From assembly GCA_950097015.1 (NCBI GenBank), contig CATNEN010000029.1, positions 5,518,001 through 5,582,000 of the forward strand: 64,000 bases of DNA, read 5' to 3'. Position 1 is the stretch's first letter, and every line of letters starts with the position of its first letter. Both the position numbers and the translations under genes were made by a program. The notes under the pieces were generated by a model. The model was not told the DNA's origin and did no database searches. It saw nothing but the letters and a program-made list of their open reading frames with translations. Source of the DNA: Macrostomum hystrix. Its lineage: Eukaryota; Animalia; Platyhelminthes. Of the stretch, positions 1 through 64,000 are shown piece by piece.

Positions 1-333
1 TTACTATAGTTTTTGTAGTCCTTAGGACATACATTTTTCACATTTTGTTAATGTTTAAAAGTCAAAATTGGAGTGTATAACAAATCTAATTTACTCAGAG
101 GAAAATTATCATTCTCTTAAAAAAATTAAATTACACAACTTTTATTTATTACGAGTACAAACAAAATTGCTCTCCAATGGATGTGGATTGACTATTTAAT
201 GTTTTACTTGCTTCAATCGCTAAATCGAGAACTGAAAGTAGTATTCCCTTTTCAATATAAACATTATTCCTATTCTTGAGTCCTATTATGAAGGATTTTT
301 TGTACCGCAGGCGCCACCAGAAGTCAAACTGAT

Positions 334-3300
334 ATGAGCAGCAGGCACCAGCGCCGTCAGTGTCCACGCCTGCTGGACTATGTGGTCCTGGTGGGCCCAG
401 ATTCGCAGGCCATTGTTTCTGGATCGGACCCAGCCTACACGCGACCCCGCCTCCTTCGTCGCTATCCACCCCTTGATCACGCCGACTTTTGTCTACCGCC
501 AGACATTGTGCACTTTTGCCAGCCGACCGCCTCTTGGCCAACAGCGTCTGGCAGGAGCTTCGCCTTCACCCTCACGGAGAAGGACTCGGGCATTGTGCGC
601 CACGGCGCGTGCCTGGCATTCTCTGTTGGCTCTCCGCCGCGCCCACTCAGCCTGTGCGCCGTTGCTCATCATGCGTTCTACGCAAAGCTGACCGAGTGCC
701 TGCGAGTGCTGCGAGCCATTGTGGACGGATTCGGGTGCGTCGGGGTCATTATGGGCGATGGGAGAATAAACCAGTTTTTAGTGTTCAAAATTGTCACTGG
801 CTGAGTGACAAAAGCCCTAAAAGAAACTATGACTAAATGAATGCTCTGAGATCTCAGCGATAAAGCTTCAGAAGGGAAATTGAACCTTCAGGAAAGCTCA
901 ACCTGCTCCAGCCTCCAGTTCTCACAAACTGGTCTGCCTTCTCATTTCCTGGGAAGCAGCTTAACTGTACCTTTACTGTACATCTGTGTGCTTGCAGCCT
1001 ATCAATGTAGATAAAGAGTCTCTAAAAAATAAATTTTCACTTTTACACACTCTAGAGCATGCCCTTATACTATGAGTAGCATAGTCGGGTTTTCGCACCG
1101 AATTCCCTGAGCTCGGATCCGCATCGAAGTTTAGAGCAAACCCCAAAGGCACAGTGAGTGTTAATTGCCTGACGATGAGACAGTCATGACATATGTACTC
1201 ACCCTATGTGAGTGTATGCGTGCGTACAGAATCGCTTAGGCTGAAGATGCAAAGGATCGGCAGGCAGCCCAATGATGCGTCATTGCCCACAGCCACTGTA
1301 AACATTGGACCAATTGTCTATTACTATGAGTAGGATAGTAGCACAGTGCGTACATTCCATTGCCTCCAAACAAACCGACAGTGACTCAGTGTGGCCTCTG
1401 CTGACCGGCTGGCTGGCCCCGGATTCTGCCAGGGAGCCGGCCCTAAGCAATGCCCGCTCAGTGGAAACCTGGATTCTCCGCCTCCTGTCCGCTCCTGCAC
1501 CTGTGCCAGGCGTCTCCAAGCTACAGGTGAGCAAATTTTTCCGTCTTATACCCCTCACCGGTATTTTAAATATCCACAATTTTTTCTGTATCTCCCAAAA
1601 GTATTCAACCAATCGTCATGAAAATGCAGAACACGGGCAAAAATTTTCGCTCTATCCGATGAAACGTCTTCCAGAATCACCAAACATCTTCCAGAATCAG
1701 CAAACATCTTCCAGAATCACCAAACATCTTCCAGAATCACCAAACATCTTCCAGAATCACCAAACATCTTCCAGAATCACCAAACATCTTCCAGAATCAG
1801 CAAACATCTTCCAGAATCACCAAACATCTTCCAGAATCACCAAACATCTTCCAGAATCACCAAACATCTTCCAGAATCACCAAACATCTTCCAGAATCAA
1901 CAAACATCGGCATCGTCGAGATATTCAACGATTCTCGTCGGGGTGTCTGGTGGCAAAAACCATAAATTTAGACACAATTCTTCTGCTCACAAAATTTCAT
2001 AATGTAACCATGTGGACTATTGTTGTTGATTAGTATATTATTAAAAGAATTGTGGATTCACCATACGTATAGAGGTTTATGCAGAGCAATGTTAGTTGTC
2101 CTTGTCACCAGGGTCTTCGATCTCGACGATGCTGACGTCGGACGGCTTTAAAAGTTAGCTCATCGAAAAGGGCGGAAAATGTTGATTCGGATAGTGGAAT
2201 TTCACTTTAATCGGTCTTTCGGTTTGGGAGCTGTCGTGAAGTACGCAGTGGGTTTTTTAAACTGTTAGCGTTTGTCCGCCTGCCCACCTGCCCAGCTCTC
2301 AGTGCTGCCCGAGTCGCTCTATTCGCCCCTGCTGCTGGCTCTGCCGGATCGGTCCCGCCTGCCGCTGGCCGACTTCGCACTGCACACGCCGCTCCTCCGA
2401 CTCGGCGCGCCACTCTGCCTCTCCCTACTGGCCACGCTCCTGCTTGAGAACAAGGTGGCTTTGCAGGCCGCTGATCCCGGCTGCCTGTCCGTCAGCGTGC
2501 TGGCCCTGGTGGCACTGCTCTACCCGCTGCAGTACGTCTTCCCTGTCATCCCGCTGCTGCCGGCTGGCATGACCGGAGCCGAGCAGCTGCTGCTGGCCCC
2601 GACACCCTATCTGATCGGCCTGCCGAGCGGCTTCCTGAGCAGGCGGCCAGGCTTCCGGCTGCCTGCCGAGGTGGTCCTAGTTGAACTGGATTCCGGCAAG
2701 GTCAGCTCTCCGCTGTTCATTGCTTGCTGCTTTGTGGAAGCTGCTAATGTGTCTTTCGACCCTGTTGGGGTGTCTTCTGCCTCCGCTTATGTGTCTTTCG
2801 ACCCTGTTGGGGTGTCTTTTGCCTCCGCTGATGGGTCTTTCGACCCTTTTGGGGTGTCTTCTGCCTCCGCTTATGTCTTTCGACCCTGTTGGGGTGTCTT
2901 CTGCCTCCGCTTATGTGTCTTTCGACCCTGTTGGGTGTCTTCTGCCTCCGCTTATGTGTCTTTCGACCCTGTTGGGGTGTCTTCTGCCTCCGCTTATGTA
3001 TCTTTCGACCCTGTTGGGGTTTCTTCTGCCTCCGCTTATGTGTCTTTCGACCCTGTTGGGGTGTCTTCTGCCTCCGCTTATGTGTCTTTTGACCAGGTTG
3101 GGGTGTCTTCTGCCTCCGCTGATGTGTCTTTCGACCCTGTTGGAGGTGTCTTATGCCTCCCCAGAAGTGTCTGTTGCCCCTCTCATTCGAGTGTATTTTT
3201 ATTTTTCGCCCTAGAGCATAGCTATTTCAAACCGAAACATTCGTCAAACATTCGTCTTTGTATCTAGTTCCTACTAGCTGACTAGTTAGTCATTACCGCT

Positions 3301-6300
3301 GTATGGTGTCAGCTAATTGTCAACGTTTAGGCTTGGAGCTGAGTGTCCGTTAGCGCTTTTTCTACTGGAAACGGGAAACCGTTGGTTGATTATTCCACTT
3401 TTTTAAAAAGTTCTTGTGGCACACCCGCGGAAACTCCGTCCGTGATTTCGTTCCAGCCAATGAGAGAGCTTGTAAAGCCTCAGCCAATGGCAGAGCGGGA
3501 AGGATTAGAGTTTCCTCCATAGCTAGGTTATTAAAAATAACTCTCTTGTATTAGAGTTTCATCCAGCTTAGTGAGTAACTTGTTTAATCTACGAGGCCGC
3601 TGATTTCCTTTTGAATTCGAACCGCATAATTAATATCCGCCCTTTCATCCGCTTACCGCTGTAGTAAACAAAAGGAGTCGATTCTTGATTTTTACCATTA
3701 ACCCCACCAGGTGACATCCGGGGCCTCGAGTCTCTGCCAGTTGAGCAGTCTGCCAGAACAGGAGCAAAAACTGCTCTGCAAGCAGTTGAACCAGGTGAGC
3801 CGCAATTTAAGGGCTAGTTAATAATAATAATAAAATAGTAATCATTGATTATACCTGCCCCAGTCGGACCAGATGTGTAGCCGACAGCACAGCCGCAGCA
3901 AACAGGCTGCGTACGGCTGTTCAGTCCATGGACTGGGGGGACGCCACACCCACCCTCAAATTACCCCAGCTAATGCTGGTACCCATTTAACAGCTCATAG
4001 GTGAACTGAAGCACTGCAGAATGCAGTGTCTTGCTAAAGAATACAAATTGTTCCGGTGTAGTCAGGAATCGAACCCCCGACCTTTAAGTCGTGAGTCCGA
4101 CGCTCTAACCACAATGGAACAGCCCTTTTGGCAGAATAGCCACAACAGGGCAAATTAACTACTAGCGAGTAGTAAGTAATCAATATACTTAAATTATGAC
4201 ACCAAAAGTGCTTCCCCATTCTTCCATTTCAGTACCTGGATGTAAGTTATGGTTGGGCTTGTCTTTTTTTCGGAAGATTTGAATTTTGTGTCGCATCTTT
4301 AATGCATTTTTTAATCTTCTAATAGACATAGCCAAGCGTTTGCACAGAACAGAATTAGTATTTCAATTCCTCGGGGATTGATTGAAGCGTTTTATTCCTA
4401 TTTAACTGATTTTATTGAGTGATTGGCTGCCATTCATTGAATTATTTAACGGAAAGCCATAATTTGCATAACAAATCACACCCTTTGGTAATAACAAACC
4501 TATCACAGTGCCTCCCTGTAGCCATTTAATACGCCTTACTCACTACTAACAAGAGTAACTGCACTGATCACGCGATTTAATAATATTCCTTTAGTAGCTG
4601 CAACCGTTTCGCAATCGATTTTTTTTGTCTAGCAAAATTACCACTTACAGTACTAAGTACTGGGTCATTTTATTTATTGTGGTAACCAAGCCATGCGTGC
4701 TCGAATCCGGCTTTCCTAGTCTCTATTTACAATATAAGATCTCGTTTTCTGATCCAAGATCCCAATATAGAATCCAAGAAATCCCAGATCCCTACTCCAA
4801 GTCTCAGATAAAATTTATAATCCCAGATCCCTTTTCAAAATACCAGATCACATTTCAGAATCCCAGATCCCGTTTCAAAATACCAGATCACATTTCAGAA
4901 TCCCAGATCCCGTTTAAAAACCCCAGATCACATTTCATAATCCCAGATCACATTTCATAATCCCAGATTCCGTTTCAAAATCCCAGATCCCATTTCGAAA
5001 TTCGATCACATTTCAGAATCCTACTCATGATACCAGATCCCTACTCATGATCCCAGATCCCTACTCATGATCCCAGATCCCTACTAATGATACCAGATCC
5101 CTACTCATGATACCAGATCCCTACTCATGATCCCAGATCCCTACTCATGATACCAGATCCCTACTCATGATCCTAGATCCCGACTTTAATCCCAGATCCC
5201 TAATCATGATCCTAGATCCCTACTCATGATCCCAGATCCCTACTCATGATCCTAGATCCCTACTCATGATCCCAGATCCCTACTCATGATCCTAGATTCC
5301 TAAATACGCTCGTAGATTCCCATATAAAAATCTCATTAATTTTATGTCCTATCAAAATGGCCAAACTTTTTTCTTGTTAAAACAAAGAGCTCAATTAGTC
5401 AAATCGACTTGCGCTGTGTTATCCTTATTCATTCGTGTATGCCCCTGATTCGTCCCCTCCTTAAGGCTCTTACCAGCATGCGCGAGAGCCAATCGCAGCC
5501 CATCGCCAACCTGGACTCGCTGGTGGCTGCCCCGTCTGGCCAGCTGCCTCCGCCACCGCCTCCACCGACCTCCATGCGTCACCAGCTGGTGTTTGGCAAC
5601 GATATCGACTCGGTGGACGTCGGGATTCGAATCTCCACCGCCCAGTTCTTTGCTTCGCCAGCTCTGCTAGGTGAGACTTCCGAATGCCTTGTAAGATATT
5701 CCAGTTCTCAAGATTGTTTTGGAATCTTCTCAAGATTGGAACCTTCTCAAGATTCTTTGGAATCTTCTCAAGGTTCTTTGGAATCTTCTCAAGATTCTTT
5801 GGAATCTTCTCAAGATTCTTTGGAATATTCTCAACATTCTTTTGAAGTGTCTCAAAAGTACATCGTCCCGTTACAGGCAACGCTGCTGAGCACAGCCGCT
5901 GCCTTCGCGCCCGACCCAGGCCGGTTGTGGCCTTCCAGTGTCGCGCATTTCTTCGCTCCAGGCCGCGCCGCGCAGTCAGCCAGTTCACCGACGCCCTGGC
6001 CCGCACGCAGGCCATCGAGTGCCTCGCCGAGTGGTGCCATTCGCCGGACAATTTGGCCTACGAGAGAATCGGCACCGGACTCCGCGATCCGGCGACCGTT
6101 GGCGACAAAGCCAAATGGTTCAGCCGGGATCTGCGTCGCGTCTGTCACGATTGCTGCGACGGTGAAGGCGCCGCGGCGAGGTTTCAACCAGTCTGGCCGA
6201 CCGCCGATCCGTCAGCTGAGCTCGAGGCTGGGCCCGCCGCGGCTAGTTCTGGGGCGGCGCCGCCGCTGCCGCTCGACCGCAGTCTGGCCGACGGCGACCA

Positions 6301-9300
6301 CGGCGGAGGTCTGGCGGTGCTGAACTCGGCCGAGTTTTCCGCGGCATTTCAGCCACCGAAATTGCCGCCGCTGCCTACGATAGACGGCGAGGACGGAGAG
6401 GGTGACTGTGTCTACAATAGTGGCGACGCCGACAGCATTAGCCAGAGCGGCGACGGCGGCTCGTCAAGTGAATTCAGCGGTGAAAGCGGCGACGATGAGG
6501 TTGACGAAGGCCTTGGTGACTGCGTGAGTGTAGCAATAATTCTACTAGATCCTCACGGTTGGGATGTTATTCTACTAGATCCTCACAGTTGGGATGTTAT
6601 TCTACTAGATCCTCACGGTTGGGATGTTATTCTACTAGATCCTCACGGTTGGGATGTTATTCTACTAGATCCTCACAGTTGGGATGTTATTCTACTAGAT
6701 CCTCACGGTTGGGATGTTATTCTACTAGATCCTCACGGTTGGGATGTTATTCTACTAGATCCTCACGGTTGGGATGTTATTCTACTAGATCCTCACGGTT
6801 GGGATGTTATTCTACTAGATCCTCACAGTTGGGATGTTATTCTACTAGATCCTCACGGTTGGGATGTTATTCTACTAGATCCTCACGGTTGGGATGTTAT
6901 TCTACTAGATCCTCACAGTTGGGATGTTATTCTACTAGATCCTCACGGTTGGGATGTTATTCTACTAGATCCTCACGGTTGGGATATTATTCTACTAGAT
7001 CCTCACGGTTGGGATATTATTCTACTAGATCCTCACGGTTGGGATATTATTCTACTAGATCCTCAGTGTTTCCTCTCCTTTTCAGATGTCCAACAGCCAG
7101 CTGTCGCACTCAATGTCCACCTTAACAGCCAGGTAATTGTCTGCTAAACAAGTTTAGATATACGACAAAGACCCTGGAAATGATATCCTCAATTTTCCAG
7201 GTCCGCACGTTCGGCCATTGCCGGTCAGCCGCCGTCATCGTCGGACTCAGTGACAGACAGCGGCCTGTCTGCAACGATAGGCGGAGTATCTCGAAGCTCG
7301 GTTGGCATAGCCGGGCCTCAGTTCAGCCGGTCTGGCAGCGTTCGCTATTCCAGCACCTCCGATTTGAGTAGCCTGCGCTCACAGGTGCGCTACAGTCACG
7401 ACGATTCGAGCCTCGGTGGTAGAAGCCACGGCAGCGGTTTTCTGTCTGAAATCAGCGAGAGCCTCGGCAATCGGGCTGGTGCCCGCATCGGTGAGGTTTT
7501 GGGTAAGTCAAAACTTATTTTTAACAGTCGGACTAGGGGGGGAATTTTCTCAGAAAATTTTTGGCAATACCTGAATGCTAACAGCGTTGGGTGGTGACTG
7601 ATTGGTTGACAATCTAAGCGATGGTGTCCTGAGGTTGAGCTGCGCCTGTGCCTTCAAGGGCTTGATCAGTGAAATTGGAGAAATTCGCGTCAGGATGTCC
7701 ATTGTGGCCTAGTTCCACCTGTTCTAGCCCTTGAAGGTCCAGCAAGTCCGTCTAGATAAAGGTAGGTGACCACCGAAGACGGAGATGATGCAGGCACATT
7801 TGGGTGACATGCTGATAAATTTTGAAGGCCTGGCAAGGCCGCACTGAGGCGCAGTGCTAATTCGTGTATAGGGAAAATCCGACCTTCGGCCAGAACCGTT
7901 GAATATCTCGACGGTGTGAAGAGCTGGCGACTTGATTCTTGTTTCAGAAGATGCGCAACAAAACGTTGGCCGAGTTTGGTGTGCTTGCGTTGCTCCGTTC
8001 GGGTGCAACAAATTTGTTCCCCCCCTCCTTGATAGTTCTGAGCTCGATTCCGCGGCGGACCACATTCGTTTGGGTCGCAGCCGCGGAGAGAAGGCTTGGG
8101 GGCTTGTAGTGTAATTTACGCCCTTGAGGGTTAACCTCCAAGACACAGTGAGAGTGTGTGGCAGATGTACGCACCCCCTGTGTGGGCGTATGATTGCGTA
8201 CAGTACCTGTGGGCGTGTGTGCTCAGGAGTCAGCGAAACGGGCAGAATTGCCTCATCGCTGGCTGCGGGTGTAGTGTCACCAAATGATGTGCTATTGCAC
8301 ACAGCCCTCCAGCATTTATTATTATTAAAGGGCTAGGCAAATTAATCAATGCACGCCGCGACACTCTCGCAGCTCACCAGACTGCGGTGCGCCGGGGCCG
8401 CCCGCCAGCCACGGTGACTGGCGCTGGCCTGGAGGAAGAGCAGCGCTTCCTGCGCGAGGTGGCCTCCGGGGTGCTCGCAGGCCAGGGCGTCGGCTTCATC
8501 ACCAAGTCGCTACGACTGAACAGCCTGATGTGCCAGGAGCGCTGCCGGGCCCTCCTGCTGGCGCTGCTTCGTCAGCGGCCGCCAAACTCGGCTGCCGCCG
8601 CGGCCGCCAGCGACGCCGTCGGTGCCGCTCGCCTGGCCGACGTTCCACTGCGGCCATCCGTTTTCCGCGGCCTCCTTGACGTCCTGCGCGCTGTTGTCGC
8701 TGGCCTGACCTCGCAGTACTCCAGCAGCAACGGCAGCGGTGGAAGCGGCAGCGACGGAGGAGGCGGCGGCGGCGGCGGCGGCGGCGGTGTAGCCTCCGCA
8801 ATGCTGCTGCTGGAGATCGCCTATACGCATTATTGCGAGACCAGGCAGGCAAGTTCCTGCTGATGTTGGCATGTGTGGCAGGACAAACTACTGAATAGTA
8901 GGATGAATTGCATCCTACTCCTGAGCACACACGCACACAGATACTGTACGCAGGCACACGCTCACACAGGTGTGTTGGAGAGTATGTGTCAATCTCAAAC
9001 AGTGTTGGAGAGTCTGTGAATCTCAAACAGTGTTGGAGAGTCTTTGTCAATCTCAAACAGTGTTGGAGAGTCTTTGTCAATCTCAAACAGTGTTGGAGAG
9101 TCTGTGAATCTCAAACAGTGTTGGAGAGTCTGTGAATCTCAAACAGTGTTGGAGAGTCTTTGTCAATCTCAAACAGTGTTGGAGAGTCTTTGTCAATCTC
9201 AAACAGTGTTGGAGAGTCTTTGTCAATCTCAAACAGTGTTGGAGAGTCTGTGAATCTCAAACAGTGTTGGAGAGTCTTTGTCAATCTCAAACAGTGTTGG

Positions 9301-12300
9301 AGAGTCTTTGTCAATCTCAAACAGTGTTGGAGAGTCTTTGTCAATCTCAAACAGTGTTGGAGAGTCTTTGTCAATCTCAAACAGTGTTGGAGAGTCTTTG
9401 TCAATCTCAAACAGTGTTGGAGAGTCTTTGTCAATCTCAAACAGTGTTAGAGAGTCTTTGTCAATCTCAAACAGTGTTGGAGAGTCTTTGTCAATCTCAA
9501 ACAGTGTTGGAGAGTCTTTGTCAATCTCAAACAGTGTTGGAGAGTCTTTGTCAATCTCAAACAGTGTTGGAGAGTCTTTGTCAATCTCAAACAGTGTTGG
9601 AGAGTCTTTGTCAATCTCAAACAGTGTTGGAGAGTCTGTGAATCTCAAACAGTGTTGGAGAGTCTTTGTCAATCTCAAACAGTGTTGGAGAGTCTTTGTC
9701 AATCTCAAACAGTGTTGGAGAGTCTTTGTCAATCTCAAACAGTGTTGGAGAGTCTTTGTCAATCTCAAACAGTGTTGGAGAGTCTTTGTCAATCTCAAAC
9801 AGTGTTGGAGAGTCTGTGAATCTCAAACAGTGTTGGAGAGTCTTTGTCAATCTCAAACAGTGTTGGAGAGTCTTTGTCAATCTCAAACAGTGTTGGAGAG
9901 TCTTTGTCAATCTCAAACAGTGTTGGAGAGTCTTTGTCAATCTCAAACAGTGTTGGAGAGTCTGTGAATCTCAAACAGTGTTGGAGAGTCTTTGTCAATC
10001 TCAAACAGTGTTGGAGAGTCTTTGTCAATCTCAAACAGTGTTGGAGAGTCTTTGTCAATCTCAAACAGTGTTGGAGAGTCTTTGTCAATCTCAAACAGTG
10101 TTGGAGAGTCTGTGAATCTCAAACAGTGTTGGAGAGTCTTTGTCAATCTCAAACAGTGTTGGTGAGTCTGTAACAACCCTAATCCGGCTAGTCAAACTAA
10201 TCCAGTCCTTATTATTTTCAGAAATCGGACTCCAGTTTTGACGACAGGCAGGCCAGAGACTGGGACTCCTCTAGCTTCATGTCAACATTTAGTGAGTGGC
10301 ATTGTTAATTAGTGTTGTTGCATTGCCTTCTTTGAGAAAAATCGTGCTAATTGTTTAATTGCTGCTTAAAAAATGAAAAAATTCAAGGGTAAATTTCCCT
10401 CCTTTTCATAATTTCTACTCGGATCGCCGAAATTGTCAGTCGAAAGTACGAGTAAATGTACTTTTAACCGTGATTTTAGTTTTCAAAGCCATCTTTGCAC
10501 CGAGTTTTACTCGTTCTCATGTCCCTTAATTTTTCATCTGTTTTTACTTTTTTGCTATTTGTATCCTTAAAATAATGTAAATTTCCCACCCTGCCGGTTG
10601 CTGGAGAACAGACATTGCTGCTTTTTGGTACTTTATTACGTAAAAGCATAGTCATCTTAAAATCCGCTTTAGTGATTTTATAATTTTCTGATTTGATACG
10701 ACCTAAGCGACAGCATTAACAGTTATCCCCTGAACCTTCAGTGCATTGACAGCTATCCCCTGAACCTTCAGTGCATTGACAGCTATCCCCTGAACCTTCA
10801 GTGCATTGACAGTTATCCCCCTGAACCTTCAGTGCATTGACAGTTATCCCCCTGAACCTTCAGTGCATTGACAGTTATCCCCCTGAACCTTCAGTGCATT
10901 GACAGTTATCCCCCTGAACCTTCAGTGCATTGACAGTTATCCCCCTGAACCTTCAGTGCATTGACAGTTATCCCCCTGAACCTTCAGTGCGTCGACAGTT
11001 ATCCCCTAAACCTTCAGTGCATTGACAGTTATCCCCCTGAACCTTCAGTGCATTGACAGTTATCCCCCTGAACCTTCAGTGCATTGACAGTTATCCCCCT
11101 GAACCTTCAGTGCATTGACAGCTATCCCCTGAACCTTCAGTAAATTCCCAGTTATCCCCCTGAACCTTCAGTGAATTCCCAGTTATCCCCCTGAACCTTC
11201 AGTAAATTCCCAGTTATCCCCCTGAACCTTCAGTGAATTCCCAGTTATCCCCCTGAACCTTCAGTGAATTCCCAGTTATCCCCCTGAACCTTCAGTAAAT
11301 TCCCAGTTATCCCCCTGAACCTTCAGTAAATTCCCAGTTATCCCCCTGAACCTTCAGTGAATTCCCAGTTATCCCCCTGAACCTTCAGTGAATTCCCAGT
11401 TATCCCCCTGAACCTTCAGTAAATTCCAGTTATCCCCCTGAACCTTCAGTAAATTCCCAGTTATCCCCCTGAACCTTCAGTGAATTCCCAGTTATCCCCC
11501 TGAACCTTCAGTAAATTCCAGTTATCCCCCTGAACCTTCAGTAAATTCCCAGTTATCCCCCTGAACCTTCAGTGAATTCCCAGTTATCCCCCTGAACCTT
11601 CAGTGAATTCCCAGTTATCCCCTGAACCTTCAGTGAATTCCCAGTTATCCCCTGAACCTTCAGTGAATTCCCAGTTATCCCCTGAACCTTCAGTGAATTC
11701 CCAGTTATCCCCCTGAACCTTCAGTGCATTTAAACTTTAATAGTTGATTTCAATATAAGCAACAATATTCAACAGTTACTATACAGACCCATCGCATTAC
11801 GCATCTATATTAAAGTTGGTTGGCACTGTTTGCTTAATTAGTTTTACCTCTTGTTGTAGCGGATTGGTTTAAAGAGATTCGCCGAGACTCTGAAACCGCG
11901 GGTGCCTCGCGTAGAGCCAGCCAAGGTTTGTCGAAAATCACTAGATGCAATCCTGAGCTGTAGTTGTTTATTGTTTATTTGTTTATTATTTACTGTTTAG
12001 ACTATGACTGCAAGCACAATGACAAAAAAATCAATATAAAAATCACAGTTGCTCACAATAACAGTTATTTCACGATTTTCTAACCTCCCATCTAACACGA
12101 TTTGATTACCTAATTGCACCTAATTGCCTTGATTGACCTGTTTTGTCATTGTATTGCTTCAACAAATTTTACCTGCCGCACTAAACCTTTTTTAACCGTA
12201 CTTTCAGTGGCCATTGCGGAGTCTAGTATGACACCTTTTATCGTCAATCTTAACCTAACTCAATAGATTTTTTTATCTATAAGAATATATAATTCATTTG

Positions 12301-15300
12301 TGCAAATCGTTTGTCACTTTGATTGTTGGTTAATGGTTTGTTCTTTTAAATTAATTGATATAATGTACTGGTAATTGTACTTTTCTGTTAGCCATTAGGG
12401 ACTGAAATTCTTTCTGAGCAGGAAAGAATTGTACTTTGCTACCTTTCCTTCTACGAACTTAAAGGTTTTCCTCAATTTTTTTTATAATTGGAAAAGCAAA
12501 GTAGAAGGAATTATCTAATTCATGGTTTTTTATTTACCTCATATCTTAAATATATCCCTGATACCTCAGATCTATCTCTGATACCCCAGATCTATCCCTG
12601 ATAATTCACATTTATCACCGATACCCCAGATCTATGCCTGATACCTCAGATCTATCCCTGATACCTCAGATCTATCCCTGATAACTCAGATCTATCCCTG
12701 ATACCCCAGATCTATCCCTGATACCTCAGATCTACCCTGATACCCCAGATCTATCCCTGATACCCCAGATCAATCCCTGATACCCGAGATCTATCCCTGA
12801 TACCTCAGATCTATCCCTGATACCCCAGATCTATCCCTGATACCTCAGATCTACCCTGATACCCCAGATCTATCCCTGATACCCCAGATCAATCCCTGAT
12901 ACCCGAGATCTATCCCTGATACCTCAGATCTATCCCTGATACCCCAGATCTATCCCTGATGCCTCAGATCTATCCCTGATACCCCAGATCTATCCCTGAT
13001 ACCCCAGATCAATCCCTGATACCCGAGATCTATCCCTGATACCTCAGATCTATCCCTGCTACCTCAGATCTATCCCTGATACCTTAGATCTATCCCTGAT
13101 ACCCCAGATCTATCCCTGATACCTTTGATCTATCCCTGATACTCCAGATCTATCCCTGATAATTTACATTTATCACCGATACCCCAGATCAATTCCTGAT
13201 ACCTCAGATCTATCCCTGATACCCCCAGATCTATTCCTGATACCTTAGATCTATCCCTGATACCCCATATCTATCCCTGATTCCCCAGATATATCCCTGA
13301 TACCTCAGATCTATCCCTGATAATTTACATTTATCACCGATACCCCAGATCAATTCCTGATACCTCAGATCTATCCCTGATACCCCCAGATCTATCCCTG
13401 ATACCTTAGATCTATCCCTGATACCCCACATCTATCCCTGATTCCCTAGATATATCCCTGATACCTTAGATCAATCCCTGATACTCCAGATCTATCCCTG
13501 ATAATTTACATTTATCACCGATACCCCAGATCTATTCCTGATACCTCAGATCTATCCCTGATACCCCCAGATCTATCCCTGATACCTTAGATCTATCCCT
13601 GATACCCCACATCTATCCCTGATTCCCCAGATATATCCCTGATACCTTAGATCTATCCCTGATAATTTACAATTATCACCGATACCCCAGATATATCCCT
13701 GATACCCCAGATCTATCCCTGATACCTCAGATCTATCCCTGATACCCCCAGATCTATCCCTGATACCTCAGATCTATCCCTGATACCCCCTGATCTATCC
13801 ATGATAATTTACAATTATCACCGATACCCCAGATATATCCCTTATACCCCAGATCTATCCCTGATACCCGAGATCTATCCCTGATACCTCAGATCTATCC
13901 CTGATACCTCAGATCTATCCCTGATACCCCCAGATCTATCCCTGATACCTCAGATCTATACCTGATACGATATATATCTGATGCGTCATCTATTTGTCAT
14001 TCTTTGTCATGCTTAAATTCATATGTGTTTATTTATGAATTAGTGTTTATAATAGTTTTTTTAGCAAAATCATTGAGAACTAAAAATATTGTACCGAATT
14101 TTCAGCCTTGAAAACTGTACAAATTTCTCAACCAACTCGCAATTCAGTTTCCGGCTCATCCGTTGTACTCAATGGTGAAGAGTACGAGAACATTGAGGTG
14201 CAGCAGCAGCAGCAACAGCAGCAGAGGAAGTCGGATCCTATGCGGGAGATGCTGTCGCAGAAAATGTCTGGCCGCGGTAGCGCCAGCCAAGGAGGCGGAG
14301 GTGGCGGACACCGCGGCGCCACAGCATCTAACGCCTCATCATCTCTGTCGGCGGCATCGGCCTTGAGAATCGGTGGGGGCAGTGTATTCTTATACGAACG
14401 GCTACTGGGTAAGGACAGGTCGCTTCTCTGGGACAGCGCAGACTTCTGGGAGGACCTGTTCCTGGACTGGGTGGCCAACGAGAGAGAAGTCCTTAGCCTG
14501 GACTGCGGCTCGTTTGACAGGTGAGAGCTGCAGCCGTTGTCAGTGATTGACTGTGTACAAGCATGGATACTGTGACGGATTGACTGTGTACAAGCATGGA
14601 TACTGTGACGGATTGACTGTGTACAAGCATGGATACTGTGACGGATTGACTGTGTACAAGCATGGATACTGTGACGGATTGACTGTGTACAAGCATGGAT
14701 ACTGTGACGGATTGACTGTGTACAAGCATGGATACTGTGACGGATTGACTGTGTACAAGCATGGATCAGACCTGCCCCAATCGGGCCAGATGTGCAGCCG
14801 ACAGCACAGCCGCAGCTATTGCGCGGCGCATCTGAAGACTGCGTACGGCTGTTCAGTCCATGGACTGGGGGGCGCCACAACCACCCTAAAGTTAAGTGTC
14901 TTGCTGTAATTCATTGACTGTGTACAAGCATGGATGCTGTAATTCATTGACTGTGTACAAGCATGAATGCTGTAGTTCATTGACTGTGTACAAGCATGGA
15001 TGCTGTAATTCATCGACTGTGTACAAGCATGGATGCTGTAATTCATTGACTGTGTACAAGCATGAATGCTGTAGTTCATTGACTGTGTACAAGCATGGAT
15101 GCTGTAATTCATCGACTGTGTACAAGCATGGATGCTGTAATTCATTGACTGTGTACAAGCATGGATGCTGTAATTCATTGACTGTGTACAAGCATGGATG
15201 CTGTAATTCATTGACTGTGTACAAGCATGGATGCTGTAATTCATTGACTGTGTACAGCGTTGATTCTGTAAATCAACTCAGCCTCATTCGCGCATTGACA

Positions 15301-17623
15301 CTGTTTCCCAATTTCCAATTCTCGAAGGCGCCGCCGCCGTCAGGAGCTGTACGAGGACAGGCTGCTTGGCCGGGCTTTGCACAACACTGCTGCCTTCATG
15401 CTAGCCATGGGCGTCGACCGCGTCGAGCTTTGCCGACGAATTCGCCGCCTGCTGGCTCGCAGCCACGTTGGGCTTCATCACAGCCGGAAGATCGGCCGTC
15501 TGCTTGACAGCCTGCCACCTGCGCCAACCGGTGGCAACATCGTCCGCCTGCGCTGCCCGCTCAGTCGGCTGCCGCGGCGTCCATCCTTTGACGCCCGGCT
15601 GATGCCTCCGACGTCCGAGACGGCGACATCGAAGCCCGAGACATTCAGCCGGCTATGCGAGGTTCGCTACCTGGAGATCTCCGACCACTGCCTGGCCCTG
15701 CGCTGCCGCAGCGGGGCCGCCCTTCGCCGTGTCTGGTTCGACTCCCTGGCCAGCGTGACCTTCGACCCGGCCAATCGGCGGCTGCTGCTGCTTACCGAGG
15801 CGGAGGATGAGGCTGCAGCAGCCGCCTCGGTGCCTCTGGCTCTGCGCTGTCGGCGAGGCCGTCGCGTCTGTCGCTGCATCCGGGATCGCGTGGTTCGCAG
15901 GGCCGGTGAGGAGTCGGGCTGGATTCTAGGGATATTTGATCAATGAGGATTAGCAACTGAGGATTGGATTATTAAAAGCCTGGGTTGGGTAATTAAAGGA
16001 AGAATAGGATATTGAAAACTCAGGACTGGATAATGAAAACTCAGTATTGGATAATGAAAAGTCTGGATTGGATAATGAAAAAGTCTGGATTAGATAATGA
16101 AAAGTCTGGATTGGATAATGAAAAGTCAGGACTGGATCACGAAATCTCAGGATTGGATAATAAAAAGTCGGGATTGGATAATGAAAAGTCTGGATTGGAT
16201 ATTGAAAACTCAGGATTGGATAATGAAAAGTCTGGATTGGATATTGAAAACTCAGGATTGGATAATGAAAAGTCTGGATTGGATAATGAAAAGTCTGGAT
16301 TGGATATTGAAAACTCAGGATTGGATATTGAAAACTCAGGATTGGATAATGAAAAGTCTGGATTGGATATTGAAAACTCAGGATTGGATAATGAAAAGTC
16401 TGGATTGGATATTGAAAACTCAGGATTGGATAATGAACTCACTGTCTCACCACTCTGACGTCTAAACTTATTTCAGCTGCAGACAGCTCCAGCAACGGCG
16501 TCGTTGGCTGCCGTCTGAGGATCGGCCCAGACCATGTGCTGCTACAGCTGCAGAGCGAACGGGTCTGTTAGACACCTGCTGACACTGTTAGACACCTGCT
16601 GACACTGTTAGACACCTGCTGACACTGTTAGACACCTGCTGACACTGTTAGACACCTGCTGACACTGTTAGACACCTGCTGACACTGTTAGACACTGTTA
16701 GACACCTGCTGACACTGTTAGACACTGTTAGACACCTGCTGACACTGTTAGACACTGTTAGACACCTGCTGACACTGTTAGACACCTGCTGACACTGTTA
16801 GACACCTGCTGACACTGTTAGACACCTGCTGACACTGTTAGACACCTGCTGACACTGTTAGACACCTGCTGACACTGTTAGACGCCTGCTGACACTGTAC
16901 ACTGTTAGACACCTGCTGACACTGTTAGACACCTGCTGACACTGTTAGACACCTGCTGACACTGTTAGACACCTGCACTGACACTGTTAGACACCTGCTG
17001 ACACTGTTAGACACTGTTAGACACCTGCTGACACTGTTAGACACCTGCTGACACTGCTAGACACCTGCTGACACCTGCTGACACTGTTAGACACTGTTAG
17101 ACAGCTGCTGACACTGTTAGACACCTGCTGACACTGTTAGACACCTGCTGACACTGTTAGACACCTGCTGACACTGCTAGACACCTGCTGACACCTGCTG
17201 ACACTGCTAGACACTGTTAGACAGCTGCTGACACTGTTAGACACCTGCTGACACTGTTAGACACCTGCTGACACTGTTAGACACCTGCTGACACTGTTAG
17301 ACACCTGCTGACACGGTTAGACGCCTGCTGACACTGTTAGACGCCTGCTGACACTGTTAGACACCTGCTGACACTGTTAGACGCCTGCTGACACTGTTAG
17401 ACACTGTTAGACGCCTGCTGACACTGTTAGACACCTGCTGACACTGTTAGACACCTGCTGACACTGCTAGACACCTGCTGACACTGTTAGACACTGTTAG
17501 ACACCTGCTGACACTGTTAGACACTGTTAGACACCTGCTGACACTGTTAGACGCCTGCTGACTAACATTCTGTCCGCCAAAAAATTGCAGGCATCAAAGT
17601 TCGTGGCGCCCAACTCACCCTGA
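334..17623 (+). CDS. MADD: MAP kinase-activating death domain protein / DENN-domain Rab GEF, 16 exons, ~1321 aa
   Basis: Exons 334-734, 1382-1526, 2296-2700, 3711-3794, 5466-5670, 5877-6523, 7086-7132, 7201-7490, 8373-8848, 10222-10291, 11860-11925, 12208-12225, 14106-14520, 15328-15905, 16477-16562 and 17591-17623 splice in phase (3966 nt). Motifs: uDENN LLDYVVLVG..LLRRYP...FAFTLTEKDSG; DENN LYPLQYVFPVIPLLP..AEQLLLAPTPYLIG; RPVVAFQ; LWDSADFWEDLFLD; EDRLLGRALHN. The microexon and last exon are the least certain. Confidence 0.9.
1090..1270 (+). mobile_element. Old, diverged relative of SINE family A
   Basis: GGCACAGTGAGTG...GCCTGACGATGAGACAGTCA...GTGAGTGTATGCGTGCGTACAG resembles the family A core. 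Confidence 0.55.
1573..1640 (+). repeat. Dispersed repeat fragment shared with 63861-63925
   Basis: CCCAAAAGTATTCAACCAATCGTCATGAAAATGCAGA versus CCCAAAGTATTCAACCAAACGTCATAAAAATCCAGA. Confidence 0.6.
1667..1908. repeat. Minisatellite, 20 bp CCAGAATCACCAAACATCTT x~12, MADD intron 2
   Basis: Tandem copies read directly. Confidence 0.95.
2748..3145. repeat. Minisatellite, 42 bp (…TTTCGACCCTGTTGGGGTGTCTTCTGCCTCCGCTTATG…), MADD intron 3
   Basis: About 9 tandem copies. Confidence 0.95.
3826..4120 (-). mobile_element. tRNA-headed CORE-like SINE, family B
   Basis: The minus strand has A-box GTGGTTAGAG, B-box GGTTCGATTCC, CORE-like GCAAGACACT...CAGTTCACC..GCTGTTAAATGGGTACC, body CAGTCCATGGACTGAACAGC and an AAT tail. 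Confidence 0.8.
4780..5298. repeat. Compound minisatellite (TCCCAGATCC core; 20 bp CCTACTCATGATCCCAGATC), MADD intron 4
   Basis: Two adjoining sub-arrays share CCAGATCC. Confidence 0.9.
5700..5835. repeat. Minisatellite, 21 bp GGAATCTTCTCAAGATTCTTT x~6, MADD intron 5
   Basis: Tandem copies. Confidence 0.85.
6538..7065. repeat. Minisatellite, 30 bp ATTCTACTAGATCCTCACGGTTGGGATGTT x17.5, MADD intron 6
   Basis: Near-perfect tandem copies. Confidence 0.97.
7520..8040 (-). mobile_element. Second copy of the TTAA|CAGT TIR element, MADD intron 8
   Basis: Reverse complement of 50040-50530. One end is cut off by the SINE at 8041. Confidence 0.7.
8041..8328 (+). mobile_element. SINE family A, 5'-truncated, in MADD intron 8
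   Basis: Starts at the B-box (GCTCGATTCC), has the same body and ends in an (ATT)n tail. It abuts a TIR element. Confidence 0.85.
8885..8975 (-). mobile_element. SINE family A internal fragment
   Basis: CTCCTGAGCACACACGCACACAGATACTGTACGCAGGCACACGCTCACACAGGTGTGT matches the 60368-60425 region. Confidence 0.8.
8975..10165. repeat. Minisatellite, 30/28 bp TCTTTGTCAATCTCAAACAGTGTTGGAGAG x~40, MADD intron 9
   Basis: Tandem copies with an interspersed 28-bp variant. Confidence 0.97.
10718..11730. repeat. Minisatellite, 31 bp CAGTTATCCCCCTGAACCTTCAGTG(CATTGA/AATTCC), MADD intron 10
   Basis: Two variant blocks switch at ~11140. Confidence 0.97.
12555..13968. repeat. Minisatellite, 20 bp GATCTATCCCTGATACCCCA with periodic ATAATTTACATTTATCACC variant, MADD intron 12
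   Basis: Tandem copies with higher-order structure. Confidence 0.97.
14545..15255. repeat. Bipartite 33-bp minisatellite split by a SINE, MADD intron 13
   Basis: Left unit is TTGACTGTGTACAAGCATGGATACTGTGACGGA, right unit is TTGACTGTGTACAAGCATGGATGCTGTAATTCA. Confidence 0.95.
14766..14912 (-). mobile_element. SINE family B 3' fragment inside a minisatellite
   Basis: CAGATGTGCAGCCGACAGCACAGCCGCAGC...GGCTGTTCAGTCCATGGACTGGGGGG matches 3870-3945. Confidence 0.8.
15960..16436. repeat. Minisatellite, 21 bp GGATTGGATAATGAAAAGTCT, MADD intron 14
   Basis: Tandem copies. Confidence 0.95.
16565..17562. repeat. Minisatellite, 20 bp CTGTTAGACACCTGCTGACA x~50, MADD intron 15
   Basis: Built from two 10-bp half-units. 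It starts 2 nt into the intron. Confidence 0.97.
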
Positions 17624-17933
17624 AATTTTCCGCTGAGTTTAGTCGGTTTGACTGCCCATCAACAATATTGACGATTGGTCGGTGATTGCATACAGAGTTT
17701 CACAATGCTTACTATTAGTAGCATGTTGCGCATGTTCTGCGTTATTTTTCTTGGTTGCTTTTTGGCACACTCTAAGCTTCTGCATACTGATAAAGTACGA
17801 GTGACGAGTGACAGTCTTAGTGACAGCGCAATTTTATTTTCTAGTCCGAATAGTTTCTACAGTTGGCCCTATTTATTAGTGGCTGAAAAACAGTGACTAA
17901 AGCCGGCCAAGTTTTCAGATTTTTCCTAAATAA

Positions 17934-18071
17934 CAGTAGAAAGACAACGCTATTTCACCCCCCGGGAAAATTTTCCTTTGTTTTGTGATTCTTGAATTTG
18001 TTTCATAGTTGAATAGTTTGGGAGTTGCAGAAAAATATGGGCATTTCAAGTACCCCGTGGTCTTCCTACTG
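17934..18071. mobile_element. Short MITE with CAGTAGAAAGAC TIR; related element at 19735-19875
   Basis: Ends CAGTAGAAAGAC...GTCTTCCTACTG|TTAA. The second copy reads TTAA|CAGTAGAAAGAC...CTTTCTACTG. Confidence 0.6.
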
Positions 18072-20305
18072 TTAAGTACTTTCAAAGCTACTGTGAGTAG
18101 AGACGTGAATTTATTTTTTATTTATTGCATCGTTTGAATCAACATTCCGGCATGAAATTTTCGCTTTTTCACTTTACGGTAAAGGAGGATTTTATTTCAG
18201 AATTTATTTATTTATTGTGGTTATGTCACTCTGTGACAGTTGTAGGTGTTGGCGTTGCGTGTCCTGACTAGATCGAGTAGTAAAATATGTATCTGTGCGA
18301 AATTACCATTGTCTATGTTTCTGCATGGCTCAACTTACGACATGTCCACTGAGCATAATATTAGGACATGAACGATTCCTTACATGTTATCATTCCATGT
18401 TGTGTTATTGTTTATTATTTATGAGTACTAAATCATATAAACAGTTTTTACGCAGATTTTTTGCCTATTTTTTCGACTGATTGCAAACGGACAAGTAATT
18501 CTAAAAGTTTAATGTAAATTGTTCTTGAAAGAAGAAGTCTCTACTTTTTTAAACCCCAGGTTGGTGTATTCTAAAAATAGCTCTTTCATTTTTGCTCAGC
18601 TGCTGATTGGCTGATGCGGTCATGTGACGCGCGAACACAAACCACTCGAATATTCTCTATCCCTCAGTGTACATTCCAAAATGTACATTACTTCCAACCT
18701 GAGGCTTTCCATCTCTCCTAACACTCGCAGTCCAATGTACAATGTAGAGATATTCAAGTGAGAAAACTTAATTGTCCTTGTTTATAAATAGCCTTCGTAG
18801 TTTATCGTCAGAGAAATCATATAAAAACACTTTTTAATGCTTCTGTGATTCCTTGAACTGCTGTCAAACCTATACCTTAATCTATAAGCAATTCTTTGCC
18901 ATTTAGCTTCTGTAATAACATTTTAAGCCAACTTTCTGTAATAACATTTTAAGCCAACATTTATTTTAACTGGTATTTTTGACCTTGTAAATTAAACGTT
19001 TTACGATGTGTTTATACCTTATATTTAATGTTTTGAGATTTAAATTAATCGCTAAGCTCAATTTTTTGGTGTTGGTCAGCTCTCTGTTTCGTTATAATCG
19101 TATATAGGTATTTTAAAAGAACAATAAGGCTTTCTAACTAACCATGTAACCAAGCTGAGCATTGTGCATAATATTTTCCCCTTTTTAATCTGGGCATTAT
19201 AGATTGAAGTCACACGCATTGCCAGTACGCACTGTTATAATTTTCTCAAATTACCAACCCTCGAAGCTTTGAATGTGCGGTTCGGAGTTGCCTATAGGCT
19301 ACTGCTGCAGCAGGATTTTCTCTCCCCAGAGATTTTTTCCTCTTCTCACAGACACAAAGTCTACGCAATGCTACACATGCGCCTAGTGCACACATACACA
19401 CAATTCCTCAGATTCATTCGTTATTAACTGACCTATATAATAGAACCTGCTATTATAACGATGCTATTGTCATTTTTCAGCAAAACAGGCACTGATCTTT
19501 GCGTTGCAGCCTTGGAAATGATTTTTTGTCTATTTTTTATGTGATCTACTTGAGAACAAATTTTGCATTTTATCTAGGTTGGTTTTAAAATATCTGCATA
19601 GGGATTTGGGATAGTTTGGGATGATAATACAGCCGCAACTCTATGTGCAACTGTTCAGTCCATGGACTGGTTTTCTTTAAAGGCATAAACTGTCTTTTTT
19701 GGACTGGGTTTCGAACTCTCGACCTCTAGGTTAACAGTAGAAAGACCATCGTAACAATCGTAACAATGTTTGCACGATGAAATTTTATGAGCACAGAAAA
19801 TTTTTCCATCAGACAAGACGAGAATCGAGAATAGCCTGAAGTACAGCAAAACAGTAGACTGTCTTCTTTCTACTGCTCATAGACTGAAACTCTACCCTCC
19901 AAAACTGAGGTGTATTCACTCGCTATTCTCAGCCTATCTGCAGTTTCGCCAGTGTGGGGGTCCAACCTATTCTCAGCCTATCTGCAGTTTCGCCAGTGTG
20001 GGGGTCCAACCACTGCGTTGGATTTTGAGATATTTTGCATTTTTCACTCGCACACCCTGACACGCCGATATGCCACACCTGAAGGCTTTGCAATTGTTAA
20101 AAGAATCTTCATGGGGCCTGGCCATTGTCACCCTTCATTATCTTTCGGTCTACTGTCTTTCTGTTTTTCTTTCGCTCGAAGATTGTGTCTTCTATTCCTA
20201 GACCAAAGCGAGTATTTGAGATGCAGTTAAATAAGTAAGAAATTACAAAAAGCAACAGAAGAAAGACACAGCTGGGTTGAGCAGAGTACTCAAAATTCCC
20301 AGAAT

Positions 20306-22275
20306 ATGCAGTGTTCTCAGAATATACACATTTTATCTGAGCTGCTGCCGCTGCTGCTGCTGCTGCTAGGCAGCTTGTCCGGGCCAGCCGCTGCAGATGA
20401 GGCGGACTTTTCCGATCACATCACCTGCTACGAGTGCGAAGGCCAGTTTGACAACAGCACCTGCAGCTCACCCGGTCTTGACATCGACCGAGTGCTCAAC
20501 CAGGTCTGAGCTCACTGTTGGAAGGCTGGGCGATGGGATAGGAGGGACTGAAGATTGGGGAGATTTTGTAGGGAGAGACTGAAGATTGGGGATATTCTGT
20601 AGGGAGGGACTGAAGATTGGGGAGATTCTGTAGGGAGGGACTGAAGATTGGGGAGATTCTGTCGGGAGGGACTGAAGATTGGGGAGATTTTGTAGGGAGA
20701 GACTGAAGATTGGGACGATTTTGTAGGGAGGGACTGAAGATTGGGGACTTTTTGTAGGGAAGGACTGAAGATTGGGGAAATTTAGTAGGGAAGGACTGAA
20801 GATTGGGACGATTTTGTAGGGAGGGACTGAAGATTGGGACGATTTTGTAGGGAGGGACTGAAGATTGGGGAGATTCTGTAGGGAGGGACTGAAGATTGGG
20901 GAGATTCTGTAGGGAGGGACTGAAGATTGGGGAGATTCTGTCGGGAGGGACTGAAGATTGGGGAGATTTTGTAGGGAGAGACTGAAGATTGGGACGATTT
21001 TGTAGGGAGGGACTGAAGATTGGGGACATTTTGTAGGGAAGGACTGAAGATTGGGACGATTTTGTAGGGAGGGACTGAAGATTGGGGAGATTCTGTAGGG
21101 GGGAGATTCTGTAGGGAAGGACTGAAGATTGGGACGATTTTGTAGGGAGGGACTGAAGATTGGGGACTTTTTGTAGGGAAGGACTGAAGATTGGGGAAAT
21201 TTAGTAGGGAAGGACTGAAGATTGGGACGATTTTGTAGGGAGGGACTGAAGATTGGGGAGATTTTGTAGGGAGAGACTGAAGATTGGGACGATTTTGTAG
21301 GGAGGGACTGAAGATTGGGGACATTTTGTAGGGAAGGACTGAAGATTGGGACGATTTTGTAGGGAGGGACTGAAGATTGGGGAGATTCTGTAGGGGGGAG
21401 ATTCTGTAGGGAAGGACTGAAGATTGGGACGATTTTGTAGGGAGGGACTGAAGATTGGGGACTTTTTGTAGGGAAGGACTGAAGATTGGGGAAATTTAGT
21501 AGGGAAGGACTGAAGAGTGGGACGATTTTGTAGGGAGGGACTGAAGATTGGGGACATTTTGTAGGGAGGGACTGAAGATTGGGGACTTTTTGTAGGGAGG
21601 GACTGAAGATTGGGGACATTTTGTAGGGAAGGACTGAAGATTGGGGAGATTCTGTAGGGGGGAGATTCTGTAGGGAAGGACTGAAGATTGGGACGATTCT
21701 GTAGGGAGAGACTGAAGATTGGGGAGATTCTGTAGGGGGGAGATTCTGTAGGGAAGGACTGAAGATTGGGACGATTCTGTAGGGAGAGACTGAAGATTGG
21801 GGAGATTCTGTAGGGGGGAGATTCTGTAGGGAAGGACTGAAGATTGGGACGATTCTGTAGGGAGAGACTGAAGATTGGGGAGATTCAGTGGGAAGGACTT
21901 CAGAAGGGGCGAATTCTGTTGGGAGGGGACTAAATGTTAATATGTTTTCATTCCTGAAACACTAAAAACGACCTCGCAAATTTCTCGCTGATTCTGAGTG
22001 AACTCTCGCTCTAACACCCTCGCCAGGTATCCTGCGTCCGCGGCGGCTGTCTGAAGTGGGCATTCTACCGCAACAGCAGGCTGCAGATTGTTCGCACCTG
22101 CAGCCTGCGCGTCAACATGTCCATCTACACGCAAGCCGCCTGTCGGACCGAGCGCAACGGGAACGGCTTCATCTGCATTTGTCCGAACGACTTGTGCAAT
22201 TCCGGCGATCGGCGAGGTCTTCAGCTGCCGCTGCTGACGCTGGCGCTAATTCTGGCGTTGAGGCTGTTGCCATAG
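20306..22275 (+). CDS. Ly6/uPAR three-finger, quiver/sleepless-like GPI-anchored protein, 148 aa
   Basis: Exons 20306-20503 and 22027-22275 join in phase 0. Signal-peptide-like poly-Leu, then ITCYEC, C..GCLKW, RTC, C...CIC..DLCN, and a hydrophobic GPI-type tail. Confidence 0.85.
20540..21900. repeat. G-rich minisatellite, 31 bp AGGGACTGAAGATTGGGGAGATTTTGTAGGG, Ly6 intron
   Basis: About 44 tandem copies. Confidence 0.97.
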
Positions 22276-22337
22276 ACCAGTTTCTGTCCCTGTTTTCATT
22301 CGTTAGTTATTCTCATTTTGGTACAGATGTTGATTGT

Positions 22338-22852
22338 GGGTCACAGTAGCTTATCTGTGAGAGATGGGTCACAGTAGCTTATCTGTGAGAGATGGGTCAC
22401 AGTAGCTTATCTGTGAGAGATGGGTCACAGTTGCTTATCTGTGAGAGATGGGTCACAGTAGCTTATCTGTGAGAGATGAGTCACAGTAGTTTATCTGTGA
22501 GAGATGGGTCACAGTAGCTTATCTGTGAGAGATGGGTCACAGTAGCTTATCTGTGAGAGATGGGTCACAGTAGCTTATCTGTGAGAGATGGGTCACAGTA
22601 GCTTATCTGTGAGAGATGGGTCACAGTAGCTTATCTGTGAGAGATGGGTCACAGTAGCTTATCTGTGAGAGATGGGTCACAGTAGCTTATCTGTGAGAGA
22701 TGGGTCACAGTAGCTTATCTGTGAGAGATGGGTCACAGTAGCTTATCTGTGAGAGATGGGTCACAGTAGCTTATCTGTGAGAGATGGGTCACAGTAGCTT
22801 ATCCGTGAGAGATGGGTCACGGTAGCTTATCTGTGAGAGATGGGTCACAGTT
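22338..22852. repeat. Minisatellite, 28 bp GGGTCACAGTAGCTTATCTGTGAGAGAT x~18, 3' of Ly6 stop
   Basis: Each unit contains the inverted repeat TCACAG/CTGTGA. Confidence 0.97.
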
Positions 22853-23597
22853 GGCAGTCTTCTATACTATAAGTAATAGCCTATTTATTTTTTATTTCAC
22901 ATGTTATTTTTTTGCTATATAAAAATACAATTCCGCATTTCATACTTTAGTTCGAACTCGCTAGAATAACCATGGACTGTGCTCAACTTTTTTTCTACCC
23001 GGAATGCCAAGTTAAACAATGGACCACTTTATTAGTATTTTTTAAGTGGCTGACTTATTAGGAAAGACTGGGACGGGTAGATAGACTACAAGCAAATTTT
23101 TTCTCCCAATATCGGGAAATGAGCAGTCTGAGACTATTTTCAAATAGGTTTCAACTGGTTTTGCGAATCGATTCGAGTTGAATTGGGGTCTGGAGTGGGG
23201 AGTACGGGATTGCTAAAAAATGAAAATAAGCGCGAGAGAAACTGACAGACGAGACGCGGAGCCCAGGTAAATAATGAGGATAAGACTGCGCCCGCCAACC
23301 ACCGCCATGGAGATAAAACTGCGTTTCTAATATTGAAACTATATGGAGCAAACAGTGCAGCCATTGCCAGTCTGGGATGACAACAGAAATATGCGAGCCT
23401 ATCTTTGTTGTGTGCTCAAACTCAAACTTATATTTGTTTTCTACTGGCTTTTATTGCGGCCCTGTGTGTCAATTTGAGCAAGAAGTTTTTTATTAACTGA
23501 CATGTTTTAAATCTAATTGAAAGCAGATCGAATGTCCTATGAGTTGTTATTGACAAATACGTATAGGTTCTTATTCGAGTGTAATTATTAAGAATCT

Positions 23598-24416
23598 ACT
23601 GAAGGATCTGGGAAATGTCTATGGAGTACACTGAAGGATCTGGGAATTGTCTATGGAGTACAAATCCACTGAATAATCTGGGAAATGTCTATGGAATCCA
23701 TTGAAGGATCTGGGAAATGTCTATGGAATGCACTGAATGATCTGGGAAATGTCTATGGAATCCACTGAATGATCTGGGAAATGTCTATGGAATCCATTGA
23801 AGGATCTGGGAAATGTCTATGGAATACACTAAATTATCTTGGAAATGTCTATGGAATCCACTGAATGATCTGGGAAATGTCTATGGAATACACTGAATGA
23901 TCTGGGAAATGTCTATGGAATCCATTGAAGGATCTGGGAAATGTCTATGGAATGCACTGAATGATCTGGGAAATGTCTATGGAATACACCGAAGGATCTG
24001 GGAAATGTCTATGGAATACACCGAATGATCTGGGAAATGTCCATGGAATACACTGAATGATCTGGGAAATGTCTATGGAATGCACTGAATGATCTGGGAA
24101 ATGTCTATGGAATCCACTGAAGGATCTGGGAAATGTCTATGGAATCCACTGAAGGATCTGGGAAATGTCTATGGAATCCACTGAAGGATCTGGGAAATGT
24201 CTATGGAATACACTGAATGATCTGGGAAATGTCTATGGAATACACTGAATGATCTGGGAAATGTCTATGGAATACACTGGATGATCTGGGAAATGTCTAT
24301 GGAATGCACTGAATGATCTGGGAAATGTCTATGGAATCCACTGAATGATCTGGGAAATGTCTATGGAATCCACTGAATGATCTGGGAAATGTCTATGGAA
24401 TCCATTGAAGGATCTG
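23598..24416. repeat. Minisatellite, 32 bp GGATCTGGGAAATGTCTATGGAATCCACTGAA x~25
   Basis: Tandem copies upstream of NR2F. Confidence 0.97.
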
Positions 24417-24507
24417 AATAATATGGGAAATAATGGGATCTGCTCGTTGTAAATCCTAAAAATTCCCGTCCCACATTGATAGATTTACAACTGTCGAGCA
24501 ATCGGAT

Positions 24508-24546
24508 GGGGTCAAAGGCCGAGTGGCTTTGCTGAGCTGAAGGTCA
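24508..24546 (+). promoter_or_regulatory. DR1-like nuclear receptor element plus extra AGGTCA half-site upstream of NR2F
   Basis: GGGGTCAAAGGCCG at 24508-24521 and AGGTCA at 24541-24546. Confidence 0.35.
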
Positions 24547-25363
24547 CACTGTTTCGCTCCGCCCATGCCGTCCCGTCAGTCAACCGGCCTGGCAAACTCC
24601 CCAAATTAAATATTAGACGAGAGTTCTGTAGAACAGTAAATATAAGTGGATGTTGAGCAGTCTATGCTCAACTGGTGAACAGGTTGCTATAGAATTTGCC
24701 TTCATATGTCAGTCAGTTCCGGGGCCTAGTAGCACAATGTGTAGTTAGTTTCGCTTAAGAACAAGTGGGGGGTGGGGTGTGCCGGAACCTGTCAAAAATT
24801 CTCCCTCGTGAGGCCTCAGGTGCGGAGTTCACAGACTCAATAGTCTATGTAGGGAGAAAAAACATGGCCCCGTGTGTGCCTTTCCAATCGGTTGACAATG
24901 AGCTCCCAAGTCTACTTGGCGGTAAAATTTGTTGCTCCATTATTCTCTTCTCTTATCTTGCCGACACTCGAAATCCCATTCGCTACTCCCCCAGGCCTAA
25001 CCCAATCAAACTCCACCCGACACTTCATTGCCCCATTTGCTACACTTCTCAAACAATAGCAACGTTATGAGATTTCTATCTACTTTAGCTTTGAGCACAG
25101 CTATAAAATATTCTACTACGATATGTTTTCTTTAGAAGTTTCACAAAGCTGTTTTGTCTGCCCGAGGCAGCCCCCCCTGCGCTGTGGGGTGCCCGTAGCC
25201 TCCCTGGGGTCCGCAGCCAATCACCGCCCAAACACTCTGCCGCATCATTGGCGCTCCCGAAATGCGGCCCTAGAAGTATGCATGCTCAACTCAACCATTC
25301 TCAAATTAGGAAGCGAAAATTGAAGGAAACACAACGAGAACCGTTATCAGAAACTGATTACCT

Positions 25364-28300
25364 ATGCTGAGCCAAAGACAAGGGCATGAGTCTAGCTCAC
25401 CAGTATGGATGGATGGCCCTCTGCAGCAACAGCAGCAGCAGCAGCAGCGGTTTGTTCAGCATTGCCAGTTGCATCAGCATCAACTTTTTGAAGACAAAAA
25501 ACCTCCAGTTGAGTCCATTGTCTTCGACAGTTCGGCCACTCATTCTTTTCTGACGGTTGCGGAGGTCGACAAGCGTAAGAGCGGCGTCGACGGTGATACG
25601 AATGGCGACGAGCTGAATCAACAACAGCAGCAACAGCAGCAGCAGCAGCAGCAGCAGTTGGGCATTGATTGTGTGGTCTGCGGTGACAGGGCGTCAGGTG
25701 AGGCTTTCATAAAATGGGAATTTTTGTTAATCTGCGTTTAGATAGAATGCATGGGGTTGTGCGAGCGAAAAACTCAAACAAAAATAAAGAAAAAAATAGG
25801 AGCAATATGAACTGAAGGCACAGCCGCAGTTATTGCCCAAGCATCGAACCGCTTTGTACAGCTGTTCAGTCCATGGTCAGGGGCGGCCGCCAGACCTTCC
25901 AAAATGACTTCCCCAACTGATTCTGGTAACAATTTTACAGCTTGCTCAACGTCACCATCGTTTCTGTTGGGCTGAGATTCGAACTCCGGACCTGTTGTAT
26001 ATCTCTGCTTGGCTACCTAGCAGCATTTTTAGTAGTTTATTATTATCAAAGAATAGTATTTGCAATGCTCAGTGCCCATCGATTGAATTCTCTCAGGCAA
26101 ACACTATGGCCAGTTCTCGTGCGAGGGCTGCAAATCGTTCTTTAAGCGTTCGGTTCGGCGCAACCTCACCTACAGTTGCCGTGGAAACGGCGTCGGCGGC
26201 GCCTGCCCGGTGGACACGCAGCACCGGAACCAGTGCCAGAAATGCCGATTCGACAAGTGCCTCGCCCTGGGGATGCGTCGCGAAGCTGTTCAACGAGGCC
26301 GGGGCGGATTGTCGCCAATTCGTTCCCGAGCGAATTTTCAGCTGCCCGTGTCGGTAGGTGTTGCGTCAGGTGTTGTATCAGGTGATGCGTCAGGTGTTGT
26401 GACAGGTGTTGCGTCAGGTGTTGTATCAGGTGATGCGTCAGGTGTTGTGACAGGTGTTGCGTCAGGTGTTGTATCAGGTGATGCGTCAGGTGTTGTGACA
26501 GGTGTTGCGTCAGGTGTTGTATCAGGTGATGCGTCAGGTTTTGTGTCAGGTGTTGAGTCAGGTGTTGCATCAGGTGTTGTATCAGGTGTTGTGTCAGGTG
26601 TTGTGTCAGGTGTTGAGTCAGGTGTTGAGTCAGGTGTTGTGCTGCGGTGTTGTGTCAGGTGTTGTGTCAGGTGTTGAGTCAGGTGTTGAGTCAGGTGTTG
26701 TGTCAAGTGTTATATCCGGTGTTATGTCAGGTATTTTGTCAGGTGTTGTGTCAGGTGTTGTGTCAGGTGTTGTGTCCGGTGTTGTGTCAAGTGTTGTGTC
26801 GGGTATTGTGTCAGGTGTTGAGTCAGGTGTTGTGTCAAGTGTTGTGTCGGGTATTGTATCAGGGGTTGTGTCAGGTGATGTGTCAGGTGATGTGTCAGGT
26901 GTTGTGTCAGGTGTTGCATCAGGTGTTGTATCAGGTGATGCGTCAGGTGTTGTGTCAGGTGTTGTGTCCGGTGTTGTGTTAAGTGTTGTGTCGGGTATTG
27001 TATCAGGGGTTGTGTCAGGTGATGTGTCAGGTGATGTGTCAGGTGTTGAGTCAGGTGTTGTGTCAGGATGGAGTGATTTATAACAGTTCTTTAATCTATT
27101 CCTCAATGATCCACAAGATCCCATATGAGATTCTGAAATAAAATAGATACCATATCCGACTAATGTTTTAGGTGTCTCCCTACGCGCCAAACAGTGGCTG
27201 GTGCTACAGTAACACATCGCCCCAGCAGCAGCAGCAGCAGCAGCAGCAAATCAGTGCCTGCATCTCAAGCCTGCTCAGCAGTCTGGTTTGGACTGACCAC
27301 CATCCACTGGCCTTGCCGCCCTGCTCCAGGCTGCCGCAGTCGCCGCCGACTTACCCGGATGTCGGCAACATCGGCTGCTGCTCCGGCGACTGGGTCCGGC
27401 AGCTGCTTTTCAGAGCGGTCTGCTGGGCCAGGAGGGCGCCATTCTTTGCCGACCTGAGCCAAGCCGACCAGCTGTGCCTCCTGCAGTCCAGCTGGGGACA
27501 GCTGATCGCGCTGACGCACCTGCAGCAGGTGGGGGAGCGGGGAGATGCCACGGGGATAATTGTCCACCAAGAGAGTGGGAAACCACAAGGATAATTGTCC
27601 ACCAAGAGAGTGGGAAACCACGGGATAATTGTCCACCAAGAGAGTGGGAAACCACAAGGATAATTGTCCACCAAGAGAGTGGGAAACCACAAGGATAATT
27701 GTCCACCAAGAGAGTGGGAAACCACGGGGATAATTGTCCACCAAGAGAGTGGGAAACCACGGGGATAATTGTCCACCAAGAGAGTGGGAAACCACGGGAT
27801 AATTGTCCAACAAGAGAGTGGGAAACCACAAGGATAATTGTCCACCAAGAGAGTGGGAAACCACGGGGATAATTGTCCACCAAGAGAGTGGGAAACCACG
27901 GGATAATTGTCCAACAAGAGAGTGGGAAACCACAAGGATAATTGTCCAACAAGAGAGTGGGAAACCACGGGGATAATTGTCCACCAAGAGAGTGGGAAAC
28001 CACAAGGATAATTGTCCACCAAGAGAGTGGGAAACCACGGGGATAATTGTCCACCAAGAGAGTGGGAAACCACAAGGATAATTGTTCAACAAGAGAGTGG
28101 GAAACCACGGGGATAATTGTCCACCAAGAGAGTGGGAAACCACGGGATAATTGTCCAACAAGAGAGTGGGAAACCACAAGGATAATTGTCCACCAAGAGA
28201 GTGGGAAACCACAAGGATAATTGTCCACCAAGAGAGTGGGAAACCACAAGGATAATTGTCCAACAAGAGAGTGGGAAACCACAAGGATAATTGTCCAACA

Positions 28301-29359
28301 AGAGAGTGGGAAACCACGGGGATAATTGTCCACCAAGAGAGTGGGAAACCACGGGAATAATTGTCCACCAAGAGAGTGGGAAACCACGGGATAATTGTCC
28401 AACAAGAGAGTGGGAAACCACAAGGATAATTGTCCAACAAGAGAGTGGGAAACCACGGGATAATTGTCCATCAAGAGAGTGGGAAACCACAAGGATAATT
28501 GTCCAACAAGAGAGTGGGAAACCACGGGGATAATTGTCCACCAAGAGAGTGGGAAACCACGGGATAATTGTCCAACAAGAGAGTGGGAAACCACGGGGAT
28601 AATTGTCCACCAAGAGAGTGGGAAACCACTGGGATAATTGTACACCAAGAGAGTGGGAAACCACGGGGATAATTGTCCACCAAGAGAGTGGGAAACCACG
28701 GGATAATTGTCCAACAAGAGAGTGGGAAACCACAAGGATAATTGTCCACCAAGAGAGTGGGAAACCACGGGGATAATTGTCCACCAAGAGAGTGGGAAAC
28801 CACAAGGATAATTGTTCACCAAGTGATTGGGTGTTGTCTTTCTACTGTTAGGAATGCAAATTCACTCATTACGCAGGCCGCAGAGGACGAGCAGTCAGGA
28901 GGATCCCCGTTCGCTGGCTTCGGCAGCCCCGCCGCGGCGGTCGCCCGTCTCCGCCAGATGCGAGCGGACACGGCCGAGCTGGCCTGCCTGAAGGCCCTGG
29001 CGCTGCTGAATCCGGACTGTCCGGGACTGCGCCAGCCCGCACAGGTGGAATCCGGCCAGGCCCGGGTGCAGTGGGCCCTAGCCGAGTACTGCCGCTTTAG
29101 ACAGCCGAGCTCCTCCTTCACTGGCGGCGACAGTGGAAGCGGCGATCGTTTCGGCCGCCTGCTGCTGCGTCTACAGTCAATGGCCTCGACGCAGCCGCCG
29201 CCACCACCGGCGCCGACGCAGCTGGAGGCGGGGCGACTGATGCGCGACCTTCTTATCGGGCCGCAGCCGCACCCACCAGTGCCGCCACCTCCGCCGCAGC
29301 CGCCTCATGCATCAACCGCTACAATTTCAGGGCAACGCTTTGCTGGCTACTTGCAGTAG
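25364..29359 (+). CDS. NR2F: COUP-TF/seven-up-like nuclear receptor (NR2F) with polyQ N-terminus
   Basis: Exons 25364-25697, 26097-26353, 27172-27528 and 28877-29359. DBD reads [35 protein letters not shown]...[14 protein letters not shown] carries the signature [11 protein letters not shown]...DQL.LL plus [10 protein letters not shown] and RFGRLLLRL. The start codon is uncertain. Confidence 0.88.
25818..26010 (-). mobile_element. Degenerate SINE family B in NR2F intron 1
   Basis: GCACAGCCGCAG, GCTGTTCAGTCCATGG and an antisense B-box GATTCGAAC. A further remnant lies at ~19628-19725. Confidence 0.6.
26354..27068. repeat. Minisatellite, 12 bp GTCAGGTGTTGT, NR2F intron 2
   Basis: Starts at the donor site, about 58 units. 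Confidence 0.95.
27549..28822. repeat. Minisatellite, 34-35 bp GGATAATTGTCCACCAAGAGAGTGGGAAACCAC(AA/GG/G), NR2F intron 3
   Basis: About 36 tandem copies. Confidence 0.97.
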
Positions 29360-30310
29360 GATACTTTGGACGTATTACTTATTATTCGAGCCAGTAAATG
29401 GTATATTATTTTTTAGTACATGTAGTCAATGCTTTTGTCTTTTTCATTAAGCACTTAGAAGATCAATGCCTTTCATGTTAGCCCTTAGCAACAGCAGCAA
29501 TAGTTCTATTGCTACAATCAAAGCCTTTTGTCTTAGTCTTGTAAGTTTGTGTTGTCTCGCCTCTTTATATGTTTTTTTAGATAATCTATAATGCCAAATG
29601 AAAGCCTAAATGGTAGGTCATCTTTAAAAATGGTGCTTAAGCCTTGCATTTTTTTGTTAAAAATTAGCCAAATTTTATTGCAACTCGTTGTCGGTAAAAA
29701 AACATCACACCAAAAGCTGAAATAAAAACATTTTTTTGTCTTCACAAGGACAAATACAACACTGTAAATAATTGTTTAGAAAAAATGTATTTTTTTCATT
29801 GGTTTGAAAATGGAAGACCGAGTTAGATTGCTCTTGTATTGATTGTCTAGTTTGTACAGTGATCACGTGACACAACTTTGTTTCTCGGAATGTTAATTTT
29901 ATTAGCTTAAAAATATTATAAAAATAGAAAAGGTTTAAAAACTAAAAAAACTTACTATATTGTTACACTATAAAAAAGTAACATGCGACAAATAATTGCC
30001 AGCACATTTACGATTGCACACTCAGTAAAAAGCATTTAGCGGCACCGCGAAAATCTGATAATTGTCTATGGCTAAACTCGAATGTCTGTGCAACTGCGAT
30101 CTTTTTTTCTCGATGTCAGGTCAAGGACTTCTATAAATAGCAAAAAACATAGATGCTATGGATACAATATATAGAAGTCCTTAGTGCAAATAATTTCTCC
30201 TTACTGATTCAATAGTCAATGGTAAAATCCGATTCGTAAAAGTCCACTAGTCTCTAAATCAGGTCTCTAGTCTCTAGGCAGCTCTCTAGTCTATGGCCGA
30301 ACCTCCATCA

Positions 30311-33300
30311 TCAAAGTCGGTCCACTATCCAATTTCCCTGCTCATTGTCGGCAGTGTTGAGCTCTGGCTCAAAGCTTGCCGCGGCGGCGGCTGCGGCTGC
30401 CTCCTCTTCGGCGGCCAGACGGTCGCGCAGTTCGCCAAGCTCCTGACGCCAGGCGGCCTCGATGTCTCGCGCCTGGTCGGCCTCGCGCTCGTGCATATGG
30501 CGCCTCCGCGCCGAAATCTCGCGCTCGGCCTCCTCGGACTGGCGCGAGGCGCGCTTGTCCAGCTCGGCCAATTCGCGGGCGGCCTTGGCCTCCAGCTCCG
30601 ACAGCAGCTGGCGGGTCCGGTGGGCCTCCGATTCGTCGAATTCGCGCTGCAGTCGGCGCTGGAGAGCCGCGTCCTCCGATGTGATTGGCTGGTTGGGCGG
30701 GGAAGGATGTGATTGGCTGGTTCGGCGGGGAATTATGTAATAGGCTGATTGGGCGGGGAAGGATGTGATTGGCTGGTTGGGCGGGGAAGGATGTGATTGG
30801 CTGGTTCGGCGGGGAATTATGTAATAGGCTGATTGGGCGGGGAAGGATGTGATTGGCTGATTGGGCGGGGAAGGATGTGATTGGCTGGTTGGGCGGGGAA
30901 GGATGTGATTGGCTGGTTGGGCGGGGAAGGATGTGGTTGGCTGGTTGGGTGGGGAAGGATCTGTGGCTGGATGGGCGGAGAAGGGATACTTCACGAGGGA
31001 TTTGGGGATCTTTTACTATGGATTATGGGATAATCAACAAAAGTGATTTTTTAATTTCACGACGAATTTAAAACTTTGAAAATTAAAAATTATCTAGAAT
31101 ATTTGGGAAGGATTGAGCAAAGTTAAACGAGAGATTCGGGGATCTTTAAAGATGGAATTAGGAGTCATCAAATGAGGATTAGAATTGTCTTATTGGACAG
31201 AGCATTTTGACTGGGTTTTGACATATCCTATAATTTTTTTAGACTACATTGTTGATCCCAAGCGAACCTTCGATCCCCGTGACGGCAGCTGCAGGCTGTC
31301 CCTGAAGGCGCTGGCTCGCACCGCTCGCTCCTCCTTGATGAGGCGCGGCCAGCCGCGGCGCTCCTCCACCTGGCGTCGAGCCAGGCCGTCTCGCTGCTCG
31401 TCCAGCCGTCGGCGCAGCTCCGCCGCCTCCAGCTCGCTCCGCTCATCCGCCAGCCGACGACGAAGGCGCCACCGGTCAGCCAGCTGACTTAGCCGGAGGT
31501 CACGCACCTCGGCTAGCCGGCGCTCCTCGGTTTCGGCTCGCTGACGACGCGCCCGAGACTCTAGTGCCAGTCGGGCTCGCTGACGCTCGCCGATTGAAGT
31601 CCTGGCGGCGTCGGCTTCTCGCTGAAGCCGCTGGAGGGCCGCCTCCAGCTCCTGTTTAGCCCGGGCCGCCTCGACTGCCCACCTGGCCGACAGCCGGTCT
31701 CGCTCCTCCGCTTGCACGGCGTCCAACTCCGCTTCAGCTTTGTGCTGCGCCCGTCCGCGCTGCTTCTGCTCGCGGAGCTCGGCACGCCTGACAAGTTTTG
31801 GGAGAATTGCGGATAGTTGCTAAGGGATTAGACGTGGTTGCTATGCGGTTAGACTTGGTTGCTATGGGGTTAGACTTGGTTGCTATGGTATTAGACGTTG
31901 GTCGCTATGGGACTAGATATGTTTGCTATGGGACTAGATATGTTTGCTATGGGATTATACGTGATTTCTATGAGATTAGACGTGGTTGCTATGGGATTAG
32001 ACACGGTTAATATAGGATTATACATGGTTGCTATACTGTATTTTAAAGCGCACCTGCTGAGAAACTGTTCCTGCAACTTGCCCTCGTTCCCCTTGCGTAC
32101 AGTGCGCATTGTGGTCGTAACAATGACATTGCCGCTGTCGTCAGTAAACACCCGCTTCTTGCTGATCACCACGGAGTCAGACTGCAAAAGGTAGCGGTTT
32201 CAGTGTTTACCTTTACGTTTTAAGAGACTTTCGACAGTTGCTACTATCAAAGCAGGAAGGCAGTAGAGTGAAACGCGAATTATTCATGCACAACAGTTTC
32301 TACGAGTACATTATTGTTTCTAAAAGCTAGAAAAAATCTTACGTCAGCCTCCGCAACGGAGGGAACCGACTTTTCGATGTCCGCTGTCATGCTGCCACCG
32401 CCACCGCCGCCGCTCTCCAGCTGAACTATTGTGAAGTCGATTCCACCAGCAAGGGCTTCCAGCTCATCTTGCATCACCAGCAGGACCACAGCAGGTATGC
32501 TGGGATCGCAGCCCTCGTCGGCGAGGACCTCCTCCAGAAGCTCCTGACACAATGAATCAGCCAGAGCATCCGTCCATTGTGACTGCTGTTCAATTGAAGT
32601 CTAAAAATCGAACAAATGAAAAAAAATTGACTTTTCTTAGAGTTTAAGAAGCTAAAAAATAAAAAAAGCTACTGACAGCAAAACCTGGCGGCGGCGCCAG
32701 TGTCTGATTTGGCTTCGACGCTGTTGAAGGTTTTGGCTTCGTTGCCGGCGGAAGCGTCGCTTTCTGTGCCGCTGTCGGTGTCGATGTTGGTGTCGGTGTC
32801 GATGTTGGTGTCGGTATCGATGTTGGTGTCGGTGTCGATGTTGGTGTCGGTGTCGATGTTGGTGTCGGTGTCGATGTTCGTGTCGGTGTCGATGTCGGTG
32901 TCGGTGTCGATGTTGGTGTCGGTGTCGATGTTGGTGTCGGTATCGATGTCAGTTGCGATATCGGTGTCGATTTCAGCGTTCCTTTCGGTGTCGATGTCGG
33001 CGTCGATGTCGCTGTCGAGATTGGTTTCGCCGAAGCTGCCGCCGGCCTGACCTCGACCTCCGGAGTAGCGCGCAGCTCGGAGACCAGGTTGCGCATGACC
33101 CGCCGATCGGTTTCGCTCAGTCCGACAAGAAAGTCAGCAGCCAGTAGTTCGCCAGTTTTCGCCCGCATTTCGGGCGGCTTAACCAAGCACCTGGATAGAA
33201 AGCTGTGAAAACTCGGCGACCACATGCTCTGCTTTGCAAGCCTGAAATTAGAAGGTAAATTCGAGGTTGCGCCATATCTGTTGACTTGCTAAAGCCGGCT

Positions 33301-34611
33301 CTGACTCACTTTGGCGGATCTCCTTTAATGACGCGAATGATGACCCGAGCCGGCTGCAGGTTGTGATGCGGCGGCAGCATCTGGGCCAGCTCGATCAGCG
33401 TCACTCCGAGGCTCCAAACGTCGGCGCGTGAGTCGTATTTCTGAATATCTGTTGTCTCGCAGGCCATGACTTCGGGCGCCATCCAGTACTGCGAGCCAAT
33501 GAACGTGCCGCGACGAGTCTCTGGCGAGTCGCCGATTGCCGAGACGCCAAAGTCTGCCAGTTTCACAACGGCGTCGGCGCTCAGCAAAACGTTTCCGGCC
33601 TTCACGTCGCGGTGTATGATGCCGTTTCCATGGAGATAGTGCAGCGCCCGGGTCATCTCCAGGCAGACAAACTTAATTTGCGGCTCCGACAAGCCTCTGC
33701 GAAGGGGGCGAGTGGCAGAGTGGTTAACGCGGTCCCTGAGCTGGATTCCGCGGCGAGGCCACATTAATTCTGGGCGCAGCCGCGGAGAGAAGGCTTGAGG
33801 GCTGGGCTTGTCGTGCAATTTACGCCATTGAAGGAAAACCTCCAAGGCACAGTGAGAGTGTACACAGCCTGACGATGAGAAAGTCAGGGCAGATGTACAC
33901 ACCTGCGTGAGCGTATGCCTGCGTTAAGTATCTGTGTGCGCGTGTGCTCAGGAGTCAGCGAAATGCGCAGAATTGCCTCCTCGCTGGCTGCGGGTCTAGT
34001 GTCACCAAATAATGTGCCATTGCTGCCCTCCTGTAATTATAATTAATAATCCTCTGCGAAGTGGGGGAGGTGGCAGAAAAAAGGTAGGAGCTGCCTTGTC
34101 GACAGTGGCAGAAGGAACTTCGCTCTCACCTGTCCAGCTCCATCATAACAGAGTCCAGAGCGCCCAGCTCGCAGAACTCCAGGCAGAGCCACAGTTTGCT
34201 GCTATGCAGAAACGCATCCAACAGGCGAGTGATGTTAACGTGGGAACACCTGGCCAGGACGCTCACCTTGTGAATTAAGCGCGGACCAGATCAGAATGCT
34301 TTTTAAAGTCTTAGATTAAAATCATAAAAAATGTTGGATAATGCTCGAATTTTTTTGCTCACCTCAGTCATGCTCTCTTCCAGATCCTCTTCGCTGTCGA
34401 TGGACACCTGCTTGATGGCGGCCAACTCGCCAGTCTGCAGGTGTTTAGCTCGGAACACCTCGCCGAATGCGCCATCGCCGAGCTTCTCCTCCCTGGCCCA
34501 GGTGAGGAGGGGATCCACGCCGTGTTTCACCGCCGGGTGCAGCCGCAGCTTTGGCGACTCATTTTGACGCTTGCCCAATCGGCCGTGCTTTAGAAACTCC
34601 AGTAGGCCCAT
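30311..34611 (-). CDS. SLK: STE20-like kinase of SLK/STK10 (LOK) type, ~868 aa
   Basis: Exons 34611-34363, 34266-34130, 33696-33310, 33241-32677, 32600-32343, 32181-32054, 31787-31268 and 30673-30311 are phase-consistent. Motifs LGDGAFGEV, AAIK, HRDVKAGNVL, LADFG, YWMAPEV and DVWSLG, followed by the SLK-like KKRVF...VTTT/RRAELRE segment and a coiled-coil tail. Confidence 0.88.
30678..30960. repeat. Minisatellite, 28 bp GATGTGATTGGCTGGTTGGGCGGGGAAG, SLK intron 7
   Basis: About 10 copies abutting the 3' splice site. Confidence 0.93.
31826..32030. repeat. Degenerate 21-bp minisatellite (TAGACTTGGTTGCTATGGGGT), SLK intron 6
   Basis: About 10 diverged copies. Confidence 0.8.
32776..32995 (-). 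repeat. Coding 18-bp repeat encoding (TPTSTP)n in SLK exon 4
   Basis: GTCGGTGTCGATGTTGGT tandem inside the open reading frame. Confidence 0.85.
33705..34050 (+). mobile_element. tRNA-headed SINE, family A, with 11-bp TSD
   Basis: A-box-like TGGCAGAGTGG, degenerate B-box, shared body (GGCACAGTGAGAGTGTACAC...CCTGACGATGAGAAAGTCAGG...GCCTCCTCGCTGGC) and AAT tail. TSD CCTCTGCGAAG at 33694-33704 and 34051-34061. Confidence 0.9.
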
Positions 34612-34902
34612 GCGATCAGCTGGCTGGGCTATGGGGCAAGGCATGTGTTGAATAGCTTTATCAAAACAGTTCACGCAAAGTTAAAATTGTCTATGCTATA
34701 ATAAATATGACAAAGCAAAATTATTAGCTAATAACGCACATATTTATACAAATTAAGACTTAATGCACTTTAGCGCAGTAAAAATATTTTTTCACAATTA
34801 GATATGCACTAGCAAGTTTTGCCCCCCTTCGGAGAGCAGAAATACTTTTAATTCGTCTAGTATATACTTTGTAGCAGCTGAATTTACAGCTTTTTAAAGC
34901 TA

Positions 34903-36160
34903 CAATGAACCCCCAGTTGACAATGATCCCCCAGTTGACAATGATCCCCCAGTTGACAATGAACCCCCAGTTGACAATGAACCCCCAGTTGACAACGATC
35001 CCCCAGTTGACAATGATCCCCCATTTGACAATGATCCCCCAGTTGACAATGATCCCACAGTTGACAATGATCCCCCAGTTGACAAAGATCCCCCAGTTCA
35101 CAATGATCACCCAGTTGATGATGATCCCCCAGTTGATGATGATCCCCCAGTTGAAAATGATCCCCCAGTTGACAATGATCCCCCAGTTGACAATGATCCC
35201 CCAGTTAACAAAGATCCCCCAGTTCACAATGATCCCCCAGTTGATGAAGTCTCCCCATTGATGATGATCCCCAGTTAACAATGTTCCTCCATTTGACAAT
35301 GTTCCCCCAGTTGACAATGATCCCCCAGTTGATGATGATCACCCAGTTGACAATGATCCCCCAGTTGACAATGATCCCCCAGTTGACAATGATCCCCCAG
35401 TTGACAATGATCCTCCAGTTGATGATGATCCCCCAGTTGAAAATGATCCCCCAGTTGACAATGATCCCCCAGTTGAGAATGATCCCCCAGTTGACAATGA
35501 TCCCCCAGTTAACAAAGATCCCCCAGTTCACAATGGTCCCCCAGTTGATGAAGTCTCCCCATTGATGATGATCCCTAGTTAACAATGTTCCTCCAGTTGA
35601 CAATGTTCCCCCAGTTGACAATGATCCCCCAGTTGACAACGATCCCCCAGTTGACAATGATCCCCCAGTTGACAATGATCCCCCAGTTGACAATGATCCC
35701 ACAGTATACAATGATCCCCCAGTTGACAAAGATCCCCCAGTTCACAATGATCCCCCAGTTGACAAAGATCCCCCAGTTCTCAATGATCCCCCAGTTGATG
35801 ATGATCCCCAGTTGATGATGATTCCCCAGTTGACAATTATCCCCCAGTTGACCATTACCCCCCAGTTGACAATGATCTCTCAGTTCACAATGATCCCCCA
35901 GTTGACAATGATCCCCCAGTTGACAATGAACCCCCAGTTGACAATGAACCCCCAGTTGACAAAGATCCCCCAGTTGACAATGATCCCCCATTTGACAATG
36001 ATCCCCCAGTTGACAATGATCCCCCAGTTGACAATGATCCCCCAGTTGACAATGATCCCCCAGTTGACAATGATCCCCCAGTCGACAATTATCCCCCAGT
36101 TTACCATGATCCCCCAGTTCACCATGATCCCCATTTTGATGATGACTCCCCAGTTGACGT
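34903..36160. repeat. Minisatellite, 18 bp ATGATCCCCCAGTTGACA x~68, upstream of SLK ATG
   Basis: Tandem copies. Confidence 0.97.
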
Positions 36161-36174
36161 TGATTTTTCAAACG

Positions 36175-39100
36175 CTGGGTTAGCCAAGATTCAAACTCAG
36201 GTTTCGCCATGTTTTAAACCCTGGTGGGCTATGATTCAAACTCTCGTTTTGCCATGATTCAGACTCTGGTTGGCTATGATTCAAACTCTGGTTTAGCCAA
36301 GATTCAAACTCTGGTTGGCTATGATTCAAACTCTGGTTTAGCCATGATTCAAACGCTGGGTTAGCCATGATTGAAACTCGGTTTTTGCCATGATTCAAAC
36401 TCTGGTTTAGCCATGATTCAAACGCTGGGTTAGCCATGATTGAAACTCTGGTTTAGCCAAGATTCAAACTCTGGTTTAGCCATGATTCAGACTCTGGTTT
36501 AGCCATGATTCAAACTCTGGTGTAGCCATTATTCAAACTCTGGTTTAGCCATGATTCAAACTCTAGTTTAGCCATGATTCAGACTCTGGTTTAGCCATGA
36601 TTCAAACTCTGGTGTAGCCATTATTCAAACTCTGGTTTAGCCATGATTCAAACTCTAGTTTAGCCATGCTGATGATGATGGTTTAGCCATGATTCAAACT
36701 CTAGTTTAGCCATGCTGATGATGATGGTTTAGCCATGATTTAGTCTCTGGTTTAGCCATGATTCAAACTCTGGTTTAGCCATGATTCAGACGCTGGTTTA
36801 GCCATGATTCAAACTCTGGTGTTGCCAATATTCAAACTCTGGTTTAGCCATGATTCAAACTCTGGTTTAGCCATGATTCAGACGCTGGTTTAGCCATGAT
36901 TCAGACTCTGGTTTAGCCATGATTCAAACTCTGGTTTAGCCATGGTTCAAACTCTGGTTTAGCCATGATTCAGACTCTAGTTTAGCCATGATTCAGACTC
37001 TGGTTTAGCCATGATTCAGACTCTAGTTTAGCCATGATTCAGACTCTGGTTTAGCCATGATTCAGACTCTGGTTTAGCCATGATTCAGACTCTATTTTAG
37101 CAATGATTCAGACTATGGTTTAGCCATGATTCAGACTCTAGGTTAGCCATGATTCAAACGTTGGTTTAGCCATGATTCAGACTCTGGTTTAGCCATGACT
37201 CAAACTCTGGTTTAGCCATGATTCAAACTCTGGTTTAGCCATGATTCAAACTCTGGTTTAGCCATGATTCAAACTCTGGTTTAGCCATGATTCAAACTCT
37301 GGTTAAGCCATGATTCAAACTCTGGTTTAGCCATGATTCAAACTCTGGTTTAGCCATGATTCCGACTCTGGTTTAGCCATGATTCAGACTCTGGTTTAGC
37401 CATGATTCAAACTCTGCTTTAGCCATGATTCAGACGCTGGTTTAGCCATGATTCAGACTCTGGTTTAGCCAAGATTCAAACTCTAGTTTAGCCATGATTC
37501 AAGATCTGGTTTAGCCATGATTCAAACTCTGGTTTAGCCATGATTCAGACTCTATTTTAGCAATGATTCAGACTATGGTTTAGCCATGATTCAGACTCTA
37601 GGTTAGCCATGATTCAAACGTTGGTTTAGCCATGATTCAGACTCTGGTTTAGCCATGACTCAAACTCTGGTTTAGCCATGATTCAAACTCTGGTTTAGCC
37701 ATGATTCAAACTCTGGTTTAGCCATGATTCAAACTCTGGTTTAGCCATGATTCAAACTCTGGTTAAGCCATGATTCAAACTCTGGTTTAGCCATGATTCA
37801 AACTCTGGTTTAGCCATGATTCAGACTCTGGTTTAGCCATGATTCAGACTCTGGTTTAGCCATGATTCAAACTCTGCTTTAGCCATGATTCAGACGCTGG
37901 TTTAGCCATGATTCAGACTCTGGTTTAGCCAAGATTCAAACTCTAGTTTAGCCATGATTCAAGATCTGGTTTAGCCATGATTCAAACTCTGGTTTAGCCA
38001 TGATTCAAACTCTGGTTTAGCCATGATTCAAACTCTGGTTAAGCCATGATTCAGACTCTGGTTTAGCCATGATTCAAACTCTGCTTTAGCCATGATTCAG
38101 ACGCTGGTTTAGCCATGATTCAGACTCTGGTTTAGCCATGATTCAAACTCTGGTTTAGCCATGATTCAGACTCTATTTTAGCAATGATTCAGACTATGGT
38201 TTAGCCATGATTCAGACTCTAGGTTAGCCATGATTCAAACGTTGGTTTAGCCATGATTCAGACTCTGGTTTAGCCATGACTCAAACTCTGGTTTAGCCAT
38301 GATTCAAACTCTGGTTTAGCCATGATTCAAACTCTGGTTTAGCCATGATTCAAACTCTGGTTTAGCCATGATTCAAACTCTGGTTAAGCCATGATTCAAA
38401 CTCTGGTTTAGCCATGATTCAAACTCTGGTTTAGCCATGATTCAGACTCTGGTTTAGCCATGATTCAGACTCTGGTTTAGCCATGATTCAAACTCTGCTT
38501 TAGCCATGATTCAGACGCTGGTTTAGCCATGATTCAGACTCTGGTTTAGCCATGATTCAAACTCTAGTTTAGCCATGATTCAAGATCTGGTTTAGCCATG
38601 ATTCAAACTCTGGTGTAGCCATTATTCAAACTCTGGTTTAGCCATGATTCAAACTCTAGTTTAGCCATGCTGATGATGATGGTTTAGCCATGATTCAAAC
38701 TCTAGTTTAGCCATGCTGATGATGATGGTTTAGCCATGATTTAGTCTCTGGTTTAGCCATGATTCAAACTCTGGTTTAGCCATGATTCAGACGCTGGTTT
38801 AGCCATGATTCAAACTCTGGTGTTGCCAATATTCAAACTCTGGTTTAGCCATGATTCAAACTCTGGTTTAGCCATGATTCAGACGCTGGTTTAGCCATGA
38901 TTCAGACGCTGGTTTAGCCATGATTCAAACTCTGGTTTAGCCATGGTTCAAACTCTGGTTTAGCCATGATTCAGACTCTAGTTTAGCCATGATTCAGACT
39001 CTGGTTTAGCCATGATTCAGACTCTAGTTTAGCCATGATTCAGACTCTGGTTTAGCCATGATTCAGACTCTGGTTTAGCCATGATTCAGACTCTATTTTA

Positions 39101-39840
39101 GCAATGATTCAGACTATGGTTTAGCCATGATTCAGACTCTAGGTTAGCCATGATTCAAACGTTGGTTTAGCCATGATTCAGACTCTGGTTTAGCCATGAC
39201 TCAAACTCTGGTTTAGCCATGATTCAAACTCTGGTTTAGCCATGATTCAAACTCTGGTTTAGCCATGATTCAAACTCTGGTTTAGCCATGATTCAAACTC
39301 TGGTTAAGCCATGATTCAGACTCTGGTTTAGCCATGATTCAAACTCTGCTTTAGCCATGATTCAGACGCTGGTTTAGCCATGATTCAGACTCTGGTTTAG
39401 CCATGATTCAAACTCTAGTTAAGCCATGATTCAGACTCTGGTTTAGCCATGATTCAAACTCTGGTTTAGCCATGATTCAGACGCTGGTTTAGCCATGATT
39501 CAGACTCTGGTTTAGCCATGATTCAAACTCTGGTTTAGCCATGATTCAAACTCTGGTTAAGCCATGATTCAGACTCTGGTTTAGCCATGATTCAAACTCT
39601 GGTTTAGCCATGATTCAGACTCTGGTTTAGCCATGATTCAAACTCTGGTTTAGCCATGATTCAAACTCTGGTTTAGCCATGATTCAAACTCTGGTTTAGC
39701 CATGATTCAAACTCTGGTTTAGCCATGATTCAAACTCTGGTTTAGCAATGATTCAGACTCTGGTTTAGCCATGATTCAGACGCTGGTTTAGCCATGATTC
39801 AAGCTCTATTTTTGCCATGATTCAAATTCAGGTTTGCTAT
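36175..39840. repeat. Satellite, 23 bp CTGGTTTAGCCATGATTCAAACT x~158 with higher-order repeats
   Basis: Variant units recur at spacings of 460, 621, 920 and 2001 bp, all multiples of 23. Confidence 0.97.
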
Positions 39841-40149
39841 GATTTATGATATTTTATTTACGAAATGAAAAAAATAAATCAAAATAATCTTCAATCACTA
39901 CTGGCTGAAAATTAGTCTAAATGATTTGACGCAGTGCAGAATCGAACCCTAGCCTAGCCTAACTTATTCCTAGTGCCTAACACATCGGCTATTCCGACTG
40001 TTGGTTAGTGGGTGCAGAAATCAGCCTTATAAAATGAATTCTCAAAGTTCTGGCTTTGTACAATGAAGTAAGAAAATAGAGTACACTCAGTCTCGCGGTT
40101 GGTTGTGTACATTTATTTCCAATTTGTCTCCAGAGTGCAGGCTTCAAAT

Positions 40150-40395
40150 TCAATCAGCTAGGGGTTGTTGCGCAATTTGACGATGCAATTCTAATTCAGT
40201 GGCAGTGAGTGGTTTGACCTTTGAATTTGACCTTTGAAAAATCATGTTTTTCGAATATTTAATCCCCTTAGCAATAAAGTTAAGCTTAATAAAAATACGT
40301 GTACAATTGTCCCCATATTTAGCATCTTTTGGTGAAGAAATGGTGAAAATCGGTTGAGCCGTTCGGGAGAAAATCAATTACAAGCAACCAACCAT
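40150..40395 (+). mobile_element. Helitron/HINE (DINE-1-like) non-autonomous remnant
   Basis: The end AAAATCGGTTGAGCCGTTCGGGAG...CAACCAACC.TTTCATTTTTAGTATAGTGGAT resembles recalled HINE termini, with a CGG-loop-CCG hairpin. Confidence 0.4.
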
Positions 40396-41867
40396 TTCAT
40401 TTTTAGTATAGTGGATGGTCTATATGCACATTATGTAATGCACAAAGATTATGCAAAAAACTCAGCCCCTATATGATTATGATTGCCTATATAATTTTTT
40501 TACAATTTTTTAATATAAAGCGAATATACTACAAAAATAGCAGGAAACTAAGAATATCTCCAAAAAATCTTTATTTAGCTGTTTCTCTTCCTTATTGCTT
40601 ATTTAGATATCCTTGAAACAAGTTTTTAATTAATAGCATTAAAAGTAGCGTAATGTAAGATTATTTGTAGCAAAAAGTACAGTTTAAATATTCTAAGTAA
40701 GTAAAAAATCACACCAACGCGGTTGCAAATTTATTCAGTGGGAAAGTTCCATCAATGTTCTCGATAGATTATTTCAACGCAACTCTTAAATAGAAAATTA
40801 CTTCATGATTATTTCTTACAAAATGTGTAATTTGAATTTTAGACGGAGAAGGAGCGCATTATAAGTTGGGTGACAGCTAAAATGCACGAATAAAAAAATA
40901 AATACATTTTTAATTGTCTTTTTTGCTATATTAAAGCAGTTTTTTTTCGTCAAGTTTATTTTGCATGTTCAAACAAAATCGTCAGATACCGCTGCCCGCC
41001 ACGAACAACTGTCAGTGGTCTTTGTCTTAAACTTCATTCTTTATTCATACCTATAGTTGTAAAATTTCCTAGTAAAACATATATCAGCAGTAAAAATGTG
41101 GTAGATCATCGTATATAAAACGAGTTGTTGTATGTTATAAGCGAATATTAATTATTATATTCGTAATAATTAAATGTACGCCTGCGAATATATAAATGTA
41201 TTGGTTACAATGTTTAAGAAAATTCCAATCGGAATATTAATATAACATTTTGCTAACCCGTGCTCAAGTTAACAAATATATATGTTGCGCATTCGACAAC
41301 TATCTCAACTATGTCTTATATAGCAAGACAACTATATAAAATGCATAAATTCTATCGACTTACAGTCACTAGTAAGCAAATTATAGACAATCATGAAATA
41401 AATTTTACAGGTCTTTTTATCCTAGCGATAAAAAATAGTATTTCTTTAGAACTCAGAACCACTCTGTGTCTAACAAAAAGAGAAAGAAAATTTTTCAGCA
41501 CGAATTTTTTATTTAGTACTCGTGTATTACTCGCGTAAACACGTACAGTTTTTTATACTTTTTTAACATTGGTTTTTCTGGTACGAACAGTCGCTTTTTG
41601 CAATGCTAAGCAAAAAATTCCCCATACGAGTAAAAATATAGGACAAGTCTGTCAAATGTAGCTGAATATTTTAATGCAACTGGATATTTTAATGCAGTCA
41701 TGAATACCATACAAAAATATTAGTTATGATTAAAAGTAAATGTAAAGTCCATGTGGCTTCTTGTAATTCTTGTAATTTGAATATACTGTAATGCAAACTT
41801 TTGTTTTAATCCATTATATCCGATTCAATCAGCGGCTGAACAGATATTTGCTTGACCGCCACCCGGC

Positions 41868-42779
41868 TCACTTGGCGGGGCGGAGGGCGTCCAGCACGGC
41901 GCAGATGTCGCCCTCCTTGGCCAGCAGCAGGCGGGTCAGCCAGCCTCCGTCATCGCTGAACCCCATGGCGCGCATGTGCTCCAGAGCCCTGGCCACGCGC
42001 GGGTCCAGCGATGCCTCCTGGCTGTTGCCATGCCAACCGGCTGCCGCGGATGCGGCCGCCTCCGGCCGCTCATCGGTCGCCATCGCCTCGGCGGATTGGG
42101 CAGCCGGAGGCGGAGGCTGCGGCGTCGACGCCGGCTTGGAGGCCGCGGCGGCTTCTTCGAGGTCGGCCGCTGCGGCAGCGACGGCGGCTTCGGCGGCCTC
42201 GGCAGCCTTGGCGAAGAAGTCGCCGAAGCGCGGGCCGCAGCCTCCGGGGCCGGCTCGTCGGCAGCCGCCGCCACCGCCGCGGAAGCCGCCGAAGCCGCAG
42301 TGGCCGCCGCGGCGGAAGAAGCGAGCGGCAGGAAAGTCGTCGGGCCGCCGGATGAGGATCATGGGATGCTGGCTGTGGCTGCCCGCATTCATGCAGGCTG
42401 AGCAGAGGTCAAAGTCGGGACACAGGAGGCACTTAAAGCGGTGGCCAGTCACACCCGACTCGCAGCCGTCGCACCTGACGCCCTCGTGAATGACCGTCGA
42501 TTCGCCGACGCTCACGAAGATTTTTACGGCGTCGCCAGGCTTTCCGTCCTGCCTGCCGGCGACGCTGCGAAGGGCCTCGTGCAGCTCGGCCGTCGAGCTC
42601 ATCGCCACCCGGTCGCCTTCCTCGTCCTGCCAGCGCAGCCGAATCTGCTGGGTCGGCTCGATGGAGAACGCTGCCTGCAGCTGCTCCACCAGGCTGGGGT
42701 AGTTCGCCTGCCCCGCCAGACTGAGGCGCCGGATCTCGTTGCCATAGTAACACTTGAGAGTCACGAGCGACGTAGACAT
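41868..42779 (-). CDS. SQSTM1: Sequestosome-1/p62 (PB1-ZZ-UBA), single exon, 303 aa
   Basis: PB1 (LKCYYGNEIRR...WQDEEGDRVAMSS), ZZ finger (CDGC...RFKCLLCPDFDLCSAC...H..H) and UBA (ALEHMRAMGFSDDGGWLTRLL...GDI.AVLDAL). Confidence 0.93.
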   Translation of the reverse strand: MSTSLVTLKCYYGNEIRRLSLAGQANYPSLVEQLQAAFSIEPTQQIRLRWQDEEGDRVAMSSTAELHEALRSVAGRQDGKPGDAVKIFVSVGESTVIHEGVRCDGCESGVTGHRFKCLLCPDFDLCSACMNAGSHSQHPMILIRRPDDFPAARFFRRGGHCGFGGFRGGGGGCRRAGPGGCGPRFGDFFAKAAEAAEAAVAAAAADLEEAAAASKPASTPQPPPPAAQSAEAMATDERPEAAASAAAGWHGNSQEASLDPRVARALEHMRAMGFSDDGGWLTRLLLAKEGDICAVLDALRPAK

Positions 42780-42877
42780 TGTATGCGGGAATTCGCAAAG
42801 CAGTTTTTTTAGTTGAAGCTCGTCGGTGCTGATGCTTGACGATTCTCCTTGGCTCCTTGCTGGCCAGAAGCTGCTGC

Positions 42878-42988
42878 TTTTATACTGCCTCCAGCGCTGC
42901 TACGGCCGCTGCCACGCAGCTCCTACGTTGCGGCTGCGTCGGTGATACGTTTCCGCAGGCCGTCAGTGAGAGAGACTCGGGGATTCCC
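42878..42988 (-). promoter_or_regulatory. p62 proximal promoter: TATAAAA plus kappaB-like GGGGATTCCC
   Basis: TATAAAA on the minus strand at 42884-42878, about 100 nt before the ATG. GGGGATTCCC at 42979-42988. Confidence 0.45.
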
Positions 42989-43329
42989 TGTTGTTGCTAT
43001 TTTTAGACATTGCGCACAGAGCAAGAATTGTCCGCGGTTGGTGGTTGTTCAAGTGTACACTCCTTTTTGGGGGTGGCAATTCTTAGATAGGAAGAAAAAG
43101 CTATTTTTTAACTAAGCACACGTCACGTTGCATTTTCGTTTTTTATCTCCCACAATTATTGACGGATATTGTAATAATCGTGTGCATAAAAAATAATGGC
43201 AAAAGGCACTGCTTACGGCAAAGGGTGCGTAAAAAACTCGAAATGGTTTTATTTTAAATAGAACTTAAGACAAAAATTTTCCTTGCGATTCTACCGTTAT
43301 AATCTGTTCACGCCTTTGTTTACAATCGC

Positions 43330-43868
43330 AATTTGTCTACTTTGTCTAATCTCGCTTATGTCCACTTCCGCCTTTTTCTACTCTGGCCCTTTTCTTCTCT
43401 CGCATTTGTATTCTCTCGCATTTGTATTCTCTCGCATTTGTCTTCTCTCGCCTTTTTATTCTCTCGCCTTTTTCTTCTCTCGCCTTTGTCTACTCTCGAC
43501 TTTGTCTACTCTCGCCCTTTTCTTCTTTCGCATTTGTCTTCTCTCGCCTTTGTCAACTCTCGCCCTTTTCTTCTCTCGCCTTTATCTACTCTCGCCTTTT
43601 TCTTCTCTCGCCTTTGTCTACTCTCGCCTTTGTCTACCATCGCTTTTGTCTACTCCAGCTTTTGTCAACTCTCGCCTTTGTCTTCTCTCGCCTTTGTCTA
43701 CTCTCGTCTTTGTCTACTCTCGCCTTTGTCTACTCTCGTCTTTGTCTACTCTCGCCTTTGTCTTCTCTCGCCTTTGTCTACTCTCGTCTTTGTCTACTCT
43801 CGCCTTTGTCTACTCTCGTCTTTGTCTACTCTCGTCTTTGTCTACTCTCGCCTTTGTCTACTCTCGCC
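43330..43868. repeat. Minisatellite, 16 bp CTCTCGCCTTTGTCTA, at 3' end of RING-NHL gene
   Basis: About 33 copies, overlapping the stop codon. Confidence 0.93.
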
Positions 43869-45778
43869 ATCGTCTGTCTCAAGCCCCAGATTGGCCAGGT
43901 CAAACACCAGCGCGTGACTTGCTCTAGCTCGCCTGGCCACAATGAGCCGGCCGCAGGCTGCGTCAAAGTGCACCGCCCCAATGTCGGCGTCGTTTCCGGC
44001 GTCTACGCAGCCGGGGCAGCCGCAGGCGCAGGCGAAGCCGCAGGGCAGCTCGGCCAGCCGCCGCCCGTTGGCCAGATCGCAAATGGCGACACATTTTCGA
44101 CGATTCGCGCCAACGCTGTTGACGAACAAGCAGCCGTCAACGCTGTCGCCGTCGCTACAGGCGGCCACGGCGACAGTGATAGGCGAGGTGATGTTAAATA
44201 TTAGTTCGGTGACGCCATTGTTCTTTCCGGGCTCGAGCAGATGCCGACGATCGATCACCAGCACGCAGCTGGATGCGCTGTCGGCGACGCAGACGCGACC
44301 GGCGCCAACGGCGATCGCCCTACCGTAGCGGAGTTTCGAATGTCGAAAGACGCAATCAACGTCGGCCTTGCCCTCGCCGTTGTCGTCAACAGAATTCGCT
44401 GGAACCAAACGTTGCCGGCGCCAACGAAAGGCGCGCAGCTCAGTGCCGTTCGCAGCTAGCGCGAAGACACAGTCGCCGTTACCCGAGGCGTCGGAGCAGA
44501 CAGCATTCGGCCTGGGAATTCCGGTCAGACGCTGACGGCAACGACCGTCGAGGTCGCAAACCACCAGGCGATGTCGGTAGAAGTCAGTCAGCACCACCAG
44601 CGGTCTCCCTGTGAAAACATTCGCGACGAAGCCTCAGACAAATAGCTCTAATCTGTTGCGAGAATAATCGATTACTGAGCTAAAAGTACATATTAATAAT
44701 AAAAATAATTTGCTACACTATAGACCCGCAGCCAGCGAGGTGGCAATCCTACCCATTTCGCTGACTCCTGAGCACACACGCACACAGATACTGTACGCAG
44801 GCATGCACTCACACAGGTGTGTACATCTGCCCTGACTTTCTCATCGTCAGGCAGTGTACACTCTCATTGTGCCTTGGAGGTTGGCCCTCAATGGCGTAAA
44901 TTGCGCGAAAAGCCCCCAAGCCTTCTCTCCGCGGCTGCGCCCCAAATGAATGTGGCCTCGCCGCGGAATCGAGCTTAGGGATTTTAGCGCGAGAGGCAAA
45001 CGCGATAACCGCTTTACCACCGACCCCCACAAAAAGTAAATTTTACCATCGACGCCACTGTTGTCGCCTCGGCCGCCAGGCCAGGCTAGGCAGAATCCGG
45101 AAATGGTGTACTCTTCCTCGCCTAAGTCGGGCGCAAGCACCGGTCTGGCTGTGTCGCCATCCTCGCCGGCGACAGTCGCCCACAGCCGCTGATTATTGGC
45201 GTCGCGTAGAATAGCCGCCACTCCGCTGTGCTGGCCGCCGACACCAGTTTTCGCCGTCGCCGTTGGCCAGCACTGAAAAGTGAGCGGCGGCCCGGGAAAG
45301 TGCAAAACTGCTTCTGGTCGAAGCAGCTCCTGAGATTGTCGAAGCCGACGCAGCAGCGGCACCAGGCTCAGCTGGCCCTGTCGGGCGAGGTCTTTGTTGT
45401 CGACTGACTTCGGCCACAGGCTGAGGAGATCGGCCAGGGCGGCGAGCGAGCTGCGATCAAATTTGCAGTGGATTGAATCTATTAAGCTATTTATACAAAT
45501 TATGCTACTGTAAGCAGTGCGATGCAGACATGTCCTCACTGATGCGGCGAGGTCCCGCGGCAGTGGGCCCGACACACCGGACAGCGAATCCTTGGCCTGT
45601 CGAGCCCGGCCAGTTCCCAGCCATCGCCTGGAAGGCAGCGCCGACAGACCGCGTGCTGGCAGGGCTGCAGAGACTGCGGGTCGCGGCACAACCCGCCGCA
45701 GGCTGGGCACGCGGCAAGGCCGCGAATCTCCGCCAGCACCGAGTCGCGATTGGCCGGGCGGTAGCTGCCGTCGGTCAT
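43842..45778 (-). CDS. C3HC4 RING E3 ligase with C-terminal NHL-like beta-propeller (malin/TRIM-NHL-like, no B-box seen), ~469 aa
   Basis: Exons 45778-45540, 45450-45047 and 44608-43842 total 1410 nt in frame. RING is CPAC-x11-CQH..C..C-x17-CPVC followed by HSLAALADLL. NHL-like blades: VVLTDFYRHRLVVCDLDG, PNAVCSD, GRAIAVG..RVCVADS. A likely 5'UTR intron spans 47029 to ~45824. Confidence 0.75.
44690..45028 (-). mobile_element. SINE family A filling intron 2 of RING-NHL gene
   Basis: Same head and body as the 60242-60632 copy, with an AT-rich tail. Confidence 0.85.
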
Positions 45779-45911
45779 TGCTGCCTGCCGTTGATCAGTT
45801 GATCGACTGGATGCAATTATTCTGCCAGATTAGAAAGGAAAACTCGTATATTTCCAGCAATGACTTCCTGCAGTCATTGGGAATAACCTCGACCAGTTAT
45901 TGTGAAATAAC

Positions 45912-46895
45912 TCATTGAGATGAAAGAGTGACATCCCCGAGTAATTGAAAACAATGACCTCCCCTGTCATTGAGATGAAAGAGTGACATCCCCGAGTAAT
46001 TGAAAACAATGACCTCACCTGTCATTGAGATGAAAGAGTGACATCCCCGAGTAATTGAAAACAATGACCTCCCCTGTCATTGAGATGAAAGAGTGACATC
46101 CCCGAGTAATTGAAAACAATGACCTCCCCTGTCATTGAGATGAAAGAGTGACATCCCCGAGTAATTGAAAACAATGACCTCCCCTGTCATTGAGATGAAA
46201 GAGTGACATCCCCGAGTAATTGAAAACAATGACCTCCCCTGTCATTGAGATTAAAGAATGACCTCCATCAGTCATTGTGGTGAAAAATTGACCTCTACCC
46301 AGTGTTTGAGAGGATTGACCTCTACCCAGTGTTTGAGATGATTGACCTCCCCCCAGTCTTTGAGATGATTGACCTCGCCCCCAGTGTTTGAGATGATTGA
46401 CCTCTACCCAGTGTTTGAGATGATTGACCTCTACCCAGTGGTTGAGATGATTGACCTCTACCCAGTGTTTGAGATGATTGACCTCCCCCCAGTCTTTGAG
46501 ATGATTGACCTCGCCCCCAGTGTTTGAGATGATTGACCTCGCCCCCAGTGTTTGAGATGATTGACCTCCCCCAGTGTTTGAGATGATTGACCTCGCCCCA
46601 GTGTTTGAGATGATTGACCTCGCCCCCAGTGTTTGAGATGATTGACCTCGCCCCCAGTGTTTGAGATGATTGACCTCGCCCCCAGTGTTTGAGATGATTG
46701 ACCTCGCCCCCAGTGTTTGAGATGATTGACCTCCCCCAGTGTTTGAGATGATTGACCTCGCCCCAGTGTTTGAGATGATTGACCTCGCCCCCAGTGTTTG
46801 AGATGATTGACCTCGCCCCCAGTGTTTGAGATGATTGACCTCGCCCCCAGTGTTTGAGATGATTGACCTCGCCCCCAGTGTTTGAGATGATTGAC
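45912..46895. repeat. Adjacent 55-bp (x6) and 26-28-bp (x~22) minisatellites in probable 5'UTR intron of RING-NHL
   Basis: Units CATTGAGATGAAAGAGTGACATCCCCGAGTAATTGAAAACAATGACCTCCCCTGT and AGTGTTTGAGATGATTGACCTCGCCCCC. Confidence 0.95.
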
Positions 46896-47419
46896 CCCTC
46901 TGCCTGAGAACAGAGTTACTGCGTGTAACAGCCGAACAAACTGTTGCACAACTAGGCTACAATTACCCATGAAATTTTCGCATGAAAGCCATTAAATAAT
47001 ACAAGAAAAGCAATGAAAAAGCAACTTACGGTTCTCAAATACGGTCAGAGTGACAGCAAAAGCACTGTTTTCCTAACGACAGTATCATACAGATCACCGA
47101 AGACTACGCTCGTACAAGACAAACAAAATGCTGCACTTTATTTGTCTTAACTGCTTATCTATATGTAGTGTGCTGCTATCGCTGCGTCTTTTTTCCTGCA
47201 TTCAGAGATCAACCTTCTCAGATAAAGGAATCGGAGTCTATAATGCTAATTTAACGTACGCAGGGCTCAATTCCATTCTAGTCATTTTCTGCCCGTGTAT
47301 TCAGCGCAGTGAATTGACAGGGAAAATTCTTTCTTAACAGGCTCTCGATTCATTTTCTTATCACCTTTTAGGTATCTGAGTGCCCCCCACTCCGATATTT
47401 CAGGGCTTTAATTTCTATT

Positions 47420-49947
47420 TACCCTCCGATTCTACAGTTCGATACCCTCCGATCCTTCAGTTCGATAACCTCCTATCCTTCAGTTCGCTTTACCCTCCGA
47501 TCCTTCAGTTCGCTTTACCCTCCGATCCTTCAGTTCGATACCCTCCGATCCTTCAGTTCGATACCCTCCGATTCTACAGTTCGATACCCTCCGATCCTTC
47601 AGTTCGATACCCTCCTATCCTTCAGTTCGCTACCCTCCGATCCTTCAGTTCGCTACCCTCCGATCCTTCAGTTCGCTACCCTCCGATCCTTCAGTTCGCT
47701 ACCCTCCGATCCTTCAGTTCGCTTTACCCTCCGATCCTTCAGTTCGATACCCTCCTATCCTTCAGTTCGATACCCTCCGATCCTTCAGTTCGATATCCTC
47801 CTATCCTTCAGTTCGATACCCTCCTATCCTTCAGTTCGATACCCTCCGATCCTTCAGTTCGATATCCTCCTATCCTTCAGTTCGATACCCTCCTATCCTT
47901 CAGTTCGATACCCTCCGATCCTTCAGTTCGATACCCTCCGATCCTTCAGTTCGATACCCTCCGATCCTTCAGTTCGATACCCTCCGATCCTTCAGTTCGA
48001 TACCCTCCGATCCTTCAGTTCGATACCCTCCGATCCTTCAGTTCGATACCCTCCGATCCTTCAGTTCGATACCCTCCGATCCTTCAGTTGGCTTTACCCT
48101 CCGATCCTTCAGTTCGATACCCTCCGATCCTTCAGTTCGCTACCCTCCGATCCTTCAGTTCGCTACCCTCCGATCCTTCAGTTCGATACCCTCCTTTCCT
48201 TCAGTTCGATACCCTCCGATCCTTCAGTTCGCTACCCTCCGATCCTTCAGTTCGCTACCCTCCGATCCTTCAGTTCGATACCCTCCTTTCCTTCAGTTCG
48301 ATACCCTCCGATCCTTCAGTTCGCTACCCTCCGATCCTTCAGTTCGATACCCTCCGATCCTTCAGTTCGATACCCTCCGATCCTTCAGTTGGCTTTACCC
48401 TCCGATCCTTCAGTTCGATACCCTCCGATCCTTCAGTTGGCTTTACCCTCCGATCCTTCAGTTCGATACCCTCCTATCCTTCAGTTCGATACCCTCCGAT
48501 CCTTCAGTTCGATACCCTCCGATCCTTCAGTTCGATACCCTCCGATCCTTCAGTTCGATACCCTCCGATCCTTCAGTTCGATACCCTCCGATCCTTCAGT
48601 TCGATACCCTCCGATCCTTCAGTTCGATACCCTCCGATCCTTCAGTTCGATACCCTCCTATCCTTCAGTTGGCTTTACCCTCCGATCCTTCAGTTCGATA
48701 CCCTCCGATCCTTTAGTTGGCTTTACCCTCCGATCCTTCAGTTCGATACCCTCCGATCCTTCAGTTGGCTTTACCCTCCGATCCTTCAGTTCGCTACCCT
48801 CCGATCCTTCAGTTCGATACCCTCCGATCCTTCAGTTCGATACCCTCCGATCCTTCAGTTCGATACCCTCCGATCCTTCAGTTGGCTTTACCCTCCGATC
48901 CTTCAGTTCGATACCCTCCGATCCTTCAGTTGGCTTTACCCTCCGATCCTTCAGTTCGATACCCTCCGATCCTTCAGTTGGCTTTACCCTCCGATCCTTC
49001 AGTTCGATACCCTCCGATCCTTCAGTTGGCTTTACCCTCCGATCCTTCAGTTCGATACCCTCCGATCCTTCAGTTCGCTACCCTCCGATCCTTCAGTTCG
49101 CTTTACCCTCCGATCCTTCAGTTCGATACCCTCCTATCCTTCAGTTCGATACCCTCCGATCCTTCAGTTCGATATCCTCCTATCCTTCAGTTCGCTACCC
49201 TCCGATCCTTCAGTTCGATACCCTCCGATCCTTCAGTTCGCTACCCTCCGATCCTTCAGTTCGCTACCCTCCGATCCTTCAGTTCGATACCCTCCTTTCC
49301 TTCAGTTCGATACCCTCCGATCCTTCAGTTCGCTACCCTCCGATCCTTCAGTTCGCTACCCTCCGATCCTTCAGTTCGCTACCCTCCGATCCTTCAGTTC
49401 GCTACCCTCCGATCCTTCAGTTCGATACCCTCCGATCCTTCAGTTCGATACCCTCCGATCCTTCAGTTCGATACCCTCCTATCCTTCAGTTCGCTACCCT
49501 CCGATCCTTCAGTTCGATACCCTCCGATCCTTCAGTTGGCTTTACCCTCCGATCCTTCAGTTCGATACCCTCCGATCCTTCAGTTGGCTTTACCCTCCGA
49601 TCCTTCAGTTCGATACCCTCCGATCCTTCAGTTCGATACCCTCCGATCCTTCAGTTGGCTTTACCCTCCGATCCTTCAGTTCGATACCCTCCGATCCTTC
49701 AGTTGGCTTTACCCTCCGATCCTTCAGTTCGATACCCTCCGATCCTTCAGTTGGCTTTACCCTCCGATCCTTCAGTTCGATACCCTCCGATCCTTCAGTT
49801 GGCTTTACCCTCCGATCCTTCAGTTCGATACCCTCCGATCCTTCAGTTGGCTTTACCCTCCGATCCTTCAGTTCGATACCCTCCTATCCTTCAGTTGGCT
49901 TTACCCTCCGATCCTTCAGTTCGATACCCTCCTATCCTTCAGTTCGC
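47420..49947. repeat. Minisatellite, 23-24 bp TCCGATCCTTCAGTTCGATACCC x~108
   Basis: Tandem copies. It produces the spurious 859/528/499-aa ORFs. Confidence 0.97.
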
Positions 49948-50014
49948 TTCATCCTCTGATATTTCAGGGTTTTAGTTTGCTATACGCTCCGATTGTTCTT
50001 GCTTTAGTGATTAA

Positions 50015-50590
50015 CAGTAGAACTACCAAGGGGGGGGGAATTCCCCCCCTGACAATTTGTTTTGGTGCACCCGAACGGAACAATGCAAGCACACGAAACT
50101 CAAGAACACGGGCCAACTTTTTGTTGCGCATCTTCTTAAACAAGAAACAAGTCGCCAGCTTTTCAGACCGTCGAGATGTTCAATGTTTCTGGCCGAAGGT
50201 CCGATTTTTCCCATAAGAGCTAGTGTATTTCATACACCCCTATACACGAATTTGCACTGCGCATCAGTGTGGCCTTGCCAGGCCTTCAAAATTTATCAAC
50301 ATGTCACCCGAGTGTGCCTGCATCATCTCCGTCTTCGGTGGTCACCTACCTTTATCTAGACAGACTGCTGGACCTTCAAGGGCTACAACAGGTGGAACTA
50401 TGGACACCCTGACGCGAATTTCTCAAATTTCAATGCTCAAGCCAAAATATTAGGCGCAGCCCAACCACAGGACACCATCGCCTAGTCTGTCAACCAATCA
50501 GTCACCACCCAAAGCTGCTAGCATTCGGGCGCTGCCAAAAAAATTGTCAGTGGTTAAAAACGGGCGGCAAAATGGCTTGGTAGTCCTTCT
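50015..50590 (+). mobile_element. Non-autonomous TIR element beginning TTAA|CAGT; second copy inverted at ~7520-8040
   Basis: About 480 bp of clear similarity between 50040-50530 and the reverse complement of 7560-8040. Termini are CAGTAGAACTAC and CAGTCGGACTAG. Confidence 0.7.
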
Positions 50591-50960
50591 AGTCCTAGTA
50601 AAAAAAGCTTTGAAGCACAGACTACGAATGCTACATCATGCACAATGTACTGTTTAAGATATATCATGTGTTTCGAGAACTGTGCATAAGGCCAGTATCC
50701 ACTAAGAAATACTGTGCACTGCTAGATGCCACTTCAGACATTGAAAGGGCCCAATTAATACTGTAGTTTGCTATTTAGAAAACGAGCAGACTGTCTCCCT
50801 CTCTCTTCTCCGACTAAAGTAAGTCTGCAGTTGAGAAAAACTTCAGCGCTTAAACAGAAAAGACTGTTATAATGAGCAGATGAAATGCTCCGCTGCAGCT
50901 ATAAAACTCTAATGTAACAGTTGACAAGTGCCCAGACCTAACAGCGATTCCGCTAAAAGC

Positions 50961-51905
50961 ATGGCTCAACAGAGGGACCGCCAGACGAGTACGACGGACG
51001 ATGCGTTTCGCGATCTGATCAACAATCACGCGGCTCAGGCCAGCGCCTACATTCGGCGAGCGATGCGAAGAGAGTGAGAAAACTGTGATTGCCATTTGAT
51101 AATATTGACAACGTAACATACGAGTGCATCTCCCCCAAAGAAGTCCCTGACCTTTTATTCCACGGAGAGGGCGCATTCATTAGGGTCTCACTGCAAAACC
51201 TAAGGGCATAGTGTGCACACTTCCTGACGATGAAAAATAAAAATTAATTATACCAGCCCTAATTAAGTCAGATGTGCAGCGGACGGCACAGCGACAGCTA
51301 TTGCGCGGCTGTTCAGTCCATCAATTTACCCCAGCTGACGCTGGTACCCATGTCTTGCTTAGGGATACAAATGGTTTCAATGGAGTCGAGAATCGAACCC
51401 CCGACCTTCACGTCGTGAGTCCGACGCTCAAACCACTAGGCTACAACCAAAATGATGTGCCCGGTGCCCACAGCTCTACTGTAACCACAGAACCAAAGAT
51501 AATTATTATTCTGATTCGCCACGAAGAACCGACACTCCCGGTACCCACAGAACGGATGCCCAGACCCTGTTTGGCACGCTGGGAGACAATGAGTTCCGGA
51601 GCGGAAAACGGCAGATGCTGGAGCGCCTATCACCGGGCACGAATCCGTACGCCGAGGCCGGCTTTCGGGTGAGCGGCTAGCTGACTTTAGAGTCGGGGAA
51701 GGTGGAGAATGGCATCGTCCCTTAGAAGGGGAGCTTCTGGCCAAGAGGTCGGTAGTTCGAATCTCAACCGGCAAAAATTGTACCAACCCCAACTGGCCTC
51801 GCTTAATTGCAGAACGCCAAGCCGCAGAATCAGTCCAGCTTCATCGTGCACCCGGAGTGGGTGTCTGAGCACTCAGGATCCAAGCTCGCTCAGAAGGCTA
51901 AGTAA
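50961..51905 (+). CDS. Hypothetical 115-aa protein, 3 exons (not in ORF track)
   Basis: Exons 50961-51073 (GTGAGA donor), 51527-51668 (GTGAGC donor) and 51813-51905 join in phase 2 then phase 0. Product: MAQQRDRQTSTTDDAFRDLINNHAAQASAYIRRAMRRETDTPGTHRTDAQTLFGTLGDNEFRSGKRQMLERLSPGTNPYAEAGFRNAKPQNQSSFIVHPEWVSEHSGSKLAQKAK*. The exons are GC-rich against AT-rich flanks. Confidence 0.7.
51268..51448 (-). mobile_element. SINE family B, internally deleted, in intron 1 of the orphan gene
   Basis: GCTGTTCAGTCCAT, CCCCAGCTGACGCTGGTACCCAT and GAATCGAACCCCCGACCTT...GTGAGTCCGACGCTC match the 3826-4120 copy. Confidence 0.8.
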
Positions 51906-52560
51906 TAAGCAATGAAATCGACTCAAACTATCCGTCCCAGTTGATTGTGCTCATCTACATTCAGTACCCGCCAAAAAGGTGCTTCTTCTTTGGCTGCTTC
52001 TGAGCGGAAGTATCGATGTTCTTCATTTGTATTCCGATCTGTCGTATGATTTTTTGTCAAATATACTGTTTAACTTCAAGGCGAATTCATGCCCCTTCTC
52101 GATCACCAAGACGTTACAGCTGTCCTGAATGTCCCAAGGACTATCTCATTTTTTCGAAAGTTTCAAATACACAAAATGTTTATTAGCATTCATAAAAATT
52201 ACAGAACGTCAGCCTAAAGAAACTCGCGCCTTTCATTTGTTTCTAGTTTGTACAGTATCGTTAATTTTTTAAGAACGGTGGTATATGAGATTAACGATGA
52301 CGGGTAATGTAATTTAAGTTCATGGGCAGTACAGAATGCTTGCAGAATTTTTATTTTTTTGAATACAATATTTCAGGTAATTTTACGATTAAATGTGACA
52401 CATTAAAATGCCAATGTTAAAGCACCATAAATAATAGCAAAGTCGAATGCCCCATTTCATGCTTAGATGTCACTAATTGCACCACTTAGTGTTTTGTCTA
52501 GCTAGCTTAGATAAACACTAAACAAATGAATTAAAACCGAAACTGAATCTTCTGCTTCTA

Positions 52561-53031
52561 CTATTGATTTGCCGCCCTCTTGTTTCGACTGCCGCTGGTG
52601 CGGACAGGCGGGCCGGGCACAAAACGTTGCTGCTGCTGCTGCTGCTGTTTCTCCATTTGCTTGCTTTGCTTGCCCAGCTGCTTTTCAACTTGCTGCTTCT
52701 TTCCTTCGCGTGGCATCGGCGAGCATCGCATCTCCGAGTCGATACTACTGTTTAATGTGCGATTTAAGTAGTATCTAGCCCGCTCAGTGTCCGGCGTTTC
52801 AGTGGCTGGTCTGTGGACAGAGTGACTCTGGCTGGGGTGGCCAAGGTCTCGCAGCAGTCGCTCGAGAGGTGTCAGTCGGCGCCGTTTCGGCTGGGGAGGC
52901 GGTGGTGTTGCCAGACCAATCACATCTCTGTCGTGACGCACAAACACATTTGCTATGTTGCTGCTGTTGCCATGGTAACACGAGTCTGCAACGACTGATT
53001 CACCAGAAGAATCGCCACTGCTGGTTGACAT
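52561..53031 (-). CDS. Hypothetical protein (156 aa from ATG 53031) or terminal exon of a larger gene; NLS-like PKRRR, polyQ
   Basis: GC-rich open frame in an AT-rich context. A TTTCAG acceptor lies just upstream. No recognised domain. Confidence 0.6.
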   Translation of the reverse strand: MSTSSGDSSGESVVADSCYHGNSSNIANVFVRHDRDVIGLATPPPPQPKRRRLTPLERLLRDLGHPSQSHSVHRPATETPDTERARYYLNRTLNSSIDSEMRCSPMPREGKKQQVEKQLGKQSKQMEKQQQQQQQRFVPGPPVRTSGSRNKRAANQ

Positions 53032-53140
53032 TTCTCTGGCTTCAGCTGTTTTCTGGACTGGACTGAAATGAGTACACATTTACTTTTTCTCATTCTCATT
53101 CCAACAAATAATTTTACTTAAATGAAATTAAATTTGCAAG

Positions 53141-53403
53141 CATACATGCGCAACACCCGGCCGGGTGAAACGAAGGCCAAGCAAGGTAAGTCGCAAAAAC
53201 CAATCGACAAAGCGCAAAAAATCAAAGGGGGGGACCAAGGGACAAAAAAGGAAGGCGTGAAGAAAAGGAAAAAGGGGAGAGAAAAAGAGAGCAAATGAGA
53301 GCAAACTAAGTTGTAAATAGAGCAATGAAATGAACTAAGTTGCAAATGAGAGCAAAAACTAAGTCGCACGGCCGGCTAAGATTTGGGAGGTTGCGCATGT
53401 ATG
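53141..53403 (+). mobile_element. hAT-like MITE
   Basis: 14-bp TIR CATACATGCGCAAC/GTTGCGCATGTATG. 8-bp TSD TTTGCAAG at 53133-53140 and 53404-53411. Confidence 0.8.
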
Positions 53404-53777
53404 TTTGCAAGGCAGAAATGAAGACTAGCTAGTAGGTTTTAAAAAAGGCACTATTAGCAGCATAATGCATTGCACTAAACCAAGCATGCTAAAAATGGAA
53501 TTTTTTAAAGAAATGCTTAATATTTACTTTAACACCTAATTTTAATTTTTACTGCATTGGCATATTTATTTGGTTTTTTTCAGGAGGAAAGTTTTTTATA
53601 TACCTTTAGATAAAAATTATAAAGGCAAGTGTCTGAAAACTACCGGAATATAATAGACAGAGCAAAAAATATTATGAATAGCATTAATAATTAATTGTCA
53701 TGAATTTTCAGGAAAATAAATTCTAGGACTAGGTTACTTACTAAGTAGTTGTTTTTATCTTAATCATATGTTCATTA

Positions 53778-54048
53778 TGCTGAGTTTGTAGCCTAATGGT
53801 TAGAGTGTCAGACTCACAACTTGAAGGTCAGGGGTTCAATTCCCCTAGCTTCAATTCAACAGTTTCAGTTCACCTAGCTGTTAAATGGGTACCAGCATTA
53901 GCTAGAATAACTGAATGTGGATGTGGCCTCCCCCAAGTCCATGGACTGAACAGCTATATGCAGCTTTCATATGCGCCCCGCAATAGCTGCAGCTATGCTG
54001 TCAGCTGTACATCTGGCCTAAATGGGATAGGTGTAATCAAAACAATCA
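53778..54048 (+). mobile_element. SINE family B with 12-bp TSD
   Basis: Head TAGCCTAATGGTTAGAG...GGTTCAATTCC and the same CORE/body. TSD ATATGTTCATTA at 53766-53777 and 54049-54060. Confidence 0.85.
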
Positions 54049-55466
54049 ATATGTTCATTAACTTGATTACTTTTATTCTTGAACTAACAGACTAACAATA
54101 GGCCTAATATGTACTTTCTTGTTACTGATTCAATGCTATTTATTGCATGTTACTTTTCATTTTTAACAGTGCTTATCCCCATGGAACATGGTACTGTTGC
54201 AATAATGGGCTGCCCTATTATATTAACTTGATATTTATAGATAACTTGATAACTTCATATTAACTTGTTCAACTAAATGAATACAGTTGAATAACCAAAC
54301 TCTGCACTTTAAACCCTGCCAAGCTGATACCACACCAAAAATGGGAGCATGGACATTGCCAGGCAGTGGTGTGAAACAACTAAGAGGGTAACCAGACCAG
54401 CTAGGTAGCTAGGCCTATTTCTCCAGACTGATGTGCGATGTCCTGCCCTGCCCAGATGCCCAGACCTCCCATAGGGCCATGGGCTAGTCAGATGCATCAT
54501 GTTGTAAAGAAATCAGGGGTAGAAAACAGGCGCCATAAGAAAGCTAGGCTACGTGAGAAAATGTTTCGCACTACGCATAACTTAATCAGTAGGGCCTAGT
54601 TATTTTTCTGGAACCAGCGCTAGAAAAAAGTTTAGTGCAGTTCCTACTAGCGCCCTGCAGTTGCGTTTGGCGCTTTTTAAATTACAGGTTATAAGCAAGT
54701 CCAATTCCAAAATTATAAAGTACTTTAATTCAGCTATTCCAAGAAGCAAGCATGAAGTCAAATTTTAGCAAGTCACATTTTTAACAACTCTATTAACAGT
54801 TTGATCTACAAACTGTTACATAGCACTTGTTTTCTAAAGACAAACCCGAAAAGAAAAATATTAGGAATTTTTAATTGAGTCACTAAAGAGACATAGAATA
54901 TTGCACAATTTCATCATTTAGAATTTGCATTTGCAAAGAACACGCGTGCAAAGAACTTCCTTAATTCATGCGATAGGCCTACTCCGGTCTCTGTGGGCTT
55001 CCACGACCACGACTATATGGTATTTTTGTGTTATTTTAGTTTTTTACTGACTAATAACATTGACTCCAAATAGTATGTTTGCAACTTACCTAAGATTTAA
55101 GACATTGGCATGGTCATGGAGTTGCAGCATTTATAAATGCTAAAATGTGCAGTAGAAATTCTAGCATTATAAATGCTAGCTAGTCATTTTGGCAAGTGCC
55201 CAAACTTTTGTTAATTATTTAATATATTTATAGAGTTCTGCTATAGCTATGGTCTATGGATATGGCTACAGAAAGTTACAGATAGGAGCAGGCTACTGGA
55301 AAATTTTAGAGATAGGGATAGGCCTACAAAGAGACAAAAATTTTGGTTATAGCAGAATTTTATATATATTTAGTGTTTGCCTATGTCTATAGAACTAGCT
55401 AGAGGCGAATTAGATGTAAATGAACTTAGGGACAAGTAGCTCCAATATGAAACTATGGTTGAAAAC

Positions 55467-55939
55467 GGTCCCAGGTCATTTCGGTGACAAGACATTTCGG
55501 TGACAGTCATTTCGGTGACACAATTGGTCAGATTGGTGACAACTATTTTTGCACCTTAATATGCTAAAAAACTGCCTTCCATTTTAACTATGCACACATA
55601 TAAAATATTAATTAAATAATGCTAAAAGTATTAATAAGAAGCTGCATCGCTATGTTAAAGTCTGGGTTTTACTTTAAATGAGTTAAATTATTAAATTATT
55701 TAATGAGTAGGCCCTAGTCAATAGTTTCAATAGTTATTCGTTCCTAATTAAAAGTGTATAATAAACATTTTTCAAGTTTTGGATTGACAAGGCGAGTGCA
55801 GGCTTTAAGCAGCTGCTGGATCGTGGAAGGCTGTTTTCTTAGCATATTTAGGTGCAAAAATAGTTGTCACCGAACTGACCAATTCTGTCACCGAAATGAC
55901 TGTCACCGAAATGTCTTGTCACCAAAATGACCTGGGACC
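55467..55939 (+). mobile_element. Mutator/foldback-like MITE with ~130-bp TIRs and 9-bp TSD
   Basis: Ends are GGTCCCAGGTCATTTCGGTGAC... and ...GTCACCAAAATGACCTGGGACC, with subterminal TTTCGGTGACA repeats. TSD GTTGAAAAC at 55458-55466 and 55940-55948. Confidence 0.85.
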
Positions 55940-57447
55940 GTTGAAAACAATAGACATTAGAGTCAACATATAGAGTTTGTCACCATGACCTTCTTTAGCT
56001 AGAAATTCCTTGTATCTTATTTAGGCTTAGGCTCAAAATTGAAGAAAGAAAAAGTTGAATACTGATAGCTAAATAAAAATTGGGCTATAGCTAAATCTAT
56101 GGCACCACGTAGCTTAGGCCTATAGAATAATATTTAAGCAACCAACCTAATCTTATGTAGGCCTAGTTAAGCAAGTGCCTTTGTTTCTACTTTATTATTT
56201 GATTGTTAAAGCAATGATGGCCTATGAAAAGACCTGTCTAAAGTGACAGGTCTTTTCAAAAAAAAGTTTGAAATGTAGAAATTGACAATTATTATAAAGG
56301 TAAAATAAAGGAGCTTGATCTGTATCAATAACTATATATATTCAACTTTGGGCATTCGTAAAATATATCATGTTGATACATTTCCATTTATAAGTACTAA
56401 TTATTTGAATAGACTATTTATTGACCATAGATAAATTTTTGGTAAACTTTTTAACTAAAAATGATTCTGTGGTTTCAATTCAATCAATTCACATGGTCAT
56501 AAACAATGGGGGGAGTCAATAAATAAGTTAGAGGTATACATACAACTGTCAGAGGCTAGTAGGCAGCCGAGGCTAGCAAGATGATTAAAATTCTTGGTCT
56601 TTACTTTCTGCTATATCACAGTACTATCAGCAATGACAATTACATCAACTTTAACAATTCTGCAATTGCAACTTCTTTTTGTTCTTATCAACCTTGAAGT
56701 CATCTTCCCATATTTATTTTTAATGAAAGTTACATTTTCCTGCTTCCATGTCAAAAGCACCACTTCACAAAACAGCCACCAAGCATGTCAGAATAGCCAC
56801 AAATAAAAAAATAATTACTGTAAACAATTGTCTTTGAATTCATATGTTAGGATAGTAAAACAATAAAGTTCTAATTCTGTTAAGCTTGTTAACATCTAGA
56901 AATTTCTTGATGTATACAAGTACCAAATACCATCATAATGCTTATTCACAATTTTAAGCCTCATTCTTTCTACCAGGCAATTTTAATAATTCAATTCTTT
57001 GCAGCAAGAATGTGCAGACTAGAAAGAAAAAAAATATTTTAGTTAATTTATTTAAAAGACAAAATTGCACGTGTTAAGAAAAAGATCAAACTTGTATGGG
57101 TTCCTTTGTTTTTATTTGGAGCAACTTTTTATAGTATTGTAAATTAGAAGACTCTTGTATGGCCAATATGTTATCTGGCTATTTTGCCCTATGCCCATTT
57201 TGATGTATAATTTTTATTACAATCTTATGTGACTATTATGGTAACATACGTTTTTTGCTCACAAAAACTCACAGGAATCATTCTGAGGCACAAAAACACA
57301 TAAACTTGCCAAATCCTTCAGCCTTCCCAACCGGTAGCCAGCAGCGCTCGGACTCTTGTAGCCGGCTGCAAATCCTCAAGCGTTTTAAGGAAGTGCAGAT
57401 CCCTAGGCGATCGTCTGGCTAAATCGAAGAACAGCAGAAACACGAAG

Positions 57448-58705
57448 ATGCGTATTCTATCAGCCTTGCGCGGTGCTTCCAAGAATCTGCTGCGCACAAT
57501 TGTCCTGAGTCCCAGCAATCTAAAGCAATGCGTTGAAGCTGCTGCAAGAGCACTGCTCGATGGCGGCCTTGTCGCATTGCCCACAGACACTGTCTATGGC
57601 CTAGCCTGTCTGGCAGACTGTCCTAAAGCTGTTAGTCGCGTCTATGCTGCCAAGGGTCGGTCGAGTGGCAAGCCGTTGGCTGTGTGCCTCGACTCTGCCG
57701 ACAGAGTGTCTGATTGGACCAGTGCCCAGGTAACACTGGCACGCTGATTGCTGAGTTGAATCGCATTAATAAAGGCAGTAGTCATTAGCACCCCAGCATG
57801 TGATTGAGGACTCCGCTATCCTTCACAAATAAGTGACATCGTTGAGTCCGCTATCCTTCCCAACTGAGTTGCATTGTTGAGTCCGCTATCCTTCCCAACT
57901 GAGTTGCATTGTTGAGTCCGCTATCCTTCCCAACTGAGTTGCATTGTTGAGTCCGCTATCCTTCCCAACTGAGTTGCATTGTTGAGTCCGCTATCCTTCC
58001 CAAATGAGTTGCATTGTTGAGTCCGCTATCCTTCCCAAATGAGTTGCATTGTTGAGTCCGCTATCCTTCCCAACTGAGTTGCATTGTTGAGTCCGCTATC
58101 CTTCCCAACTGAGTTGCATTGTTGAGTCCGCTATCCTTCCCAAATGAGTTGCATTGTTGAGTCCGCTATCCTTCCCAAATGAGTTGCATTGTTGAGTCCG
58201 CTATCCTTCCCAACTGAGTTGCATTGTTGAGTCCGCTATCCTTCCCAAATGAGTTGCATTGTTGAGTCCGCTATCCTTCCCAAATAAGTGGCCCTTCTCA
58301 CCCAGTACCTCATCTGAAACGCAGGCCGGTCACAGGGTTACAGACAGCCTATTAAGAGCCCTACTGCCTGGCCCAGTGACCTTGGTGCTGCCGCGAGGCC
58401 CCAACCTGAGCGACCTACTCAATCCTGGCGTGGCCGCTGTTGGCATTCGAGTCCCCGATCATCCGTTTATCCGTGCCCTGTGCAGCCGGGTTGCCCGCCC
58501 GGTGGCGCTGACTTCCGCCAACGCCAGCGGCGCATCTGACAGCCTGCAGCCAGCCGAGTTTCAATGCCTGTGGCCGCATCTGCAGCTAGTGGTTGACGGC
58601 GGCCTGCTGACACCCGGACCGCCTAGCACAGTAGTGGAACTGATGCCTGTCCACAATGCTGTATCGGGTGCTGCGGACTGGCCGAGCCCTGGGTCCAACC
58701 GCTGA
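57448..58705 (+). CDS. YRDC: YrdC/Sua5 threonylcarbamoyl-AMP synthase; conserved C-terminus continues in +1 frame to 58814
   Basis: Exons 57448-57729 and 58325-58705. Motifs VALPTDTVYGLAC, VYAAKGR..KPL, LLPGPVTLV, VGIRVPDH, PVALTSAN, VVDGG and STVVEL. Confidence 0.9.
57841..58285. repeat. Minisatellite, 35 bp GTTGAGTCCGCTATCCTTCCCAACTGAGTTGCATT x~12.7, YRDC intron
   Basis: Tandem copies. Confidence 0.97.
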
Positions 58706-59369
58706 GAAGCTAGCAGAGCACGGCTACCGACTCGATTCGGACACTGTTGAGCTAGGTGCCGACTCTGGCGATTGTGGCAAAGTGGCTGCTGCTGCTGCTG
58801 TTGCTGTTGCTTGAACTATATTCTACGAGTTTATTTTTATTTTACGACACCACCTCAGGCTTTTAAAAGGATTTCTCATTGTGCGCAGATAATTTTTTGA
58901 ACTTAAAAAACTACAATTAGATTATCTATTTTAACTTGTTGAAGTAGAGGATCTCGCGACAATGAGAAATTCCACAGCATCAACAATTTTACCTGCATTG
59001 TGGTTAAAGAAATAAATAATTTCCCTATGATTATAATTAGTTCTTAATTTTCAGTTTTTATCTCTCCTTCTCTCTCTCTACTGCCATTGCCAAGAAAACA
59101 TTTCTTGGCAACTGGTTGGACGAGTTTAATAAATGTAATAATATTATTTCTTTTATTAACTAATTTCCCTTGCTAATTCAACACGTGACTCCTTTTGTAA
59201 ATAAACAAATCACTTTTGAAATGCTTCGGGACTGCGCGTCTGTCTGATTCTTAATGTGAAGCGAACGAGTACCTTAAAAATAAACAATGGGCATTATTAC
59301 ATTTTCTACTTCAATTTTTTCTGGTCATCTACCCCTGATGTCGTTACCAAAGGCACAGTTGCTCAAATC

Positions 59370-59700
59370 AGGCTGTCAAACTCACAGATGCTCAAATCTG
59401 GTTGCCAAACTCACAGATGCTCAAATCCGGTTGCCAAACTCACAGATGCTCAAATCCGGTTGACAGACTCACAGATGCTCAAATCCGGCTGCCAAACTCA
59501 CTGATGCTCAAATCTGGTTGCCAAACTCACAGATGCTCAAATCCGGTTGCCAAACTCACAGATGCTCAAATCCGGTTGCCAAACTCACAGATGCTCAAAT
59601 CCGGTTGCCAAACTCACAGATGCTCAAATCCGGCTGCCAAACTCACAGATGCTCAAATCCGGCTGTCCAAACTCACAGATGCTCAAATCCGGCTGCCAAA
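59370..59700. repeat. Minisatellite, 29 bp CCAAACTCACAGATGCTCAAATCCGGTTG x~11
   Basis: Tandem copies. Confidence 0.95.
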
Positions 59701-59723
59701 CTAGATTTTTGGTACAATTCTTA

Positions 59724-60137
59724 CTATAGTTTAAACTTCGTTTTGCCTGAAAGTGACGCTACTGCAAGGACAATTCCAGATATTTTTTTAGCAACGTATC
59801 CTTCTGAGTTTCTCCGGTTGAGAAGTTGTCCCACCGCATTCAATATAAGAGTGGTTGAGGCATGGGATAAAATCCCAGCGCTCCAACTGGTGCTCGTTCT
59901 CTTTTTCTCCCCCTTTTTGGCCGGGCTAAGCAGATTTGCCTGTACCAATTTTTCCATTTCCAATTTCGCTGCCAACATCTCGTCTCCCTGCCTCCGCGCC
60001 TGCTCACTTCTCCAGCAGGTCTGCAGTTTCTTAAATTGAAGCGAAAGAGATGGGCTGCAGAAATTGGGAAAACATTTTCCTTTTTCCCCTTTCCGCTTCG
60101 CCATCCAGTCTCTCCGCTCTTCCTTTTCGTTCATCAT
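59724..60137 (-). CDS. Possible short hypothetical ORF (137 aa)
   Basis: ATG-initiated open frame with a charged helical N-half. No recognised domain. It overlaps a CR1-tail-like peptide on the + strand. Confidence 0.3.
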   Translation of the reverse strand: MMNEKEERRDWMAKRKGEKGKCFPNFCSPSLSLQFKKLQTCWRSEQARRQGDEMLAAKLEMEKLVQANLLSPAKKGEKKRTSTSWSAGILSHASTTLILNAVGQLLNRRNSEGYVAKKISGIVLAVASLSGKTKFKL

Positions 60138-60241
60138 GTTATCAACTCGGATTTTCTAAGTTTTTCCCTAGCAACTGCTTGACTATACTCGCGCGTATTA
60201 TTTTTTTCCATGTTCAATGACGGGGTTTTGAAGCTTCCTTA

Positions 60242-60632
60242 ATAATAATAATAATAATAATATTAATAATAATAATAATAATTGCAGGAGGGCTGCGGAC
60301 GATGGCACATCATTTGGTGACACTAGACCCGCAGCCAGCGAGGAGGCAATTCTGCCCATTTCGCTGACTCCTGAGCACACACGCACACAGATACTGTACG
60401 CAGGCACACGCTCACACAGGTGTGTACATCTGCCCTGACTTTCTCATTGTCAGGCAGTGTACATTTCACTGTGCCTTGGAGGTTGGCCTTCAAGGGTGTA
60501 AATTGCACGACAAGCCCCCAAGCCTTCTCTCCGCGGCTGCGCCTCAAATGAATGTGGTCTCGCCGTGGAATCGAACTTAGGGACCTTGTTGCGAAAGGCA
60601 AATGAGAAAACCGCTCTGCCACCGACCCCCCA
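60242..60632 (-). mobile_element. SINE family A, full length, with 14-bp TSD
   Basis: tRNA-like head GGGGTCGGTGGCAGAGCGG...GTTCGATTCC and (AAT)n tail. TSD TTGAAGCTTCCTTA at 60228-60241 and 60633-60646. Confidence 0.9.
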
Positions 60633-61227
60633 TTGAAGCTTCCTTAGTTGTTGCTTCCTGGCTGTGACATTTGTGTTCTACCCGGTTATCTATTTGAATA
60701 TTGAGACATTTCGGATTAGTAGACCGAAAATAATGCATTGACGTCATCTGATTGCATGGGTGTTTGTCTGTTTGAAACAAGGGCGTTGTCCTCGCGTAAG
60801 AGGTGCCCGGAGACACCCTAGCAACAGGCTGCTAAATCGATATCGATTGTTGATTGTCGATTGAAGGCAGGAGTCAAACGCGATACCCACTGAACCGCAA
60901 GATCGCCTCTCGATCGATCGACCGAAAATATAAGCCCAGTTCGTTCGGGTATTCTACTATTTTAGTCCCATGGTTATAGACAACATTTAGCTTCATCTGC
61001 TTAGTGCACACACGAATTTCGTGATTCCAGCTCTGTTGTCATCATTTTTTCATTTTCAGCTTGTCAAATTGGTCCACGCGATTGAGTTAATTAAAGACTC
61101 AATTAGCGACTCAATTAGTGTACGGAAGTGCGAATCAGGACTGGGAAATGTGCTGTTAAACTTACAACATTATTGTCTGCGACTTAGACAGAATAATTAG
61201 AGTTATAAATAATAATGACAGTCACTA

Positions 61228-61768
61228 TCTCCCAACCAGTCCCTATCTGTTCTCCCAACCAGTCCCTATCTGTTCTCCCAACCAGTCCCTATCTGTTCTC
61301 CCAACTAGTCCCTATCTGTTCTCCCAACCAGTCCCTATCTGTTCTCCCAACCAGTCCCTATCTGTTCTCCCAACCAGTCCTATCTGTTCTCCCAACCAGT
61401 CCCTATCTGTTCTCCCAACCAGTCCCTATCTGTTCTCTCAACCAGTCCCTATCTGTTCTCTCAACCAGTCCCTATCTGTTCTCCCAACCAGTCCCTATCT
61501 GTTCTCTCAACCAGTCCCTATCTTTTCTCCCAACCAGTCCCTATCTGTTCTCCCAACCAGTCCCTATCTGTTCTCCCAACCAGTCCCTATCTGTTCTCCC
61601 AACCAGTCCCTATCTGTTCTCCCAACCAGTCCCTATCTGTTCTCCCAACCAGTCCCTATCTGTTCTCCCAACCAGTCCCTATCTGTTCTCCCAACCAGTC
61701 CCTATCTGTTCTCCTAACCAGTCCCTATCTTTTCTCCCAACCAATCCCTATCTGTTCTCCAATAATCC
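61228..61768. repeat. Minisatellite, 23 bp CCAACCAGTCCCTATCTGTTCTC x~23
   Basis: Tandem copies. Confidence 0.97.
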
Positions 61769-62267
61769 TTCCTAGCTTTTCTCATGTTAATCCCTTCGTG
61801 TTATCCCACAGTGCCTTCTTGTTCTCCTAATTAATCCTTCCTGTTCCCGTTTGCCTTCCTATCTCATCGTCGAATCCCCGAAGCGAGCAAGATGAACTTG
61901 TAGATCAGGATTTGTTTATTTTTAAGTCTCCACTGCCAGACGGACGAGAACCTGATGTCTGCGGCCCGCGAAACCAGCGAGAGTTGGAGGTTAACAAAGT
62001 TGAGTAAAGGCGTTTCTCTGCTCAGCATCTGACGCGAGTAAAATGAATTCATTAGCGGCCGAATAACTATTTTCACCACCCAGCGGATTGTCAAACCTTA
62101 AAAAACGTATAAAGAAGCCTTATGAGAGATTTGGGATTCTTCCTTGTCACTCTGGTGGGAATATCGGGCCGGGCACTGGGATAGGAGGTCCGAAATGAGA
62201 TTACAATTGCTCTTGCTACTGCTCGGTAACCGCACACACAGAGAGTGAATGAGGGAAGACGCATGAG

Positions 62268-62305
62268 CCAATAGCAGCAGCTGGTGCCGGATCCGGCCAT
62301 ATAAA
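62268..62305 (+). promoter_or_regulatory. CCAAT box plus TATA box upstream of GPCR
   Basis: CCAAT at 62268-62272 and TATAAA at 62300-62305, about 70 nt before ATG 62373. Confidence 0.5.
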
Positions 62306-62372
62306 CTCCCAAGAGTCGCTGATACAAGCGCACAGCCGGAGCAAGCACAGTGATTACTATAGCCCAGACTGC

Positions 62373-62747
62373 ATGGCTTTGAATGCGTTCAAGCAGCCTC
62401 TGCCGCTGCTGAGCAACCAGACCCTCTCGGACATTGGCCAAGAGGATTCGTTTCACATGTTCAAGAAGTACTTCATGTCCTGGTTCATGCCCATGCTGCT
62501 AGGCATTGGCTTCTGTGGCACCTCAATTAACCTGTACATCATAGTGAAGTGTCGGGTGTTTCAGAAGACCACCTCGATTCTGTTCTCTGCACTGGCTATA
62601 GCTGACATCGTCAACCTTGTGTTCGCAGCCACATACCTGTACGTGTCCGTGTACTGGGATTACGATCCCATGCGCTACTCCGCCGCCGGTTGCTACCTGG
62701 TGCCTTACCTGGAGGCCATCGGCTACTGGCTATCGCCATGGATTCAG
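62373..62747 (+). CDS. Rhodopsin-family peptide GPCR, first coding exon (TM1-TM3); remainder not found in window
   Basis: N-glycosylation site NQT, TM1 GIGFCGTSINLYII, TM2 LAIADIVNL, extracellular Cys before TM3 and SPWIQ. Candidate donor GTAGCA at 62748. Confidence 0.8.
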
Positions 62748-62789
62748 GTAGCACTTTGGCTGCGGGACTGAAGCCTGAGAGATTCTTCT

Positions 62790-63250
62790 CTGTACAGCTT
62801 GTTGACATGGGGTGTACAGCTTGTTGAAATTGGGGTGTACAGCTTTTTGACATGGGTTGTACAACTAGTTGAAATAGGGTGTACAGCTAGTTGACATATG
62901 GTGTACAGTTTGTTGAAATACGGTGTACAGCTTGTTGACATGGGGTGTTCAACTAGTTGAAATGGGGTGTACAGCTGGTTGAAATACGGTGTACAGCTTG
63001 TTGACATGGGGTGTACAACTAGTTGAAATGGGGTGTACAGCTAGTTGACATATGGTGTACAGCTTGTTGAAATGGGGTGTACAGCTTGTTGACATGGGGT
63101 GTACAGTTTGTTGACATGGGGTGTACAGCTTGTTGACATGGGGTGTACAGCTTGTTGACATGGGGTGTACAGCTTGTTGACATGGGGTGTACAGCTTGTT
63201 GACATGGGGTGTACAGCTTGTTGACATGGGGTGTACAGCTTGTTGACATA
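62790..63250. repeat. Minisatellite, 22 bp GTACAGCTTGTTGACATGGGGT x~21, after GPCR exon
   Basis: Tandem copies. Confidence 0.95.
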
Positions 63251-64000
63251 GGGTTTAAACGGTTTCTAAACTGGGTTTACATGCAGTTACTATAAAGGGT
63301 GTACACTATACTGTCTCTTTGTGCTTCCACTAGCTGTATAGTTTTGTATAGATTTTGTTTTAGATATTCTGCTGTGTATGCCAGACTATGACTATGTTAG
63401 CTTTGCCACAATATCCTCTCGGATATGTCTCCAGTGTTAATTTTCTAGCTTAAGATTCTCAGTCACGATCGCAGTTTCGAAAGTGAAATCTGTGCATGCG
63501 GCTATCGCAGCTCAGAAGTCTCAGATAATGAGCGATAGTGTGCTCATTCTATTCAGCCAGTAACACCTGGAAAGAACTCTAACGGTCTGGGGCGCCCGGT
63601 TTCTGAAGGTCTTGCCGTGCAAACGTAGAACAGAATGTTTGAATGCAGACGGAATGCAGACTGGGTAAAGATAACGCTGTTATCTTTGACACTTGAAAAC
63701 TCAAGTTTATTTACCTTGAAGAAGGTTAATAAAATAGTTTATTAGGCTAGTTGAAAGTCGGTTGGACTGGCTCAAGGTCACACCATGAGATGTAGATAAG
63801 TTAAGATAGGACTCAGAAAATATTAACAAGAGCGTTTAGCAGCAGACCATTTCAAATACGCACATTTTTCCTGCATCGCCCAAAGTATTCAACCAAACGT
63901 CATAAAAATCCAGATTCACGAAAATCTGTGTTGTTTCTCCCAGGGGAAAAAGCGAGGTCTTCCTCCTGTTTAGAATATTTTGTTGGTAAGTCAAATGGAG

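Follow-up and report, generated by a model that had tools for sequence, protein, structure and literature searches.

The window, a stretch of 64,000 nucleotides from Macrostomum hystrix, carries on its minus strand a protein kinase gene with an antisense SINE on the border between its second intron and third exon (Table 1). Analysed exon by exon, the gene groups with the SLK/STK10 (LOK, STE20) kinases: its kinase domain is N-terminal, with Pfam Pkinase matches on exons 1-3, and among its solved relatives STK10 and SLK rank first (E 5e-46), with the next kinases at 5e-35. A C-terminal coiled-coil PKK domain (PF12474) is encoded by the exon at 31795-31268, where its score of 25.9 bits exceeds the cut-off of 25, and the domain is also present, weakly, in the orthologues of Macrostomum lignano, the species from which the nearest database proteins come. 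Exon 3, which is 87-89% identical to M. lignano, contains the motifs HRDVKAGN, DFG and APE. A long low-complexity (TPTSTP)n run, open in more than one frame, lies in exon 4 (32690-33040, minus strand); M. lignano P0124 enters a DTDT frame at its C-terminus, a switch that suggests frame slippage or model errors in the repeat.

Table 1. Features of the kinase locus and copies of the SINE family in the window. A slash marks an exon boundary.
Feature	Coordinates	Strand	Details
Exon 1	34363-34611	-	ATG 34611-34609; aligns from M1 with M. lignano P0124; Pfam Pkinase 2-42
Exon 2, 137 nt	34130-34266	-	ends ...GAGCTGGACAG in phase 2; Pfam Pkinase 50-89
Original intron 2, 76 nt	34054-34129	-	donor GTGAGA at 34129 (GT 34129-34128); acceptor CAG 34056-34054
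Exon 3, 387 nt, kinase catalytic core	33310-33696	-	Pfam Pkinase 95-200, E 3e-31
Intron 3, 68 nt	33242-33309	-	exon 4 starts at 33241
SINE copy, 346 bp	33705-34050	+	antisense to the kinase gene; nhmmer E 1e-111 against the family profile
Upstream TSD copy, CTTCGCAG/AGG	34051-34061	-	putative decoy acceptor and copy of the first 3 exon bases
Downstream TSD copy	33694-33704	-	acceptor CAG 33699-33697 and first 3 bases of exon 3
SINE-head-like 17-mer, TGGGGGAGGTGGCAGAA	34062-34078	+	directly after the 3' TSD copy; 13/17 match to the SINE family head
In-frame TGA after the upstream acceptor	34002-34004	-	
TTACAG, candidate cryptic acceptor	34031-34036	-	within the reversed tail of the SINE; likewise gives a stop (frame by hand)
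TTAAC, branch-point-like motif	33723-33727	-	A at -28 of the downstream acceptor; SINE D-arm-like region GGTTAACGC
Further SINE family copy, full length	60266-60631	-	11-bp TSD AAGCTTCCTTA
Further SINE family copy or fragment	44705-45028	-	
Further SINE family copy or fragment	8037-8328	+	
Further SINE family copy or fragment	1130-1306	+	
Further SINE family copy or fragment	8916-8975	-	

The element is one of a family for which the M. hystrix genome has 3,419 candidate copies, 40 of which were scored and found to be 85-91% identical to the copy at the kinase locus. The family profile, built from 24 aligned copies, has a consensus of 369 bp. The family has an A/B-box-like head, with (ATT)n tails and TSDs of 8-18 bp seen in 24 copies. 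Many dispersed, short, non-coding copies with a simple-repeat 3' tail and TSDs of variable length, 11 bp at the kinase locus, are what is expected of a SINE. The consensus displays box-A-like and box-B-like motifs (TGGCAGAGCGG and GTTCGATTCC), and the label 'tRNA-derived' refers to these two motifs only, because ARAGORN and Rfam called no tRNA either in the kinase-locus copy or in a full-length copy. Within the window, the profile picked up five additional copies or fragments. The profile also matches M. lignano NIVC01000606.1 (locus L046) weakly at 11809-11987 (E 8e-18), so the family or a relative of it is older than the split of the two species. When an intron born from a SINE was sought among 30 sampled loci, the best candidate (L017) was rejected because it lay in a stop-free tandem repeat and not in an exon.

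The kinase-locus copy has the head GGGGGCGAGTGGCAGAGTGGTTAACGC and, on the plus strand, a degenerate tail of the (ATT) type. On the minus strand its flanks carry the 11-mer CTTCGCAGAGG, exact at 34061-34051 and at 33704-33694, and these are the only two matches within the window even with one mismatch allowed. The antisense element is therefore placed on the intron/exon border with the acceptor inside its TSD, and the sequence-only reading was correct in holding that the insertion had duplicated the acceptor of exon 3, since the exact repeat CTTCGCAG/AGG stands on both flanks. The splice-site coordinates also agree with its statement that removal of the SINE and one repeat restores an intron of 76 nt. 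An 18-nt deletion in the head, which it had taken to be specific to this copy, is indeed so in a genome-wide search for the junction, which is found exactly at two genomic sites only, the copy itself and its duplicate (described below). In the same copy the box-B-like motif is GCTGGATTCC instead of GTTCGATTCC (33731-33760, plus strand), and the deletion leaves box A and box B only half as far apart. Given the altered box B and the halved spacing, Pol III activity of the copy has probably been lost.

The 17-mer that follows the 3' copy of the repeat is in register with the true head that follows the other copy, so the repeat is effectively 28 nt long, with 24 positions identical. A match to the head at 13 or more of 17 positions is found for 6 of the approximately 128,000 17-mers in the window, three of which are real heads. 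The window has five occurrences of the sequence GTGGCAGA, two of them within the 76-nt intron, where 34105-34112 is the second. Taken together, the 17-mer and the second GTGGCAGA are far more than chance gives; the 17-mer may have originated by an earlier insertion at the same nick site, by homology-assisted 5' joining, or by chance. Two extensions of this observation were tried and rejected. Homology-assisted integration does not appear to be a habit of the family, as a head-like motif within 90 nt after the tail was found in none of 31 other SINE copies. The proposal that the whole 76-nt intron is the relic of an old SINE received no support from nhmmer, and the local alignment score of 11 was equalled or exceeded in 480 of 2,000 shuffles, so that homology is not supported outside the 17-mer.

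From the donor, only the join from 34130 to 33696 keeps the kinase frame (ELD-R-GLSEPQIK), as in the M. lignano proteins (...MMELDR/GLSE...). An exon that started at 34053, behind the upstream acceptor, would read R-GLLIIITGGQQWHIIW, 17 codons, and then reach the TGA in frame, the premature stop that had been predicted from the sequence. Rescue of this product by a second intron was considered and discarded by hand, since the sole GT before the stop (34005-34004) leaves a 48-nt piece whose junction recreates a TGA. The two acceptors are alike in pyrimidine content, with 16 of 20 positions at -4 to -23, the upstream tract being T-rich and including a run of T6. A yUnAy motif is found for the downstream acceptor only (TTAAC), with none in the upstream intron. 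The downstream site takes its C-rich pyrimidine tract and its TTAAC from the reversed SINE head, as proposed; the further proposal that the head deletion had created the TTAAC fails, because the family consensus itself reads GGTTAACGCG, and roughly half of the aligned copies have it. Nor was the distance from TTAAC to the AG changed by the 18-nt deletion, because the deletion lies 5' of the motif in the sense of the gene.

Folds of the 76-nt and 433-nt introns had no excess stability relative to shuffled sequences (z -0.5 and -0.7, respectively), and a small hairpin formed by TCTGC and GCAGA does not discriminate between the acceptors, because it can form at both alike. When exon 3 and the M. 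lignano orthologue were used as queries, protein searches returned no M. hystrix product in the collections searched. The reversed SINE (33697-33923, minus strand) is open for 76 codons in the frame of exon 3, and splicing to the in-frame AGs at 33803-33802 or 33737-33736 might in principle insert 35 or 13 codons.

An empty site is available in M. lignano, in which two orthologous loci, NIVC01002574.1 (L045, via P0130) and NIVC01000606.1 (L046, via P0271), are without the SINE. At both loci exon 2 ends with GAGCTGGACAG/GTGAGAG and exon 3 starts after ...GCAG/AGGCCTGTCGG, which is the same exon 2/3 junction (GACAG/gtgagag...gcag/AGGCCTGTCGG in M. lignano) as in M. hystrix, with a single acceptor. 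The presence of this junction without the SINE at both loci indicates that the insertion is lineage-specific and that the intron is older than the SINE. A diverged kinase paralogue of M. hystrix on C38 (G000:C38:7586000-7595999, L037 3042-6006), 72% identical in exon 3, is without intron 1 and has an intron at the ELD(K or R)/G junction, shifted by one base (phase 0, not phase 2) and 2.2 kb long, swollen by two tandem-repeat arrays. Because the intron is found both in M. lignano and in this paralogue, the upstream acceptor is the original one. For the same reason, the logic of introner-type intron gain that had been seen in the locus does not apply to it: the intron is present in the two SINE-free M. 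lignano loci and in the C38 paralogue, and the element and its TSD do not supply both splice sites, the donor at 34129 being old and shared with M. lignano. The intron was already there and was lengthened, from 76 to 433 nt; none was gained.

A 28-nt unit, ctcagtgacaggtgaaggtcaggccagc, is repeated in tandem within the orthologous intron of M. lignano, with two copies at one locus and about six at the other, and the intron is thereby of the 'accordion' kind (L045 6121-6259; L046 approximately 3511-3765). In the M. lignano protein PAA56785.1 (P0130), residues 1-65 correspond to exon 2 and the start of exon 3 read in wrong frames, after which the kinase frame is entered; this N-terminus is a mis-predicted gene model, not another gene structure.

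The insertion is also older than the description of the locus as a snapshot of transposon domestication had implied. The kinase-locus SINE is 93% identical to the consensus, compared with 94-99% for 28 other full-length sampled copies, and with 12 private substitutions in 314 bp, the highest number among the 29 sampled copies, and 3 private indels, it is the most diverged of them. Moreover, it lies in a duplicated segment of at least 47 kb (window 1-46896 versus G000:C29:443031-491992, approximately 98.7% identity, or approximately 1.3% diverged), the arms of which are on the same contig, in the same orientation and approximately 5.07 Mb apart, with alignment gaps at tandem-repeat blocks. The duplicate carries the whole kinase gene, with the twin of the SINE locus near 478,400-479,900 of C29, and the SINE and its TSD are identical in both arms. 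Either a true segmental duplication or retention of a second haplotype may account for this pair. The presence of the SINE and TSD in both arms, together with the high divergence of the element, implies that the insertion predates the duplication or haplotype split, several-fold. Part of the divergence may be older than the insertion, if the element came from a divergent source copy, in which case the time over which constraint was tested would be shorter.

Throughout this time the gene has remained under constraint. The seven exon pieces tested in frame, 1,935 nt in all, are free of stops and align colinearly with the protein of the M. lignano orthologue, and dN/dS relative to M. lignano is 0.10, a coarse comparison of rates because synonymous divergence is saturated (dS approximately 1.2). 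With amino-acid changes polarised by the outgroup P0127, which is the orthologue of the paralogue, there are 25 private changes in M. hystrix versus 19 in the SINE-free M. lignano. Neutral decay at the private divergence of the SINE (3.8%) would be expected to add about 53 amino-acid changes, with a probability of 0.08 that no stop arose, and at the indel density of the SINE the probability of no indel lies between 0.004 and 5e-8. The exons of the two C29 copies are free of indels, and their intact structure is the same in both. Open exons, a low dN/dS and an unaccelerated protein together imply that the downstream acceptor very probably works and that the SINE is intronic. Because the gene has been kept functional with the SINE in place, we infer that this acceptor is used productively.

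Our analysis thus favors, as the probable explanation, that the SINE is spliced out with an enlarged intron by means of an acceptor rebuilt by the TSD, the old acceptor being left as a decoy. At insertion, the gene-sense strand would have been nicked after ...CAGAGG, three bases into exon 3, and the nicked strand would have primed copying of the SINE tail by target-primed reverse transcription. A cut in the other strand 11 bases away, followed by fill-in, would have duplicated the last 8 bases of the intron and the first 3 of the exon. The exon-proximal copy could then serve as a complete 3' splice site, with the AG coming from the duplication and the tract and TTAAC (-28) from the reversed head. 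Productive mRNA would be made by joining donor 34130 to 33696, with the SINE now within an intron of 433 nt, while the original acceptor would survive upstream as a decoy. Use of the upstream acceptor or of the TTACAG would lead to a premature stop and probably to a degraded transcript. The choice of acceptor, and the proportion in which each is used, is what we infer here from a locus whose anatomy, empty site, age and constraint are observed.

The same anatomy has been read as a hypomorphic allele, that is, a dying copy in which the original acceptor is mainly used, translation ends at the stop at 34004-34002, little kinase is made and the C38 paralogue covers the function. The intact upstream acceptor, with its 16/20 tract and T6 run, at the end of a minimal 76-nt intron that an intron-definition spliceosome might prefer, is in keeping with such a fate; if function were partly lost, the C38 paralogue and the second near-identical copy could compensate, and three of the five coding differences between the two C29 copies are at first or second codon positions (by hand). 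We consider it unlikely, because the 1,935 nt of coding sequence have acquired no stops or frameshifts although the SINE has acquired 12 private substitutions and 3 indels, because the protein, with 25 changes versus 19, is not accelerated relative to its SINE-free orthologue (dN/dS 0.10), whereas neutral decay would bring about 50 changes in addition to stops and frameshifts, and because both duplicated copies retain the same intact structure. If both acceptors were used, their ratio might instead tune kinase dosage as an NMD-coupled alternative 3' splice-site switch. Competition between the acceptors is plausible, since they share 24 of 28 upstream bases and are equal in pyrimidine content, and the stop in the upstream product lies approximately 690 nt before the next exon junction. 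A regulatory role of this kind is nevertheless distinctly improbable: the double-acceptor arrangement is absent from M. lignano, so that it is no conserved device, and leaky use of a decoy requires no function. In addition, M. hystrix has 34,543 genes with 5 introns each (PMC10468722), and with approximately 172,700 acceptors and at least 3,419 SINE copies, about 27 cases of a TSD over an acceptor are expected in the genome by chance, if tolerated.

Splicing to a third acceptor inside the SINE would place an in-frame insertion in the kinase domain. The open frame from 33923 to 33309 runs through the SINE and contains the two in-frame AGs given above (by hand), but both of these AGs have purine-rich, poor tracts, and an insertion after ELDR would break a kinase core that runs uninterrupted in the Pfam domain and in every relative; such an outcome is very improbable. 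That the SINE or the repeat is an artefact of an assembly from which separately assembled haplotypes were purged (PMC10468722) is more remote again, almost to the point of being negligible. The same structure was assembled twice, in arms that differ elsewhere by approximately 1.3%, and the element has the normal ends of its family and a TSD.

Introners, which are known from algae and fungi, are transposon-born introns for which the TSD supplies splice sites. The rebuilt acceptor at the kinase locus resembles them in that a duplication made by the element would supply a splice signal and the element would be removed from the mRNA. It differs in that only the acceptor has been duplicated, the donor is old and no intron has been gained. 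The SINE could not be removed as an intron of its own, because the junction between TSD and tail, AGG/ATTATT, provides no GT. In the exonisation of antisense Alu and other SINE copies, the reversed element gives a pyrimidine tract and cryptic acceptors (PMC7349775), and the reversed kinase-locus SINE likewise contributes a pyrimidine tract and a branch-like motif, although at this locus it is the reversed head, not the tail, that provides the tract, and the element would be kept out of the mRNA.

Among known systems, the nearest parallel is the merle allele of dogs, in which an antisense tRNA-derived SINE-Cf lies on the border of intron 10 and exon 11 of PMEL/SILV and a 15-bp TSD holds the acceptor (PMC7349775). 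Merle transcripts are spliced at one of two places, the acceptor next to the exon or a cryptic site that follows the reversed tail, and in cryptic-merle dogs use of the exon-proximal acceptor removes the antisense SINE completely (PMC7349775). The two loci share a border-sitting antisense SINE with the acceptor in its TSD, of 15 bp in merle and 11 bp in the kinase gene, and at both the exon-proximal acceptor leads, or is predicted to lead, to the normal product and sites nearer the reversed tail to an aberrant one. In merle, a long poly(T) precedes the competing cryptic acceptor, whose use varies with tail length and whose product stays in frame (+52 residues), whereas the kinase-locus tail is a short, degenerate (ATT) sequence and the competitors would be the duplicated original acceptor and the TTACAG, both of which lead to stops. 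Furthermore, merle is a recent dominant mutation whose splicing is known from RNA, while the kinase insertion is old and apparently fixed, and its splicing is a prediction.

A broader possibility, which we regard as tentative and rather doubtful, is that the reversed SINE head (...GCGTTAACCGCTCTGCCACCGACCCCC) constitutes a ready-made branch point and pyrimidine tract, which would make the family an animal retroposon 'introner' system. If this were true, any antisense insertion with an AG in its TSD would create a working acceptor, the family could replace acceptors and create new introns genome-wide, and the head-like 17-mer might mark repeated use of the same site. The single locus is a tidy example of an effect that is already known. 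It suggests, with an empty-site control in a relative, that a gene can survive a retroposon that lands in the first codon of one of its exons: the acceptor would be rebuilt by the target duplication, the reversed SINE head would supply the rest of the 3' splice site, and purifying selection on the gene has continued. Its value is collective, as thousands of these SINEs coexist in M. hystrix with introns that are very short, and RNA-seq and Iso-Seq data are publicly available for the species; a genome-wide count together with junction reads could measure the rate at which TSD-borne splice sites rescue exonic insertions and the way in which decoys are handled.
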